Assembly: GCF_053078305.1 (NCBI RefSeq)
Contig: NZ_CP166879.1
DNA length: 64,000 bases
Strand: one strand, 5' to 3'
Shown: positions 1-64,000 of the stretch, one piece after another
How the letters are laid out: the number at the start of each line of letters is the position of its first letter
Numbering within the stretch: position 1 is the stretch's first letter
Translations under genes and position numbers: made by a program
Notes under the pieces: model-generated
The model's input: the letters and a program-made list of their open reading frames with translations, nothing else
Database searches by the model: none
Told to the model about the DNA's origin: nothing

Positions 1-572
1 TGCGGGGTGTTCGTCTGCTGTTCGGGCGTGGTGTACTGACCGGCACAACGGACACGCTGAAAATCCAGAATGTGCAAATCACCGGTATGGATGGTGAAAC
101 CTTTGATGACGTTGAGCGCCCCCAGCAGTACGGGCAAATCAGCGTCCCCCTGCCTGGTGCGGAAGTTTTTCTGGCCTGTGCTGGTGGACAACGGGATCAG
201 GCCGTGGTGCTTGTGGTGGAAGACCGCCGCAGTCGCCCGACCGGACTTACCGCCGGAGATACCGGCGTGTATCACCATGAGGGGCACCGTATACGTCTGA
301 CAAAGAACGGCCGGATCATTGTGACCTGTAAGACGCTGGAGATTTACGCCGATGAAGGAGTTCAGGTGGATACACCGGAGGCTCACTTTACCGGTAATGT
401 CACAGTGGATAAGAACCTGCATGTCAAAGGCAATGTGTCCATTGACGGCACCGGAAGATCACAGGGGACGTTCACGATGTCCGAAGCGGTTATTGCCGGG
501 ATCACCTATTCAGGTCATGTGCATCACGATAACGGTGAAGGCAGCAAAACGGGAGGACCAGAGAATGGCTGA
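1..572 (+). CDS. Phage baseplate assembly protein V-like (Mu gp45 / P2 gpV type), 5' end outside window
   Basis: Open frame from window edge with no upstream stop; first gene of a V-W-J-I baseplate block; stop overlaps next start. Confidence 0.7.
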   Translation, partial: RGVRLLFGRGVLTGTTDTLKIQNVQITGMDGETFDDVERPQQYGQISVPLPGAEVFLACAGGQRDQAVVLVVEDRRSRPTGLTAGDTGVYHHEGHRIRLTKNGRIIVTCKTLEIYADEGVQVDTPEAHFTGNVTVDKNLHVKGNVSIDGTGRSQGTFTMSEAVIAGITYSGHVHHDNGEGSKTGGPENG

Positions 573-1002
573 TATTGCTGTCGTCTGGGATCAGGGTTGT
601 GGTTCCCTGCAACTGAACGGCGCAGATCTTCTGACGGATAACAGCCTGCTGACTGCGGTCATTATTTCACTGTTTACGGACAGGCGGGCGCTGGATTCCG
701 ATGAAATCCCTGACGGCACCCGTGACCGTCGGGGATGGTGGGGAGACAGTTTCCGGGAGCGCCCCATTGGCTCCCGTCTCTGGCTGTTAAGCCGTGAAAA
801 GACGCTGTCCTCCGTGGTCAGCCGTGCACAGGCCTATGCTGATGAAGCGCTGGCGTGGCTGCATAAAAGCGGTGCTGCCACATCCGTGGTATGTCATGCC
901 ATGCGTGTGGGGCATGATCGCCTTTCGCTTTCCGTGAAAATCACCCTGCCGGACGGAAGCAGACATCCGATGATTTTTTATGCTGATATGAAGGGGGAAT
1001 GA
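565..1002 (+). CDS. Phage GP46-family baseplate protein (gpW-like)
   Basis: ATG at 565 preceded by GGAGG, overlaps V stop; about 145 aa; position between V-like and J-like genes. Confidence 0.65.
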   Translation: MADIAVVWDQGCGSLQLNGADLLTDNSLLTAVIISLFTDRRALDSDEIPDGTRDRRGWWGDSFRERPIGSRLWLLSREKTLSSVVSRAQAYADEALAWLHKSGAATSVVCHAMRVGHDRLSLSVKITLPDGSRHPMIFYADMKGE

Positions 1003-2084
1003 TGCCTTATCAGCCCTTACCACTGGCGCAACTGATCACACAGACACAACAGGATATCAGCCAGCGCCTGCCCGGTTCGCAGCCGGGCGTGAATGAAACC
1101 ACCCTGAATGCCATTGCGTATGCACTGGCGGGTCTGTCAGCACAGGAGCATGAACATCTGGCCTGGATCTCCCGGCAGATAATTCCGACAGAAGCTGATG
1201 AAGCCGAACTCCTGAAACACTGCGCATTCTGGGGTGTCATCCGTAAACCGGCTTCCCGCGCTGACGGACCGGTACAACTGATGCTGACCACGGATGCAGG
1301 GATCACGGAAGGCGTACTCCTTCAGCGAAGCGATGGTGTTGTGTACCGCATCACCGGCTCTGCGACCGGAAAAGCCGGAACACTGAATGTTAATGTGGAG
1401 GCGGAAAGTGCGGGGCGCGCTGGAAATACCCCGACCGGAACCCGCCTGTCCTTTATCACGCCACAGGCGGGCATCAACCAGACAGCCACGGTCACCGGCA
1501 CGGGACTCACCGGTGGTGCGGATGTGGAAACGGTGCCGGAGTTGCTGTCCAGGCTGGTATTCCGGGTACAGAACCCGCCATCAGGGGGAACACAGTATGA
1601 TTTTGAACGCTGGGCACGGGAAGTACCGGGCGTGACGCGGGCATGGTGTAAGCCTGAATGGCCTGAGGCGGGTAGTGTTGGTGTGACTTTTGTTCAGGAT
1701 AATAACCCTGACATTTTCCCCGGAGAAGGTGATGTGAAGCGGGTGGCGGATTATATCCGCAGTCATGATGATCCGGCGACGGGCCAGCCCGTTGGTCAGC
1801 CACTTGGGCCGACAATCAGCGTGTTTAAGCTGACCAATAAGTCGGTGGCGTTTGAGATCAGGATTGTACCCAAAACGCCGGAAAATCAGGCTGCCGTAAA
1901 ACAGGCATTAACGGACCTGCTTTATAACGAATCGCGGCCGGGTGGACTTGTATTGCCTTCATCATTCTGGCGGGCTGTTGCAGGGGTGAAAGGACTGGAG
2001 GATTTTGAAGTTCGCAGTCCGCTGAAGTCCGTGATGGCCGGAGATACAGAGTTGCTGACCGTGGGGGAAATCACATGGCTGTAA
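999..2084 (+). CDS. Baseplate J-like protein (Mu gp47 / P2 gpJ type)
   Basis: 361 aa ORF, translationally coupled to flanking genes. Confidence 0.75.
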   Translation: MMPYQPLPLAQLITQTQQDISQRLPGSQPGVNETTLNAIAYALAGLSAQEHEHLAWISRQIIPTEADEAELLKHCAFWGVIRKPASRADGPVQLMLTTDAGITEGVLLQRSDGVVYRITGSATGKAGTLNVNVEAESAGRAGNTPTGTRLSFITPQAGINQTATVTGTGLTGGADVETVPELLSRLVFRVQNPPSGGTQYDFERWAREVPGVTRAWCKPEWPEAGSVGVTFVQDNNPDIFPGEGDVKRVADYIRSHDDPATGQPVGQPLGPTISVFKLTNKSVAFEIRIVPKTPENQAAVKQALTDLLYNESRPGGLVLPSSFWRAVAGVKGLEDFEVRSPLKSVMAGDTELLTVGEITWL

Positions 2085-2632
2085 CCCTGACCCCGCATCA
2101 GCGCGCCCTGTTGCAGTTGCTGCCTGACGGGCTGGCATGGGATAAGCGGCCGTCATCCGTTCTTGCAGCTTTGTGCCTGGGCCTCAGTCATTCCACGGAG
2201 CGTGTTTCCTGGACCGGTAACCAGATGCTGGCAGAACGTTTTCCTGATTCATCCCGTCTGCTGCTGGAAGACTGGGAGCGTTATCTGGGGTTGCCGGAAT
2301 GTGATATGACCGGCGCAACCATTCAGGAACGTCAGCGTTATGCCGGGAATAAATACCGGATGAAACCCTCTCTTAACCGTGAATTTTATATCCGGTTTGC
2401 GGCTGAGTTTGGTTATGAAATAGATATCCAGCCATCACCGGAATCACAATGGATCAGTATTGTGACAGTGAAGACGGCGGTGGGATACCGTCACATGAAT
2501 GTACTGGACGATATTCTTACACCACTGCGAATTTATGATGCAAGTGCGCTGGAGTGCATTTTAAACCGTTATAAGCCAGCCTGGCAGACGTTTTTATATC
2601 TGTACGAAAACAGTCATGAGGAGACGGAGTAA
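2075..2632 (+). CDS. Phage tail protein I-like (Mu gp48 / YmfQ type)
   Basis: 185 aa ORF overlapping J stop and immediately preceding the tail fibre gene. Confidence 0.65.
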   Translation: MAVTLTPHQRALLQLLPDGLAWDKRPSSVLAALCLGLSHSTERVSWTGNQMLAERFPDSSRLLLEDWERYLGLPECDMTGATIQERQRYAGNKYRMKPSLNREFYIRFAAEFGYEIDIQPSPESQWISIVTVKTAVGYRHMNVLDDILTPLRIYDASALECILNRYKPAWQTFLYLYENSHEETE

Positions 2633-3543
2633 TGTATTTTGTCGACAACAATTCAGGTGTGACCGATATGCCACCACTGGCCCCCTCTCAGGGTACGCAG
2701 GTTAAATGGTTTACTGAAGGTGACGGACGCAAAGGGATCAGCCATATCGGTCAGGACTGGCTGAACATCGTGCAGGCAGAGCTGCTTGCCATTCTGACAG
2801 AAGGAAAGGTTCAGCCGGATAAGGCAAAACTGAACCAGCTGGTGACAGCCATTAAGGCAATCATTGCAGCAAACGCATACAGCCGGAAAAACAACCTTAA
2901 GGAGATTGCGGATGCAGGTGCAGAAGCACAGGCTGCTGCCCGCCGTCATCTGGGGCTGGGAGGATTATCAGGAAAAGACAGTCTGGCTGCTGCTGATGTG
3001 GGAGCACTGGAGAAATCCCGGAATTTTGACGATGTACCGGATAAACCGACGGCCCGCCTGAATCTTGATGTTTACAGTAAGGGAGAAGGCGATGAGCGTT
3101 ATCTGCGCAGGGACCAGAATGGCGCGGATATCCCGGACAAAGGAACCTTTATCGATAACCTCGGTTTACGGGAAACGGTAAATAAGGCTGCTGATGCCCT
3201 GCCATCGGGTGGAACCGCCGTGGCAGCGAATAAACTCGCCACCCCAGTAAATATTAATGGCGTTCCTTTCGACGGAACGCAGGATATCAACATCACGTCA
3301 GGAATGACGCAGTCAACCGCAGATGGCCGGTATGTACAGAATGTTCAGCTTGGAGCACAGAGCTATCATTCACCCGGAGGCAATGAAATGTCATGGAATT
3401 ACAGCGCACCTTCCGGTTGTATGCTTTCCGGTATTAACGTGCAGGAAACCGGCTCCCGGTCTGCGGACAATATCGGTGGGGTCTATTATCGCCCGGTTCA
3501 GATTTATATTAATAATGCCTGGAGAACGGTAAGTTCAGTGTAA
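2632..3543 (+). CDS. Tail fibre protein: constant N-terminal part plus variable C-terminal cassette Sv (expressed orientation)
   Basis: 303 aa ORF; its 3' third contains the left 133-bp inverted repeat; variable C-terminus after position 3290. Confidence 0.8.
   Translation: MYFVDNNSGVTDMPPLAPSQGTQVKWFTEGDGRKGISHIGQDWLNIVQAELLAILTEGKVQPDKAKLNQLVTAIKAIIAANAYSRKNNLKEIADAGAEAQAAARRHLGLGGLSGKDSLAAADVGALEKSRNFDDVPDKPTARLNLDVYSKGEGDERYLRRDQNGADIPDKGTFIDNLGLRETVNKAADALPSGGTAVAANKLATPVNINGVPFDGTQDINITSGMTQSTADGRYVQNVQLGAQSYHSPGGNEMSWNYSAPSGCMLSGINVQETGSRSADNIGGVYYRPVQIYINNAWRTVSSV
3149..3174. other. gix/pix-like recombination site (left crossover site)
   Basis: TTATCGATAACCTCGGTTTACGGGAA, a 12-2-12 imperfect palindrome closely resembling the Gin gix site as recalled. 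Confidence 0.6.
3158..3290. repeat. Left 133-bp inverted repeat of the invertible tail-fibre segment
   Basis: Perfect reverse-complement identity with 4408..4540 (checked base by base). Confidence 0.9.
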
Positions 3544-3577
3544 ACCACAGAAAAGGGTGCTGAATGCACCCTCTGAA

Positions 3578-4099
3578 TTATTCCGGTTTTTCCGGCCAGG
3601 GAATCGCCTGGTAATGCCCCTCACTGGCAATATCATTAAAGTGCATTTCTTTAAGCTGTCGGATATACGCCATCCAGCGCGTCAGCTGTAATTTATTTTC
3701 ATCGCTAATCATGTCCAGTTTTAATTCCGTTTTCCAGTCATCCACAGTTTCGTTGGCTTCCTGGAGCAGCGATGAGCGGCGCTTTTCAGCAACCGTCTTC
3801 CAGTTTACCGGCACCTTTGATATCAGGCCATCAGAAAACTGCCAGTTACCGTCAATATCCACACCTTCCGGCAGTTCGTCCACTTCAACAACAGTAAAAC
3901 CTGCCGGATATAAAGCAGAGACATCTTCAGCAACAGAGCAGATAATACCCGTTACAGGCGAAATACAGAGTTTGTATTTCTTTGTGAAAAGCGGGAGAGA
4001 TTCATAAAAATCCCTTCCGTCCTCACTCTGGAAATACTGAACATCCTCACCATAGGGTTTGTGTTCCGGGTAATATCGTTTTACGTTAATAAGCTCCAT
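3578..4099 (-). CDS. Tail fibre assembly protein (Tfa/U-like), partner of the silent cassette
   Basis: Minus-strand ORF inside the invertible segment, just downstream of the Sv' cassette; start chosen at MELINVK with AAGGTGA SD. Confidence 0.65.
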   Translation of the reverse strand: MELINVKRYYPEHKPYGEDVQYFQSEDGRDFYESLPLFTKKYKLCISPVTGIICSVAEDVSALYPAGFTVVEVDELPEGVDIDGNWQFSDGLISKVPVNWKTVAEKRRSSLLQEANETVDDWKTELKLDMISDENKLQLTRWMAYIRQLKEMHFNDIASEGHYQAIPWPEKPE

Positions 4100-4178
4100 T
4101 ATTTCACCTTGTTTTTGTTGAAAAGACAAAATCATCATATATTTATTCAGATAATCTGTTTTTTGAACTACTGCACTT

Positions 4179-4407
4179 TTATGCGCTGGAAGCTGTTTTC
4201 CACGAACCATTTATCAGAAACTGAACAGGGCGATAATATGCGGTTACCGTTGCATTACCATCACCAGCGACATCAAGCCCTGTAAGTACGCATCCGTCAG
4301 GAACTTCAAAAATATTATATTGCATTCCAATCGTTGACCTTGAACCTCTTCGAATGCTTTGAACATAACGTGAGTCAGCCACAGACTGCGTCATCCCCGA
4401 TGTAATA
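4179..4407 (-). CDS. Alternative tail-fibre C-terminal cassette Sv' (silent in current orientation)
   Basis: Minus-strand frame continuous with the right inverted repeat, which encodes the same residues as the left one; C-terminal tail diverges from Sv. Confidence 0.65.
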
Positions 4408-4540
4408 TTGATATCCTGCGTTCCGTCGAAAGGAACGCCATTAATATTTACTGGGGTGGCGAGTTTATTCGCTGCCACGGCGGTTCCACCCGATGGCAGG
4501 GCATCAGCAGCCTTATTTACCGTTTCCCGTAAACCGAGGT
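4408..4540. repeat. Right 133-bp inverted repeat of the invertible tail-fibre segment
   Basis: Perfect reverse complement of 3158..3290. Confidence 0.9.
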
Positions 4541-4548
4541 TTCAGGGA
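4523..4548. other. gix/pix-like recombination site (right crossover site)
   Basis: TTCCCGTAAACCGAGGTTTCAGGGAT, inverted partner of the left site. Confidence 0.55.
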
Positions 4549-4603
4549 TGTCGTATATCTGCTTTAAAAGGCATTTTCACCTCTTTTTAAGGAAGGTAAA
4601 TAC

Positions 4604-5164
4604 ATGCTGATTGGCTATATACGCGTATCAACAAATGACCAGAACACAGGTTTACAAAGAAATGCGCTGGAATGTGCAGGATGTAAGCTGATTTTTGAAG
4701 ATAAAATGAGCGGAAAAACAACGCAGCGGCCGGGACTGAAGCGGGCACTGAAGAAACTAAAACCCGGTGACACGCTGATGGTCTGGAAACTGGACAGGCT
4801 GGGGCGCAGTATGCGCCACCTTGTTGCGCTGACAGATGAATTACAGCAACAGGGGATAAATTTTCGTAGTCTTACTGACAACATTGATACGTCAACCCCC
4901 ATGGGGCGCTTCTTTTTTCACATAATGGGTGCGCTGGCAGAAATGGAGCGTGAATTGATTGTCGAACGGACACGGGCTGGTCTTGCAGCTGCCCGTGAAA
5001 GGGGACGAACCGGTGGCAGACCCCGTCGTCTCACGCAGGAACAATACGAGCAGGTCGGGCGTTTACTGGCCGGGGGTGTCAGCCGAAGACAGGTGGCACT
5101 TATTTTTGATATCGGCCTTTCAACCCTTTATCGTTATTATCCTGCAAGCATTTCGGAAAAATAA
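4604..5164 (+). CDS. DNA invertase, serine recombinase of the Gin/Pin/Cin/Hin family
   Basis: 186 aa; N-terminal MLIGYIRVSTNDQ catalytic-serine motif; strong similarity to Mu Gin / e14 Pin as recalled; adjacent to the invertible segment. Confidence 0.9.
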   Translation: MLIGYIRVSTNDQNTGLQRNALECAGCKLIFEDKMSGKTTQRPGLKRALKKLKPGDTLMVWKLDRLGRSMRHLVALTDELQQQGINFRSLTDNIDTSTPMGRFFFHIMGALAEMERELIVERTRAGLAAARERGRTGGRPRRLTQEQYEQVGRLLAGGVSRRQVALIFDIGLSTLYRYYPASISEK

Positions 5165-5254
5165 GACGCTCCCTTTGTTGGGCCTTTACTGAATTAACGC
5201 AAAATGGCGTTTATCGGTCTGTGGATATGATAATTCTGTTTATTCAGGAACAGG

Positions 5255-7312
5255 ATGAATATTATGACGTCCAAATGGGTTCAACTATCATCAATGCCCG
5301 GAAACTTTACCGTTAAAGTTTCCGGTGGTACAGCGGCATTTCTTGAGGCTCCTTTTCCTCCGGCTGAAACGAAAGGAGGAATGACATTTGCTGACTGTCT
5401 CATCAGTTTTAATACACAGGATTGCCTGTGGGTAAGGCCAGTATCCGGTGATCCGAACGTGGAAATTACCGGAGCGGGTATTGGTGCTGTCATTCCGTTA
5501 AGTGCTGATGTTGCCGGTACTACTGAACCGTCAGACTGGGATAATGCTGAAACACATACCCGTCCGGCAGGAAATGAAACGGCTTCCAGCTCCCCTTCCT
5601 GGTATTACGTGATTGTTATAGCCGGTCAGTCCAATGCTTCATCTTATGGTGAAGGGTTGCCCCTGCCGGATTCTTATGATCGTCCTGATCCACGTATTAT
5701 GCAGCTGGCACGCAGGAATACACAAACCCCCGGAGGTATTCCCTGCAAATACAATGAAATCATTCCAGCAGATCACTGCCTTCATGATGTTCAGAATATG
5801 AGTCTGCTGAACCATCCAAAAGCAGACCTGAAAAAAGGGCAGTATGGTTGTGTGGGTCAGGGACTTCATATTGCGAAAAAAGTATTACCGGTGATTCCTG
5901 CTGATGCCGGGATTTTACTGGTTCCCTGTGCCCGTGGCGGCTCTGCTTTTACAACCGGCGCAGTTGGCTCATTCGATCCGGCAAGTGGTGCAGCCGAGGC
6001 GTCACTACGCTGGGGAGTGGATACCCCACTGTATCAGGATCTTGTCAGTCGAACGAAAGCGGCACTTGAGGCGAATCCAAAGAATGTGCTGTTATCTGTC
6101 GTATGGATTCAGGGGGAAGGAGACCTTAAAGCGACCCCGGCCCAGCATGGTGCCCAGTTTACTGCGATGGTGAAAAAATTCCGTGCGGATCTTGGTGCTT
6201 TCTCCGGTCAGTGTATTGGTGGTTCATCAGACAGTGTGCCGTGGTTATGTGGTGACACAACCTATGACTGGAAAGAGAAGAACCCGGCGGCATATGAAAC
6301 CATTTATAGCGGATATAAAAACCGGGCTTCCGAGAACATTCACTTTGTTCCACTGATGCACGATGAGTTCGGTAATAAAACCGCGACCAACCTGCCGGAG
6401 CACGACCCGGATATCGCTTCTGCCGGGTATTATGGTGCGGAATCACGGGGAGATGGCAACTGGACAACAGCATCCAGGGCAACCCATTTTAGCTCCTGGG
6501 CGCGCCGTTTTCTGGTCTCAGATCGTTTTGCATCAGCAATTCTTAAATATGCAGGTCTGACCTCTGCATTTATTGCCGGTGTGGCCCCTGATGGTGAAGC
6601 CCTGCCTCAGCCCGCGCCGGGTGGAAAACCGGAAGCTCCGACAGGTAGTCAGCCAGGAAGCAGTGAGTCCCCCCAGCCGACATCCCCGTCACTCCGTACG
6701 CTGCTTTCACTTAAAGCATCAGCAGGGGAAGCCCCGGCTCAGGGATGGAAAATTACAGATGGTACAATCCAGCTGACGGACGAAGGTAAAGCGCTGACCG
6801 TATCCAAACAAAGCGGAAAAACCTGGTCACTTACCCATGCGACCAGTGCTGCCGGAGAGCTGTTGCAGCATGGTGGTCAGTTGACCTGTAAATTCCGTCT
6901 GTCAGGTGAAGTAAAAGAAGGCCAGTTTGCTCTGGGTATTTACCTCCACACCGATACGGTCCCGGAAGGTGTAACCATGAGTGGTACAGGCACACCGTTC
7001 CTGATGGCGTATTATCTCCAGACAACAGGCGGCCAGTTAAATCTGATGCACCATAAAACAGGGGGGAATACGAAACTGGGATCATTTGGAGCCTACAATA
7101 ACCAGTGGCATACACTTGTCCTGAAGTTTACGGCGGGAAGTGCCCAGGTAACGCCTGTGCTGGATGGCACTCCGGGCCAGGCATTCCAGATGGTGAAAGA
7201 TGCACTTTCCCCTGCCAAAGATACGCTGACACTGACAGATGTCACCAAAGGGGCAACTTATGGCGTGTCTTTTGAGAGCGTTGTCCTTGAGGTTAATACC
7301 CCTGCGGCATAA
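5255..7312 (+). CDS. Prophage NanS-like sialate O-acetylesterase (SGNH/SASA hydrolase core with N- and C-terminal extra domains)
   Basis: 685 aa; core YYVIVIAGQSNASSYGEGLPLPD...CGDTTYDWKE resembles E. coli NanS (YjhS) as recalled. Confidence 0.75.
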   Translation: MNIMTSKWVQLSSMPGNFTVKVSGGTAAFLEAPFPPAETKGGMTFADCLISFNTQDCLWVRPVSGDPNVEITGAGIGAVIPLSADVAGTTEPSDWDNAETHTRPAGNETASSSPSWYYVIVIAGQSNASSYGEGLPLPDSYDRPDPRIMQLARRNTQTPGGIPCKYNEIIPADHCLHDVQNMSLLNHPKADLKKGQYGCVGQGLHIAKKVLPVIPADAGILLVPCARGGSAFTTGAVGSFDPASGAAEASLRWGVDTPLYQDLVSRTKAALEANPKNVLLSVVWIQGEGDLKATPAQHGAQFTAMVKKFRADLGAFSGQCIGGSSDSVPWLCGDTTYDWKEKNPAAYETIYSGYKNRASENIHFVPLMHDEFGNKTATNLPEHDPDIASAGYYGAESRGDGNWTTASRATHFSSWARRFLVSDRFASAILKYAGLTSAFIAGVAPDGEALPQPAPGGKPEAPTGSQPGSSESPQPTSPSLRTLLSLKASAGEAPAQGWKITDGTIQLTDEGKALTVSKQSGKTWSLTHATSAAGELLQHGGQLTCKFRLSGEVKEGQFALGIYLHTDTVPEGVTMSGTGTPFLMAYYLQTTGGQLNLMHHKTGGNTKLGSFGAYNNQWHTLVLKFTAGSAQVTPVLDGTPGQAFQMVKDALSPAKDTLTLTDVTKGATYGVSFESVVLEVNTPAA

Positions 7313-7369
7313 TCGTGACGGCCGGGAATTTATCCGGCTGTAACATCAGTTAATAAGAGTGAGGCTTAT

Positions 7370-7549
7370 ATGACATATATAAACGTCTGCCTGCTGTATT
7401 TCTGCACGGTGGTTTGTTGTCTGTTGCTTGTCAGCGGTGGTTATAAAATTATTCGCAATTATTTTCGAAATAAAATTGATGCAGCTGCCGAGGAAAAGAT
7501 AAAAAGCGGTGCTGTAATGCCGCAGCCGAAAGACTCCGGTCAGATTTAA
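7370..7549 (+). CDS. Hypothetical small membrane protein (59 aa, one predicted TM helix, Cys-rich)
   Basis: ATG with GAGTGAGG SD; hydrophobic N-terminus INVCLLYFCTVVCCLLLVSGG; below ORF-track cutoff, found by manual translation. Confidence 0.35.
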   Translation: MTYINVCLLYFCTVVCCLLLVSGGYKIIRNYFRNKIDAAAEEKIKSGAVMPQPKDSGQI

Positions 7550-7584
7550 TTTTTTGTGAACCAGAAAAGGAAAGGAGAATATTC

Positions 7585-7830
7585 ATGCCAGAGATTAAAG
7601 GCACGGTTACTGAAGAGCTTGTCAAACAGGCACTTTATTCTGAAGAAGTGAACCGCGTGCTGAAGGCGCAGGTTCGCAAGGATTTTGAGGCACAAATCGA
7701 CGCATATGTTGATGAAGTGCTGGCCCGAATGGTTGGCCATTCTCCGGCTGAAAACAGCACGGAGAATGAGCCTCAGCCCGTAGAGCAACCAGAGCCGGTT
7801 CAGCCCGGAACTGACAGTGCCATGATGTAA
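7585..7830 (+). CDS. Hypothetical acidic protein (81 aa)
   Basis: Strong SD AAAGGAAAGGAG upstream of ATG; followed by a hairpin terminator. Confidence 0.45.
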   Translation: MPEIKGTVTEELVKQALYSEEVNRVLKAQVRKDFEAQIDAYVDEVLARMVGHSPAENSTENEPQPVEQPEPVQPGTDSAMM

Positions 7831-7836
7831 CAATAC

Positions 7837-7869
7837 AAACCGACAGCTTCTCCTGTCGGTTTGATTTTC
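7837..7869 (+). terminator. Rho-independent terminator
   Basis: AAACCGACAG-CTTCTC-CTGTCGGTTT followed by a T-run. Confidence 0.55.
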
Positions 7870-7904
7870 ATGGGCGATGTATATACCAGTCAGAGGAAAT
7901 AATC

Positions 7905-8105
7905 ATGGACAAGAACAAAAAGCAGCCCGATACCAAAGGTCTGGAAATATTAAGCGCAGAAATTATCAATGCGCTACGTTCAGGACTTGATGAAAATACA
8001 TTACAGGATCGAAACTTCACCACTGCAATGTGGATAGCGATGCAGATCCTGTGTACCCCAAGATGCGCTATTTTTGCGGTTCGTGAGGGTCAGTTGACTC
8101 GCTGA
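7905..8105 (+). CDS. Hypothetical protein (66 aa)
   Basis: ATG with GAGGA SD; no recognisable family. Confidence 0.35.
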   Translation: MDKNKKQPDTKGLEILSAEIINALRSGLDENTLQDRNFTTAMWIAMQILCTPRCAIFAVREGQLTR

Positions 8106-8274
8106 TTGCCCGAATTACATCAGAAAAGCACGCGTTCCATAATTGCATAGCTGATGAATCACCAGCTGTATGAAAAGAGGTAAAGACACAACTGGTGGAT
8201 GTCATTGCTGCAATTGTGATATCAGCTGCAATTCGCGCAGCCTGTAACTTTTGGTCGGTGGTCAGTTTATCCAT
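8068..8274 (-). CDS. Hypothetical protein (68 aa), convergent and 3'-overlapping the 7905..8105 ORF
   Basis: Minus-strand ORF; second ATG has AGGAG SD; only one of the two overlapping ORFs may be real. Confidence 0.25.
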   Translation of the reverse strand: MDKLTTDQKLQAARIAADITIAAMTSTSCVFTSFHTAGDSSAMQLWNACFSDVIRAISESTDPHEPQK

Positions 8275-8352
8275 TTTCTCCTGCCTGAACAGATGCATCT
8301 CTGCTTTACAGGAGGCCGGGGAATATCATAGGATACACCACGAGCTCAGAGT

Positions 8353-8508
8353 GAAGCATTGATGCAGTTTTTTACAGATTGACCCAGAATAGTTCGCGCT
8401 ATCTGAGTCGCCATTTATGTAGTCCCGAAGTAAAGCATTGATGCAAACTTGTCTAAATCGGCCCAGCATAGTTCCAGCTATGCTGGGTTTCCCTTTTATG
8501 TAGTATCC
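8353..8508. repeat. Two imperfect tandem repeats of about 75 bp, the second with a 10-bp-stem hairpin and T-rich tail
   Basis: Shared AAGCATTGATGCA ... CCCAG-ATAGTT ... TTTATGTAGT; hairpin CCCAGCATAG/CTATGCTGGG at 8462..8487. Confidence 0.5.
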
Positions 8509-8537
8509 TGTTGATTTGAAACATACTACATATACGC

Positions 8538-32962: not shown

Positions 32963-34594
32963 TCAGTGCTTCACAATGTACATATTCCGGGTGTAGGTAT
33001 TATCCAGCGGATCTTTGCCGGTATAACCACCAACCCACGGTTTCACCAGACGCGCATTCACGTAGTAATAAACAGGAACAATGGCCGAATCCTTATCCAG
33101 CTGTTGTTCTGCTTTAGTGTACAGAGCTGTGCGCTGCGCCTCGTCAGTCACTTTCAGCGTTTCCGCCATAATGCTGTCAAAGGCCGGGCTCTTATAATGC
33201 GCGGTATTCATCGAGCTGTTCGACAGCATGGTGTTCAGGAAGGAAGTTGGTTCGTTGTAGTCAGCACACCAGCCTGCACGGGCCACATCAAAAGTACCCT
33301 GGTGACGGGTGTCGAGGAACGTTTTCCACTCCTGGTTAACCAGTTTGACGTTTACACCAATGTTTTTCTTCCACAATGAAGAGGCAGCAATCGCCAGCTT
33401 TTTATGCAGATCGGAGGTGTTATACAGCAGGTTGATGGTCAACGGTTTGTCTGCGGTATAACCCGCTTCAGCCAGCAGTTTTTTCGCTTCTTCGTTACGT
33501 TTTTCCTGGCTCCAGCCAAACCATTCTGGCTGAGTCAATTTTGCGCCATCAGTATACGGTGGAGTGTAACCATAGGCGGGCATGTCGCCCTGCGCTTTCA
33601 CTTTATTAACAATGATATCGCGGTCCATACCTAGTTTCAGTGCGGTACGCACACGCACATCGTTGAATGGCGGTTTCTGGTTGTTAATTTCGTAATAGTA
33701 AGTGCACAGGTATGGATCAACGTGAACTTCGTCCGGGATCTCTTTTTTCAGCTTCTGGAACAATTCGATCGGCATGTTGTTATAAGTCATGTCGATTTCA
33801 CCACTACGGTAGCGGTTGACATCGGTAACTTCAGAAGCAATAGGCAAATAGGTTACCTGGTTAATAACGGTTTTCGCGTTGTTCCAGTAGGTTGGGCTGC
33901 GTTCAAGAACGATTCGTTCGTTTACGACCCAATCTTTTAAGGTATAGGCACCGTTGGTGACGATATTACCAGGCTGGGTCCATTTTTCGCCGAATTTCTC
34001 GATAGCGGCTTTTGGCACCGGTGAAGTTGATGGGTGAACAAGTAATTTATAGAAGTACGGAACGGGTTCACTTAAGGTGACTTCTAATGTGTGATCATCA
34101 ATAGCTTTCACGCCGAGATCGGTAATCGGTTTTTTCCCTTCAAGAATTTCATCAATACCGGCGATATGCCCATATTGCAGATAACTGGCATACGGAGAAG
34201 CAGTGTTCGGATCAACAGAACGTTGCCAGCTATACACAAAGTCTTGTGCTGTGACTGGCGTGCCATCAGACCATTTCGCATCTTTACGCAAATGGAAGGT
34301 CCAGACTTTCGCGTCTTTATTATCCCAGGATTCAGCGACGCCAGGTGCCGGATGGCCGTCAAGATCGCTGACCAGTAAGCCTTCAAACAGGTCTCGGCTG
34401 ATATTAGACTCCGGAACACCTTCAATTTTGTGCGGATCTAATGACTGAACTTCTGAACCATTGTTACGTACCAGCGTTTGTTTTTCCGCCAGTGTGACGC
34501 CTGCGGGTACATCAGCTGCCAGCGCGACATTCCCTGCCATTAGCGCAGCCAGAACGCCAGCTGCTACTAAACTTCTCTTGGTGATGTTGGTCAT
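32963..34594 (-). CDS. oppA: Periplasmic oligopeptide-binding protein
   Basis: 543 aa from MTNITKRSLVAAGVLAALMAGNVALA. Confidence 0.95.
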   Translation of the reverse strand: MTNITKRSLVAAGVLAALMAGNVALAADVPAGVTLAEKQTLVRNNGSEVQSLDPHKIEGVPESNISRDLFEGLLVSDLDGHPAPGVAESWDNKDAKVWTFHLRKDAKWSDGTPVTAQDFVYSWQRSVDPNTASPYASYLQYGHIAGIDEILEGKKPITDLGVKAIDDHTLEVTLSEPVPYFYKLLVHPSTSPVPKAAIEKFGEKWTQPGNIVTNGAYTLKDWVVNERIVLERSPTYWNNAKTVINQVTYLPIASEVTDVNRYRSGEIDMTYNNMPIELFQKLKKEIPDEVHVDPYLCTYYYEINNQKPPFNDVRVRTALKLGMDRDIIVNKVKAQGDMPAYGYTPPYTDGAKLTQPEWFGWSQEKRNEEAKKLLAEAGYTADKPLTINLLYNTSDLHKKLAIAASSLWKKNIGVNVKLVNQEWKTFLDTRHQGTFDVARAGWCADYNEPTSFLNTMLSNSSMNTAHYKSPAFDSIMAETLKVTDEAQRTALYTKAEQQLDKDSAIVPVYYYVNARLVKPWVGGYTGKDPLDNTYTRNMYIVKH

Positions 34595-35331
34595 TGTTTT
34601 TTGGACTCCCTCATTATAATTACTGGTATTAACCAGCATGTGTAATCCCGGAATGGGACCCTGCACAGGCTCGGAGACTTTCTGCTGTCAGGTTACTTTA
34701 TCGTTACGGATTGCTATCACCGACTTTATTTATTCTGGTGATTCAGACGATCACCTTATGTCGATTCGTACTGTGTCTCCCCTGTCGAGACACATTATTC
34801 TTTCGCGATGCTCTTTAATTGTTAATTATTCTCATTACCAATAAAGAATCGCCTGGCGGTTGCTCGGAAAGTACCAAATGCGCTTCTTACTCGCCAATAC
34901 ATTTTGCAAAATTGTTAAGCAATTCTCTTTTATTGACCGTATCAGAATCTATAGCTTGCATCCATGCCTTAACAAATATCTTTAAATTCAATCAAATAGA
35001 GATTGGTTAAGCATGTCTATCTTTTCTGATTACAGTTCCAGTAGTGAAATGCACAATAATTTAACAATTGATTATTATTTAGCACTTTCCTCTACCAAAG
35101 GCAGTGGAATTACTAATATCATTTCAATTATTCTTCAGCAAGCCCAGGATTATGATGTGGCGAAAATAACATGATGGTGAGGAGAAGCAGTTAAGGAAAT
35201 CCTTATAACTAACTGTAATTTGAGAAGAATATTTTTACCTATTCCTTTTGCTTTTGATAACTGCGCGGGAACAAAGTAAAAATAATGACGAAGTAAACGG
35301 AGCATGGCAGCTCCGTTTCATTTGAAAGGAA

Positions 35332-35979
35332 TTAATTAAGCAGGCCGGGGAAAATCCCCTTAATACCAGTAACGATAAATTCAATCCCCAATGCCATCAG
35401 CAATAGCCCCATAATACGCGTAATCACGTTGATGCCGGTCTGGCGTAAAACCCGTACCAGCCACGGTGCCATGCGGAACAATCCCCAGCAACATAAAGCG
35501 AACAATGCAATAGCCACAAAGAAACCAAACAGATAGCTAATGCTGTGATAACGCGTACCCCAGACGATGGTAGAACTGATCGCCCCTGGCCCCGCCATCA
35601 ACGGCAACGCCAGTGGCACCACACCAATGCTTTCACGTACCGCGGTTTCTGATTTTTCTTGCTTGTTCTGTTTATCCTCGCCAAGCTTGCCGCTGATCAT
35701 TGACATCGCTATTGTCACCACCAGGATACCCCCGGCGATACGGAACGAATCAATTGATATACCAAAAAGTTGTAGAATCGTGTCGCCGAGAAAAAGCGAG
35801 ATCCACAAGATAATGGCCACGGACAGGTTGGCTGTAAGGTTAGTTTTGTTTCGCGCTGCCGCTGTCTGATAACTGGTCATGCTGATAAAGACGGGAATAA
35901 TCCCTACCGGGTTGACCAGCGCAAATAACCCGATGAAAAATTTGAAGTAAACGGGAAAATCAAAAAGGGTCTGAATCAC
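35332..35979 (-). CDS. ychE: MarC-family inner membrane protein YchE
   Basis: 215 aa multi-TM. Confidence 0.9.
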   Translation of the reverse strand: MIQTLFDFPVYFKFFIGLFALVNPVGIIPVFISMTSYQTAAARNKTNLTANLSVAIILWISLFLGDTILQLFGISIDSFRIAGGILVVTIAMSMISGKLGEDKQNKQEKSETAVRESIGVVPLALPLMAGPGAISSTIVWGTRYHSISYLFGFFVAIALFALCCWGLFRMAPWLVRVLRQTGINVITRIMGLLLMALGIEFIVTGIKGIFPGLLN

Positions 35980-36455
35980 GGTTAGCTCCGAAGCAAAAGC
36001 CGGATAATGTTAGCCATAAATAAGGTTGAAAAGACGCGCTGACAATACGCCTTTTGACAGCATTTTTCACCTCCTAACTACTTAAAATTGCTATCATTCG
36101 TTATTGTTATCTAGTTGTGCAAAACATGCTAATGTAGCCACCAAATCATACTACAATTTATTAACTGTTAGCTATAATGGCGAAAAGCGATGCTGAAAGG
36201 TGTCAGCTTTGCAAAAATTTGATTTGGATCACGTAATCAGTACCCAGAAGTGAGTAATCTTGCTTACGCCACCTGGAAGTGACGCATTAGAGATAATAAC
36301 TCTAATGTTTAAACTCTTTTAGTAAATCACAGTGAGTGTGAGCGCGAGTAAGCTTTTGATTTTCATCGGTTAAGCAAATCATCACCGCACTGACTATACT
36401 CTCGTATTCGAGCAGATGATTTACTAAAAAAGTTTAACATTATCAGGAGAGCATT

Positions 36456-39131
36456 ATGGCTGTTACTAATGTCGCTGAACTTAACGCACTCGTAGAGCGT
36501 GTAAAAAAAGCCCAGCGTGAATATGCCAGTTTCACTCAAGAGCAAGTAGACAAAATCTTCCGCGCCGCCGCTCTGGCTGCTGCAGATGCTCGAATCCCAC
36601 TCGCGAAAATGGCCGTTGCCGAATCCGGCATGGGTATCGTCGAAGATAAAGTGATCAAAAACCACTTTGCTTCTGAATATATCTACAACGCCTATAAAGA
36701 TGAAAAAACCTGTGGTGTTCTGTCTGAAGACGACACTTTTGGTACCATCACTATCGCTGAACCAATCGGTATTATTTGCGGTATCGTTCCGACCACTAAC
36801 CCGACTTCAACTGCTATCTTCAAATCGCTGATCAGTCTGAAGACCCGTAACGCCATTATCTTCTCCCCGCACCCGCGTGCAAAAGATGCCACCAACAAAG
36901 CGGCTGATATCGTTCTGCAGGCTGCTATCGCTGCCGGTGCTCCGAAAGATCTGATCGGCTGGATCGATCAACCTTCTGTTGAACTGTCTAACGCACTGAT
37001 GCACCACCCAGACATCAACCTGATCCTCGCGACTGGTGGTCCGGGCATGGTTAAAGCCGCATACAGCTCCGGTAAACCAGCTATCGGTGTAGGCGCGGGT
37101 AACACTCCAGTTGTTATTGATGAAACTGCTGATATCAAACGTGCAGTTGCATCTGTACTGATGTCCAAAACCTTCGACAACGGCGTAATCTGTGCTTCTG
37201 AACAGTCTGTTGTTGTTGTTGACTCTGTTTATGACGCAGTACGTGAACGTTTCGCAACCCACGGCGGCTATCTGTTGCAGGGTAAAGAGCTGAAAGCTGT
37301 TCAGGACGTTATCCTGAAAAACGGTGCGCTGAACGCGGCTATCGTTGGTCAGCCAGCCTATAAAATTGCTGAACTGGCAGGCTTCTCTGTACCAGAAAAC
37401 ACCAAGATTCTGATCGGTGAAGTGACCGTTGTTGATGAAAGCGAACCGTTCGCACATGAAAAACTGTCCCCGACTCTGGCAATGTACCGCGCTAAAGATT
37501 TCGAAGACGCGGTAGAAAAAGCAGAGAAACTGGTTGCTATGGGTGGTATCGGTCATACCTCTTGCCTGTACACTGACCAGGATAACCAACCGGCTCGCGT
37601 TTCTTACTTCGGTCAGAAAATGAAAACGGCTCGTATCCTGATTAACACCCCGGCTTCTCAGGGTGGTATCGGTGACCTGTATAACTTCAAACTCGCACCT
37701 TCCCTGACTCTGGGTTGTGGTTCCTGGGGTGGTAACTCCATCTCTGAAAACGTTGGTCCGAAACACCTGATCAACAAGAAAACCGTTGCTAAGCGAGCTG
37801 AAAACATGTTGTGGCACAAACTTCCGAAATCTATCTACTTCCGCCGTGGCTCCCTGCCAATCGCGCTGGATGAAGTGATTACTGATGGCCACAAACGTGC
37901 GCTCATCGTGACTGACCGCTTCCTGTTTAACAATGGTTATGCTGATCAGATCACTTCCGTACTGAAAGCAGCAGGCGTTGAAACTGAAGTCTTCTTCGAA
38001 GTAGAAGCTGACCCGACCCTGAGCATCGTTCGTAAAGGTGCAGAACTGGCAAACTCCTTCAAACCAGACGTGATTATCGCGCTGGGTGGTGGTTCCCCGA
38101 TGGACGCCGCGAAGATCATGTGGGTTATGTACGAACATCCGGAAACTCACTTCGAAGAGCTGGCGCTGCGCTTTATGGATATCCGTAAACGTATCTACAA
38201 GTTCCCGAAAATGGGCGTGAAAGCGAAAATGATCGCTGTCACCACCACTTCTGGTACAGGTTCTGAAGTCACTCCGTTTGCGGTTGTAACTGACGACGCT
38301 ACTGGTCAGAAATATCCGCTGGCAGACTATGCGCTGACCCCGGATATGGCGATTGTCGACGCCAACTTGGTTATGGACATGCCGAAGTCCCTGTGTGCTT
38401 TCGGTGGTCTGGACGCAGTAACTCACGCCATGGAAGCTTATGTTTCTGTACTGGCATCTGAGTTCTCTGATGGTCAGGCTCTGCAGGCACTGAAACTGCT
38501 GAAAGAATATCTGCCAGCGTCCTACCACGAAGGGTCTAAAAATCCGGTAGCGCGTGAACGTGTTCACAGTGCAGCGACTATCGCGGGTATCGCGTTTGCG
38601 AACGCCTTCCTGGGTGTATGTCACTCAATGGCGCACAAACTGGGTTCCCAGTTCCATATTCCGCACGGTCTGGCAAACGCCCTGCTGATTTGTAACGTTA
38701 TTCGCTACAATGCGAACGACAACCCGACCAAGCAGACTGCATTCAGCCAGTATGACCGTCCGCAGGCTCGCCGTCGTTATGCTGAAATTGCCGACCACCT
38801 GGGTCTGAGCGCACCGGGCGACCGTACTGCTGCTAAGATCGAGAAACTGCTGGCATGGCTGGAAACGCTGAAGGCTGAACTGGGTATTCCGAAATCTATC
38901 CGTGAAGCTGGCGTTCAGGAAGCAGACTTCCTGGCGAACGTGGATAAACTGTCTGAAGATGCATTCGATGACCAGTGCACTGGCGCTAACCCGCGTTACC
39001 CGCTGATCTCCGAGCTGAAACAGATTCTGCTGGATACCTACTACGGTCGTGATTATGTAGAAGGTGAAACTGCAGCGAAAAAAGAAGCCGCTCCGGCTAA
39101 AGCTGAGAAAAAAGCGAAAAAATCCGCTTAA
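36456..39131 (+). CDS. adhE: Bifunctional acetaldehyde-CoA/alcohol dehydrogenase
   Basis: 891 aa; long AT-rich 5' leader upstream. Confidence 0.97.
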
Positions 39132-39154
39132 TCAGTAGCGCTGTCTGGCAACAT

Positions 39155-39184
39155 AAACGGCCCCTTCTGGGGCCGTTTTTTTGT
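39155..39184 (+). terminator. adhE terminator
   Basis: AAACGGCCCC-TTCT-GGGGCCGTTTTTTTG. Confidence 0.75.
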
Positions 39185-39431
39185 TTACCCAAAGCAACTT
39201 TTCCATAAACCGACAGCATTAGCCTTCATCATATTTGCGACGATGTATAACGCCTAAACACAGGGATATTGTACTTTACAGGTCACAAGTCAACGTCGGT
39301 GCTTAAGAGCCCTGTGAGGCGTATAGCGGCGTTAAAAACTGCCGAGAAGGGTGTATAGCCCGGAAGAAGTGCGTAAAACGAACTGACAGGATAAAAGTGC
39401 CCTGCTCACCCTGTCAGTAAAGAAATTCTTA

Positions 39432-40049
39432 TTAATCGTGGCGATGCCTTTCCTGAATAGCCGTTAATGAGCCGACTTGTAACGCCTCTTTATAGTGTTT
39501 ACGGCATACAGAAACGTATCGTTCATTACCACCAATAACCACCTGCTCACCTTCGTTATAAGGTCTGCCTGCTTGATCAAGACGCAGCACCATGCTTGCT
39601 TTACGGCCACAAAAACAGATGGTTTTTAATTCAACCAGTTTGTCGGACCATGCCAGTAAGTATTGGCTGCCAATAAATAATTCACCTCGAAAATCGGTAC
39701 GTAAACCATAACAAAGTACGGGTATATCGAGTTGATCGACAACCTCCGATAATTCATATACTTGTTGTCTGGTTAAAAACTGGCATTCATCAACCAGTAC
39801 GCAATGAATTGCCTGCTGTTCATGTTCCGCACGAATCTCATCAAATAATGATGAATTTTGGTTAAATAATTTTGCAGGCGATGACAAACCTATACGCGAA
39901 CTGACTTTCCCGGCACCAAAGCGATCATCAATTTCTGCCGTATATACGACAGTGCGCATGCCGCGTTCCTGGTAATTGTATGAAGATTGCAACAATGCTG
40001 TAGACTTACCCGCATTCATTGCGGAATAGTAGAAATATAGCTGTGCCAT
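39432..40049 (-). CDS. tdk: Thymidine kinase
   Basis: 205 aa, P-loop [17 protein letters not shown]. Confidence 0.95.
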
Positions 40050-40652
40050 CAGCCACAGGCCCTCAATGATATGAAATAAAGTTGGCTGGAGTTTATCATA
40101 ATTCGTCAGTTTTTCAGCTCAACAGTATGCACAGAAGTGGTATATGCGTTCTCCCTTACGAAGCCTTGCATAATCCTTCTGAGCTATCATTACAACTGCC
40201 TCGCTTGTTATAAGCGGGTAAATGACTGCTGGTAACTATTCACAATCTTTAACCTGTTGCGCAAGTAATAGCCCTCTGTTGACCTCCAGGAGATAGTGCA
40301 ATACTAAGTCCCTGCTCTTATTGCGACTGTTCTACTTTTCATCATTCGCTTAATAGGGAATTCTCGTAAACACGACTAATACAGAAGACTGAAAGGTCGT
40401 CAGCTTACGATAATCTCCCCATAAAATGTGACATGAATCAGGAAGTTTTAACCTCACGTGCTGCGAAATCATCGGTACAAATAGGGCTATATGCCGCGTC
40501 TTTTCTGGCTAATTTTATGAAAAGATATTTATTGGCGGCACAAAATAAAGAACAATTTTGAATTCCTTACATTCCTGGCTATTGCACAACTGAATTTAAG
40601 GCTCTATTATTACCTCAACAAACCACCCCAATATAAGTTTGAGATTACTACA

Positions 40653-41066
40653 ATGAGCGAAGCACTTAAAATTCTGAACAACATCCGTACTCTTCGTGCG
40701 CAGGCAAGAGAATGTACACTTGAAACGCTGGAAGAAATGCTGGAAAAATTAGAAGTTGTTGTTAACGAACGTCGCGAAGAAGAAAGCGCGGCTGCTGCTG
40801 AAGTTGAAGAGCGCACTCGTAAACTGCAGCAATATCGCGAAATGCTGATCGCTGACGGTATTGACCCGAACGAGCTGCTGAATAGCCTTGCCGCCGTTAA
40901 ATCTGGCACCAAAGCTAAACGTGCTCAGCGTCCGGCAAAATATAGCTACGTTGACGAAAACGGCGAAACTAAAACCTGGACTGGCCAGGGCCGTACTCCA
41001 GCTGTAATCAAAAAAGCAATGGATGAGCAAGGTAAATCCCTCGACGATTTCCTGATCAAGCAATAA
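40653..41066 (+). CDS. hns: Nucleoid-associated protein H-NS
   Basis: 137 aa [20 protein letters not shown]... Confidence 0.97.
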
Positions 41067-41090
41067 TCTTTTGTAGATTGCACTTGCTTA

Positions 41091-41117
41091 AAATCCCGCC
41101 ATCGGCGGGATTTTTTA
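41091..41117 (+). terminator. hns terminator
   Basis: AAATCCCGCC-ATC-GGCGGGATTTTTT. Confidence 0.75.
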
Positions 41118-41209
41118 TTGTCCGGTTTAAGACAATTTAATAAGAATAAGCTATAAAAAAACGGCGTCGATTGCTCAACGCCGTTTCGTGGATAACACCG
41201 ATACGGATG

Positions 41210-42118
41210 TTACTTCTTAATGCCCATCTCTTCTTCAAGCCAGGCTTTAAATTCCGTGCCAAGGGTGTTATGACGAATACCGTATTCAACGAAGGCCTGC
41301 ATGTAACCTAATTTATTACCGCAGTCATGGCTCTTCCCTTTCATATGATAGGCTTCAACCGTTTCTTTTTCGATTAGCATATCAATTGCGTCGGTGAGCT
41401 GAATTTCATCACCAGCTCCCGGAGGGGTTTTTGCCAGCAACGGCCAAATATCCGCACTAAGTACGTAACGACCCACAATAGCGAGATTAGACGGCGCAAC
41501 ATCCGCTTTTGGTTTTTCAACCACGCCAACCATCGGTACGCTTTCACCCGGCGCTAATTCAACGCCTTTGCAATCCACAACGCCATATGCGGTCACATCA
41601 GCAACCGGTTCAACCATGATCTGGCTATGACCCGTTTCATCGAAGCGGCGGATCATCTCTGCCAGGTTATCCTGTGACAAATCGGATTCATATTCATCCA
41701 GAATAACGTCAGGCAAAATAACAGCCACAGGTTCATCACCCACTACCGGGTGAGCACACAATACCGCGTGTCCCAGGCCTTTCGCCAGCCCCTGACGAAC
41801 TTGCATAATAGTTACGTGCGGCGGACAAATAGACTGCACTTCATCAAGCAGTTGACGTTTTACACGTTTTTCCAGCATTGCTTCCAGTTCAAAACTGGTA
41901 TCAAAGTGGTTTTCAATAGAGTTTTTAGATGAGTGTGTAACCAGCACAATTTCAGTAATGCCAGCCGCAATACATTCATTCACGACGTATTGAATTAATG
42001 GCTTATCGACAAGTGGCAGCATCTCTTTCGGGATGGCTTTCGTCGCCGGCAACATCCTGGTTCCTAATCCCGCAACGGGGATAACGGCTTTTTTGACTTT
42101 CGTATTAATGGCAGCCAT
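41210..42118 (-). CDS. galU: UTP-glucose-1-phosphate uridylyltransferase
   Basis: 302 aa. Confidence 0.95.
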
Positions 42119-42319
42119 TTAAATTCTCCTGGACTGTTCGTGTTTTGAACGTGTTCATATTTCTGTATCGCATCCCAGTATATCAGCACCCCGGAGGGGC
42201 TAAGTTCTGAAAAGGATGCGAGTTAGCATAATTAAGACAATTACTTATACGAATGGCGACGATAGTACCACCAGCCGACATTAGCTGGTAATGCAAATTT
42301 AGCCCGCGTTATCGTTTGC

Positions 42320-43333
42320 TCATTCTGCAGACAACATCAAGCGCAGTCGACCACCGGTTCCCCATATTTGGCATTGCCAGGCATCGCATCGCTGGCTCAA
42401 TTGATTCAAATAAGCGTTACCTAAAGTGCCTAACGGAACACCATTACTGATTTGCACCTGGTGTTCGCCGGTATTTAACGTCGCATTCAGACCCGCAGAA
42501 ACCAGAATGAGATTTTTCAGTTCGCGATGATAATAGCCAACTAATAGCGGAAACTGCCCCGGCAGATTGGCCTGACGGAGTAAATGGTTTACCTGCTTCA
42601 ATAACGCGCCCAACTCTGGCAACCGTTGATTTTGGTGTGCAAGCTGTTCCTGTAATAATCCGTTAAACAATGCGCGTAATAACAAGGCAGCAAGTACGCC
42701 ATTATGTCCAGCTCGGGTTACATCAAGGCAATAAAATGCCAGATCGTTTTCCGAAAGTGCGGCAATATCAAGCACCAGGCCGGGTTTGTCCGCGGCAACC
42801 AATTGACGGTAATTAACCCGGCAATGGGAAATCACCTGCTGAACCGGCGGTTGTAGTTCCTGTAATAATTTCGCCGCTGCGGCAGGGTTATCAACCATTG
42901 CATCCCAGTCGCGAAAAAGCCTTTCCTCTTCCTCAACGCGCGAATTAAACATGCTGGGATAGAGACAGGCAAAAACCATCTCGCGCAAGCGATTCAGATC
43001 TTTAACTGGTTTCAGCAAAACATCTTCAACGCCCAGACGTAACGCTTTGGCAATATCTGCCATATTTTCAGTGGCAGATATCACCAGAACTGGGGTCTGG
43101 TCGCCTCTGTTACGTATATGCTCCAGCAGTTTAAGCCCGTTCATTCGTGGCATCGCGATATCACATATCATCAGGTCTGGAGTGAAACCTCCCAGCAACT
43201 CAAGGGCATCCACCCCATCAGCCGCCAGTACCGTTGTCGCTCCCAATGAGGAAAACCACGAATCCAGAAGCGAGCGAAATACCTGCTCATCTTCAACAAT
43301 GAGAATCTGTTTTCCGACCAATGGCTGCGTCAT
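42320..43333 (-). CDS. rssB: RpoS-degradation adaptor response regulator RssB
   Basis: 337 aa, receiver domain plus PP2C-like output. Confidence 0.95.
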   Translation of the reverse strand: MTQPLVGKQILIVEDEQVFRSLLDSWFSSLGATTVLAADGVDALELLGGFTPDLMICDIAMPRMNGLKLLEHIRNRGDQTPVLVISATENMADIAKALRLGVEDVLLKPVKDLNRLREMVFACLYPSMFNSRVEEEERLFRDWDAMVDNPAAAAKLLQELQPPVQQVISHCRVNYRQLVAADKPGLVLDIAALSENDLAFYCLDVTRAGHNGVLAALLLRALFNGLLQEQLAHQNQRLPELGALLKQVNHLLRQANLPGQFPLLVGYYHRELKNLILVSAGLNATLNTGEHQVQISNGVPLGTLGNAYLNQLSQRCDAWQCQIWGTGGRLRLMLSAE

Positions 43334-43424
43334 GTTCTCTCCCCTGACTGGCTTTACTCAATAGTGGCATGCTATTGCCACCTGCGCCTGTCAGAATTAA
43401 CTTAAGTGTAGATAAAAATTCTGG

Positions 43425-44330
43425 TCAAATGTTGGTGCGTACCAACGGCAAAAGTTCGTCCATTTTCTTTTCCACTGCCAGCTGTCCGGCCGCAATGGCA
43501 GCGTGCGCGCGATGGAAATCAAGCGTAGATATTTGCGGGCAAACAGGTTGAATCAGAATATCGGGCGGATCACCTGCCATGCGGTTCCTTTTAAGGCGGT
43601 TCTCCAGCACCTGGATAGAAGTGGTCATAATCTCTGTTGCCGTTGGTGCTGTCACTGCCCGACGTGTCGTTATGCTGCCTAACCTTTCTTTCAGACGCGC
43701 ATGCCACGGCAGAGAATCACCATTCTCGCTATTTTCTTCACTGACATTAAAGGAGAGCAAATCTTGTTGCATCAAATGAGCATCGTGCTGCAGGTCGACC
43801 GCTATCACAATATCAGCACCCAATGCACGCGTGAGCGAAATAGGAATTGGGTTAACGACTGCCCCATCAACCAGCCAGTAGCCGTTATGCGCAACGGGTG
43901 CCATGAGTCCTGGAATACTGCATGATGCGCGAATAGCAAGATGGAGATCGCCTTCAGTAAACCATAATTCACGCCCCGTACTTAAATTGGTGGCAACAGC
44001 CGCGAAGCGACGGGAACAATTTTCGATCTCTGTTTCCGGCATTATTTCGCGGTATTGATTGAAGACACGCTCGCCGCGCAGTAACCCACCGCGCTGCCAG
44101 GAGAGATCCATCAGGCGTAAAACATCCCAATAACTGAAAGAGGTTACCCAATCTTCCAGCGCAGATAATCGATCGCATGCATAGGCCGCGCCCACCAGCG
44201 AACCAATTGAACATCCTGCAACGATATCAATTTCAATACCCACTTTTTTTAGCGCATTAATAACGCCAATATGCGACCAACCTCTCGCCGCGCCAGATCC
44301 CAGCGCCAGCCCTATTTTTATCTTTCTCAT
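43425..44330 (-). CDS. rssA: Patatin-like phospholipase RssA
   Basis: 301 aa from MRKIKIGLALGSGAARGW (GxGxxG, GxSxG). Confidence 0.85.
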   Translation of the reverse strand: MRKIKIGLALGSGAARGWSHIGVINALKKVGIEIDIVAGCSIGSLVGAAYACDRLSALEDWVTSFSYWDVLRLMDLSWQRGGLLRGERVFNQYREIMPETEIENCSRRFAAVATNLSTGRELWFTEGDLHLAIRASCSIPGLMAPVAHNGYWLVDGAVVNPIPISLTRALGADIVIAVDLQHDAHLMQQDLLSFNVSEENSENGDSLPWHARLKERLGSITTRRAVTAPTATEIMTTSIQVLENRLKRNRMAGDPPDILIQPVCPQISTLDFHRAHAAIAAGQLAVEKKMDELLPLVRTNI

Positions 44331-44442
44331 TATTCCCGCAAGATTCCCCTGGAATGCAATCGTAGCCACATCGCTACTGCTCGGTTAACATAGTGCTACT
44401 CAGGCGGTTAATACGCCGTTATTGTTTCCAGGGAGATTATTT

Positions 44443-44901
44443 GTGTCTCAGCTTTGTCCCTGTGGTAGTGCTGTCGAGTATAGCCTATGTTGCCACCCTT
44501 ATGTGTCTGGTGAAAAGGTTGCACCTGATCCAGAACATCTCATGCGTTCGCGTTACTGCGCTTTTGTGATGCAAGACGCAGATTATTTAATAAAGACCTG
44601 GCATCCATCTTGTGGAGCAGCGGCGTTACGTGCCGAATTGATTGCCGGATTTGCGCATACTGAATGGTTGGGATTGACCGTATTTGAACATTGTTGGCAG
44701 GACGCCGACAATATCGGATTTGTCAGTTTTGTTGCTCGATTTATCGAAGGTGGCAAAACAGGTGCAATAATTGAACGTTCGCGATTTTTGAAAGAAAACG
44801 GTCAATGGTACTATATTGACGGTACACGTCCGCAGTTTGGCCGCAACGATCCCTGCCCTTGTGGTTCAGGTAAAAAATTTAAAAAGTGCTGCGGCCAATA
44901 A
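44443..44901 (+). CDS. ychJ: SEC-C motif protein YchJ
   Basis: 152 aa from GTG; CPCGSA and [14 protein letters not shown] motifs at both ends. Confidence 0.85.
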
Positions 44902-44950
44902 TGGTTGACGGTACGGTTTAGCAAACACTCTCAACAAGGTTTTTCCAGCA

Positions 44951-45793
44951 ATGCATTCACTCCAACGTAAAGTTCTGCGTACTATTTGTCCGGACCAAAA
45001 AGGTCTGATCGCACGTATTACCAATATTTGCTACAAGCACGAGTTAAATATCGTACAGAACAATGAATTTGTTGATCACCGTACCGGGCGCTTTTTTATG
45101 CGCACGGAACTGGAAGGGATTTTTAATGATTCCACCCTGCTGGCGGATCTCGATAGCGCATTGCCAGAAGGCTCCGTGCGTGAGCTGAATCCTGCCGGTC
45201 GTCGCCGGATAGTGATTCTGGTCACTAAAGAAGCGCATTGCCTTGGCGATTTGTTGATGAAAGCCAATTATGGCGGCCTGGATGTCGAAATCGCGGCAGT
45301 GATTGGTAACCACGATACTTTACGTTCTCTGGTTGAGCGTTTTGATATACCGTTTGAGCTGGTAAGCCATGAAGGGTTAAGCCGCAACGAGCACGATCAA
45401 AAGATGGCGGAAGCCATTGATGCTTATCAACCTGACTACGTGGTGCTGGCGAAGTATATGCGGGTATTAACACCGGAATTTGTGTCACGCTTCCCGAATA
45501 AGATCATCAATATTCACCATTCCTTCCTGCCAGCGTTTATCGGCGCACGTCCTTATCACCAGGCCTATGAACGTGGCGTGAAGATTATTGGCGCAACAGC
45601 TCACTATGTTAATGACAATCTGGACGAAGGCCCAATCATCATGCAGGACGTTATTCATGTCGATCATACCTACACAGCTGAAGATATGATGCGCGCAGGT
45701 CGTGACGTCGAGAAAAACGTCTTAAGTCGCGCGCTCTACAAAGTACTGGCGCAGCGCGTCTTTGTTTACGGTAATCGGACGATTATTCTTTAA
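44951..45793 (+). CDS. purU: Formyltetrahydrofolate deformylase
   Basis: 280 aa. Confidence 0.95.
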   Translation: MHSLQRKVLRTICPDQKGLIARITNICYKHELNIVQNNEFVDHRTGRFFMRTELEGIFNDSTLLADLDSALPEGSVRELNPAGRRRIVILVTKEAHCLGDLLMKANYGGLDVEIAAVIGNHDTLRSLVERFDIPFELVSHEGLSRNEHDQKMAEAIDAYQPDYVVLAKYMRVLTPEFVSRFPNKIINIHHSFLPAFIGARPYHQAYERGVKIIGATAHYVNDNLDEGPIIMQDVIHVDHTYTAEDMMRAGRDVEKNVLSRALYKVLAQRVFVYGNRTIIL

Positions 45794-45874
45794 TCGCCAG
45801 CAAAAATAACTGGTTACCTTTAATCCGTTACGGATGAAAATTACGCAACCAGTTCATTTTTCTCAACGTAACAC

Positions 45875-45902
45875 TTTACAGCGGCGCGTCATTTGATATG
45901 AT
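45875..45902 (+). promoter_or_regulatory. tyrT promoter
   Basis: TTTACA -35 and TATGAT -10 (16-bp spacing) followed by GC-rich discriminator GCGCCCCGC; tRNA 5' end about 43 nt downstream. Confidence 0.8.
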
Positions 45903-45952
45903 GCGCCCCGCTTCCCGATAAGGGAGCAGGCCAGTAAAAAGCATTACCCCGT

Positions 45953-46037
<85 letters not shown>

Positions 46038-46217
46038 TCACTTTCAAAAGTCCCTGAACTCTCAAACGAATCCGTAATTAAATATTCTGCCCAAGCGGGG
46101 AAGGATGAGAAGCTTCGACCAAGGTTCGACTTGAGCGCCAGCCAGAGAGCGTTGCCGCAGGCAACGACCCGAAGGGCGAAGCGCGCAGCGCTGAGTAATC
46201 CTTCCCCCACCACCATC
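46038..46217 (+). repeat. rtT-type repeat unit ending in a copy of the tRNA-Tyr 3' end
   Basis: TCCTTCCCCCACCACCA recurs at 46199..46215 about 165 bp after the tRNA; only one unit present. Confidence 0.55.
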
Positions 46218-46261
46218 GCTTCCTGAAATAATCAAAACCTGTTACTCCGAGCTAATTTTGC

Positions 46262-46350
46262 CCGATGGCACCGCGTTTACCGGACCTACAATATCCTCCC
46301 CTGTAGGTCGGATAAGCGAAGCGCATCCGACAACTCACCCCGCACCGTGC
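46262..46350. repeat. REP (repetitive extragenic palindromic) element(s)
   Basis: CCGGACCTACA...CCTGTAGGTCGGATAAGCGAAGCGCATCCGACA palindromic units. Confidence 0.6.
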
Positions 46351-46398
46351 CCATAAAAAAACCCCGCCGAAGCAGGGTCTATGTGAACTAAAATTCGC

Positions 46399-47076
46399 TT
46401 AGTGACGAGCGCGCACCAGCTGGTACTTACGTGTCAGATACTCCACCGGTACGCTCCAGATGTGTACCAGACGCGAGAACGGGAACAGCAGGAATAACGT
46501 CATCCCCAGCACCAGGTGTAGACGGAAGATAAACGCCACACCATCGAGGTGTTGAGAAGCGCCACCGTGGAAGGTCACCACCGACTGCGCCCAGCCAACC
46601 AGTTTCATCATCTCGCTACCGTCCATATGCTGAGCGGAGAATGGAATGGTCAGCAGGCCCAGCGCGCACTGGATAACGAGCAGCGACAGGATCAGTATAT
46701 CCGCTCCGGTAGTCGTTGCACGCACGCGTGGGCTGAACAGACGACGCTTCAGCAAAAGCACGCCGCCAATCAGACACAGCACGCCGCTGGCACCACCAGC
46801 AAACATCGCCATTTTCTGTTTCACTTCAATCGGCAGCCAGGCTTCATACATCCAGTGCGGCGTCAGCATACCGAAGAAGTGACCGACAAAAATCCCCAGA
46901 ATACCGATATGGAACAGGTTCGACGCCAGGTTCATCCCTTTGCGATCCAGCATCTGGCTGGACGCCGCGCGCCAGGTGTACTGCCCGTAGTCATAACGCA
47001 GCCAGCTACCAATCAGGAAGACCGCCCCGGCTATATACGGGTAGATATCAAAGAAGAACATATTCAGGAATTGCAT
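46399..47076 (-). CDS. narI: Respiratory nitrate reductase 1 gamma subunit
   Basis: 225 aa, heme-b membrane subunit. Confidence 0.95.
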
Positions 47077-47786
47077 TAGTGCTGTCCTCCGGTGGTGATA
47101 TTCAGATATTGCGGCGCGACGGCACCGGCAAAGCGACGCTGATGAGCAGTGATTGCTGAATCACCGCAGCCTTTGTCAGCAAAGAATTTAACCTGCTCTT
47201 CTTCCCAGACAGCATCCAGCGCCTGCGGCGTATCATCGCGCGCTTCGTCGGCAATTTTTTCCGCCACTTTGTCGCTGTCGATAGCGGTATTCGCCAGTTT
47301 CAGCAGCAGATCAAACAGCACGGCATAACGGCTTTCACGCTGTTGCAGACGCGCGCTCAGCAATGCCAGAATCGGCGCGATATCTTTCAAACCTTCCACG
47401 GCTTCGCTTTGCGGCAGCTGCGACAGGTACTCCAGATACAGCGGCAGATGATCCGGCAATTCGCGGCTGTTTAACTGCAAGCCGTGCTGCTCGTACTGCG
47501 CCAACAGGTCCACCATCGCCTGGCCGCGGTCGCGGGATTCGCCGTGCACATGTTCAAACAGCAACAGTGACGTGGCGCGGCCACGGTCGAACAGTTCGCT
47601 GTACTGCGCCTGGGCATCGAGCGGATCCATCGTCGTTAAATCGCGCAGGAAAATGCCCAGCGCATGGGCATCCTCTTTTGGCAGATTTTTCGACGCGGCA
47701 ATCGCCTCAAACATCTCTTGTTGATGCTGCCATAAGGCAGCATCCGGATATTCAAGGAGACGCGATACAATCACGAGTTCGATCAT
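47076..47786 (-). CDS. narJ: Nitrate reductase molybdenum cofactor assembly chaperone
   Basis: 236 aa. Confidence 0.95.
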
Positions 47787-49321
47787 GGATGCGGCTCCGT
47801 TTTGCTGGTCACATCGATGGCATCGATACGACGGCTGTTGAACAGATTGAATTTGGTATCTGAACCGTGGCAGCCATCACCAAAGGTAAAGCCGCAGCCA
47901 TTTTTCTCCGGGAAGGCTTCCCGTGCCAGTTCACGATGACTACTCGGCACCACAAAGCGATCTTCGTAGTTAGCAATCGCCAGATAACGGTACATCTCCT
48001 GTGCCTGGGCTTCGGTCAGACCGACCTCTTCCAGCGCACGGGTATCAACTTTACCGTCAACGGTTTCAGCACGTTTGTAATGACGCATCGCCAGCATACG
48101 TTTCAGTGCGCGCAGTACCGGTTTGGTATCACCGGCGGTCAGCAGATTCGCCAGATACTGTACCGGAATACGCAGGCTTTCGACGTCTGGCAGAATGCCG
48201 TTGCTACCCAGCTCACCCGCGTCTGCTGCAGACTGAATCGGAGACAGAGGCGGCACGTACCAGACCATCGGCAGTGTGCGATATTCCGGATGCAGCGGCA
48301 GCGCCAGTTTCCATTCCATCGCCATTTTATAAACCGGCGACTGCTGTGCAGCTTCAATAACGCTCAGCGGAATACCGTCTTTAATCGCCTGCTCGATGAC
48401 TTTCGGATCGTTCGGATCGAGGAACACCTCCAGCTGACGCTGGTAGAGATCTTTCTCGTTCTCGGTGCTGGCTGCACGTTCAATCGCGTCGGCATCGTAC
48501 AGCAGCACGCCAAGATAACGGATACGACCGACACAGGTTTCTGAGCACACGGTCGGCTGACCCGCTTCAATACGCGGATAGCAGAAGATGCACTTCTCAG
48601 ACTTACCGCTCTTCCAGTTGAAGTAGATTTTTTTGTACGGGCATCCGGTGATGCACATACGCCAGCCACGGCATTTATCCTGGTCGATCAGGACGATGCC
48701 ATCTTCTTCACGCTTGTAAATCGCACCGCTCGGGCAGGTCGCCACACATGCCGGGTTCAGGCAGTGTTCGCACAGGCGCGGCAAATACATCATGAAGGTG
48801 TTTTCGAACTGGCTATACATCGCCTTCTGGATGTTGTCGAAGTTCTTGTCTTTCGCCAGTTTGTCAAACTCACCGCCCAGGTCATCTTCCCAGTTCGGCC
48901 CTTTTTCGATTTTCGCCATCCGTTCCCCGGTAATCAGCGAACGCGGACGGGCAATCGGCTGCGATTTGCTGCCTTCCGGCGCGGTATGCAGGTTCTGATA
49001 GTCAAAATCGAACGGCTCGTAATAATCGTCGATCCCCGGCAGATGCGGGTTAGCGAAGATTTTACCCAGCAGCATGGCACGGTTACCCATGCGCGGCTGC
49101 AGTTTGCCGTTGATTTTACGGATCCAGCCGCCTTTGTATTTTTCCTGGTTTTCCCAGTCAGTCGGGAAGCCCTGGCCCGGCTTGGTTTCCACGTTGTTGA
49201 ACCACGCGTATTCCACGCCTTCACGGCTGGTCCAGACGTTTTTACAGGTAACTGAACAGGTGTGGCAGCCGATGCACTTATCGAGATTCAGCACCATGCC
49301 GACTTGTGAACGAATTTTCAT
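47783..49321 (-). CDS. narH: Respiratory nitrate reductase 1 beta subunit
   Basis: 512 aa, Fe-S Cys clusters. Confidence 0.97.
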   Translation of the reverse strand: MKIRSQVGMVLNLDKCIGCHTCSVTCKNVWTSREGVEYAWFNNVETKPGQGFPTDWENQEKYKGGWIRKINGKLQPRMGNRAMLLGKIFANPHLPGIDDYYEPFDFDYQNLHTAPEGSKSQPIARPRSLITGERMAKIEKGPNWEDDLGGEFDKLAKDKNFDNIQKAMYSQFENTFMMYLPRLCEHCLNPACVATCPSGAIYKREEDGIVLIDQDKCRGWRMCITGCPYKKIYFNWKSGKSEKCIFCYPRIEAGQPTVCSETCVGRIRYLGVLLYDADAIERAASTENEKDLYQRQLEVFLDPNDPKVIEQAIKDGIPLSVIEAAQQSPVYKMAMEWKLALPLHPEYRTLPMVWYVPPLSPIQSAADAGELGSNGILPDVESLRIPVQYLANLLTAGDTKPVLRALKRMLAMRHYKRAETVDGKVDTRALEEVGLTEAQAQEMYRYLAIANYEDRFVVPSSHRELAREAFPEKNGCGFTFGDGCHGSDTKFNLFNSRRIDAIDVTSKTEPHP

Positions 49322-52300
49322 TTTACGCTCTCCTGTACCTGGTCATTGCCTTCGCCATCTAACCAGTCAATGTTCTTCATCTTACGCACTACAACAAACT
49401 CATCGCGGTTAGAACCTACGGTGCCGTAGTAGTTAAAGCCGTATGCCAGATGGGCATAGCCGCCGATCATATGCGTCGGTTTCGGCGTGATACGGGTGAC
49501 CGAGTTATGGATACCACCACGCTGTTGGGTAATTTCCGAACCAGGCAGGTTAACGATACGTTCCTGCGCGTGGTACATCATGGTCATCCCTGCCGGAACA
49601 CGCTGGCTGACAACCGCACGGGCAGTCAGAGCACCGTTGCTGTTGAAGACTTCAATCCAGTCGTTATCGGCAATACCCAGATCTTTGGCATCGGCTTCAC
49701 TCAGCCAGACCACCGGACCACCGCGACCTAAAGTCAGCATCAGCAGGTTGTCGCTGTAGGTGGAGTGGATACCCCACTTCTGGTGCGGCGTCAGGAAGTT
49801 GAGCGCTTTTTCCGGGTTGCCGTTGGATTTTTGGCCTATCACTTCTTTCACCGAACGGGTGTCGATCGGCGGACGATAAACCAGCAAGCTTTCACCGAAA
49901 TCACGCATCCATTGGTGATCCTGATACAGCTGCTGACGGCCAGAGAGCGTACGCCACGGGATCAGCTCGTGAACGTTGGTGTAACCGGCGTTGTAAGAAA
50001 CGTGTTCATCTTCAAGGCCAGACCAGGTCGGGCTGGAGATGATTTTGCGCGGCTGTGCCTGAATATCGCGGAAGCGGATCTTCTCGTCTTCTTTATTCAG
50101 CGCCAGATGCGTATGGTCACGACCGGTAAATTCGCTCAGGGCAGCCCAGGCTTTCACGGCTACCTGACCGTTGGTTTCCGGTGCCAGTGTCAGGATCATC
50201 TCTGCCGCATCAATTGCGGTGTTCAGCATCGGCTGGCCTTTCGCCGGACCTTCCGCTTTGGTGTAGTTGAGCTTACGCAGCAGATCCATCTCGCTCTGGG
50301 TGTTCCATGCAATCCCTTTACCGCCATTACCGATTTTCTCCATCAGCGGGCCGATAGAGGTAAAGCGTTCGTAAGTCGCTGGATAATCGCGCTCTACGAC
50401 CATAATGTGCGGTGCAGTTTTGCCTGGGATCAGGTCGCATTCGCCTTTTTTCCAGTCTTTCACATCCAGCGGCTGCGCCAGTTCAGCGGCAGAGTCGTGC
50501 TGGATAGGCAGCGTGACGATGTCGGTTTCTTTACCCAGATGGCCGACGCACACTTCGGAGAATTTCTTCGCGATGGCTTTGTAGATTTCCCAGTCGCTTT
50601 TCGCTTCCCAGGCCGGATCGACCGCCGCAGACAGCGGGTGAATAAACGGATGCATATCCGAAGTATTCATGTCGTCTTTTTCGTACCAGGTCGCCGTCGG
50701 CAAAATGATGTCGGAATAGAGACAGGTGCTCGACAGACGGAAGTCCAGCGTAACCACCAGATCCAGCTTGCCTTCCAGACCATTGTCCTGCCAGTCCACT
50801 TCTTCCGGCTTCACGCCGCCCTGCTGCCCCAGATCTTTACCCTGGATACCGTGCTCCGTCCCCAGCAGGTACTTGAGCATAAACTCATGACCTTTACCGG
50901 AAGAACCGAGCAGGTTAGAACGCCAGATGAACAGGTTGCGCGGGTGGTTTTTACCGTTTTCTGGTTGTTCTGCCGCAAAACGGATGGAACCCTCTTTCAG
51001 GGATTTCACCGTATAGTCCACCGGATTCATCCCGGCTTTTTCCGCTTCGCCAGCGATAGTCAGCGGGTTAGTGCCTAACTGCGGTGCAGACGGCAGCCAG
51101 CCCATGCGTTCCGCACGGACGTTAAAGTCGATCAGGTGTCCGGTATAACGGGATTTATCCGCCATCGGTGACAGCAACTCTTCCGCCGTGACGGTTTCAT
51201 AACGCCACTGGCTGGAGTGGTTATAGAAATAAGAAGTGCTGTTCATGTGACGCGCCGGACGCTGCCAGTCAAGGGCAAACGCCAGCGGCTGCCATCCGGT
51301 TTGCGGACGCAGTTTTTCCTGACCTACATAGTGCGCCCAGCCGCCCCCGCTCTGACCGACACAGCCGCAGAAAATCAGCATGTTGATCAGACCACGATAG
51401 TTCATATCGAGGTGATACCAGTGGTTCAGCCCCGCACCGACGATAATCATCGAACGACCGTGCGTTTTATCAGCGTTATCGGCAAATTCACGGGCGATGC
51501 GAATAATCTGGCTGCGAGAAACGCCGGTAATCTGCTCGGCCCAGGCCGGGGTATAAGCTTTCACATCGTCATAGCTGGTTGCACAGTTAACGTCGTTCAG
51601 GCCACGTTCCAGACCGTAGTTTGCCAGCGTCAGATCATAAACGGTGGTCACCAGGGCGGTGCTGCCATCAGCCAGTTGCAGGCGTTTTACCGGCAGTTTG
51701 TGCAGCAGCACGTTTTCCAGTTCCACTTTGTTGAAGTGTTCCGTGCCGTCGCCACCAAAGTACGGGAAGCCTACCTCAGCGATCTCATCCTGGCTACCCA
51801 GCAGGCTCAGTTGCAGCTCGGTTTCTTCGCCAGTTTTGCCGTCGCGCTGCTCAAGATTCCATTTGCCCTTCTCGCCCCAGCGGAAGCCAATAGAACCGTT
51901 CGGCGCAACCATTTCGCCATTGGTATTAAAGGCGACAGTTTTCCATTCCGGATTGTTTTCCTGGCCCAGCGCATCAACCAGATCAGCAGCGCGCAGCATA
52001 CGACCTGCAGCGTAGTAACCGTCGCGTTCTTCCAGCATCACCAGCATCGGCATGTCGGTGTAGCGACGCACATAGTCGGTGAAATACTGGCTTGGGTTGT
52101 CGAGGTGGAATTCACGCAGCATTACGTGGCCCATCGCCAGCGCCATTGCCGCATCGGTGCCCTGTTTCGGTGCCAGCCACAGATCGCACAGTTTGGCGAT
52201 TTCAGCGTAGTCTGGTGTGACGGCAACAGTTTTGGTGCCTTTGTAACGCACTTCAGTAAAGAAGTGAGCATCCGGGGTACGCGTCTGCGGCACGTTTGAA

Positions 52301-53061
52301 CCCCAGGCGATGATGTAGCTGGAGTTGTACCAGTCAGCAGATTCCGGTACGTCAGTTTGCTCGCCCCAGGTTTGCGGAGACGCAGGAGGCAGGTCGCAGT
52401 ACCAGTCGTAGAAGCTTAAGCAAGTACCGCCAATCAGAGAGAGATAGCGTGCACCCGATGCGTAAGAAACCATCGACATTGCCGGAATTGGCGAGAAACC
52501 AGCAACACGGTCCGGGCCGTAGTTTTTGATGGTGTAAACGTTAGATGCGGCGATCAGTTCGTTCACCTCCTGCCAGGAAGAACGAACAAAACCACCGCGT
52601 CCACGCGCCTGCTTAAAGCTTTTCGCTTTATCGGCGTCTTCAATGATAGAAGCCCATGCCTCAACCGGATCGCTATGCAGCGCCTTCGCTTCACGCCACA
52701 TTTTCATCAGGCGTTTGCGCATCATCGGGTATTTCAGGCGGTTGGCACTGTAAAGATACCAGGAGTAGCTGGCACCGCGCGGGCAGCCGCGAGGTTCATG
52801 GTTTGGCAGATCCGGACGGGTACGCGGATAGTCAGTCTGCTGGGTTTCCCAGGTGACCAGACCGTTTTTGACGTAGATTTTCCAGCTGCAGGAGCCGGTG
52901 CAGTTTACCCCGTGGGTAGAGCGGACGATTTTGTCATGCTGCCAACGCTGGCGATATCCATCCTCCCAGTCACGGTTGGTATTGAGAAGCTGGCCATGCC
53001 CATCGGCAAAGGTTTCACCCTTCTGTTTGAAGTAGCGAAACCGGTCCAGGAATTTACTCAT
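49318..53061 (-). CDS. narG: Respiratory nitrate reductase 1 alpha subunit
   Basis: 1247 aa molybdopterin enzyme. Confidence 0.97.
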   Translation of the reverse strand: MSKFLDRFRYFKQKGETFADGHGQLLNTNRDWEDGYRQRWQHDKIVRSTHGVNCTGSCSWKIYVKNGLVTWETQQTDYPRTRPDLPNHEPRGCPRGASYSWYLYSANRLKYPMMRKRLMKMWREAKALHSDPVEAWASIIEDADKAKSFKQARGRGGFVRSSWQEVNELIAASNVYTIKNYGPDRVAGFSPIPAMSMVSYASGARYLSLIGGTCLSFYDWYCDLPPASPQTWGEQTDVPESADWYNSSYIIAWGSNVPQTRTPDAHFFTEVRYKGTKTVAVTPDYAEIAKLCDLWLAPKQGTDAAMALAMGHVMLREFHLDNPSQYFTDYVRRYTDMPMLVMLEERDGYYAAGRMLRAADLVDALGQENNPEWKTVAFNTNGEMVAPNGSIGFRWGEKGKWNLEQRDGKTGEETELQLSLLGSQDEIAEVGFPYFGGDGTEHFNKVELENVLLHKLPVKRLQLADGSTALVTTVYDLTLANYGLERGLNDVNCATSYDDVKAYTPAWAEQITGVSRSQIIRIAREFADNADKTHGRSMIIVGAGLNHWYHLDMNYRGLINMLIFCGCVGQSGGGWAHYVGQEKLRPQTGWQPLAFALDWQRPARHMNSTSYFYNHSSQWRYETVTAEELLSPMADKSRYTGHLIDFNVRAERMGWLPSAPQLGTNPLTIAGEAEKAGMNPVDYTVKSLKEGSIRFAAEQPENGKNHPRNLFIWRSNLLGSSGKGHEFMLKYLLGTEHGIQGKDLGQQGGVKPEEVDWQDNGLEGKLDLVVTLDFRLSSTCLYSDIILPTATWYEKDDMNTSDMHPFIHPLSAAVDPAWEAKSDWEIYKAIAKKFSEVCVGHLGKETDIVTLPIQHDSAAELAQPLDVKDWKKGECDLIPGKTAPHIMVVERDYPATYERFTSIGPLMEKIGNGGKGIAWNTQSEMDLLRKLNYTKAEGPAKGQPMLNTAIDAAEMILTLAPETNGQVAVKAWAALSEFTGRDHTHLALNKEDEKIRFRDIQAQPRKIISSPTWSGLEDEHVSYNAGYTNVHELIPWRTLSGRQQLYQDHQWMRDFGESLLVYRPPIDTRSVKEVIGQKSNGNPEKALNFLTPHQKWGIHSTYSDNLLMLTLGRGGPVVWLSEADAKDLGIADNDWIEVFNSNGALTARAVVSQRVPAGMTMMYHAQERIVNLPGSEITQQRGGIHNSVTRITPKPTHMIGGYAHLAYGFNYYGTVGSNRDEFVVVRKMKNIDWLDGEGNDQVQESVK

Positions 53062-53152
53062 CGGTTTTCTCCTGTGGGAGCCTGTCGGCCCTCTGATAAA
53101 TCGACATTGCTAATGTTTAAGGGCAAGGTAACGCTCTGAAACAGCGTGGGAA

Positions 53153-53166
53153 TTGATAACGATCAA
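53153..53166. promoter_or_regulatory. FNR site of narG promoter
   Basis: Perfect TTGATAACGATCAA about 98 bp upstream of narG start; NarL-type heptamer TACCCCT at 53204..53210. Confidence 0.7.
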
Positions 53167-53453
53167 GAGTGATGGGGATGAAAAATAAAGTAAATTCCTA
53201 AGATACCCCTTTAGGATAATTAACAGTTACAGCATAACATGCTGTAAATTAAGACGTTTTATACCTGTAGTTATTTAAACTATTAAGATTTTTATGCAAA
53301 TGGGTATTAAGGAGTATTCCCCATGGGTAACATATTAATGGCTCTTAATGAAATCCGGCGAAATAAACCATATAACATTAGTATGTTGTAACTAAATGAC
53401 GCATAAAAAAAGCGCGACATCATGCCGCGCAAAGGATAATCAAATATTAAGAT

Positions 53454-54845
53454 TTATTTTTTAGAATGCCGACCATATACCGCCCAGGTAATCACTACGC
53501 AGGCGATATAGAAAATCAAAAATACCTTCATTGCGCCGACTGGCGAACCCGTTAATGCCAGCGAGCTACCAAACGCTTTCGGGATAAAGAAGCCACCAAT
53601 CGCGCCAATCGCAGAGATGAAACCCAGCGCCGCCGCCGTGTCGGTTGCCGCTTCACGCATCGCACGTTCGTCAGAACCCCCTTCTGCTTTCACGCGATCC
53701 ATTGTCAGTTTACGGAAGATCACTGAAATCATCTGGAAAGTGGAACCACTACCCAGCCCAGCTGTCAGGAACAGCGCCAGGAAGACCGCGAAGAACGCCA
53801 TGAAGCTTCCGCCCTGCCCGTCAGTCGGTAAGGTCAGGAACAGCAGGCCGCTGAAAATCGCCATCAGAATAAAGTTCACCAGCGTGACACGAGTTCCGCC
53901 CAGACGGTCAGATAATGCACCACCTGCAGAACGCGCCAGCGCACCAATAAACGGCCCGAAGAAAGCGTATTGCAGAATCTGAACATCCGGGAACTGCGTT
54001 TTTGACAGCATCGCAAAGCCCGCGGAGAAGCCGATAAAGGAGCCGAAGGTTGCCAGATACAGCAGGCTCATAATCCACAGATGACCCCGTTTGAGTACCG
54101 GCAACTGCTCCTTGATGGAGGCTTTCGAGGTAGCAAGATCGTTCATGCCAAACCACGCCGCAATGGTGAAGATGGCAAGGAACGGCACCCATATCCAGGA
54201 CGCATTCGCCAGATACAGCTCAGTCCCATCCGGCTGTTTGACGCCCTGGCTACCAAATACTGCGAAAATCGACAGTGATACCACCAGCGGAGCAACCAAC
54301 TGCATAACGCTAACGCCCATGTTGCCCAGACCACCATTCAGGCCCAGCGCGCCACCCTGCTTCTGTTTCGGAAAGAAGAAGCTGATGTTTGCCATACTGG
54401 AAGCGAAGTTCGCGCCAGCAAAGCCGCACAGCAGAGAGATGATGATGAAGACGCTATAAGGCGTGGAGGTATCCTGCACGGCAAAACCCAGCCAGACACA
54501 AGGAATAATCAGAATACCGGTGCTGAACGCCGTCCAGCGACGACCACCGAAGATAGGAACCATAAAGGAGTATGGAACACGTAATAACGCGCCAGAAACC
54601 GAAGGCAGCGCAGTCAACATAAATAGCTGATCGGTCGTAAAATTAAAACCGACTTTCGGTAAGTTCACCGCAACAGCGCTGAACAACATCCATACGCAAA
54701 ACGCCAGCAGCAGACAGGGAACGGAAATCCACAGGTTGCGGCTGGCAATACGTTGACCGCGTTGTTGCCAGAACGCAGGATCTTCCGGTCGCCAATCTGT
54801 AATGACAGCTCCAGTAGCCCTTTCGGGGGCGGATGAGTGACTCAT
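53454..54845 (-). CDS. narK: Nitrate/nitrite transporter (MFS)
   Basis: 463 aa from MSHSSAPERATG. Confidence 0.95.
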   Translation of the reverse strand: MSHSSAPERATGAVITDWRPEDPAFWQQRGQRIASRNLWISVPCLLLAFCVWMLFSAVAVNLPKVGFNFTTDQLFMLTALPSVSGALLRVPYSFMVPIFGGRRWTAFSTGILIIPCVWLGFAVQDTSTPYSVFIIISLLCGFAGANFASSMANISFFFPKQKQGGALGLNGGLGNMGVSVMQLVAPLVVSLSIFAVFGSQGVKQPDGTELYLANASWIWVPFLAIFTIAAWFGMNDLATSKASIKEQLPVLKRGHLWIMSLLYLATFGSFIGFSAGFAMLSKTQFPDVQILQYAFFGPFIGALARSAGGALSDRLGGTRVTLVNFILMAIFSGLLFLTLPTDGQGGSFMAFFAVFLALFLTAGLGSGSTFQMISVIFRKLTMDRVKAEGGSDERAMREAATDTAAALGFISAIGAIGGFFIPKAFGSSLALTGSPVGAMKVFLIFYIACVVITWAVYGRHSKK

Positions 54846-54905
54846 AGACACCTCTGATACTCGTTTCGATGTCTGCCACCTTAGTGTCTGTAGCTAAAGG
54901 CAATT

Positions 54906-54919
54906 TGATGTAAATCAAA
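54906..54919. promoter_or_regulatory. FNR site of narK promoter
   Basis: Perfect TTGATGTAAATCAA about 65 bp upstream of narK start. Confidence 0.65.
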
Positions 54920-55183
54920 CGATAAGATAACTTTATCTATCATTGATATTTATCATTACCCATAGTGAGTACAGTGATTTCATAAAAATTATGAGATTTT
55001 TCACGGTGCTGTAGAATCCCTACCCTTACCGATGTAAAGCGACTAACCACACGGCAAATAAGGAGTAACTCTTTCCGGGTATGGGTATACTTCAGCCAAT
55101 AGCCGAGAATACTGCCATTCCAGAATGTATCGTCACATTCATTAAGGTTATTGCTCATTTAAAGCCTGAAGGAAGAGGTTTAC

Positions 55184-56980
55184 ATGCTTAAACGTTGTCT
55201 CTCTCCGCTCACCCTGGTTAATCAGGTTGCGCTTATTGTGTTGCTTTCTACTGCTATTGGACTGGCAGGGATGGCGGTTTCTGGCTGGCTGGTGCAAGGC
55301 GTTCAGGGCAGCGCCCATGCGATCAACAAAGCGGGATCGCTGCGCATGCAAAGTTACCGTCTGTTGGCAGCAGTGCCATTAAGCGAGAAAGACAAGCCCT
55401 TAATTAAAGAGATGGAACAAACGGCATTTAGCGCCGAGTTGACTCGAGCAGCAGAACGAGACGGACAACTGGCGCAATTACAGGGTTTACAAGATTACTG
55501 GCGTAATGAACTGATCCCTGCGCTGATGCGGGCACAAAACCGAGAAACGGTATCAGCGGATGTCAGCCAGTTTGTTGCCGGGCTTGATCAGCTGGTATCT
55601 GGTTTTGACCGCACCACGGAAATGCGTATTGAGACAGTGGTACTGGTCCATCGGGTAATGGCGGTATTTATGGCACTTTTACTGGTGTTCACTATTATCT
55701 GGTTGCGGGCGCGACTGCTACAACCGTGGCGGCAACTGCTGGCAATGGCGAGTGCCGTCAGCCATCGCGATTTTACCCAACGCGCAAACATCAGCGGGCG
55801 CAACGAAATGGCGATGCTTGGAACTGCGTTGAACAATATGTCTGCAGAACTGGCCGAAAGTTATGCCGTACTTGAGCAGCGGGTTCAGGAGAAAACCGCC
55901 GGGCTGGAGCATAAAAATCAGATCCTCTCTTTTTTATGGCAGGCTAACCGCCGTTTGCATTCCCGCGCCCCGCTGTGTGAACGCCTGTCACCTGTACTCA
56001 ACGGCTTACAGAATTTAACCCTGCTACGTGATATCGAACTGCGGGTGTATGACACTGATGATGAAGAGAATCATCAGGAGTTTACCTGCCAGCCAGATAT
56101 GACTTGTGATGATAAAGGCTGCCAGCTCTGCCCGCGCGGCGTATTACCCGTTGGTGATCGCGGCACGACCCTGAAGTGGCGGCTGGCTGACTCTCATACG
56201 CAGTACGGTATTTTGCTGGCGACCCTGCCGCAGGGGCGTCATCTTAGCCATGATCAACAACAACTGGTGGATACCCTGGTTGAACAACTCACCGCCACGC
56301 TGGCGCTGGATCGGCATCAGGAACGTCAGCAACAGTTGATCGTGATGGAAGAGCGTGCCACCATTGCGCGCGAACTGCATGATTCTATTGCCCAATCTCT
56401 CTCTTGCATGAAGATGCAGGTGAGTTGTTTACAGATGCAGGGCGATGCGCTGCCAGAAAGCAGCCGCGAACTGTTAAGTCAGATCCGTAACGAACTGAAT
56501 GCATCCTGGGCGCAGTTGCGTGAATTGCTCACCACATTCCGCTTGCAGCTCACCGAGCCTGGATTACGTCCGGCGCTGGAGGCGAGTTGCGAAGAGTACA
56601 GCGCCAAATTTGGCTTCCCGGTGAAGCTGGATTATCAATTGCCGCCTCGTCTGGTGCCTTCGCATCAGGCAATCCACTTGTTGCAAATTGCCCGTGAGGC
56701 ATTAAGTAACGCCCTCAAACATTCGCAAGCGAGTGAGGTCGTGGTGACGGTGGCGCAAAACGATAATCAGGTCAAACTGACCGTCCAGGATAACGGCTGC
56801 GGCGTGCCTGAAAATGCCATCCGCAGCAATCACTACGGCATGATAATAATGCGCGACCGTGCGCAAAGTTTACGAGGCGATTGCCGCGTCCGCCGTCGTG
56901 AATCAGGTGGCACCGAAGTGGTGGTCACCTTTATTCCCGAAAAAACTTTCACAGACGTCCAAGGAGATACCCATGAGTAA
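55184..56980 (+). CDS. narX: Nitrate/nitrite sensor histidine kinase
   Basis: 598 aa, two N-terminal TM segments, HAMP, kinase core. Confidence 0.97.
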
Positions 56981-57623
56981 TCAGGAACCGGCTACTATCC
57001 TGCTGATTGACGATCACCCGATGCTGCGAACTGGCGTAAAACAGCTTATCAGTATGGCACCAGATATCACCGTGGTTGGCGAAGCGAGTAATGGCGAACA
57101 GGGTATTGAACTGGCGGAATCTCTTGATCCCGATCTGATCCTGTTAGATCTCAATATGCCCGGCATGAACGGTCTGGAAACGCTGGATAAACTGCGCGAA
57201 AAGTCCCTCTCAGGGCGCATTGTGGTATTCAGTGTCTCTAACCATGAAGAAGATGTGGTCACCGCACTGAAACGCGGCGCGGATGGCTATCTGTTAAAAG
57301 ATATGGAACCGGAAGATCTGCTGAAAGCATTGCATCAGGCAGCTGCTGGCGAAATGGTATTAAGCGAAGCATTAACGCCTGTTCTGGCCGCCAGCTTGCG
57401 CGCTAACCGTGCCACGACTGAGCGCGATGTTAACCAGTTAACCCCACGCGAGCGCGATATTCTCAAGCTGATTGCCCAGGGTTTGCCGAACAAGATGATT
57501 GCCCGCCGCCTGGACATCACCGAAAGCACAGTAAAAGTGCACGTCAAGCACATGCTGAAGAAAATGAAGCTCAAGTCTCGCGTGGAAGCAGCGGTATGGG
57601 TGCATCAGGAGCGCATTTTCTGA
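56973..57623 (+). CDS. narL: Nitrate/nitrite response regulator
   Basis: 216 aa from [19 protein letters not shown]; overlaps narX end. Confidence 0.97.
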
Positions 57624-59081
<1,458 letters not shown>

Positions 59082-59082
59082 A

Positions 59083-59186
<104 letters not shown>

Positions 59187-59203
59187 GAATACAGGAGTAA
59201 ATA

Positions 59204-64000: not shown

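Follow-up and report, generated by a model that had tools for sequence, protein, structure and literature searches.

A Gin-type invertible tail-fibre segment in a Mu-like, Sp18-type prophage of E. coli

In a 64,000-nucleotide stretch of E. coli DNA (the window, in whose coordinates all positions are given), a tail-fibre gene of a prophage carries one arm of a long inverted repeat and is followed by a gene for a DNA invertase. This arrangement raises the question of whether the locus is a host-range switch, and whether that switch inverts or has become fixed. The gene context is Mu-like, with genes for baseplate V, gp46, gp47 and YmfQ/gp48 followed by the fibre gene, the invertase gene and com/mom, and the region is very probably a Gin-type host-range switch of a Mu-like (Sp18-type) prophage.

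Crossover sites within the tail-fibre gene

The features of the fibre gene and of the invertible segment are listed in order of position.

2632..3543, plus strand: tail-fibre gene, encoding 303 aa in its present, expressed form; its constant part (Sc) spans 2632-3160, and positions from 3162 onwards lie inside the invertible segment
3149..3174, no strand: left gix-like site, TTATCGATAACC TC GGTTTACGGGAA, core TC at 3161-3162; 23/26 identity to the left Mu site
3157..3290, no strand: left arm of the perfect inverted repeat, encoding 44 fibre residues common to both variants; a 91%-complementary extension reaches 3338
3292..3543, plus strand: Sv, variable tip of the fibre as expressed (83 aa plus stop); intact in all relatives, pN/pS 0.13-0.15
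4179..4406, minus strand: Sv', the alternative tip (75 aa plus stop), silent until the segment inverts
4408..4541, no strand: right arm of the perfect inverted repeat, 134 bp
4524..4549, no strand: right gix-like site, TTCCCGTAAACC GA GGTTTCAGGGAT, core GA at 4536-4537; 20/26 identity to the right Mu site

The 303-aa fibre matched the tail fibre S of PDB entry 5yvq (E 4.6e-49) and phrog_1833, tail fiber protein (E 3e-149). Identity to Mu S is 44% between its residues 1-198 and residues 1-191 of Mu S, and 41% between its last 70 aa and the C-terminus of Mu S. NCBIfam returned no family at its cut-off for the fibre, for the product of the tail-fibre assembly gene (tfa) or for a 685-aa protein encoded beyond the invertase gene.

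Positions 3158-3290 and 4408-4540 are exact reverse complements. A reading of the window made earlier from the sequence alone (the sequence-only reading) had described these as perfect repeats of 133 bp; the exact complementarity stands, while the perfect run is one base longer, at 134 bp (3157-3290 / 4408-4541). Beyond it the arms stay 91% complementary out to 3338 / 4360 (182 nt). An exact repeat of 134 bp is too long to have arisen by chance within 64 kb. Its origin as an assembly artefact was rejected, as an IMG/VR locus (L009) equals the window at 7540/7540 positions (perhaps from the same underlying assembly) and the layout is common to all relatives.

The 26-bp gix-like sites had been placed at the outer edges of the repeats, which is where they lie, although the right one ends at 4549 and not at 4548. 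When the two 26-mers were aligned to the sites taken from the Mu record, a check that the same reading had proposed, they differed at 3 and 6 of 26 positions, respectively. They are in inverted orientation, with imperfect 12-bp half-sites, and share with Mu an identical asymmetric 2-bp core (TC/GA); the Mu record annotates the G-segment boundary at the core position equivalent to that of the left site. No third gix-like site was found in the 64-kb window beyond 3149-3174 and 4524-4549, and a shufflon-like system with extra crossover sites was rejected because the window holds these two only.

The crossover falls inside the fibre reading frame at the junction of constant and variable parts, the same place as the annotated Mu G boundary. 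At present the product of 2632-3543 ends in ...YYRPVQIYINNAWRTVSSV, and the silent minus-strand cassette ends in ...YYRPVQFLINGSWKTASSA. Inversion in silico between the core dinucleotides gave an uninterrupted fibre ORF of 295 aa followed by the tail-fibre assembly gene, so that the frame is kept both ways (303 aa / 295 aa). The repeats thus lie within the tail-fibre reading frame, and inversion replaces the expressed C-terminus with the silent cassette, both as originally proposed. Both tips match the Mu S C-terminus in 5yvq (the flipped fibre, with Sv', at an i-Evalue of 1.7e-5), and both are stop-free in relatives with pN/pS <1. Sv is 59-69% identical to the fibre tips of P2-like and Rac-SA53 phages.

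The invertase and its candidate enhancer

The invertase gene starts 55 nt past the right site, that is, immediately downstream, as had been noted. Its 5' end is a candidate position for the enhancer.

4604..5164, plus strand: Gin/Pin-family serine DNA invertase, 186 aa; 75% identity to Gin over 181 aa, 72% to PinE
4604..4723, no strand: candidate recombinational (Fis) enhancer in the 5' end of the invertase gene, suggested by synonymous conservation

The assignment to the Gin/Pin type was upheld by these identities, by the Pfam domains Resolvase (6e-51) and HTH_7 (3e-14), and by the catalytic and Fis-contact residues. The protein matched Gin structures (PDB 3uj3 and 4m6f, E 8e-90) and phrog_125, DNA invertase, and its residues 138-184 matched the Hin DNA-binding domain (PDB). 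It carries the catalytic serine S9 (Gin numbering; role described in PMC3575834). The Hin residues K47, K/R48, K/R51, Q151, R154 and L155 are reported to be conserved only in Fis/enhancer-dependent invertases (PMC3798978), and the corresponding set K46, R47, K50, Q150, R153 and L154 (Gin numbering being Hin minus 1) is present, as in Gin and PinE. Residue 114 is the wild-type M and not the Fis-independent M114V. The ORF is intact, and its pN/pS of about 0.1 indicates purifying selection.

By analogy with Gin and Hin, inversion by this enzyme would depend on an enhancer with bound Fis, located in the 5' part of the invertase gene, and, as in such systems generally, on negative supercoiling. Among residues identical between the window and Mu gin or pinE, 71-83% of codons are identical in codons 1-40 vs about 48% in the rest, on small counts. 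A search of the 5' part of the gene for Fis-like 15-mers paired at a distance of 48 bp gave one candidate, GAAGATAAAATGAGC, whose centre lies 100 nt into the gene and which can be aligned with a candidate in Mu; the 15-mer 48 bp upstream of it has no terminal C. This search brought out no pair conserved between Mu and the window, and so did not locate the enhancer.

In the mechanism that we propose, the invertase would bind the two inverted gix-like sites, cut both at the 2-bp core and, by rotation, invert the 1375-bp segment between the cores. Because the left site lies at fibre codon 177, the N-terminal 176 residues (baseplate attachment and shaft) would be kept and the C-terminal receptor-binding tip exchanged. 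The present orientation would yield the 303-aa fibre with Sv, and the inverted one the 295-aa fibre with Sv', then the tail-fibre assembly gene. A lysogen population would in this way give rise to virions with two receptor specificities, and presumably with differing host ranges.

Both orientations in nature and the lineage of the element

Among complete E. coli genomes, 181 carry the segment in the window orientation and 23 in the flipped one; among IMG/VR relatives the numbers are 16 window-like and 7 flipped. Two O157:H7 strains, NE 1092-2 and ECP19-198, differ at 880 positions when compared as they stand, and at 53 after the segment between the gix cores is flipped. As the perfect repeat in this pair is only 13 bp (TCGGTTTACGGGA), the exchange took place inside the gix core. 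Furthermore, in the IMG genome that contains locus L009, another contig (L016) carries a 1385-nt segment that is 100% identical but inverted, with flanks 99.6-99.8% identical. Inversion thus occurs in nature, in agreement with the view of the locus as an invertible tail-fibre switch. To judge from comparative genomics, switching is probably ongoing in the population of the window's strain. The 181:23 skew may reflect unequal rates, slow switching, or the fact that the sequenced strains share ancestors.

These data bear on whether the switch could be a fossil, fixed in the window's strain and no longer inverting. The window shows one orientation only, and some relatives have a broken invertase gene, with the match split into two overlapping pieces in loci L026 and L030. 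In the window, however, the invertase is intact with all key residues and is under purifying selection, the cores of the two sites match, and a second copy in the same genome holds the identical segment in the opposite orientation, which makes fixation very improbable.

It is equally improbable that RecA-dependent homologous recombination between the 134-bp repeats, rather than site-specific recombination, drives the inversion. Perfect identity over 134 bp suffices for RecA-dependent exchange, and the arms of the window copy clearly underwent homologous exchange or gene conversion, the Sv'-side arm carrying the Sv-side sequence of O157 relatives. Both orientations nevertheless occur in relatives whose perfect identity extends over just 13-32 bp, the point of exchange falls within the 13-bp gix core, and a conserved, intact invertase is found together with gix sites of matching core. 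Site-specific inversion by the invertase does not require such a repeat; the perfect 134 bp arose secondarily, when the two arms of the window copy recently underwent gene conversion.

The perfect repeat of relatives measures 13-64 bp, and 134 bp is peculiar to the window copy, a restriction that the sequence-only reading had missed. In Mu and SfMu the perfect repeat is reported to be 34 bp (PMC4406740), and in the O157 copies of the Sp18 lineage it is 13 bp.

The element belongs to the Sp18-type lineage of Mu-like prophages, whose invertible host-specificity region is already published; the sequence-only reading had missed both points. It shares its architecture with Sp18, the Mu-like prophage of E. 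coli O157:H7 Sakai, and with the relatives of Sp18, at about 93% DNA identity over 2.6 kb. The constant part of the fibre has diverged to about 70% aa identity, whereas the invertible segment is nearly identical, indicating that the window element is a mosaic.

With the Mu G segment and Gin, the locus has in common the order of the gp45-48 baseplate genes, fibre S, invertible segment, invertase and com/mom, the fibre crossover point, the TC/GA core and the 75% invertase identity. It differs in that the segment measures 1.4 kb, against about 3.06 kb between the annotated G boundaries in Mu; the fibre has 303 or 295 aa, with the middle of S missing, vs 504 aa in Mu; there is one tfa in place of U and U'; and a 685-aa esterase-like gene with small ORFs lies between the invertase and com/mom. 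A search for the Mu right-end sequence gave no hit that would fix the exact end of the prophage. The e14 P segment with PinE (E. coli K-12) resembles the locus in its 72% identical invertase, in the YmfQ-family gene preceding the fibre gene, and in an stf/tfa segment flanked by sites with an AAACC-NN-GGTTT core; it differs in having two tfa genes (tfaP, tfaE) and the core dinucleotide TT, and in being a defective lambdoid element. The P1 C segment with Cin and the Salmonella H segment with Hin involve the same family of Fis/enhancer-dependent serine invertases, direct comparison here being the PDB match only; in the Hin system a promoter is flipped, and not a coding end. P1, like the window copy, has long inverted repeats, of about 0.6 kb, which encode shared fibre sequence.

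An extremely unlikely alternative is that the inversion serves the lysogen itself, for example through alternative fibre products that hinder adsorption of other phages. Such a use is proposed for the cryptic-prophage invertases PinQ/PinR and for stf/tfa segments in PMC12529663 and bioRxiv 10.1101/2025.03.28.646004. Here, by contrast, the fibre genes belong to a late operon of Mu-like type whose baseplate genes are complete, the related Sp18 was reported to be intact and packaged (PMC2669165), and the sequence gives no hint of expression in the lysogen.

A single chaperone gene in a segment with two tips

The segment departs from the Mu plan in its chaperone genes. Between the two tips lie a single tail-fibre assembly gene and its flanking elements.

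3552..3574, minus strand: terminator-like element, a GC-rich hairpin with a T-run after it, in the gap where the Sv and tfa genes converge
3578..4099, minus strand: tfa, the only gene for a tail-fibre assembly protein (chaperone, 173 aa), reading in the same direction as Sv'
4100..4178, minus strand: AT-rich spacer, 79 nt by sequence, from the Sv' stop to the tfa start

The product of tfa matched Pfam Caudo_TAP (1.4e-18), phrog_136 (E 6e-58) and Mu U in PDB 5yvq_B (E 1.9e-15), and is 28-30% identical to Mu U and U'. The Mu G segment is characterised by two cassettes of tip plus chaperone (Sv-U, Sv'-U'); the window and all its relatives have one tfa. That each segment carries a single chaperone gene had also gone unremarked in the sequence-only reading. 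This gene points the same way as the Sv'-class tip in every case: in the window, in the E. coli relatives and in all 23 IMG/VR relatives, across three allele families. The stops of Sv and tfa are just 34 nt apart. In the present and commoner orientation, therefore, no chaperone gene lies on the strand of the expressed Sv tip.

The spacer ahead of tfa is also unusual, at 50-85 nt, whereas the gap from fibre to tfa is 2-3 nt in Mu, P2-like and Rac-SA53 phages. A sigma-70 scan of 2400-5400 revealed no minus-strand site ahead of tfa, spacer included, and none reading leftwards from the invertase side; Mu-type late promoters fall outside such a scan. A tfa promoter that acts independently of orientation is therefore unsupported.

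The switch might accordingly be functionally asymmetric, toggling more than receptor choice between Sv' with its chaperone and the commoner Sv without a transcribed one; Sv would then have to fold by itself, use Tfa in trans or yield fibre-defective virions. The constant pairing of tfa with the Sv'-class tip and the outcome of the promoter scan favour this possibility, as do the two tfa genes each of Mu and e14 and the fact that the Sv-class tips checked in P2-like phages, Rac-SA53 and vB_EcoM_TH18 each directly precede a tfa gene. We nevertheless regard it as rather doubtful. The pN/pS of Sv denotes clear purifying selection and hence a functional tip, and the AT-rich spacer could hold a promoter missed by a simple scan. 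In addition, the N-terminal domain of Tfa, to which PMC9608196 assigns fibre binding, shares 70% identity with its counterpart in the Rac-SA53 Tfa, and the latter adjoins an Sv-class tip (69% identical). Allele families B and C likewise have nearly identical Tfa, as judged by eye, next to very different tips. One generalist chaperone could, on both counts, serve both tips.

We tentatively put forward, as a possibility on the unlikely side, that segments of the Sp18 type form a stable variant of the invertible fibre cassette with one chaperone, in which either a generalist Tfa serves both tips from an unrecognised spacer promoter whatever the orientation, or Sv folds without Tfa. If this were true, the rule that each invertible tip has its own chaperone would fail, and in the commoner orientation one would see a tip that needs no chaperone or is served by one in trans.

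With the Sp18-type lineage and its invertible region already in the literature, the switch is an ordinary, well-supported case of a textbook mechanism, its sole unusual feature being one fibre-chaperone gene instead of two. Its discovery value is little; as an instance of Gin-type fibre switching it is clean and complete, and it stands in a prophage lineage that occurs commonly among Shiga-toxin-producing E. coli. It is of use for annotation, as RefSeq names the fibre a 'hypothetical protein' and lists the silent tip as a separate short 'tail fiber protein' or as a pseudogene, and assemblies of the same prophage differ by inversion of the fibre segment. The single-chaperone layout, kept across diverged alleles, adds a small point on the matching of Tfa to fibre tips.

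The invertible segment and its prophage setting

The start of the window falls within a Mu-like prophage, in which the baseplate genes V, gp46, gp47 and YmfQ/gp48 lie upstream of a tail-fibre gene, and an invertase gene, a gene for a 685-aa protein, small ORFs and a com/mom-like pair lie downstream.

Features of the switch region and its surroundings
2632-3543: fibre gene, 303 aa
3149-3174: left gix-like 26-mer, outer edge of the repeat, TTATCGATAACC TC GGTTTACGGGAA
3157-3290 and 4408-4541: perfect inverted repeat, 134 bp
3162-4536: invertible segment, consisting in order of
 part 1: repeat arm, encoding 44 codons
 part 2: expressed tip Sv, 83 aa, plus strand
 part 3: hairpin, after Sv
 part 4: single tail-fibre assembly gene (tfa), 3578-4099, minus strand (Pfam Caudo_TAP; Mu U structure 5yvq_B)
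 part 5: AT-rich spacer, 79 nt
 part 6: silent tip Sv', 75 aa, minus strand
 part 7: second repeat arm
4524-4549: right gix-like 26-mer, outer edge of the repeat, TTCCCGTAAACC GA GGTTTCAGGGAT
4604-5164: invertase gene, 186 aa
5255-7312: gene for the 685-aa protein, plus strand
8560-8720: GATC-rich region
8915-9652: com-like and mom-like genes

The sequence-only reading had proposed a Gin/Pin-type invertible tail-fibre switch at 3149-4548. As it stated, 3158-3290 and 4408-4540 are exact reverse complements; the perfect run is even one base longer (134 bp), and the repeat extends to 182 nt at 91% complementarity. The gix-like 26-bp sites were likewise found at the outer edges, with the right end corrected from 4548 to 4549. 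Aligned to the two sites in the Mu record, the left and right 26-mers differ at 3 and 6 of 26 positions, respectively, and share the core dinucleotide. Since a search of the whole 64-kb window for the site core (up to 3 mismatches) matched at these two places only, the switch is a simple two-site one.

The fibre shares 44% identity with residues 1-191 of Mu S over its residues 1-198, and 41% with the S C-terminus over its last 70 residues; with both terminal parts matched, the middle of S is therefore missing. The left core (3161-3162) is at fibre codon 177, which is where the Mu record places its G-segment boundary. The repeats had been read as lying inside the fibre frame, so that inversion would swap the C-terminus. 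Inversion in silico between the cores indeed stayed in frame, yielding an uninterrupted 295-aa fibre ending in FLINGSWKTASSA, with tfa next on the same strand. Sv and Sv' each have a match in the C-terminal domain of the Mu fibre structure.

RefSeq annotation of the switch is inconsistent among three relatives (L001, L002 and L003): the expressed fibre appears as 'hypothetical protein' or, in the flipped strain, has no annotation; the silent tip is entered either as 'tail fiber protein' (67 aa) or as a pseudogene 'missing N-terminus'; and the repeat arms are overlain by spurious small ORF calls. Some relatives look decayed; in one (L011, 3172-3402) the C-terminal reading frame of the Sv' tip is altered.

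The mom-like gene ends at 9652, and E. coli chromosome makes up the remainder of the window (opp-cls region 99.8% identical to E. coli genomes). A Mu right-end query gave no match; the prophage end would lie at about 9.7 kb. The top DNA matches (~93%) were to the Mu-like prophage in O157:H7 and other Shiga-toxin-producing strains, and those in the phage collection were labelled 'inserted Bacteriophage Mu-like phage' within Stx phage records. The GATC-rich region preceding the com-like and mom-like genes is similar to the Mu mom control region, which Dam and OxyR regulate. The 685-aa gene lies directly 3' of the invertase gene, at the com/mom position of Mu, and is kept in all relatives (53-100% identity). 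In RefSeq its homologues go under 'DUF6645 domain-containing protein' or 'sialate O-acetylesterase'; it has a match to phrog_143, a family of unknown function (E 1.5e-273), and carries a GQSN motif like SGNH/SASA esterases. Possible roles of its product are a cargo that modifies surface glycans or an enzyme associated with the virion.

Inversion in natural genomes

Three independent lines of genome comparison agree in indicating that the segment inverts. The window orientation was present in 181 complete E. coli genomes with a copy (at least 80% query coverage) and the flipped one, queried with the computationally flipped sequence, in 23; strain SMN197SH3 holds one copy of each. Among IMG/VR relatives with enough sequence (n = 23), 16 were window-like and 7 flipped. 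IMG/VR locus L009 agrees with the window at all 7540 bases compared, and another contig of the same IMG genome (L016, IMGVR_UViG_2617271340_000003) carries, relative to L009 and window 1-7540, the 1385-nt segment 100% identical but inverted, between flanks 99.6-99.8% identical. The source genome thus holds a second prophage copy in the opposite orientation. Inversion in a Mu prophage of EPEC E2348/69, possibly of another lineage, is phase-variable by experiment (PMC4272514).

The loci of two O157:H7 strains (NE 1092-2 and ECP19-198), equal in length, differ at 880 positions as they stand and, after one is flipped between the gix cores, at 53, of which 7 are inside the segment. Because their arms are identical over 13 bp only (TCGGTTTACGGGA) and the inner-side sequences are swapped between the strains, the exchange is placed inside the gix core, favouring site-specific over homologous recombination. 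The 134-bp identity could allow some RecA-dependent inversion, but inversion in the lineage must mainly proceed by another route. Perfect repeat runs in relatives measure 13, 17, 32 and 64 bp. The Sv-side arm of O157 matches both window arms and its Sv'-side arm differs; the Sv'-side arm of the window copy has therefore been overwritten by the other through gene conversion. The long identity is a recent accident, unnecessary for switching.

The fibre constant part (2632-3160) has diverged little from its counterpart in an O91:H21 prophage (pS 0.08) and strongly from O157 (pS 0.6-0.7), whereas the invertible segment is distant from O91:H21 and almost the same as in O157. This mosaic suggests that modules were exchanged, with a breakpoint located at the recombination site or close to it.

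A Gin-type invertase

The invertase gene was found immediately downstream, as the sequence-only reading had it. Its product shares 75% identity with Gin across 181 residues and 72% with PinE, matches Gin crystal structures (E 8e-90) with Resolvase and HTH_7 domains, and is under constraint of pN/pS ~0.1 against four relatives. It keeps the catalytic Ser9 (PMC3575834), Met114, which is the wild-type, Fis-dependent state, and Lys46, Arg47, Lys50, Gln150, Arg153 and Leu154, two groups conserved only among Fis/enhancer-dependent invertases (PMC3798978).

A Fis-motif scan for the enhancer revealed no conserved pair. In the Gin/Hin/Pin/Cin family, a cis enhancer lies inside the 5' part of the invertase gene. 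Compared with Mu gin and pinE, identical residues use identical codons in 71-83% of cases in codons 1-40 vs ~48% elsewhere (small counts), which fits a cis element there. The enhancer aside, every testable hallmark of the family was found. In two relatives (L026, 5926-6472; L030, 3392-3936) the invertase match falls into two overlapping pieces, suggesting a frameshift.

One chaperone gene beside two tips

Mu has two chaperone genes (U, U'), as does e14 (tfaP, tfaE), whereas this segment holds one, and only 34 nt separate the Sv and tfa stops. All relatives examined, which span three allele families (Tfa 62-65% identical, tips ~40%), have the one-tfa layout, always with tfa on the strand of the Sv'-class tip. 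A late transcript in the present, commoner orientation would therefore read tfa antisense. Sv is under purifying selection (pN/pS 0.13-0.15; 16-31 synonymous differences), and Sv-class tips in the P2-like phages, Rac-SA53 and Vequintavirinae phage checked have tfa directly next.

The Tfa N-terminal domain is the fibre-binding domain (PMC9608196). Between the three families this domain shares 77-81% identity, and with the Rac-SA53 Tfa 70%; the tip beside that Tfa is in turn 69% identical to Sv. Given this conservation, one generalist chaperone serving both tips is plausible. The fibre-to-tfa spacer measures 50-85 nt in the lineage, compared with 2-3 nt in Mu, P2-like phages and Rac-SA53; being AT-rich here, it could hold a promoter, but a sigma-70 scan of it found none. 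That the chaperone is shared between tips or dispensable is a tentative proposal, which we consider rather unlikely.

Overall, the interpretation as a Gin/Pin-type fibre switch is supported, and the element operates in the manner of the Mu G/Gin system, differing from canonical G/C/P fibre cassettes in its one chaperone gene, short fibre and 1.4-kb segment. Published work already records this lineage and its invertible region, near-identical copies exist in public genomes, and the switch is a well-formed but ordinary example. In the double lysogens (the IMG genome of L009 and L016, and SMN197SH3), both tips and the chaperone would be co-expressed. A shared or dispensable chaperone would, if true, be of modest interest.

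Follow-up and report, generated by a model that had tools for sequence, protein, structure and literature searches.

The 64,000-nucleotide stretch of DNA that we analysed (the window) carries, at 3161–4537, a Gin/Pin-type invertible fibre segment in which two alternative fibre tips lie on either side of a single tail-fibre assembly gene, tfa. We favour the reading that this one tfa is shared by both tips and is transcribed independently of the orientation of the segment; we regard it as probable, our confidence being higher for the sharing and lower for a promoter in the spacer upstream of tfa. That tfa is probably shared and transcribed on its own follows from the occurrence of both orientations in nature, the pairing of this class of Tfa with tips of the expressed type, the selection acting on the gene and the existence of a lineage that is locked with tfa facing its only fibre gene.

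Positions 1–9780 of the window form the right-hand part of a Mu-like prophage, with genes in the order baseplate V/gp45, gp46, gp47, gp48, fibre, invertible segment, invertase, esterase-domain gene, DUF1378, DUF826, com and mom. Beyond the prophage lie host genes, including the trp operon, with up to 99.2% identity to Escherichia coli. The com and mom genes occupy the right end of the prophage (8690–9780), and two GATC sites are found just upstream of them (8700–8716), as in the Dam-controlled mom region of Mu. The gene after the invertase (5255–7312) encodes a product of 685 aa that combines a SASA domain (sialate-type carbohydrate esterase) with DUF6645, and has a late-promoter-like box at 5186–5231; this product may be a second tail protein that modifies or binds a receptor. 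Relatives that lack the invertase have a second fibre gene and a DUF4376 protein in place of the esterase-domain gene. The features of the fibre locus are as follows.

2632–3543, plus strand: tail-fibre gene as now expressed, 303 aa, made up of a constant part (2632–3160) and the tip A cassette
3149–3174: left crossover site, TTATCGATAACC-TC-GGTTTACGGGAA, 26 bp, gix-like, aligning to the left G-segment boundary of Mu, TTATCCAAAACCTCGGTTTACAGGAA
3157–3338, plus strand: left inverted-repeat arm, coding for ~58 residues common to both cassettes
3161–4537: invertible segment, core to core, 1377 bp, both orientations known in nature
3339–3543, plus strand: variable tip A, now expressed, ~68 aa, the tip type of co-linear relatives
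3552–3574: hairpin GGGTGC-loop-GCACCC between two stop codons, from a terminator scan and folding
3578–4099, minus strand: tfa, tail-fibre assembly gene, 173 aa (Caudo_TAP, PF02413, 1.2e-18, above cut-off)
4100–4178, minus strand: AT-rich spacer from the tip B stop to the tfa start, 79 nt, 25% GC, candidate site of a tfa promoter
4179–4535, minus strand: silent tip B cassette, giving an in-frame fusion and a 295-aa fibre after inversion
4524–4549: right crossover site, TTCCCGTAAACC-GA-GGTTTCAGGGAT, 26 bp, gix-like, aligning to a G-segment boundary of Mu
4604–5164, plus strand: serine DNA invertase, 186 aa (Resolvase 5e-51, HTH_7 1.7e-14)
5186–5231, plus strand: candidate activator-dependent late promoter of the esterase-domain gene, with the box TTACTGAATTAACGCAAA, 22 nt and then TATGAT (21 bits)

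The two crossover sites are in inverted orientation and, on alignment, have the same central dinucleotide as the G-segment boundaries of Mu. They are placed inside inverted repeats of 182 nt, 3157–3338 being 91% complementary to 4360–4541. The segment reads, from left to right, tip A, hairpin, tfa (minus strand), AT-rich spacer and tip B, and the neighbouring invertase is 69% identical to Mu Gin (with 73% nucleotide identity of its gene to the first 220 nt of gin). Flipping 3161–4537 in silico converts the 303-aa fibre into an open 295-aa fibre that is followed by tfa, which bears out an earlier note on this DNA, made from its letters alone, in proposing that tfa joins the read-through of the late operon only after inversion. 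The tip B fusion is also intact in the flipped state of the O157 prophage described below.

Residues 1–198 of the fibre align to residues 1–191 of Mu S, and residues 228–302 to Mu S 434–503 (5YVQ_A, E = 4.6e-49). Tips A and B are homologous to one another, with about one third of residues identical over the variable part and a common ending, YYRPVQ..IN..W.T.SS. Judged by these alignments, both tips are of one structural class, that of the Mu S C-terminal domain, and inversion swaps only the last 65–70 residues of a short Mu-S-like fibre. The Mu G segment (S, U, U′, S′, gin) agrees with the window in its baseplate–fibre gene order, in the place of crossover within a homologous constant fibre part, in 26-bp sites that align and in a tip domain and Tfa that are homologous (to S and U, respectively). 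The Mu segment spans ~3 kb and has a tfa gene 2 nt after each of its two fibre cassettes, whereas the window has a 1.4-kb segment, a fibre without ~240 central residues and one tfa with a 79-nt spacer. The e14 P segment of E. coli K-12 (stfP, tfaP, tfaE, stfE, pinE) shares a YmfQ/gp48-type gene upstream, invertible fibre ends and an adjacent Pin invertase, but has two tfa genes arranged tail to tail, neither of them close to the window Tfa. For P1, one record held two Tfa-like places.

The window Tfa matches Mu U (5YVQ_B, 1.9e-15 over residues 17–147), and it is from the homology of fibre and Tfa to the two chains of this entry (Mu S and U) that a putative role of Tfa in binding the fibre C terminus and in trimer assembly is proposed. 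The entry is reportedly, from work by North et al. in 2019, a fibre–chaperone complex in which the N-terminal domain of Tfa sits on the fibre C terminus. The window tfa is co-oriented with silent tip B and convergent to the expressed fibre gene, the fibre stop being separated from the tfa stop codon by 34 nt (3544–3577). Tips (~732 bp), tfa (522 bp), spacer (79 bp) and gap (34 bp) take up nearly the whole 1377 bp of the segment, and a second tfa would not fit. A layout of one chaperone per cassette, with two tfa genes each directly 3′ of its own cassette, is not the one found in the window segment. A profile built from diverse Tfa proteins detected no second Tfa ORF in the whole 64-kb window, and neither that profile nor the ORF list contains a plus-strand Tfa-like ORF within 3291–3577. 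The earlier note was correct on this anatomy, having described a single tfa co-oriented with the silent cassette, its convergent placement within 35 bp of the expressed cassette with no space for a second chaperone, and the lack of a plus-strand candidate in the latter interval.

In a longer ORF (3578–4210, minus strand), 37 further codons precede the tfa start, and their stretch takes in the tip B stop. The 173-aa start is favoured by the RefSeq annotation of relatives and by a ribosome-binding site; the ORF reaching 4210 is probably an over-call, as are, probably, public calls of 190–210 aa in this family.

The hairpin between the two stop codons (3552–3574) folds with −15 to −20 kcal/mol (z −2.7 to −5.8) and has a U-run after the stem in the tfa sense. 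Read in the tfa direction it resembles an intrinsic terminator, and in the fibre direction a weaker one. Among three variants of this hairpin the stem is fixed and the loop differs. A second element flagged as terminator-like, a perfect 7-bp-stem hairpin (GCGTTCC-N7-GGAACGC), is present in both repeat arms (3260–3280 and 4418–4438); it is probably coincidental, because it lies within coding sequence and is less perfect in the O157 relatives.

Region 2000–5300 is ~92% identical to a Mu-like prophage of E. coli O157:H7 and further strains, in which the genes stand in the same order and tfa is likewise single. We equate the O157:H7 relative with Sp18 of E. coli O157:H7 Sakai by way of its published description, in which Sp18 is judged intact and has an invertible host-specificity region with genes unlike those of Mu (PMC2669165); that paper is silent on the single chaperone and its expression. 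Compared with the Sp18-type O157 prophage, the window copy is a diverged allele. Complete E. coli genomes with the segment at ~92% identity number 181 for the present orientation and 23 for the flipped one (matches over at least 80% of the query, the flipped query having been built in silico), a surplus that is confounded by clonal O157 genomes. The IMG/VR relatives divide into 16 in the present orientation and 4 flipped, and one IMG/VR contig is 100% identical to window positions 1–9652. What appears to be the source strain (genome id 2617271340) has two prophage copies (L103 and L104) that are 99.7–99.9% identical, with segments that are 100% identical and in opposite orientations, which points to a duplication of the prophage in this genome and a recent flip of its segment. 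Homology to the second copy stops near 9780, beside a DUF2207 gene and the yciO/trp region.

More distant relatives, with Tfa identities of 72%, 68% and 61%, have the same one-tfa layout in Mu-like prophages, and those at 72% and 68% were seen in both states. A second tfa, which the earlier note had suggested looking for in related prophages, is therefore not what these relatives have. An alignment of eleven segments is a mosaic: tip A and the N-terminal half of Tfa are conserved, the C-terminal half of Tfa comes in three variants, tip B in three types and the spacer in three types (51, 79–80 and 115–121 nt) that are mutually unrelated in sequence. The element family is known and, on the evidence of these comparisons, its one-tfa design is maintained and not accidental. 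In the literature that we searched, we found no discussion of one-tfa invertible segments; the SfMu paper concerns a Mu-type two-tfa segment. Inversion of a Mu prophage of EPEC has been reported without coordinates and hence is not tied to this family (PMC4272514).

Co-linear relatives, which have no invertase and in which tfa follows the fibre gene by 4–17 nt, indicate which tip this Tfa accompanies. Among unique co-linear fibre–tfa pairs with this Tfa subfamily, the tip is closest to tip A in 31 of 37, these tips being mostly 56–69% identical to tip A and ~30% to tip B. Tip A is therefore of the class normally accompanied by this chaperone; such pairs point to the tip A class as the natural partner of the Tfa subfamily, the opposite of what had been assumed. 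In a comparison of 42 loci, two tip types were seen convergent to tfa and at least four co-oriented with it. Identity between the N-terminal halves of Tfa is at least 72% even where that between tips is down to 19–40%, and each Tfa allele is found with several tips, a pattern that fits a chaperone without one-to-one tip matching. Tip A itself is under strong purifying selection (dN/dS 0.07 at dS 0.8, against the L010 variant).

The earlier note had drawn another conclusion, that the fibre would at present be made without a cognate Tfa. Tip A would then fold unaided, or the particles would be non-infective and the present orientation an off state. The orientation of tfa, antisense to the late operon with a hairpin between, is in keeping with such a proposal, as is a window spacer without a convincing promoter, but the 31 co-linear pairs join tips of the A type to a co-oriented tfa of this very subfamily. 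The tip is moreover a homologue of the Mu S C-terminal region, and PDB entry 5YVQ contains S together with its Tfa (S and U chains); hence a chaperone-independent tip, the escape that the note had allowed, does not apply to the class as such. The present orientation is also the majority one in lysogens, which would be odd for an off state. We consider it unlikely that the present orientation lacks Tfa, and the lineage described next adds to this assessment of a shared, independently transcribed tfa.

One common deletion, found in nine loci (L016, L029–L034, L040 and L048) and in seven complete E. coli genomes, has taken away the invertase together with the greater part of tip B; what is left is a tfa that permanently faces the sole fibre gene and has only ~150 nt upstream of it. 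The deletion lineage, to which L101 (strain M18) and L102 (strain CI5) also belong, carries either of two tip types. Every extracted tfa of the lineage is intact, and the alleles, at dS of up to 0.43, have dN/dS of 0.10–0.36, a selection signal of which part may stem from invertible relatives, since the high dS in tfa beside nearly identical flanks reflects recombination importing tfa alleles. Strain M18 has an apparently complete prophage of this lineage inside a type I restriction gene, and strain CI5 has one (right-hand third seen) inside a xanthine dehydrogenase gene; the different insertion sites mean that the phage type has moved since the deletion. An intact tfa under selection in a locked lineage argues for tfa being useful, and hence expressed, when convergent. 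Retention of tfa under purifying selection at new insertion sites is at odds with a convergent state without Tfa, and, with the co-linear pairs, speaks against the earlier conclusion on the present fibre.

The deletion lineage is equally hard to reconcile with Tfa being supplied in trans by co-resident prophages, such that the resident tfa would matter only after inversion. Several tfa genes are common in E. coli genomes, and the apparent source genome does have a second, flipped prophage copy. Supply from elsewhere leaves the intact, selected tfa of a permanently convergent lineage unexplained, however, and would make infectivity hang on chance co-residents; the 64-kb window itself has no other Tfa ORF. 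We judge this explanation to be very improbable, and return to tfa being transcribed from its own segment.

The gap between tip and tfa is 51–121 nt long (25–30% GC) in one-tfa Mu-like loci; in all but one of the 54 co-linear relatives it is 4–17 nt, and in Mu 2 nt. On the minus strand, the window spacer has a −10-like TATGAT (4134–4139), 34 nt from the tfa start, and a weak −35, AAAACA (4157–4162). On the plus strand, there is a partial late-activator box (4160–4177; 11 bits, ~0.02 expected by chance) with a spacing 2–4 nt off that of the other boxes. Sigma-70 consensus scans of 2500–5400 and of the three spacer types gave nothing convincing upstream of tfa, and a first pattern search for a late-activator box in the window returned no match. 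The box as scored was derived from three late-gene upstream regions together with the tfa-spacer copy of a complete relative. The lysis, protease and esterase-domain genes of the M18 prophage are preceded by TTTCTGA-N4-CCGCAAA and, 22–23 nt after it, TAnnnT. One Mu-like tfa spacer type has a 16/18 copy of the box, 24 nt from a TATTAT that faces tfa, a spacing at variance with the 22–23 nt seen elsewhere. As published, a Mu late promoter combines a −10 hexamer with an imperfect activator dyad centred near −43.5 and lacks a −35 (PMC2582627), and the box layout of the esterase-domain gene fits this form. By reasoning from these features, we place a putative tfa promoter in the window's own spacer.

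A promoter that transcribes tfa in the present orientation could instead lie outside the spacer. Candidate places are the silent cassette, the inverted repeat and the 54-nt interval from the right site to the invertase gene, from which it would read inward. An inward promoter at the invertase-proximal end would read any cassette placed there, and two one-tfa loci, L129 and L177, do without a spacer. The deletion lineage still maintains tfa with only its ~150 nt upstream, though, and the scan of 2500–5400 saw no promoter-like site in that direction. The enlarged spacer is, in addition, specific to one-tfa designs. On balance we find a promoter outside the spacer improbable, and prefer one within it.

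Segments of other phages permit the one-tfa layout to be placed in a wider setting. We fetched 80 loci by invertase similarity and defined crossover sites for 28 P2-like segments, which have one Tfa in 14 cases, two in 13 and none in 1. The earlier premise that each cassette comes with its own chaperone thus stands for Mu and e14 (two tfa genes each) and fails as a general rule, half of these 28 other Gin-type segments having a single Tfa. Like the window, the P2-like one-tfa segments (IMG/VR L125–L177) have a tip, one central Caudo_TAP gene and at least one inverted tip, occur in both orientations, have an invertase that is 72–77% identical and mostly have a long gap before tfa. They differ in their P2 H-like fibre and tip families, and in a gap with TGT-N12-ACA in place of a Mu-type box. 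A shufflon-like arrangement, in which several silent tips and three or four crossover sites go with a single Tfa, is seen in L152:3816–5907, L125, L130, L131, L133, L150 and L175.

Gaps before tfa in the P2-like segments have a median of 1 nt where there are two tfa genes, and measure 72–95 nt in 11 of the 13 measurable one-tfa segments. Exactly one TGT-N12-ACA, the P2 late-promoter consensus (PMC3931495), is found directly upstream of tfa in 12 of 14 one-tfa segments, which represent essentially two families, and is followed 33–34 nt later by a −10-like hexamer. These loci also have the motif where it is expected for the V and F operons. In P2 late promoters the motif is positioned near −55. 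L129 and L177, both one-tfa, have neither a long gap nor TGT-N12-ACA.

Recurrence of the design in P2-like phages also argues against decay, a scenario in which the prophage is defective and its two-tfa ancestor lost one of the genes. In favour of it, two tfa genes are present in both Mu and e14, and one lineage did lose its invertase and tip B by deletion. Against it, no tfa remnant is present, the 34-nt gap consisting of just the conserved hairpin, and the layout persists where Tfa has diverged to 61% identity and with several tip types. The M18 relative is apparently complete, and the published assessment of Sp18 is of an intact prophage (PMC2669165). With the layout conserved and remnants absent, we reject decay of a two-tfa ancestor as scarcely credible, and retain a single tfa shared by design.

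A general rule can be put forward at slightly under even confidence. One-chaperone invertible segments would carry their own activator-dependent late tfa promoter inside the flipping DNA, of Mu C-type in Mu-like phages and of Ogr-type (TGT-N12-ACA) in P2-like phages. Supply of the chaperone would be independent of orientation, and short tips would be freely swapped under one generalist Tfa.

On the reading that we favour for the window, the locus is the host-range switch of an Sp18-type Mu-like prophage and a minimal form of the Mu G segment. The serine invertase flips the 1.4-kb segment between gix-like sites inside the fibre gene, and the single chaperone gene between the tips would serve both. 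In the flipped state, tfa lies directly 3′ of the fibre gene and would be transcribed as part of the late tail operon. As the segment now stands, tfa would be transcribed alone, its promoter most likely being in the AT-rich spacer and travelling with the segment, and the hairpin between tip A and tfa would stop transcription arriving from either side.

Within the sequence data, the one-tfa segment is a regular and common design and not a case of a missing gene. This corrects the textbook expectation, taken from Mu, P1 and e14, of an own chaperone gene for each alternative tip, and it accounts for the small size of such segments. Annotation should be cautious not to call such loci defective, nor to adopt the over-long tfa ORF of 200–210 aa. 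Should a generalist Tfa with its own late promoter prove to be the arrangement, tip cassettes of ~200 bp would be exchangeable alone, which would be useful for engineering the host range of phages and tailocins.

Follow-up and report, generated by a model that had tools for sequence, protein, structure and literature searches.

The open reading frame at positions 5255..7312 (+ strand) of the DNA analysed here (the window, 64,000 nucleotides of contig NZ_CP166879.1, assembly GCF_053078305.1) is best read as an intact nanS-p-type gene that is a fixed module of an E. coli Mu-like prophage lineage and encodes a sialate esterase, a reading to which we assign a probability of roughly three in four. 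The homology, catalytic residues, domain architecture, synteny and mosaicism described below are directly observed in the sequences compared. The enzyme family is a known one; the architectural variant is new and undescribed, and a literature search retrieved no relevant report on nanS or O-acetylesterases in Mu-like phages, nor on DUF6645. NanS-p has so far been viewed as a fitness or virulence accessory of Stx phages that feeds EHEC on O-acetylated mucin sialic acids. The same module also occupies a fixed site in transposable Mu-like prophages, where it is hidden under a DUF6645 annotation. The locus contains the following features:

4604..5164, + strand: gin-type DNA invertase, the upstream neighbour (phrog_125, E=5e-94; DNA ~70% identical to that of the gin region in Mu)
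5255..7312, + strand: nanS-p-type sialate O-acetylesterase gene, 685 aa from the ATG at 5255 or 682 aa from the ATG at 5264 (phrog_143, E=1.5e-273)
7319..7340, + strand: GC-rich hairpin right after the stop codon, 8-bp stem, no U-tract (fold)
7370..7549, + strand: gene for DUF1378, a small membrane protein of 59 aa with a TM helix at its N-terminus, second in the module (phrog_494, PGAP name)
7585..7830, + strand: gene for the 81-aa DUF826 protein, third in the module (phrog_311, PGAP name)
7836..7863, + strand: terminator-like hairpin, 11-bp stem with 6 GC pairs, then AUUUUCAU (terminator scan and fold)
8697-8713: GATC cluster immediately 5' of com, as in Mu
8761..8961, + strand: com (PHROG com match, PGAP)
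8915..9652, + strand: mom (PHROG Mom match, PGAP)
9780..9781, no strand: right end of the Mu-like prophage at 9780, with the chromosome resuming within yciQ at 9781

Gene call and annotation

The reading frame is full-length (685 codons) and lies exactly where the original prediction had placed it, and PGAP calls the same frame in the closest genome (99.7% DNA identity). Because the sister allele has CTG in place of the ATG at 5255 and the type-B lineage described below aligns to 5264, the ATG at 5264 is probably the conserved start codon. The PGAP label for the protein is merely "DUF6645 domain-containing protein", and an NCBIfam search found no model that gives it a name. Proteins in 353 phage records, most of them from Stx phages, show 50-61% identity to it, and some of these are annotated as NanS or yjhS; the nearest relative of this cassette in the phage collection is ~61% identical overall.

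Esterase core and catalytic residues

The protein can be divided into an N-terminal module, an esterase core and a C-terminal domain, joined by two linkers:

5264..5503, + strand: N-module, aa ~4-83, a small domain predicted to be all-beta and specific to Mu-like prophages; in Stx-phage NanS-p this slot is taken by DUF1737
5504..5593, + strand: linker 1, aa 84-113, predicted disordered, rich in Ser/Thr/Pro/Asn and ending in ASSSP (pLDDT <50 for residues 84-104)
5594..6559, + strand: SGNH type II / SASA esterase core, aa 114-435 (3PT5 match, Pfam SASA)
5627-5635, + strand: Gln125-Ser126-Asn127, invariant in alignment A1
within 5594..6559, + strand: RGGSAF (aa 227-232) and QGE (aa 286-288), invariant in alignment A1
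6485-6487, + strand: His411, which maps to NanS H301
6560..6694, + strand: linker 2, aa 436-480, rich in Pro/Ser/Gly and variable between alleles (alignment A1, per-domain blastp)
6695..7309, + strand: C-terminal lectin-like jelly-roll (DUF6645), a putative carbohydrate-binding module (6YP6, Pfam)

That the core resembles chromosomal NanS, as had been claimed from the letters of the sequence, is borne out by each search. Residues 108-432 match residues 12-333 of the E. coli NanS structure 3PT5 (E=3.6e-110), residues 119-315 match Pfam SASA (PF03629, E=7.5e-13), and blastp against K-12 NanS gives 53.6% identity over 321 aa, the whole catalytic domain. Judged by sequence, the core belongs to the NanS / SASA SGNH type II sialate O-acetylesterases. 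Q125, S126, N127 and H411 correspond to NanS Q18, S19, N20 and H301 and are invariant across five family members (alignment A1); a conserved Gly and the RGGSAF block are kept as well. The roles of these residues in NanS, including that of Gln18 as an oxyanion residue, have been described, and NanS uses a Ser19/His301 dyad with no catalytic Asp (PMC9063846). By analogy, Ser126 would act as the nucleophile and His411 as the base, with Gln125 and the conserved Gly forming the oxyanion hole and no catalytic Asp taking part. The original prediction had named loss of the catalytic Ser/Asp/His residues as grounds for rejecting it. Ser126 and His411 are retained; we dropped the Asp, and since NanS itself has none (PMC9063846) the relevant pair should be Ser/His.

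Esterase activity has been demonstrated experimentally for the NanS-p enzymes of EDL933 and O104:H4, which support growth on Neu5,9Ac2 and remove acetyl groups from mucin glycans (PMC8065619). The core studied here is only ~68% identical to the tested NanS-p enzymes and 54% identical to NanS, and it carries private substitutions near the conserved blocks (QGEGD versus QGEFD in the other four family members, and CARGGSAF versus CCRGGSAF).

The additional C-terminal domain that had been proposed is clearly present. Residues 481-682 match the C-terminal domain of NanS-p (6YP6, E=1.2e-42) and residues 537-647 match Pfam DUF6645 (PF20350, E=1.5e-25). Three of the four sugar-binding aromatic residues proposed for the NanS-p C-domain (PMC10462455) are kept (F558, Y563 and Y587), and the fourth position is a deletion.

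Comparison with Stx-phage NanS-p, NanS and Mu

The NanS-p proteins of Stx and lambdoid phages (933W L0105/z1466, phi24B vb_24B_21/gp84 and Min27 gp43) share the order of parts seen here, namely an N-domain, a linker, a SASA core, a second linker and a lectin-like C-domain (DUF6645, 6YP6). Their cores are ~67-68% and their C-domains 40-62% identical to this protein, with the SGNH blocks in common; nanS-p is likewise followed by DUF1378 and DUF826 (in Min27), and the alleles show evidence of mutual recombination. The two groups differ in three respects. The N-domain of the Stx and lambdoid proteins is DUF1737 (PF08410; aa 3-53 in 933W NanS-p, PMC10462455), whereas here it is an unrelated, predicted all-beta module. 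The host element is a transposable, myovirus-type Mu-like prophage rather than a lambdoid one. Finally, the prophage gene is flanked by the G-segment invertase and com/mom; its Stx-phage counterpart, part of the Q-dependent late operon, has stx on one side and the lysis genes on the other. Chromosomal NanS (YjhS, 3PT5) has Ser19/His301, Gln18 and the SGNH type II fold in common with the prophage protein, but it is a single-domain protein of 326 aa encoded in the NanR-regulated nanCMS operon; the prophage protein is longer by ~113 aa at its N-terminal and ~250 aa at its C-terminal end.

The right end of Mu carries homologous gin, com and mom genes in the same order, with a GATC cluster 5' of com, and is ~70-72% identical in DNA over the gin (Mu locus 4994-5620) and mom (5971-6599) regions. 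The gap between gin and com measures 94 bp in Mu and holds no gene; here it spans ~3.5 kb and is filled by nanS-p, DUF1378 and DUF826 together with a variable segment that contains ORFs on the minus strand. Homology with other Mu-like prophages stops at 9780/9781; starting at 9781, the DNA corresponds to yciQ as found in ~4,000 genomes.

Distribution and mosaicism

The gene had been described as inserted cargo between gin and com. It is indeed extra relative to Mu, but it is not a lone insertion; rather, it is one gene of a fixed three-gene module (nanS-p, DUF1378 and DUF826) that is common to Stx phages and Mu-like loci. As far as the contigs reach, all 34 of the 34 Mu-like loci from IMG/VR show the order baseplate J, tail fibre, gin, nanS-p, DUF1378, DUF826, com, mom. 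On this gene order, it is fixed and conserved throughout one lineage of Mu-like prophages. The N-module comes in two types, A and B. Counted by N-module DNA, type A occurs in 204 and type B in 28 of the 5,426 complete E. coli genomes, about 232 carriers or ~4%, among which O157:H7 and further STEC strains are numerous. Because the module sits in Mu-like prophages too, counts of nanS-p copies per strain should include Mu-borne alleles.

Comparison with a sister Mu-like phage (L002) places two recombination breakpoints:

~5580-5600: left breakpoint, at the 3' end of linker 1
~7560-7575: right breakpoint, at the 5' end of DUF826

DNA identity to L002 is 95-100% up to ~5580, falls to 62-82% just past that point, ranges from 27 to 83% as far as ~7570 and is 97-100% beyond, including from 7621 onward. 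The N-modules of the two phages are 96% identical and the cassette behind them has been exchanged (core 68%, C-domain 40%), with a dS of 0.09 for the N-module versus 2.4 for the core. At least three different cassettes are found behind the type-A N-module, and one of them has stretches that are 92-96% identical to the Min27 allele. These patterns indicate that the enzyme cassette (core, linker, C-domain and DUF1378) is swapped among nanS-p alleles, lambdoid ones included, by homologous recombination, and that the N-module and DUF826 stay with the Mu-like backbone.

Proposed role

For this allele, we infer the substrate, the activity, the route of release and the benefit to the host. The protein consists of three modules joined by predicted disordered linkers, with no signal peptide; a search for an export signal found no signal-peptide-like hydrophobic stretch, and over the first 60 aa no 15-aa segment exceeds a hydropathy of 0.85. 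Its core would de-acetylate Neu5,9Ac2 at the 9-O position, whether the sugar is free or bound to mucin glycans, by a mechanism like that of chromosomal NanS, and the lectin-like jelly-roll would probably hold the enzyme on glycans. Since nothing exports the protein, it would most likely meet its substrate after the induced prophage has lysed part of the population, and/or while riding on the particle. Once de-acetylated, the sialic acids would be open to sialidases and could feed the Nan pathway of the lysogens that survive.

The N-module and the possibility of virion display

The original prediction was right that an extra domain flanks the core on its N-terminal side, but its suggestion of DUF1737 did not hold. 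A Pfam scan of the N-terminal ~108 aa found no family, even at E<=10, a blastp comparison of this part with the Min27/phi24B-type protein gave E=2.1 only, and DUF1737 was found in 0 of 36 related loci; on these results a DUF1737 N-terminus was ruled out. The AF2 model of the N-module, which was built from only 4 sequences, predicts an all-beta, five-strand barrel or sandwich, and its best fold matches in BFVD are small uncharacterised phage proteins of ~90 aa. A word-index search with the N-module retrieved near-identical E. coli fragments only, an exhaustive HMMER search gave 5 matches, and a search of 100,044 species-representative genomes gave none. One of the 5 HMMER matches, the 1445-aa P0008, aligns in 9 stretches; it is a repeat protein rich in Gly/Ala/Val/Thr, and we regard the match as compositional. 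The prophage itself encodes no paralogue of the N-module (best non-self tblastn E=0.12-0.13).

A precedent for what such a module could do comes from a 2026 preprint on phi24B, which shows gp84 (NanS-p) to be a structural protein whose DUF1737 (residues 1-54) plugs as a hexamer into the capsid hexons, with Tyr42 as the "tooth" of the domain (10.64898/2026.04.10.717836). The same preprint proposes an SSP motif in the N-terminal linker as a processing site (10.64898/2026.04.10.717836). The homologous enzyme and C-domain, a small N-domain and a flexible Ser/Pro linker with an SSP motif are all found here too, the motif lying in linker 1, and the Min27 protein used in our comparisons bears phi24B's DUF1737 N-terminus. 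The phi24B domain consists of one helix and three strands, as opposed to the five-strand all-beta fold predicted here.

We therefore considered whether the N-module, as the counterpart of DUF1737, might anchor the esterase to the Mu-like capsid, tail or fibre. A particle equipped in this way would stick to or cross O-acetylated mucus, or destroy decoy receptors, and a metabolic benefit to the host would be compatible with either. The phi24B precedent suggests this reading, as does the fact that the slot of DUF1737 is filled by an unrelated, predicted folded domain under purifying selection (its dN/dS is 0.18, that of the core 0.10). It is consistent, moreover, with the position of the gene next to the tail-fibre and invertase block, with the resemblance of the N-module to small phage proteins, and with the fact that it has been found only in Mu-like prophages, behind the invertase and always fused to a NanS-like esterase core. 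The N-module also stays with the backbone during cassette exchange, as expected of a part fitted to the particle, although this linkage could merely mark the start of the recombination-prone conserved core. The type-A and type-B N-modules differ by 42%, and the major head proteins of the two types are 97.8% identical; on these sequences the N-module does not co-vary with the major head protein, a point that may weigh against the anchor reading. The backbone is itself mosaic between the two types, with 76% identity in the sheath and in baseplate P and 64% in the tail fibre. The small number of sequences behind the AF2 model also weighs against building on its fold. We consider display on the virion possible, and put it forward tentatively.

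It is conceivable, at a similarly modest level of belief, that the N-module is a swapped virion anchor and that NanS-p proteins are modular units of esterase and lectin displayed on the particle. Phage morphotypes might then exchange only a docking domain of ~50-80 aa, with the enzyme cassette recombining freely, though we hold this to be speculative. Equally tentative is the pairing that would follow, with DUF1737 serving the T=9 capsids of Stx podophages and a cupin-like beta-domain serving Mu-like myophages. If the swapped-anchor reading is true, editing of mucus glycans by the particle would be a general trait of E. coli temperate phages, beyond the Stx phages. The replacement of phi24B's capsid-anchor domain by a domain tied to the Mu backbone provides a clean natural experiment on whether NanS-p is mainly a component of the phage particle or an enzyme of benefit to the host.

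Gene order, hairpins and expression

The 90-bp spacer between gin and the ORF (5165-5254) contains no predicted terminator. The gene had been credited with a probable promoter of its own; a consensus scan of the spacer lends this no support, finding no sigma-70-like site, although non-canonical or activator-dependent promoters may escape such a scan. Two promoter-like sites on the + strand lie nearby, one inside gin (5106-5134) and one inside the ORF (5264-5291), but the count for the whole region is at chance level (7 found versus 7.3 expected from shuffling), and no convincing -35/-10 pair in the spacer is conserved between type A and type B. A hairpin had been reported at 7321..7338. It exists (7319-7340; -17.5 kcal/mol in its 60-nt context, z=-2.67), but it lacks a U-tract and is not a canonical terminator; the terminator scan does not report it, and within 30 nt come the RBS and start of the next ORF in the same orientation. 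This ORF encodes the DUF1378 protein (hydropathy 2.46), which directly follows nanS-p also in Stx phage Min27 and in nearly all Mu-like loci that reach that far. The hairpin at 7836-7863, after DUF826, is a better terminator candidate (-17.0 kcal/mol, z=-3.57, 0 of 200 shuffles equally stable) and likely marks the end of a three-gene transcription unit. From the gene order, nanS-p is probably co-transcribed with DUF1378 and DUF826. An Rfam scan of 4400-9900 found no RNA family, with one match at chance level.

These observations bear on the view that the gene is a classical moron, with an autonomous promoter and terminator, expressed from the repressed prophage so that each lysogen would gain constitutive extra NanS activity. 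Mu gin is expressed constitutively and weakly. With no terminator between gin and the ORF, low-level read-through in lysogens is plausible, and the absence of the gene from Mu, the hairpin after the stop codon and the terminator-like hairpin after DUF826 would all suit such a view. Its central elements fare less well, since the consensus scan found no sigma-70-like promoter in the spacer and the terminator-like hairpin comes only two genes later. The GC content of the gene (0.49-0.55) is not clearly apart from that of its flanks (0.42-0.50), of the tail genes (0.53-0.60) or of the prophage overall (0.42-0.60). A cytoplasmic enzyme with no export signal would require import of its substrate, and expression of nanS-p in Stx phages increases upon induction (PMC10462455). 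We regard autonomous expression of this kind as rather doubtful.

Unlikely alternatives: receptor modification and loss of function

An enzyme that de-O-acetylates the O-antigen or a polysialic acid capsule to aid adsorption, as esterase tailspikes do, is unlikely. This role has been suggested for NanS-p in a review (PMC8065619), the tail-fibre genes adjoin, and residues 211-315 give a weak match to the "tail protein" family phrog_25867 (E=1e-6), but the core is closest to an enzyme of demonstrated sialate specificity and no trimeric tailspike-type or fibre-attachment domain was found in the protein. Furthermore, the same cassettes circulate in prophages of podo-, sipho- and myovirus type, which have different receptors.

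That the gene is an inactive, hitch-hiking remnant, as its DUF-only PGAP name, the frameshift in a related copy (L008) and the pseudogenes among neighbouring ORFs in some genomes might suggest, is very improbable, as the 685-codon frame and all catalytic residues are intact, the allele is kept at 98-100% in 37 genomes, dN/dS is 0.10-0.18, and the architecture is preserved in a distant host, in which a Mu-like prophage with an N-module only 28% identical to this one bears a gene combining N-module and SASA core after its invertase.

A NanS-p-type gene between gin and com

A single long ORF on the plus strand, encoding a 685 aa protein, occupies the region between the DNA invertase and com/mom genes of this E. 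coli Mu-like prophage, and PHROG matches to its neighbors agree with the location given in the original prediction.

4604..5164, gin-type DNA invertase, upstream neighbor of the ORF (phrog_125, E = 5e-94)
5255..7312 (+), nanS-p-type sialate O-acetylesterase gene
7370..7549, DUF1378 gene, 59 aa with a strongly hydrophobic N-terminal transmembrane helix
7585..7830, DUF826 gene, 81 aa acidic protein
8761..8961, com, downstream neighbor (PHROG match)
8915..9652, mom, downstream neighbor (PHROG match)

Mu-type baseplate and tail-fibre genes, along with a G-segment-like invertible region, lie 5' of gin. Because the gin-to-com spacer of phage Mu is 94 bp long and holds no gene, the nanS-p-type gene is extra DNA relative to Mu, as had been proposed. 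A GATC cluster, the marker of the Mu mom control region, is found at 8697-8713, just 5' of com, and thus the gin stop codon and the mom control region bracket the extra ~3.5 kb.

Pfam detected a SASA domain (PF03629, residues 119-315, E = 7.5e-13) and a DUF6645 domain (PF20350, residues 537-647, E = 1.5e-25), while residues 108-432 matched the E. coli NanS/YjhS structure 3PT5 (E = 3.6e-110), residues 481-682 matched the crystallised NanS-p C-terminal domain 6YP6 (E = 1.2e-42), and PHROG 143 spans residues 65-684 (E = 1.5e-273). A tblastn search retrieved 353 phage records at 50-61% identity, almost throughout from Stx-converting phages, several of which are annotated as NanS, yjhS, or SASA esterase. 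On the strength of these matches we assign the protein to the prophage-borne NanS-p group; every sequence-level feature of the NanS/SASA family was found, and the predicted NanS-like core with added N- and C-terminal parts is confirmed. The enzyme family and its chemistry are already known: other NanS-p alleles are experimentally proven Neu5,9Ac2 esterases; with them EHEC can use O-acetylated sialic acid for growth, and they remove acetyl groups from mucin glycans (PMC8065619).

In NanS, which belongs to the SGNH type II enzymes, the catalytic residues are Ser19 and His301; there is no catalytic Asp, and Gln18 and a Gly form the oxyanion hole (PMC9063846). When the window protein, a sister Mu-like allele, the alleles of Stx phage Min27 and of an Stx1a phage, and K-12 NanS were aligned, Gln125, Ser126, Asn127, and His411 were invariant in all five, as were the RGGSAF and QGE blocks. 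The original prediction had named loss of a catalytic Ser, Asp, or His as grounds for rejection; the Ser and His are present, but the Asp was wrongly included, NanS itself having none. For the C-terminal domain of phi24B, Y510, Y515, Y540, and F611 have been proposed as sugar-binding aromatics (PMC10462455); three of the four are kept here (F558, Y563, and Y587), and the fourth position falls within a deletion.

An N-terminal module unrelated to DUF1737

The NanS-p proteins of Stx phages begin with DUF1737 (aa 3-53 in 933W; PMC10462455), and a search for this domain had been suggested here. It was not found: the first ~108 residues have no Pfam match, and the N-terminus matched that of Min27 by blastp at E = 2.1 only. 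Compared to a strict NanS-p, a three-domain protein encoded in a lambdoid late region, the window gene has the core, the C-terminal domain, and the DUF1378/DUF826 neighbors, but neither DUF1737 nor the lambdoid location.

Only five matches to the N-terminal module (N-module, aa ~4-83) came out of an exhaustive HMMER search that covered 1.84 billion representative proteins. Those judged genuine are fragments, cut by a contig end or a frameshift, that run from N-module through linker to AGQSN, and each lies directly 3' of a gin-like invertase. One of them is only 28% identical and belongs to a genome of 57% GC, where its Mu-like prophage is ordered tape measure, Mu gp45/46/47/48 baseplate, tail fibre, invertible segment, invertase. 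No paralogue of the N-module was found elsewhere in its own prophage. In the distant 57% GC Mu-like prophage (L007), two small ORFs (9426..9910 of that locus), encoding a 58-aa membrane peptide and an 87-aa protein, separate the invertase from the N-module-SASA gene, and the contig stops inside the esterase gene, with the C-terminal region beyond it.

A conserved three-gene module

An alignment scan with the N-module recovered 34 IMG/VR loci, all of which, as far as their contigs reach, share one gene order by local tblastn: baseplate J, tail fibre, gin, the gene with N-module, core, and C-terminal domain, DUF1378, DUF826, (variable ORF), com, and mom. DUF1737 was found in none of the 34 by the same method. 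The gene had been described as inserted cargo; this holds in that it is extra relative to Mu, but it is a module conserved in a Mu-like lineage rather than a one-off insertion.

There are two types of N-module, about 58% identical to each other. Among 5,426 complete E. coli genomes, type A (that of the window, at >=95% DNA identity) occurs in 204, including many O157:H7 and other STEC, and type B in 28; the window's full-length allele is in only 37. PGAP names these genes "DUF6645 domain-containing protein" throughout, such that about 4% of complete E. coli genomes carry Mu-borne nanS-p alleles that a DUF name conceals. The literature we searched, with incomplete coverage, mentioned neither DUF6645 nor, for Mu-like phages, nanS-p or any sialate esterase.

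DUF1378 and DUF826 follow nanS-p in nearly all Mu-like loci that are long enough. Since the same two small genes trail nanS-p in Min27, just 5' of the holin gene, what moved between phage types is the three-gene module nanS-p/DUF1378/DUF826. That it is conserved in unrelated phage types points to a functional link between the three genes, for example in release or handling of a signal-less esterase.

Exchange of the enzyme cassette

We compared the window to a Mu-like phage inserted in Stx2c_JNE082796 (L002). DNA identity is mostly 95-100% across gin, the spacer, and the N-module (4261 to ~5580), 27-83% across the core, linker 2, C-terminal domain, and DUF1378 (~5580 to ~7570), and 97-100% from 7621 onward in DUF826. 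Protein identity is 96% for the N-module, 68% for the core, and 40% for the C-terminal domain, and synonymous divergence is 0.09 for the N-module as opposed to 2.4 for the core. At least three distinct cassettes were found behind the type A N-module, and stretches of the L002-type cassette are 92-96% identical to the Min27 allele. Together, these patterns show that the enzyme cassette is swapped by recombination with other nanS-p alleles, lambdoid ones included, while the N-module and DUF826 remain with the Mu-like backbone. The dN/dS values of 0.18 for the N-module (from only 7 synonymous and 4 non-synonymous substitutions) and 0.10 for the core indicate purifying selection on both.

Start codon, transcription, and mom control

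In L002, CTG takes the place of the ATG at 5255, and the type B start aligns with 5264, so the conserved start is probably 5264 (MTSKW...), judging from these alleles. The gene had been given a probable promoter of its own, which our scans do not support: the 90-bp gin-to-ORF spacer has no sigma-70-like site, the scan overall found 7 sites against 7.3 expected from shuffles, and the type A/type B spacer alignment shows only short conserved blocks, with no convincing -35/-10 pair. No terminator was predicted between gin and the ORF. The hairpin proposed at 7321..7338 does exist (7319-7340, 8-bp stem, z = -2.67), but hardly as the gene's own terminator, being followed by AACAUCAG... with no U-run and then by the DUF1378 ribosome-binding site and start. 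A better terminator candidate is the hairpin 3' of DUF826 (7836-7863), which has an 11-bp stem followed by AUUUUCAU (z = -3.57; 0/200 shuffles equally stable). The likely transcription unit is nanS-p, DUF1378, and DUF826, with read-through from gin or the tail operon being possible.

Only about 45 nt separate the GATC cluster from the start of com, as opposed to about 77 nt for Mu. The sequence of the Mu C-activator site (TTATGCCCCAATAA) was not recognised in 8697-8761, and control of mom may therefore be different in this lineage. Two sister Mu-like phages that sit within Stx phages, L002 (11429..12481 of LC727881) and L006 (same region of LC727895), have a 350-aa ORF with C5-cytosine methyltransferase motifs (GTPCQAFS) in place of mom after com, which puts a different DNA-modification gene under the com leader.

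Proposed function and particle association

The intact three-module protein has a NanS-type Ser/His active site, a lectin-like C-terminal domain, and no signal-peptide-like segment. By analogy with tested NanS-p enzymes, it would de-O-acetylate Neu5,9Ac2, whether free or mucin-bound. Lacking an export signal, it would gain access to its substrate through lysis of cells with an induced prophage, or on the particle, and surviving lysogens would benefit as sialic acid becomes usable.

According to a 2026 preprint, the NanS-p homologue gp84 of phi24B is a virion protein, processed at its linkers, whose DUF1737 hexamer plugs into capsid hexons (10.64898/2026.04.10.717836). That the Mu-like N-module replaces DUF1737 as particle anchor is an attractive idea, because an unrelated, selected, backbone-linked domain takes the DUF1737 position in these prophages, but we consider it rather unlikely. 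The major head protein is 97.8% identical between type A and type B prophages and does not co-vary with N-module type, which is mildly against a capsid-specific fit, in a comparison limited by the mosaic backbone (type A versus B: sheath 76%, baseplate P 76%, HI1506-related 77%, tail fibre 64%). The Mu-like genes offer a natural domain-swap test for the new idea of NanS-p as a particle component. SSP-containing motifs are the proposed self-processing sites of gp84 (10.64898/2026.04.10.717836); the window protein has SSSP at the linker/core junction (5582-5593, aa 110-113), and linker 2 (aa 436-480) has SESP and TSPS instead.

Other features of the prophage

Across whole type A and type B prophages (L044 and L045), the Mu-like backbone is strongly mosaic, with portal, major head, tube, tape measure, and DNA-circularisation proteins 97-100% identical, and sheath, baseplate P, HI1506-related, DUF2635, and tail-fibre proteins only 64-77% identical. 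The window prophage ends at 9780, where the chromosome picks up again within yciQ (DUF2207 membrane protein), which is truncated (junction 9780/9781, ORF 9759..11030 on the minus strand). This junction was found in 0/5,426 complete E. coli genomes, in agreement with random transposition of the Mu type. Inverted repeats of 182 nt (3157-3338 and 4360-4541, 91% complementary) flank the invertible region adjoining gin, which contains alternative tail-fibre C-termini and a tail-fibre assembly gene and is arranged differently in the closest genome (H1). Within the variable stretch between the three-gene module and com, 190 bp stand in place of 425 bp of the window (7868-8292) in the closest genome, where the counterpart of the minus-strand ORF 8326..8646 (phrog_26524, function not assigned) is annotated as frameshifted.

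Follow-up and report, generated by a model that had tools for sequence, protein, structure and literature searches.

Two gene modules in the cargo region of a Mu-like prophage: DUF1378 and DUF826 genes in a nanS-p cassette and a rare convergent gene pair

Results

A cargo region between gin and com-mom

The window analyzed here is a 64,000-nucleotide stretch of contig NZ_CP166879.1 (RefSeq assembly GCF_053078305.1). Four small ORFs, numbered ORF1 to ORF4, lie in ~3.6 kb of cargo (5165-8760) in a Mu-like prophage, flanked by gin and com-mom. The gin, com and mom genes were identified by PHROG matches and the annotations of relatives. The com (8761-8961) and mom (8915-9652) genes are both on the plus strand, match phrog_13819/6417 and phrog_1384, and have overlapping frames in the layout of Mu; these usual Mu right-end genes bound the cargo on the right. 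The same right end is present in a complete 39-kb Mu-like prophage. The order gin, com, mom is that of Mu, but the gin-com interval is 94 bp in Mu itself, and the four ORFs are therefore prophage cargo. Another departure from the Mu right end occurs in some relatives, in which the gene after com encodes a DNA cytosine methyltransferase and takes the place of mom.

The ORF listing confirmed the coordinates, lengths and strands of the four ORFs described in an earlier sequence-only reading, which had called them an AT-rich islet of unassigned ORFs inside prophage cargo. The cargo assignment holds and the single islet does not: the stretch consists of two separate and independent modules, ORF1/ORF2 and ORF3/ORF4, with a terminator between them. 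The composition is no more than mildly AT-rich, with a GC content of 0.43-0.475 in the ORF stretch compared with 0.49-0.57 to the left. "Unassigned" remains correct for function but not for family, because ORF1 and ORF2 belong to DUF1378 and DUF826.

ORF1 and ORF2 follow an esterase gene

The first gene of the left module (5255..7312, plus strand) encodes a 685-residue NanS-p-type sialate O-acetylesterase with SASA and DUF6645 domains (phrog_143, E = 1.5e-273). Relatives annotate the product as a DUF6645 protein, and its homologues match Pfam SASA and DUF6645. Identity between the window esterase and YjhS/NanS-p of Stx phages is about 50-60%, and the N-terminal ~70-108 residues differ from the Stx-phage version. 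ORF1 and ORF2 are the second and third genes of this cassette, adjacent and on the same strand, with short gaps of 57 nt (esterase-ORF1) and 35 nt (ORF1-ORF2). The terminator scan detected no terminator-like site between nanS-p and ORF1, and weak sites inside ORF1 (7391-7412) and ORF2 (7617-7631).

ORF1 (7370..7549, plus strand) encodes a 59-residue small membrane protein of the DUF1378 family. It matches Pfam PF07125 (E = 1e-23, 83.7 bits, model positions 1-48 of 59) and phrog_494 (E = 4e-29). A single N-terminal hydrophobic segment has a Kyte-Doolittle 19-residue maximum of 2.46 from residue 4, above the usual transmembrane threshold of about 1.6, and is predicted to span the membrane. The protein also has four cysteines, an SGGY motif and a basic tail, in agreement with its earlier description as a Cys-rich, single-TM peptide. 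Alignment of ORF1 with Mu-type and lambdoid DUF1378 members shows a conserved LYFC...SGGY...R..R..I..A.EK motif. Both the HMM match and the combination of size, hydrophobic segment and motif place ORF1 in DUF1378, and its product is predicted to be a small inner-membrane protein.

ORF2 (7585..7830, plus strand) encodes an 81-residue acidic soluble protein of the DUF826 family, with matches to Pfam PF05696 (E = 3.2e-15, model positions 1-52 of 75) and phrog_311 (E = 9e-30). The alignment consists of a conserved N-terminal region of ~50 residues, a Pro/Glu-rich tail and a conserved C-terminal Met; the low-complexity tail lies outside the DUF826 model match. The features noted earlier for ORF2 were all recovered: a pI of 4.36, an AGGAG Shine-Dalgarno sequence upstream of the start and a hairpin terminator downstream. 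This predicted terminator, T1 (7836..7863), has an 11-bp stem with 6 GC pairs and a T-run, reads as a terminator on both strands, and has a folding energy of -17 kcal/mol (z = -4.3). T1 is predicted to end a putative nanS-p/DUF1378/DUF826 operon and to mark the left edge of a variable slot.

The three-gene order is conserved in two phage backbones

The cassette was surveyed in 80 IMG/VR loci retrieved with DUF1378 and by record counts. nanS-p is upstream in 79 of the 80 loci and DUF826 is downstream in 79; the two loci without one cassette gene are apparently cut at a contig end. About 60 loci have a lambdoid backbone and 19 are Mu-like. In the phage collection, NanS-p occurs in 347 records and DUF1378 in 309. 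The order in lambdoid Stx phages is Q-stx-nanS-p-DUF1378-DUF826-S-R, and VT2-Sakai and PhiR12_4 have the same nanS-p, DUF1378, DUF826 order. A published note also places the two DUF ORFs between nanS-p and S (PMC10462455). A literature search for nanS-p with Mu-like phages, or for the locus tags of both DUF genes in O157, returned nothing usable. The three-gene order is thus kept in two unrelated backbones, lambdoid Stx-type and Mu-like.

The window block has the same genes, order and orientation as the stx to S-R-Rz block of 933W, VT2-Sakai and other lambdoid Stx phages, and the two have the SASA/DUF6645, PF07125 and PF05696 families and the conserved motifs in common. The lambdoid block lies in the Q-dependent late operon before the holin gene, whereas the block in the window lies between gin and com-mom of a Mu-like prophage and is closed by its own predicted terminator. 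The small proteins of the Mu-type and lambdoid versions are only 42-55% identical in amino acid sequence, and no similarity between the two versions was detectable at the DNA level. These values indicate that the linkage of nanS-p to the DUF genes is old. Identity to loci L001 and L002 shifts from gene to gene along the cassette, which places recombination breakpoints inside it.

A real DUF1378-DUF826 fusion was rejected. It is suggested by phrog_8301 and by the 139-residue orf43 of VT2-Sakai, but the N-terminal part of orf43 is another frame read over the DUF1378 gene, and the orf43 start is probably wrongly placed. The prophage sRNA svsR is unrelated, since this RNA is located in cI.

ORF3 and ORF4 occupy a variable slot

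ORF3 (7905..8105, plus strand) encodes a 66-residue orphan protein predicted to form three helices, and ORF4 (8068..8274, minus strand) encodes a 68-residue orphan protein predicted to form a helical hairpin. As described earlier, the two are convergent and overlapping, with 38 nt shared. The 68-residue length of ORF4 is counted from the ATG chosen in the sequence-only reading; an upstream ATG at 8298 gives 76 residues. AGGAGA is located 2 nt upstream of the ORF4 ATG. The Kyte-Doolittle maxima are 1.53 for ORF3 and 1.23 for ORF4. The promoter scan detected no convincing sigma-70 promoter ahead of either gene.

Both genes are carried on a swappable 425-bp segment (7868..8292) that is replaced in other prophages and is found in 16 of 5,426 complete E. 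coli genomes. Homology between slot variants stops directly after T1, at 7867/7868. In L002 and L003, the 425-bp segment gives way to one of 190 bp that holds a leftward zinc-ribbon ORF. Other prophages of the group have a zinc-ribbon gene in this orientation or a gene of roughly 100 residues (97 aa) in the slot, which falls into length classes among them. ORF3/ORF4 is a rare, uncatalogued orphan pair on a swappable segment.

To the right of the slot, a ~79-bp unit is tandemly duplicated on the plus strand (8350..8504; copies at 8350-8423 and 8429-8504, 75% identical). Each copy contains a GCATTGATGC palindrome and a hairpin, and the repeat is single-copy in L005, L003 and L010. The second copy contains T2 (8460-8489, plus strand), a strong terminator-like hairpin with a 13-bp stem followed by TTTCCCTTTT (-21 kcal/mol, z = -5.3). 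T2 stems in other loci differ in sequence and keep their pairing.

All four ORFs are under frame-specific purifying selection

Conservation in related prophages, which the sequence-only reading had proposed as a check, showed that each of the four ORFs is under purifying selection in its named frame, and all four are protein-coding. The pN/pS of ORF1 is 0.17-0.28 in frame versus about 1-2 out of frame, and that of ORF2 is 0.24 versus 1.6-3.9. ORF3 differs from its L005 counterpart by 11 synonymous and 3 non-synonymous changes (ratio 0.08); its variable sites are distributed 3/1/10 over the codon positions (p = 0.004), and a F..AMW(I/L)AMQ..C.P..A motif is conserved. ORF4 is the sole open frame over its non-overlapping stretch, where the variable sites in six alleles are distributed 2/4/14 (14/20 at the third position, p = 0.0009). 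The pairwise pN/pS of ORF4 against L005 alone is ambiguous at 0.38.

The neighboring 106-residue minus-strand ORF (8326..8646; phrog_26524), a frameshifted pseudogene in the PGAP annotation, has no coding signature. Its pN/pS is 0.69 in frame versus 0.46 and 0.30 out of frame, and its length (65-154 aa) and C terminus vary between loci. It spans the repeats, T2 and a GATC cluster, which we take to be upstream control DNA of mom as in Mu. From these sequence comparisons the 106-residue ORF is most likely not a gene, and its PHROG probably is not one either. The PGAP view of ORF4 as the C-terminal piece of a long frameshifted minus-strand gene was rejected for two reasons: the upstream 106-residue part carries no sign of coding, and its frame shifts from locus to locus with respect to the downstream zinc-ribbon ORF.

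Both members of the pair are lost in some lineages. ORF4 is interrupted by W46* in L001, has a 5' deletion in L008, L009, L027 and L103 and probably also in L121, and has its ATG changed to ATA in L122. ORF3 is truncated by C50* in L124 and L125, where ORF4 is intact. A clean "toxin lost, antitoxin kept" asymmetry was rejected on these grounds, and the decay pattern lacks the clean asymmetry of a lethal toxin.

Remote homologues of ORF3 recur with convergent partners

The remote ORF3 homologues are P0040, P0041 and L123. The ORF3 homologues of remote pairs are 30-35% identical to ORF3 overall; for P0040, identity rises to 43% in the best-matching 51 residues. Both L098 and L123 have the ORF3 homologue in convergent orientation to an ORF4-like gene, with a 26-nt overlap between the two. 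The ORF4 N terminus is identical to the L098 partner at 12 of 18 positions (E = 4e-7), the L123 partner also resembles ORF4, and the N- and C-terminal helices are conserved in both partners. The two contigs carry Mu-like phage genes; both are short, with a single copy of the pair in each. That the two genes recur together elsewhere, convergent and overlapping, argues that ORF3/ORF4 is a unit. In L099, the gene facing the ORF3 homologue is an unrelated DUF4145 gene, which matches the PD-T7-4 defense model weakly (E = 6e-6). ORF3 relatives were absent from a one-genome-per-species profile scan, and profile scans of IMG/VR with ORF3 and ORF4 returned nothing beyond close E. coli relatives.

Searches for function

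No function-bearing homologue of any of the four ORFs was found in Pfam, PHROGs, NCBIfam, PADLOC or PDB sequences. NCBIfam and PADLOC matched none of the small ORFs; Pfam matched neither ORF3 nor ORF4 nor the 97-aa slot ORF and gave only sub-threshold zinc-ribbon hints for the zinc-ribbon ORF; and ORF3 had no PHROG or PADLOC match. No defense model of PADLOC-DB 2.0 matched ORF1 to ORF4 or the alternative slot ORFs (zinc-ribbon and 97-aa). A search of PDB sequences with profiles of all four families gave nothing below E = 0.09. The AlphaFold2 models of ORF3 (pLDDT 72) and ORF4 (pLDDT 65) are of low to moderate confidence, and Foldseek returned no meaningful PDB match for them (best E = 9.8). 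Rfam had no real match over 7200-8800. The HMM and structure searches proposed earlier yielded families for ORF1 and ORF2, but no function and no structural match for ORF3 or ORF4.

The sequence-only reading had seen no resemblance to structural or lysis proteins, and the PHROGs and NCBIfam searches bear this out; ORF1 and ORF2 have no holin or lysis family match in Pfam or PHROGs. Its conjecture of a toxin/antitoxin, exclusion or anti-defense role found no backing, since no known toxin, antitoxin, exclusion, defense or anti-defense family matched any of the four ORFs. For ORF1/ORF2 in particular, a toxin/antitoxin-like pairing is unsupported; the two genes are the fixed tail of a nanS-p cassette in the 80 phage loci.

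Discussion

ORF3/ORF4 shares features with phage morons and with toxin/antitoxin (TA) systems and departs from both. Morons are independently transcribed accessory genes located between conserved phage genes, often with a flanking promoter and terminator. ORF3 and ORF4 likewise are flanked by two terminator-like hairpins and occupy a slot filled differently among sister prophages, ORF4 opposes the direction of the flanking phage genes, and the GC content of the pair is slightly under that of its neighbors. In contrast to typical morons, the pair has no promoter that could be assigned in the scan and is a convergent, 3'-overlapping pair of protein genes rather than a single gene. As in TA systems, a mobile element carries two very small genes side by side, and loss of either one occurs; however, ORF3 is truncated in a lineage that retains ORF4. 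Type II TA pairs are normally co-directional operons, whereas ORF3 and ORF4 are convergent and matched no known toxin or antitoxin family in Pfam, PHROGs, PADLOC, PDB sequences or Foldseek. ORF1 and ORF2 are co-directional, yet they are members of the esterase cassette. Convergent loci of type I, among them par/fst and txpA/RatA, produce complementary transcripts, and those of ORF3 and ORF4 would likewise be complementary for at least 38 nt. A type I toxin is a hydrophobic membrane peptide with an RNA antidote, but ORF3 and ORF4 both fall below the transmembrane threshold and both are conserved as proteins. ORF1 is hydrophobic, yet it has no antisense partner and travels with nanS-p.

We favor, at about an even chance, a reading in which the cargo comprises two modules, the partners of the nanS-p cassette and an ORF3/ORF4 unit, with the following roles. 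DUF1378 and DUF826 would cooperate at the inner membrane, where the basic tail of the membrane-anchored protein might meet its acidic partner. They would act with NanS-p and not in lysis, since they stay linked to nanS-p even in a backbone where the lysis genes are distant. ORF4 would be a leftward moron expressed by itself, and ORF3, which is read in the late-gene direction of the phage, would counteract it, either as a protein partner or through antisense/convergent transcription over the shared 3' ends. The pair would then consist of an effector and its antidote and be of either the toxin-antitoxin or the prophage-exclusion type. We hold each of these roles with low confidence. The link between the DUF genes and nanS-p may itself be passive, with a short cassette moving as a block, although recombination breakpoints do occur within it. 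Given its recurrence elsewhere, ORF3/ORF4 is a better candidate for an interacting pair than ORF1/ORF2, and among the four ORFs the toxin/antitoxin idea may be confined to it.

The alternative that survives best, although we consider it rather unlikely, is that ORF3 and ORF4 are abutting morons that do not interact, or that ORF4 is a by-product antisense to the ORF3 3' UTR. Several lineages keep ORF3 without an intact ORF4, the ORF3 homologue in L099 lies beside a quite different convergent gene, and the pairwise pN/pS of ORF4 is ambiguous. The third-position bias of ORF4 in its sole open frame argues against a by-product, and ORF4-like partners face the ORF3 homologues of L098 and L123, again overlapping at the 3' ends, even at 30-35% ORF3 identity.

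A lysis role for DUF1378 and DUF826 is less probable still. As accessory lysis genes, for instance ones that modulate the holin or the time of lysis, they would neighbor nanS-p only through a shared position just upstream of S-R in lambdoid late operons. The Mu-like copy would then have been transferred as a block, functionally unconnected to the esterase. DUF826 directly adjoins the holin gene S in lambdoid loci, and the size and single TM segment of DUF1378 are typical of small lysis-related membrane proteins. However, the pair stays with nanS-p in the 19 Mu-like loci, far from lysis genes; in the complete Mu-like prophage, about 25 kb separate the pair from lysozyme and LysC. Apart from one apparently cut contig, no locus of the 80 has the pair beside a holin gene without nanS-p. 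The family searches gave no lysis match, and the divergence between the Mu-type and lambdoid versions is too great for block transfer to be recent.

A more ambitious version of the two-module reading is also improbable, to about the same degree as the lysis role. It posits an undescribed Mu-like-phage module in which ORF4 would serve in the lysogen as an exclusion, defense or toxin effector and ORF3 would shut it off during lytic growth, as a protein and/or through convergent transcription, while DUF1378 and DUF826 would separately steer the place or timing of NanS-p. Decayed non-coding DNA with chance ORFs is refuted for ORF1 to ORF4 and was given very little weight: the adjacent 106-residue ORF is such a case and ORF3/ORF4 is rare and sometimes broken, but all four ORFs are under frame-specific purifying selection, ORF1 and ORF2 have strong HMM matches, and remote homologues of ORF3 and ORF4 are kept as a pair.

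The whole stretch is ordinary prophage cargo with two useful leads and will not surprise a phage specialist. It also points to annotations in need of clean-up, namely the 106-residue "frameshifted hypothetical protein" with its PHROG and orf43 of VT2-Sakai. The slot of ORF3/ORF4 clearly swaps small leftward genes, and the pair, compact and easy to clone, is a candidate new accessory unit of prophages. The nanS-p esterase gene and its small partners in Shiga-toxin phages were already known, and NanS-p esterases serve Shiga-toxin-producing E. coli in the use of O-acetylated sialic acids from mucin (PMC8065619). DUF1378 and DUF826 have so far been mentioned in passing as "DUF" ORFs (PMC10462455). 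The presence of the same two small genes after nanS-p in both lambdoid and Mu-like phages is a concrete reason to study them together with the esterase.

A prophage right end with a cargo interval

The window is E. coli chromosome, with the trp leader, RtT and rdlD present, and its first 9.7 kb contain the right end of a Mu-like prophage, including the right-end genes for a Gin-type invertase (4604-5164), Com (8761-8961), and Mom (8915-9652). The end of gin is only 94 bp from com in phage Mu, whereas 5165-8760 lies between them here; this interval is therefore cargo. The four ORFs occupy its right-hand third. The same right end is found at many different chromosomal sites among relatives, as expected of a transposing phage, and one complete relative is a 39-kb prophage with a Mu-type transposase, Mor, and lysis, head, and tail genes. 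Some relatives have com followed by a DNA cytosine methyltransferase and no mom (L008:4424-5630, L009:4424-5630). Shortly downstream of mom the prophage ends (region 9653-11030), and its neighbor, a 423-aa minus-strand ORF (9759-11030), looks like a host gene interrupted by the insertion and, given the trp neighborhood, may be yciQ. IMG genome 2617271340 apparently carries this prophage twice, with two contigs (L100 and L101) whose right-end proteins are all 100% identical to those of the window by tblastn. The antitoxin RNA rdlD, of the ldr/rdl type I toxin-antitoxin family, is present twice (62346-62411 and 62881-62946, minus strand); both copies are ordinary E. coli chromosomal features.

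All four ORFs proposed by the sequence-only reading were found at their coordinates. ORF1 (7370-7549, plus strand, 59 aa) contains four Cys and a single, strongly hydrophobic segment, in line with its description as a Cys-rich single-TM peptide. ORF2 (7585-7830, plus strand, 81 aa) is indeed acidic (pI 4.36), preceded by a good Shine-Dalgarno sequence and followed by terminator T1 (7836-7863), an 11-bp GC-rich hairpin plus T-run (-17 kcal/mol, z -4.3). ORF3 (7905-8105, plus strand, 66 aa) and ORF4 (8068-8274, minus strand, 68 aa) are convergent with a 38-nt overlap, as described. The GC dip of the supposedly AT-rich 1 kb is present but mild. The ORFs are genuine cargo genes, but that reading paired the wrong ones in joining the membrane peptide to the 81-aa protein. 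ORF1 and ORF2 are already catalogued DUF families of a known cassette in an unusual phage backbone, and the ORF3/ORF4 pair is uncatalogued.

ORF1 and ORF2 as members of the nanS-p cassette

ORF1 belongs to the Pfam family DUF1378 (E 1e-23; also phrog_494) and ORF2 to DUF826 (E 3e-15; also phrog_311), and RefSeq annotates both genes likewise in related prophages. The in-frame pN/pS is 0.17-0.28 for ORF1 and 0.24 for ORF2, and out-of-frame values for the two range from 0.9 to 3.9. Both genes are under frame-specific purifying selection. Directly upstream of ORF1 is a NanS-p-type sialate O-acetylesterase (5255-7312; SASA/DUF6645), and the two genes belong to its cassette. Lambdoid Stx phages have the order Q - stx - nanS-p - DUF1378 - DUF826 - S - R, and a published survey mentions both DUFs between nanS-p and S (PMC10462455).

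The cassette was surveyed in 80 IMG/VR loci retrieved with the DUF1378 profile. nanS-p lies upstream in 79 of the 80 and DUF826 downstream in 79; the two loci lacking the full cassette are seemingly truncated by a contig end. Flanking genes mark about 60 loci as lambdoid (Q or S-R) and 19 as Mu-like (gin and com-mom). Phage collection records contain NanS-p in 347 cases and DUF1378 in 309. Mu-type and lambdoid proteins are only 42-55% identical and share no detectable DNA similarity; the linkage is thus old and does not reflect a recent block transfer. Among the Mu-like loci the cassette is a mosaic, with gene-to-gene shifts in identity to two related prophage loci (L001 and L002), and homologous exchange acts on these cassettes with gene order always intact.

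A role in lysis would place the pair with the neighboring S and R genes of lambdoid phages. In the Mu backbone of the complete prophage, about 25 kb separate the cassette from the lysis genes, and none of the 80 loci has DUF1378/DUF826 beside a holin without nanS-p, bar one contig seemingly cut. We infer from these arrangements that the two proteins act with the esterase rather than in lysis. As a conjecture, DUF1378, whose cytoplasmic tail is basic, might form a membrane-anchored complex with the acidic DUF826. The VT2-Sakai "orf43" (139 aa, L006:4047-4466) and phrog_8301 correspond to DUF826 in their C-terminal 80 residues; the N-terminal part of orf43 is another reading frame overlapping a separate DUF1378 gene. 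Both entries look like a start-site error.

A variable slot and adjoining DNA upstream of com

Homology with sister prophages stops directly after T1 and picks up again at 8293. Most relatives, including L002 and L003, have 190 bp in place of the 425 bp of the window (e.g. L002:6557-6746). This variant encodes a leftward 56-aa CxxC...CxxC zinc-ribbon ORF (MDKEPVCPACKTPLQ...). No locus has lost this reading frame, and one lineage retains it through a new start codon. A third class has a leftward 97-100-aa ORF (MDNHVTTRNRK...), and no family match was found for either ORF. A fourth keeps ORF3 and has a deletion from ~8164 to 8630; in the cytosine-methyltransferase relatives L008 and L009 the short repeat AATCACC flanks this deletion. 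The slot (7868-8292), a hotspot of small leftward genes divergent from com-mom, carries ORF3/ORF4 here as a separate swappable pair. Of 5,426 complete E. coli genomes, 16 have the ORF3/ORF4 segment, in two alleles ~7% apart.

The stretch to the right (8293-8760) accounts for the annotation confusion. At 8350-8504 a ~79-bp unit, single-copy in L003, L005, and L010, is tandemly duplicated with 75% identity between copies, each unit carrying one GCATTGATGC palindrome and one hairpin. The second hairpin (8460-8489, plus strand) is a strong terminator-like site (-21 kcal/mol, z -5.3). Its stem is perfect or near-perfect in other loci despite changed sequence (CCCAGCATAG/CTATGCTGGG in the window, GTCCAGATAG/CTATCTGGAC in L010), and pairing kept across differing stems points to a selected structure, a candidate terminator or binding site. 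A 106-aa minus-strand ORF (8326-8646; phrog_26524), called a "frameshifted hypothetical protein" by PGAP, spans this DNA. It has no coding signature, and from locus to locus its C-termini and lengths differ, as does its frame with respect to the downstream ORF. It is therefore probably not a gene, and the entry a database artefact over regulatory DNA. A perfect 10-bp inverted repeat (TATGTAGTAT-N16-ATACTACATA, 8497-8532) and a GATC cluster upstream of com (8540-8720) are probably, by analogy with Mu, the Dam/OxyR/C control region of mom.

ORF3 and ORF4 as a convergent pair

Comparison of ORF3 with L005 gave 11 synonymous and 3 non-synonymous differences (ratio 0.08), and third codon positions account for 10 of the 14 variable sites. 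ORF3 is clearly coding. The single pairwise ratio for ORF4 (0.38) is ambiguous. Across six ORF4 alleles, 20 sites vary outside the overlap, 14 of them at third codon positions (p 0.0009), and the plus-strand frame sharing these positions contains a stop codon. Neither protein matched Pfam, NCBIfam, or PADLOC, and PHROGs gave sub-threshold matches only, to families of unknown function. AlphaFold2 predicts three helices for ORF3 (pLDDT 72) and a helical hairpin for ORF4 (pLDDT 65), with no meaningful structural neighbors for either model. No convincing promoter was found for ORF3 or ORF4.

When 1.8 billion cluster representatives were scanned in full with HMMER, the only remote relatives of ORF3 returned were P0040 and P0041, which share the motif F..AMW(I/L)AMQ..C.P..A with ORF3. 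Their contigs carry Mu-like phage genes and place them between a gp27-like DUF1804 gene and a ~550-aa gene, taken to be the large terminase, which sits ahead of a Mu-type portal gene in L099. A second cargo hotspot of the phage group may lie in this interval. The ORF3 homologue in L098 is convergent with an 88-aa gene (26-nt overlap) whose N terminus is identical to ORF4 at 12 of 18 positions (E 4e-7), and L123, from a metagenome scan, repeats this layout, again with an ORF4-like partner. The partner in L099 is a convergent DUF4145 gene (5259-6116, minus strand) with a weak match to the PD-T7-4 defence model. The convergent overlapping arrangement thus recurs in three lineages whose ORF3 proteins are 30-35% identical overall, and the case for a functional ORF3/ORF4 unit rests chiefly on this recurrence.

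We favor a toxin-antitoxin or prophage-exclusion type of arrangement in which ORF4 would be the effector and ORF3 the antidote. Like a self-contained moron, ORF4 is oriented against the flanking phage genes; ORF3 has their orientation, and the two transcripts would be mutually antisense over at least their shared 3' ends. Natural knock-outs form a mixed pattern. ORF4 is broken by W46* in L001, by a 5' deletion in L008, L009, L027, and L103 (probably also L121), and by start codon loss in L122; ORF3 carries C50* in L124 and L125, where ORF4 is intact. The whole stretch is ordinary prophage accessory DNA that offers two testable leads.

What the first reader, a model, noticed from the sequence alone, without database searches (positions are those of the whole stretch)
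8353..8508. Tandem 75-bp repeats with hairpin in the non-coding stretch upstream of com
Two imperfect direct repeats occupy the 650-bp gap between the small-ORF islet and com. The second forms a perfect 10-bp-stem hairpin with a T-rich tail, and a further inverted repeat TATGTAGTAT...ATACTACATA follows at 8498..8531. This looks like an sRNA gene, a terminator/insulator, or binding sites for a late-gene transactivator.
Basis: seen in the sequence. Interest (0 to 1): 0.4.

Follow-up and report, generated by a model that had tools for sequence, protein, structure and literature searches.

The report
Duplicated small-RNA terminator unit beside com-mom
The two repeats are a doubled copy of a small non-coding unit (conserved box, hairpin, T-rich tail) found next to the com-mom genes of Sp18-type Mu-like prophages; it most likely ends a short rightward RNA, which makes it a modest new prophage small-RNA candidate and not a protein gene or an activator site.

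Summary
There are two direct repeats, 8350-8428 and 8429-8508, with a period of 79 bp (not 75) and 58/81 identical positions, far beyond chance. The second copy has a perfect 10-bp hairpin followed by TTTCCCTTTT, and a perfect 10-bp inverted repeat follows it. The window is the right end of an Sp18-like Mu prophage of E. coli. About 213 complete E. coli genomes carry this region, but only 8 carry two units; most have one and some have none. Salmonella-like relatives also have one or two units, with the same junction. Seven hairpin alleles keep the stem through compensatory changes. The RefSeq ORF drawn across the unit (ECs_4996; a frameshifted pseudogene in the window's twin) ends at a different place in each allele and is spurious. 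Real small leftward genes lie just beyond it: p68 in the window and a zinc-ribbon protein in Sakai. Published RNase E-CLASH data from Sakai contain 5 chimeric reads of the rightward strand. They join the two hairpin arms, carry non-genomic A's 6 nt after the stem, and overlap Hfq sites. My best reading is an intrinsic terminator ending a short plus-strand RNA, probably started at a conserved TTTACA-18-TAGGAT and antisense to the leader of the leftward gene. An activator (C/Mor) site is not supported. Interest is modest.

The parts
8305..8334 (+). Promoter-like site TTTACA-18 nt-TAGGAT, the candidate start of the plus-strand RNA (predicted start near 8341)
   Evidence: Consensus scans find it in the window and in Sakai. 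Both hexamers are invariant in all E. coli and Salmonella-like alleles while the spacer varies. Caveat: the same bases lie in a long-range complementarity and a small apex hairpin, so their conservation could be structural.
8350..8428 (+). Repeat unit 1: box AAGCATTGATGC (8354-8365), U-rich linker, imperfect hairpin 8381-8392 / 8399-8409, end ATTTATGTAGT, junction CCCGA
   Evidence: The covariance model of the unit scores it at 76 bits. On the plus strand the hairpin has a C.A mismatch and a bulged A, and it has no T-run, so it is a poor terminator.
8429..8508 (+). Repeat unit 2: box AAGCATTGATGC (8433-8444), linker, perfect hairpin 8462-8471 / 8478-8487, tail TTTCCCTTTTAT (8488-8499)
   Evidence: the model scores it at 89 bits. 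The Sakai equivalent is the RNA seen in RNase E-CLASH.
8460..8499 (+). Intrinsic-terminator-like site of unit 2; the predicted plus-strand 3' end is about 8493
   Evidence: The terminator scan reports 13 pairs including G.U, followed by TCCCTTTTAT. Stem covariation is shown. The CLASH chimera ends at ...GGGUUUCAC plus two non-genomic A's.
8497..8532 (.). Inverted repeat TATGTAGTAT-16 nt-ATACTACATA; its left arm is the end of unit 2
   Evidence: I6. The arms and the 20-nt gap between the 8-nt core arms are conserved in L050 and L051 while the spacer sequence varies. The repeat is weakened in L119 and half-lost in L117. It would be the 5'-terminal hairpin of a leftward transcript that starts near 8534.
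8541..8568 (-). Leftward promoter-like site TTGACT-16 nt-TAGGAT; the -10 hexamer overlaps GATC 8540-8543
   Evidence: The equivalents are TTGACT-16-TAAGAT in L050 and L119 and TTGACG-16-TATAAT in L051, each with a different spacer. This is inferred only; no transcript data exist.
8294..8309 (.). Left edge of the conserved module; it is complementary to the box region of each unit (8430-8445 and 8351-8365)
   Evidence: I3: 16 nt, 88% complementary. It is predicted as a long-range helix in leader folds. Homology between the window and Sakai begins here.
8068..8274 (-). Unannotated leftward gene p68 (68 aa, MDKLTTDQ...), which sits where the zinc-ribbon gene sits in Sakai-type phages
   Evidence: dN/dS is 0.12-0.38 among three variants. 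There is a weak PHROG match only.
8326..8646 (-). 106-aa ORF across both units, equivalent to ECs_4996 / phrog_26524 and called a frameshifted pseudogene by PGAP in the identical strain; judged spurious
   Evidence: The ORF ends after 56, 99, 106, 135, 153 or 154 aa depending on the allele, and it is absent in Salmonella-like alleles.
8761..8961 (+). com, followed by mom at 8915-9652; this is the downstream operon that the terminator would shield

Best explanation
Each ~79-bp unit is the body of a short rightward (plus-strand) non-coding RNA. It consists of a conserved 5' box (AAGCAUUGAUGC), a U-rich variable linker, a hairpin whose stem co-varies, and a pyrimidine/U tail. In the window the body is present twice in tandem. 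Hairpin 1 (8381-8409) is crippled as a terminator, so transcription should run on to hairpin 2 (8462-8487 plus UUUCCCUUUU) and stop near 8493. That would give an RNA of about 150 nt, instead of the ~75-nt RNA of single-unit phages. The likely start is the conserved TTTACA-18-TAGGAT at 8305-8334. The RNA runs antisense to the 5' leader of a small leftward gene (p68 here, a zinc-ribbon protein in Sakai), which is probably driven by TTGACT-16-TAGGAT at 8568-8541. Its terminator also keeps rightward transcription out of the com-mom control region. Three things are shown: the repeat, the covarying hairpin, and, for the Sakai allele, a plus-strand RNA in vivo with paired arms, an oligoadenylated 3' end just after the stem, and RNase E and Hfq association. 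Four things are inferred: the promoter, the size of the RNA, the antisense and insulating roles, and expression of the two-unit form.
For: The repeat and hairpin are statistically real. The unit is conserved with 0, 1 or 2 copies in Sp18-like prophages. About 213 of 5426 complete E. coli genomes carry the region, and 8 carry the two-unit junction. It also occurs in Salmonella-like relatives (L050 and L119 with one unit; L051 and L117 with two). The duplication junction is the same in both lineages (GTAGT followed by YCGWAGTA). In seven hairpin alleles (x, y, y', z, s, s2, s3) 97.7% of cells are paired, 4 of 12 pairs change on both sides, and 0/500 shuffles reach this. The conservation pattern is typical of an sRNA: an invariant 5' box, a variable linker, a co-varying terminator stem and a tail. 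The common allele x has a U-rich tail, and the terminator scan finds it in both the window and Sakai. Waters et al. 2017, Table EV2, lists hybrid 634939-2_6 with both halves labelled 'asECs4996' (the plus strand), 5 unique hybrids, Hfq overlap 1/1, and read CAGCTATGCTGGGTTTCAC-AA-ACAGATTGACCCAGCATAGTT. The paper states that non-encoded oligo(A) marks in vivo 3' ends. The promoter hexamers are invariant while the spacer varies. The rival coding reading fails.
Against: No transcription start has been mapped. The plus-strand RNA could be read-through from upstream rather than a discrete sRNA. The RNA is not among the named Hfq-bound sRNAs of Tree et al. 2014; the only Sp18 entry there is EcOnc37, about 1 kb away. 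The experimental support is a single table row for the one-unit Sakai allele, not the two-unit form. Alleles y', z, s, s2 and s3 have weak U-tracts (UC(U)CCCUUUAUG), so termination may be inefficient there. The -35 and -10 hexamers coincide with a long-range helix and an apex hairpin, which is a perfect 10-bp stem in L051, so their conservation may be structural. In hairpin 1 of the window and of L051, and in the long-range helix of L050, the mismatches are C.A on the plus strand but G.U on the minus strand, which favours a minus-strand RNA structure. Both strands fold equally well (z = -4 to -8). There is no Rfam match.
Confidence: 0.5

Rival explanations
1. The structures work on the minus strand. 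The region 8534->8275 would be the long, highly structured 5' leader of the leftward small gene (p68 or the zinc-ribbon gene), transcribed from TTGACT-16-TAGGAT (8568-8541). The inverted repeat would be a 5'-terminal stabiliser hairpin. The unit hairpins and the box/left-edge helix would control mRNA stability or translation. The plus-strand RNA would be incidental. This reading can coexist with the best explanation as a sense/antisense pair.
For: The leftward promoter hexamers are conserved while the spacers vary, and the predicted start falls on the first base of the inverted-repeat arm in E. coli, L050, L051 and L119. Real genes with Shine-Dalgarno sequences follow directly. In L117 the units lie between two leftward ORFs, so leftward transcription must cross them. 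G.U on the minus strand corresponds to C.A on the plus strand in hairpin 1 of the window and L051, and in the long-range helix of L050. The leader folds with z = -4 to -7.
Against: There is no experimental sign of the minus-strand RNA; the CLASH table lists only the antisense of ECs4996. The two outermost pairs of the terminal hairpin are G.U on the plus strand and A.C on the minus strand. The long-range helix is broken without compensation in L119 and partly in L051 copy 2. The Shine-Dalgarno sequence of p68 is not conserved in L012 and L049. The plus strand folds equally well.
Confidence: 0.3
2. The hairpin is only a terminator or insulator. It would stop read-through from the upstream rightward genes (nanS-p-like, DUF1378, DUF826, p66) before the toxic com-mom operon. 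It would have no promoter of its own and no RNA function, and the second copy would be a neutral or backup tandem terminator.
For: Terminator-like anatomy and an in vivo 3' end. mom expression is tightly controlled in Mu (established knowledge). The copy number varies freely between 0, 1 and 2.
Against: A strong bidirectional terminator already follows DUF826, at 7836-7863 in the window and at the equivalent place in Sakai. In Sakai-type phages the 330 bp upstream of the unit is the antisense of a leftward gene. The 5' box is more conserved than a mere spacer would need to be. Several alleles have weak U-tracts.
Confidence: 0.15
3. The database reading: a minus-strand protein gene (ECs_4996 / phrog_26524) that a 79-bp duplication has frameshifted into a pseudogene in this window.
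For: RefSeq annotates a 154-aa CDS in Sakai and a frameshifted pseudogene in the strain identical to the window. 79 is not a multiple of 3. The PHROG family match has E = 2.5e-34.
Against: The ORF ends after 56 aa (type C, L049), 99, 106, 135, 153 or 154 aa depending on the allele. Its C-terminal part changes frame between alleles. It does not exist in Salmonella-like alleles that keep the unit. It has no convincing ribosome-binding site. Its conserved 'N-terminus' is the com-mom control DNA. The only conserved coding part is the separate 53-56-aa zinc-ribbon gene with its own AAGGAG. There is no Pfam domain.
Confidence: 0.03
4. The repeats are DNA binding sites for the late activator C (or Mor), or for Com on RNA.
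For: The repeated motifs TTTATGTAGT (three times, one inverted) and the near-palindromic box GCATTGATGC look like protein sites, and the arms of the inverted repeat are conserved at constant spacing.
Against: The units lie 250-400 bp upstream of com, whereas Mu C acts just upstream of the -35 (established knowledge). None of the motifs recurs upstream of lys, the head or the tail operons of Sp18 or elsewhere in the window beyond chance. The hairpin arms co-vary rather than keep a fixed sequence. The loops lack Com's CC(N)2-3GAG motif in a C-G-closed hexaloop.
Confidence: 0.02

Closest known systems
Rho-independent (intrinsic) terminators, including tandem or backup terminators that insulate toxic phage genes
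   Same: It has a G+C-containing 10-13-bp stem, a 4-6-nt loop and a U-rich tail. The stem is kept by compensatory changes. An in vivo 3' end lies a few nt after the stem. It sits upstream of the tightly controlled com-mom operon.
   Different: Only allele x has a good U-tract. The first copy in the window is crippled. The unit carries a conserved 5' box that a bare terminator does not need.
Prophage-encoded Hfq-associated small RNAs of EHEC (EcOnc series, AsxR/AgvB; Tree et al. 2014, PMC4104026)
   Same: It is a short RNA made by a prophage of O157 Sakai, ending in a terminator hairpin. It lies beside accessory ('moron') genes, is flagged as overlapping Hfq-CRAC reads, and was recovered with RNase E.
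   Different: It sits in a Mu-like rather than a lambdoid prophage. It has no sequence or Rfam relation to AsxR/AgvB. It is not in the published EcOnc list. Its targets are unknown.
cis-antisense RNA control of a convergent gene (IS10 RNA-OUT/RNA-IN, hok/sok, lambda OOP)
   Same: It has convergent promoter-like sites about 200-280 bp apart. A short structured RNA is complementary to the 5' leader of a small gene. As in IS10 pIN, the leftward -10 overlaps a Dam GATC site.
   Different: Neither promoter is verified. The antisense RNA would not cover the ribosome-binding site. The downstream proteins (a zinc ribbon and p68) do not look like membrane toxins.
Regulatory region of phage Mu mom (Dam/OxyR sites, C-dependent Pmom, leftward momP2)
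   Same: The genomic position is the same (upstream of com-mom, at the right end of a Mu-like genome). There is a GATC cluster and a palindrome just upstream of com (8693-8717), and a leftward promoter-like site.
   Different: No DNA similarity to Mu was detectable in the phage collection. Mu has gin directly upstream and no such repeat unit. The unit is restricted to the Sp18/Salmonella subgroup.

Membership tests
Intrinsic (Rho-independent) terminator | Stable G+C-containing stem with a short loop | tested here: met
   Unit 2 has a 10 perfect pairs (13 with G.U) and a 4-6-nt loop; the fold gives z = -3.5. Unit 1 has an imperfect stem.
Intrinsic (Rho-independent) terminator | U-rich tract directly after the stem | tested here: inconclusive
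   This is met in allele x (UUUCCCUUUU in the window's unit 2; UUUCACUUUU in Sakai). It is weak in alleles y', z, s, s2 and s3 (UC(U)CCCUUUAUG) and absent after unit 1 of the window.
Intrinsic (Rho-independent) terminator | RNA 3' end in vivo a few nt after the stem | tested here: met
   Published CLASH chimera for the Sakai allele: the read shows ...GGGUUUCAC followed by two non-genomic A's, from 5 unique hybrids. No data exist for the window's two-unit allele.
Hfq-dependent small RNA (EHEC EcOnc type) | Own promoter and primary 5' end | not testable with these tools
   There is only a consensus match, TTTACA-18-TAGGAT, with conserved hexamers. No start-site data were found.
Hfq-dependent small RNA (EHEC EcOnc type) | Hfq binding in vivo | tested here: inconclusive
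   Table EV2 flags both halves as overlapping Hfq-CRAC reads. However, the locus is not among the named EcOnc sRNAs of Tree et al. 2014.
Hfq-dependent small RNA (EHEC EcOnc type) | Membership of a described RNA family | tested here: not met
   A permissive Rfam 15 scan gave nothing on the plus strand at the locus; the best overlapping match is a minus-strand tsr24 hit at E = 0.54, far below its gathering score.
cis-antisense / type I toxin-antitoxin module | Overlapping convergent transcripts | tested here: inconclusive
   The plus-strand RNA is shown. The minus-strand transcript is inferred only from the promoter-like site and gene order.
cis-antisense / type I toxin-antitoxin module | Small hydrophobic toxic peptide as the target gene | tested here: not met
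   The targets would be a CxxC...CxxC zinc-ribbon protein or p68. Neither is hydrophobic, and neither matches a toxin family.
Mu C / Mor activator binding site | Site immediately upstream of the -35 of a late or middle promoter, shared among those promoters | tested here: not met
   The units lie 250-400 bp from com, and the motifs are absent upstream of the other late operons of Sp18 and not enriched in the window.
Com-binding RNA hairpin | CC(N)2-3GAG in a hexaloop closed by C-G (PMC6483171) | tested here: not met
   The plus-strand loops are TTCCAG, TTCGCG, CTGTAA, TTCCAC, GTAGCA, GTCGCA and TTAGCG (or their complements), all closed by G-C; none has the motif.
Protein-coding gene ECs_4996 / phrog_26524 | Reading frame and length conserved among homologues | tested here: not met
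   The ORF is 56, 99, 106, 135, 153 or 154 aa depending on the allele, with frame switches in the C-terminal part, and it is absent in Salmonella-like alleles.

The most novel reading that the evidence does not exclude
The unit is the core of a copy-number-variable sense/antisense switch attached to the mom control region. A Dam-sensitive leftward promoter (GATC inside its -10) would drive a small zinc-ribbon or p68 gene through a structured leader. A constitutive rightward Hfq/RNase E-bound antisense RNA, made of one or two units, would silence that gene in the lysogen. Unequal crossing-over at the GWAGT microhomology would then change the antisense dose between phage lineages.
Probability: 0.15. 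Interest if true: 0.5.

Novelty: new member of a known kind. Interest (0 to 1): 0.3.

Why it matters
If the reading is right, Sp18-type Mu-like prophages, which are present in about 4% of complete E. coli genomes including O157 Sakai, carry an undescribed small RNA and terminator next to com-mom. Current annotation hides it under a spurious hypothetical ORF or 'pseudogene'. It also hides two real small genes: a 53-56-aa zinc-ribbon protein and p68. Correcting this improves prophage annotation and adds a Mu-like example to the mostly lambdoid catalogue of EHEC prophage sRNAs. It also offers a natural 0/1/2-copy series for testing terminator or antisense dosage. It does not change any general principle.

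Tried and rejected
- **Rfam:** a permissive scan of 7300-9800 found no credible family.
- **Tandem Repeats Finder:** it does not call the array.
- **Phage collection:** only two records match, both Stx phages with an inserted Mu-like phage. There is no similarity to Mu itself.
- **Coding hypothesis (ECs_4996):** rejected on frame inconsistency. Pfam found nothing, and the PHROG match is only the family of the same annotated ORFs.
- **C/Mor site hypothesis:** the motifs are not found upstream of the other late operons of Sp18 and are not enriched in the window.
- **Com-target hypothesis:** the loop motif is absent.
- **Covariation of the palindrome with the zinc-ribbon protein (autoregulator idea):** rejected, because alleles x, y' and z share identical or near-identical proteins and x also occurs with p68.
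- **Strand assignment by folding energy:** uninformative, because both strands give z = -4 to -8. G.U versus C.A counts are split between the helices (and direct reading).
- **Covariance-model search of 50 other Mom loci:** no further copies.
- **Genome-contig scan with the promoter pattern:** no hit.
- **Literature:** there is no mention of ECs4996 or of an Sp18 sRNA other than EcOnc37. The supplements of Sy et al. 2020 are not held.
- **Small ORFs inside the unit:** none is conserved on either strand (direct reading of the alleles).

Full report
**Context.** The left 9.7 kb of the window is the right end of a Mu-like prophage of the Sp18 type, first described in E. coli O157:H7 Sakai. The gene order is an invertase, a SASA/DUF6645 protein (5255-7312), DUF1378 (7370-7549), DUF826 (7585-7830), a 66-aa ORF (7905-8105), com (8761-8961) and mom (8915-9652). 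The finding lies between the small ORFs and com.

**Observation.** The repeat is real.
- The repeat finder reports 8350-8402 and 8429-8481, 53 nt, 75% identical, 79 bp apart. The unit's end (YTTTATGTAGT) recurs at 8411 and 8492.
- With gaps, 58 of 81 columns are identical.
- The repeat score is 20.5, against 8.9 +/- 1.0 in 300 dinucleotide shuffles. Tandem Repeats Finder does not call it.
- Unit 2 carries the perfect hairpin 8462-8471 / 8478-8487 followed by TTTCCCTTTTAT. The terminator scan picks it up, and the fold has z = -3.5.
- Unit 1 carries the homologous hairpin (8381-8392 / 8399-8409), but with a C.A mismatch, a bulged A and no T-run (z = -0.5 on its own).
- The inverted repeat 8497-8506 / 8523-8532 is perfect.

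**Relatives.**
- The 421 bp around the repeat match 232 of 5426 complete E. coli genomes. In nearly all of them the match spans only about 342 bp, so they have one unit. Only 8 genomes contain the unit1-unit2 junction.
- Fetched loci from IMG/VR, metagenomes, Logan and RefSeq gave 19 distinct versions.
- Single-unit alleles fall into types A (Sakai), B and C.
- The window is [5' half of A + hairpin of C][5' half of C + hairpin of A]. Deleting between the two CCCAG motifs gives exactly type A. Another two-unit phage, L049, has type C as its second unit.
- More distant Mu-like phages (Mom about 80% identical, with a zinc-ribbon neighbour named from Salmonella enterica) also have one unit (L050, L119) or two (L051, L117). 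The junction is the same in both lineages, GTAGT followed by YCGWAGTA.
- The two-unit state is therefore old, or it re-forms at the same microhomology. Single units can be derived from it by unequal crossing-over. One variant, L008, lacks the whole element.
- A covariance model of the unit finds it only in these phages. It is absent from 50 other Mom-encoding loci, from elsewhere in Sp18 and from the rest of the window.

**The hairpin is under selection.** I placed the seven hairpin alleles in register by hand, using N as a gap placeholder. This registration leans towards the structure, so the count has that caveat. In it, 97.7% of cells pair. Four of 12 pairs change on both sides (C-G to U-A, A-U to G-C, U-A to C-G), and one pair is lost on both arms together. 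No shuffle in 500 reaches this, and slid registers give 26-46% pairing.

**It is not a protein gene.** RefSeq draws a 154-aa hypothetical CDS (ECs_4996) across the unit on the minus strand in Sakai. PGAP calls a frameshifted pseudogene in a strain identical to the window. The ORF, however, ends after 56, 99, 106, 135, 153 or 154 aa depending on the allele. It switches frame in its C-terminal part, and it does not exist in the Salmonella-like alleles. The part that is conserved is a separate 53-56-aa CxxC...CxxC zinc-ribbon gene with its own AAGGAG, 46% identical between E. coli and Salmonella-like phages. In the window that gene is replaced by p68 (8274->8068). p68 is unannotated but under purifying selection, with dN/dS of 0.12-0.38.

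**Which strand works?** Both strands of the ~180-260-nt region fold far better than shuffles (z = -4 to -8), so energy does not decide.

*Evidence for the plus strand:*
- Allele x has a U-rich tail.
- The outer pairs of the terminal hairpin are G.U on the plus strand.
- A promoter-like TTTACA-18-TAGGAT (8305-8334) has invariant hexamers and a variable spacer.
- There is published experimental evidence. Table EV2 of Waters et al. 2017 (RNase E-CLASH in O157 Sakai) lists hybrid 634939-2_6. Both halves are 'asECs4996', which is the plus strand. There are 5 unique hybrids, both halves overlap Hfq-CRAC reads, and dG is -21.4. The read is CAGCTATGCTGGGTTTCAC-AA-ACAGATTGACCCAGCATAGTT. The two arms of the hairpin were ligated, and the 3' arm ends 6 nt after the stem with two non-genomic A's. 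The authors treat such A's as marks of in vivo 3' ends. In window coordinates this end is about 8493.

*Evidence for the minus strand:*
- A leftward promoter-like TTGACT-16-TAGGAT (8568-8541) is conserved with variable spacers. Its -10 overlaps a GATC site. Its predicted start falls on the first base of the inverted-repeat arm in every lineage.
- Real genes follow it.
- In L117 the units lie between two leftward ORFs.
- Some mismatches are G.U only on the minus strand: hairpin 1 of the window and of L051, and the box/left-edge helix of L050.
- The plus-strand 'promoter' hexamers also lie inside that helix and inside an apex hairpin, which weakens the promoter argument.

**Conclusion on mechanism.** The best-supported reading (about 0.5) is that the unit is the body and intrinsic terminator of a short plus-strand RNA. 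That RNA is antisense to the leader of the leftward small gene, and its terminator also shields the com-mom control region. The window holds a doubled body whose first terminator is crippled. A minus-strand leader function (about 0.3) may coexist with this. A bare terminator without its own promoter is the third option (about 0.15). The database pseudogene reading and the C/Mor or Com site readings are rejected.

**Comparison with known systems.** The element behaves like an intrinsic terminator or an EHEC prophage sRNA, and possibly like a cis-antisense pair of the IS10 kind. It belongs to no Rfam family. It is not in the EcOnc catalogue; the only Sp18 entry there is EcOnc37, about 1 kb upstream. 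I found no paper describing it. It is a new member of a known kind, of modest interest.

Noticed in passing
window 8068-8274 (-) and 7905-8105 (+): Two convergent small genes overlap by 38 bp. p66 is annotated by PGAP and has dN/dS of 0.07-0.12. p68 is not annotated and has dN/dS of 0.12-0.38. In other Sp18-like phages p68 is replaced by a 53-56-aa zinc-ribbon gene, so this looks like a variable cargo slot beside com-mom.
   Followed up: partly
window 5255-7549: A 685-aa SASA/DUF6645 protein, followed by DUF1378 and DUF826 genes, sits in a Mu-like prophage. From memory this resembles the NanS-p esterase module found downstream of stx in lambdoid Stx phages; that resemblance was not tested.
   Followed up: no
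L002 about 2645-2715 (-), Sakai Sp18; the window equivalent is near 7312-7370: Tree et al. 2014 list an Hfq-bound sRNA, EcOnc37, in Sp18 at 5077340-5077410 (-) in old coordinates. That is at the 3' end of the SASA/DUF6645 gene, about 1 kb upstream of the repeat. The intergenic space is much shorter in the window (57 bp versus 147 bp), so this sRNA may be absent here.
   Followed up: no
window 8538-8720: There are GATC sites at 8540, 8574, 8587, 8697 and 8709, and a palindrome AATCGATCG-N7-CGATCGATT at 8693-8717 just upstream of com. This is reminiscent of the Dam/OxyR control of Mu mom. One GATC lies inside the -10 of the leftward promoter-like site.
   Followed up: no
L006 165-1217 and L008 165-1217: In some Sp18-like phages the same upstream control region, including the com start, is followed by a 350-aa C5 DNA methyltransferase (PF00145) instead of Mom.
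   Followed up: no
L117 about 1300-1500 (- strand of the locus): A Salmonella-like two-unit allele has an extra 55-60-aa leftward ORF (MKMNTDKQKNEERF...) inserted where the inverted repeat's right arm and the leftward promoter lie in other alleles. Its stop codon sits in the CATAAAGGG motif just before hairpin 2.
   Followed up: partly
L023 / L028 (IMG/VR contig 2703718800_000013): The unit region contains 'NN' exactly between two CCCAG motifs. This is probably an assembly collapse of the two-unit repeat, so short-read assemblies may under-count two-unit alleles.
   Followed up: no
L002 3304-3768, Sakai: In Sakai a 1-nt insertion (CTTTCATCC instead of CTTTATCC) puts the zinc-ribbon coding frame in phase with the upstream spurious ORF. 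This explains why the 154-aa ECs_4996 was annotated there.
   Followed up: yes

Follow-up and report, generated by a model that had tools for sequence, protein, structure and literature searches.

A 53-codon open reading frame antisense to the oppA P1 promoter and leader of Escherichia coli is probably a chance frame

Transcription of oppA in E. coli K-12 is known to start at two promoters, P1 and P2, and to produce a long 5′ untranslated region (Igarashi et al., 1997; Carrier, Lalaouna and Masse, 2023, PMC9988348). The two start sites, P1 (+1) and P2 (+246), were confirmed by primer extension, and P1 fusions were reported to be active (PMC9988348). The same work placed an RNase E cleavage at +341 in the oppA leader and showed that MicF pairs with this leader at +372-393, about 120 nt 5′ of the AUG (PMC9988348). 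In Salmonella, the oppA 5′ UTR yields OppX, a sponge RNA for MicF (Matera et al., 2022, as cited in PMC9988348), while no stable 5′-UTR fragment was detected in E. coli by Carrier et al. (PMC9988348). Repression of the oppA promoter by Lrp is likewise a classic case, and ChIP shows two strong Lrp peaks there (Kroner et al., 2018; Ziegler and Freddolino, 2023, PMC10127797). An antisense open reading frame (ORF) is not discussed in the K-12 oppA promoter papers.

The locus examined here is the same as that of the K-12 studies. It lies in the stretch of DNA that we analysed (the window, 64,000 nucleotides), which is from E. coli; over this locus the window is 100% identical to strain A16, and its orientation is reversed relative to K-12. 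An initial annotation, made from the sequence alone, had proposed a possible ATG-initiated, 54-aa ORF between oppA and ychE. The frame exists and its translation is exactly the peptide quoted at that time (predicted peptides of the frame include GSGITNIISIILQQAQDYDVAK and DWLSMSIFSDYSSSSEMHNNLTIDYYLALSSTK). Read from the window sequence, the ORF starts with ATG and consists of 53 codons plus TGA, and the length of 54 aa was thus in error. Because the stop codon ends at 35174, the end that had been given (35177) was 3 nt too far. The surroundings had been correctly described as an AT-rich region of roughly 740 bp upstream of oppA: the spacer measures 737 bp with a GC content of 0.30-0.39 in 150-nt windows.

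Position of the frame relative to the oppA promoters and leader

The published oligonucleotides allowed the K-12 promoters to be placed on the window (Table 1). Oligonucleotide EM4528 (T7-oppA) starts at the +341 cleavage site and maps to 34765, which puts P1 +1 at 35105 and P2 at 34860. The reverse primer of the P1 promoter fusion, EM5064, ends at 35105, and the primer of the P2-only construct, EM1320, starts at 35102. At P1 the extended -10 element is followed by 7 nt and then by A(+1), and at P2 the same distance of 7 nt separates the extended -10 element from an A at 34860. P1 falls below the threshold of our consensus scan, with hexamer matches of 3/6 and 4/6 plus the extended -10 TG. With the promoters at these positions, the hairpin at 34794..34772 is internal to the leader and lies by the RNase E site rather than at the 5′ end. 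Two other promoter candidates were rejected on the basis of the published primers: TTAACA-17-AAGAAT (34825..34797) as the proximal promoter, since P2 is at 34860, and the scan match TTGGTA-16-AATAAT (35098..35071) as the distal promoter, since P1 is at 35105.

The ORF is on the strand opposite both oppA and ychE, so it is antisense to the oppA leader and not part of it. It spans from P1 +93 to P1 -69 and covers the first 93 nt of the leader. The longer, 98-codon frame to which it belongs (see below) runs antisense from P2 -18 to P1 -69, and its ATG (34878-80) falls in the P2 spacer. The initial annotation had raised the alternative that this stretch is non-coding leader or H-NS-bound regulatory DNA. 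Non-coding DNA over oppA P1 and the leader agrees with our reading, except that the leader and promoter belong to the opposite strand. On the basis of the published mapping together with the conservation described below, the DNA here acts on the minus strand as the distal promoter and leader of oppA.

Table 1. Coordinates of features in and around the ychE-oppA spacer, in window positions
Feature	Position	Strand	Remarks
oppA CDS	32963..34594	-	ATG at 34594
ychE-oppA spacer	34595..35331		737 bp
oppA 5′ leader from P1	34595..35105	-	511 nt
MicF pairing site (+372..+393)	34713..34734	-	coincides with conserved block 34715-34729
RNase E site (+341)	34765	-	just 3′ of hairpin 34794..34772
oppA P2 TSS (+246 relative to P1)	34860	-	by arithmetic from 35105
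oppA P2 core	34868..34897	-	-35 TTGGCG (34897..34892), 15-nt spacer, extended -10 TGgTACTTT (34876..34868)
98-codon frame	34878..35174	+	WP_001211521.1 in many E. coli RefSeq genomes; interrupted in the window strain
Conserved block TTTGCAAAnTTGTTAAnCAATTCTCTTTTAT	34903..34934		P2 -43..-75, P1 +172..+203; underlies codons 9-19 of the 98-codon frame
TAA at codon 36	34983..34985	+	TCA or TTA elsewhere; cuts the 98-codon frame in the window strain
53-codon ORF	35013..35174	+	C-terminal remnant of the 98-codon frame, from internal Met46
Near-invariant inter-genus block	35049..35092		P1 +14..+57; contains imperfect palindrome AATAATTTAACAATTGATTATTATT
oppA P1 TSS (+1)	35105	-	published oligonucleotides placed on the window
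oppA P1 core	35113..35141	-	-35 TTGCTG (35141..35136), 17-nt spacer, extended -10 TGaTATTAG (35121..35113)
Conserved block upstream of P1 (-46..-67)	35151..35172		TATGATGTG..AAAATAACA; underlies the last codons of the ORF
ychE CDS	35332..35979	-	stop at 35332
adhE	36456..39131	+	

The window strain differs from the K-12 system in its P1 -10 hexamer, which is TATTAG in the window and TATTAT in K-12, and in having a leader without insertion sequence (IS) elements. The difference in the hexamer is at window position 35113, which is A in K-12 versus C in the window and 11 other sampled E. coli; the K-12 form, TATTAT, is nearer the consensus, and the same change is present in the published K-12 primer EM5064. 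We also observed IS elements in three K-12 sublines, inserted independently of one another at or just downstream of oppA P1 and within a stretch of about 113 bp (35008-35121). These are IS5U at 35079-82 (P1 +24) in MG1655, IS5 in the opposite orientation at 35008-11 (P1 +95) in NBRC 3301, and IS2 at 35113-20, within the P1 -10, in W3110. Each of these insertions separates or destroys P1. The clustering suggests either that this is a hot spot for insertion or that oppA expression has been under selection in the laboratory. Just upstream of ychE, at 36010-36063 on the minus strand, is the 17-aa small protein YchT (MLSKGVLSARLFNLIYG), as annotated in K-12.

Conservation of the spacer and loss of the frame outside E. 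coli

To compare the locus across species, the ychE-oppA spacer was fetched from 80 GTDB species and 76 sequences were aligned (the window, five non-coli Escherichia and 70 genomes from other genera). The spacer is about 720-800 bp long across the Enterobacteriaceae, with a few at 664-878. It contains solid blocks of 15-45 nt that are 80-99% identical over about 30 genera, and the segments between the blocks have diverged beyond recognition. The columns of P1 itself (CAGCAA and CTAATATCA) are 0.6-0.99 conserved in the 70 other-genus genomes, and the block at 34865-34880, in the P2 region, is 0.93 conserved across genera. Other blocks coincide with the MicF site (34715-34729), the hairpin by the RNase E site, as well as the Shine-Dalgarno (SD)/GcvB region.

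Conservation sets in about 13 nt ahead of the ATG that opens the 98-codon frame and ends just past its stop. The edges of conservation lie close to the boundaries of the ORF because the frame is bounded by the P2 -10 region on one side and by the element upstream of P1 on the other. The coincidence of the conserved ends with P1 and P2 elements accounts for the conservation as well as for the apparent start codon. The locus thus provides an example of promoter conservation that mimics a conserved start codon and C-terminus.

The near-invariant block under the ORF, at 35049-35092, could be an operator (perhaps for Lrp) or a leader element; the oppA promoter literature examined gives no function for it. 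A structured RNA in the opening part of the P1 leader was considered and set aside, since the leader's first 93 nt fold no better than shuffled sequences (z = -1.08) and the conserved block is too invariant for covariation. A search of Rfam over 33500-37000 at E <= 1 returned two chance eukaryotic matches only and no known RNA family. OppX comes from the homologous leader, and the block at the MicF site (34715-34729) is 0.91 conserved across genera; OppX differs from the ORF in being on the opposite strand and mostly downstream of it, and no Rfam match was obtained at the window locus. Conserved blocks in the window form two clusters separated by about 200 bp, and the two Lrp ChIP peaks of the oppA promoter, one of the Lrp-repressed promoters with multiple Lrp peaks, might belong to these clusters. 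Identifying the conserved palindromes as boxes for Fur, ArcA or Lrp would be speculative, and we do not make this claim.

The initial annotation had named disruption of the frame in close relatives as an outcome that would speak against a coding function, and this is what the comparison across Escherichia genomes showed. Stops interrupt the frame in all five non-coli Escherichia, and none of them has an ATG at 35013; in four, a 1-nt indel additionally throws the C-terminal part out of frame. Among the 70 genomes from other genera, AAG or AAC often stands in place of the start codon, the stop codon is not preserved, and a first stop is reached after 2-77 codons. The N- and C-terminal conserved blocks are 301-302 nt apart in these genera, and are therefore out of frame with each other. 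At window position 35142, E. coli and Escherichia sp. MOD1-EC7003 have CAGCAA-GCCC versus CAGCAAGGCCC in four other Escherichia species. It is this one nucleotide fewer, next to the P1 -35, that brings the C-terminal block into frame with the rest of the ORF.

In the inter-genus alignment, the three codon positions of the ORF have identities to the window of 0.65/0.62/0.62, as compared to 0.90/0.97/0.48 in ychE. There is no codon periodicity in the conservation of the ORF, which is found in solid blocks instead.

Coding potential and variation within E. coli

Upstream of the ATG at 35013 the frame is open as far as the ATG at 34878 except for a single TAA at 34983-85. Strain FDAARGOS_1249 has TCA at this position and an annotated 98-aa "hypothetical protein" (WP_001211521.1) that ends at the same stop. 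The 53-codon ORF is thereby identified as what remains of the C-terminal part of the 98-codon frame, starting at Met46. Three alleles exist in E. coli at window position 34984: C, the major allele, encodes Ser; T, found in at least 400 genomes, encodes Leu; and A, found in 436 genomes, gives the stop.

We asked how unusual frames of these lengths are in this spacer with 2000 dinucleotide-preserving shuffles. The longest ATG ORF in the shuffled spacer had a mean length of 52.5 codons and was at least 53 codons in 41% of cases. The length of the 53-codon ORF is thus not beyond chance (P = 0.41), and the spacer also has a longer ATG ORF of 68 aa (34638..34844, plus strand) antisense to the proximal oppA leader, which is itself spurious-looking. 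The length of 98 codons was reached in only 2.2% of shuffles, so that a young orphan gene retains a small probability.

The codon log-likelihood per codon was -0.15 for the 53 codons and -0.29 for the 98 codons. As a comparison, 27 window genes gave +0.29 +/- 0.10, and all ORFs of 50-110 aa taken together gave -0.18. The codon usage of the frame is that of spurious ORFs and is not host-like. The initial annotation had described a weak SD before the ORF; there is no SD-like sequence at all in the upstream 20 nt (CAAATAGAGATTGGTTAAGC), and none within 20 nt of the ATG at 34878 either. A simple consensus scan found no promoter-like site on the plus strand upstream of 34878 or 35013, and the only one nearby was inside the 53-codon ORF. 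Searches of Pfam and NCBIfam gave no match to the frame at E <= 10. Among 5.8 billion proteins there were 51 homologues, and those with an organism name were from Escherichia or Shigella except for one labelled Enterobacter hormaechei. The homologues vary widely in length, with many different truncated lengths among them.

Within E. coli, we compared 13 sequences. Among these, 15 sites of the 98-codon frame vary, at 3/7/5 for codon positions 1/2/3, and nine of the changes are non-synonymous (two of them nonsense) and six synonymous. There is thus no bias toward the third position among the substitutions in these 13 sequences, and the density of SNPs is 5.1% in the 98-codon frame versus 3.9% in the rest of the spacer. 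The 53-codon part has 3 synonymous and 3 non-synonymous changes.

A larger census was made with 30-mers, which megablast finds only at near-exact match, and six haplotypes covered 97.5% of genomes. The S36* allele (TCA>TAA, 34983-85) is present in 436 of 5426 complete E. coli genomes and the W43* allele in 552 of 5426. A premature stop therefore interrupts the 98-codon frame in at least 988 of the 5426 genomes (at least 18%), from two independent nonsense alleles. The intact haplotypes account for 3298 + 41 + 359 + 603 genomes, such that the frame is open in about 80%. Since both nonsense alleles are upstream of Met46, the 53-codon tail stays open in E. coli, and the frame and its ATG were indeed open in 13 of the 13 sampled sequences.

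Annotation of the locus varies among genomes. PGAP annotates the 98-aa hypothetical protein in about two-thirds of 29 sampled genomes, and in four genomes the frame is intact yet unannotated. In strain EH031 the 53-aa form is annotated as WP_000021850.1 at the coordinates of the 53-codon ORF, and the sampled sequence translates identically. A different ORF is called instead in strain EC9682: it is 51 aa long and on the minus strand (WP_001362935.1). This ORF, at 35150-35305 in the window, starts within the ychE terminator and is spurious-looking. PGAP handling of the locus is therefore inconsistent, with three different "hypothetical proteins" or none. The RefSeq/PGAP entries WP_001211521.1 (98 aa) and WP_000021850.1 (53 aa) are ab initio calls without family support. 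No match for either accession or for the peptide strings of the frame was found in the literature.

Explanations for the open frame and its annotation

Together, these data indicate that the 53-codon ORF is very probably a non-functional chance open frame opposite oppA P1 and the first 93 nt of its leader, and we infer that no protein is made from it. Our analysis shows where the promoters lie with respect to the ORF, that relatives have lost the frame and that it has no coding signature. On this reading, the conserved DNA under the ORF is kept for oppA: for P1, for the element just downstream of its transcription start site and, further along under the 98-codon version, for P2. Minor differences that arose in the E. 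coli lineage would have opened the frame, among them the 1-nt difference beside the P1 -35. Once open, it would drift freely, and TCA>TAA in the window strain has already cut the 98-codon version and left the 53-codon tail. Several points speak against a chance origin, namely the rarity of a 98-codon length in the shuffles, the open state of that frame in about 80% of E. coli genomes, the 53-codon frame staying open in all 13 sampled sequences and the many RefSeq protein annotations, and they bear on the alternatives that follow.

It is improbable, although the best-surviving of these alternatives, that the 53-codon ORF is a pseudogene remnant of a young, E. coli-specific 98-aa orphan gene (WP_001211521.1) that is functional where intact and was inactivated here by the TAA at 34983-85. 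The persistence of the intact frame in most complete E. coli genomes, a length exceeding that in 97.8% of shuffles and its frequent annotation by PGAP would all fit such a gene. Against this are the two independent nonsense alleles, which are fixed in large lineages comprising 988 genomes, the absence of third-position bias among the substitutions, and a codon usage that matches that of spurious ORFs. The frame is also absent in the five sister Escherichia species and in other genera, and it lacks an SD, a promoter and homologues elsewhere. In addition, its conserved ends coincide exactly with elements of the oppA P1 and P2 promoters, and IS elements have inserted inside the frame in K-12 sublines.

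A related idea, to which we give a little less credence still, is that E. coli sensu stricto gained the 98-codon frame, with its 53-codon tail, very recently as a protein-coding gene arising de novo. Such a gene would have been born antisense to the P1-P2 leader by the 1-nt change beside the P1 -35, would have low translation in some lineages and would be in the process of being lost in others, including O157:H7-type strains and the window strain.

There is only a very faint prospect that the 53-aa ORF is itself translated, as a small protein, from an antisense transcript that crosses the oppA P1 region. The frame and its ATG are retained in every sampled E. coli sequence, WP_000021850.1 is annotated in at least one RefSeq genome, and 53-aa clusters are present among database proteins. 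These points are outweighed by a length at chance level, the lack of an SD, and a sole nearby plus-strand promoter-like site that is inside the ORF with none upstream. The ATG is missing in every non-coli Escherichia genome examined, synonymous and non-synonymous changes in E. coli are equal in number, and conservation is flat across codon positions. A study of small intergenic genes in O157:H7 Sakai, including its supplements, does not mention the locus or the peptide, which is weak negative evidence.

The least credible reading, and one that we regard as almost negligible, is a generic AT-rich, H-NS-coated spacer without sequence-specific function: GC is indeed 0.30-0.37 across 34925..35300, AT-rich curved DNA is the usual substrate of H-NS and K-12 has repeated IS5 and IS2 insertions here, yet conserved blocks shared by about 30 genera at a constant spacer length are not expected of a generic spacer, and promoters and RNA sites mapped by experiment coincide with the blocks. 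H-NS could bind alongside the promoter and leader functions. The nucleoid protein documented at the oppA promoter in the cited papers is Lrp (PMC10127797).

A chance open frame opposite a characterised promoter and leader makes the finding an ordinary one, and our understanding of oppA regulation is unchanged. The best explanation for the "hypothetical protein" annotation in this spacer is that ab initio gene calling produced an artefact on top of the oppA P1/P2 promoters and leader. The main value of these results is for annotation clean-up, since thousands of RefSeq E. coli genomes carry a 98-aa, 53-aa or 51-aa "hypothetical protein" at this locus.
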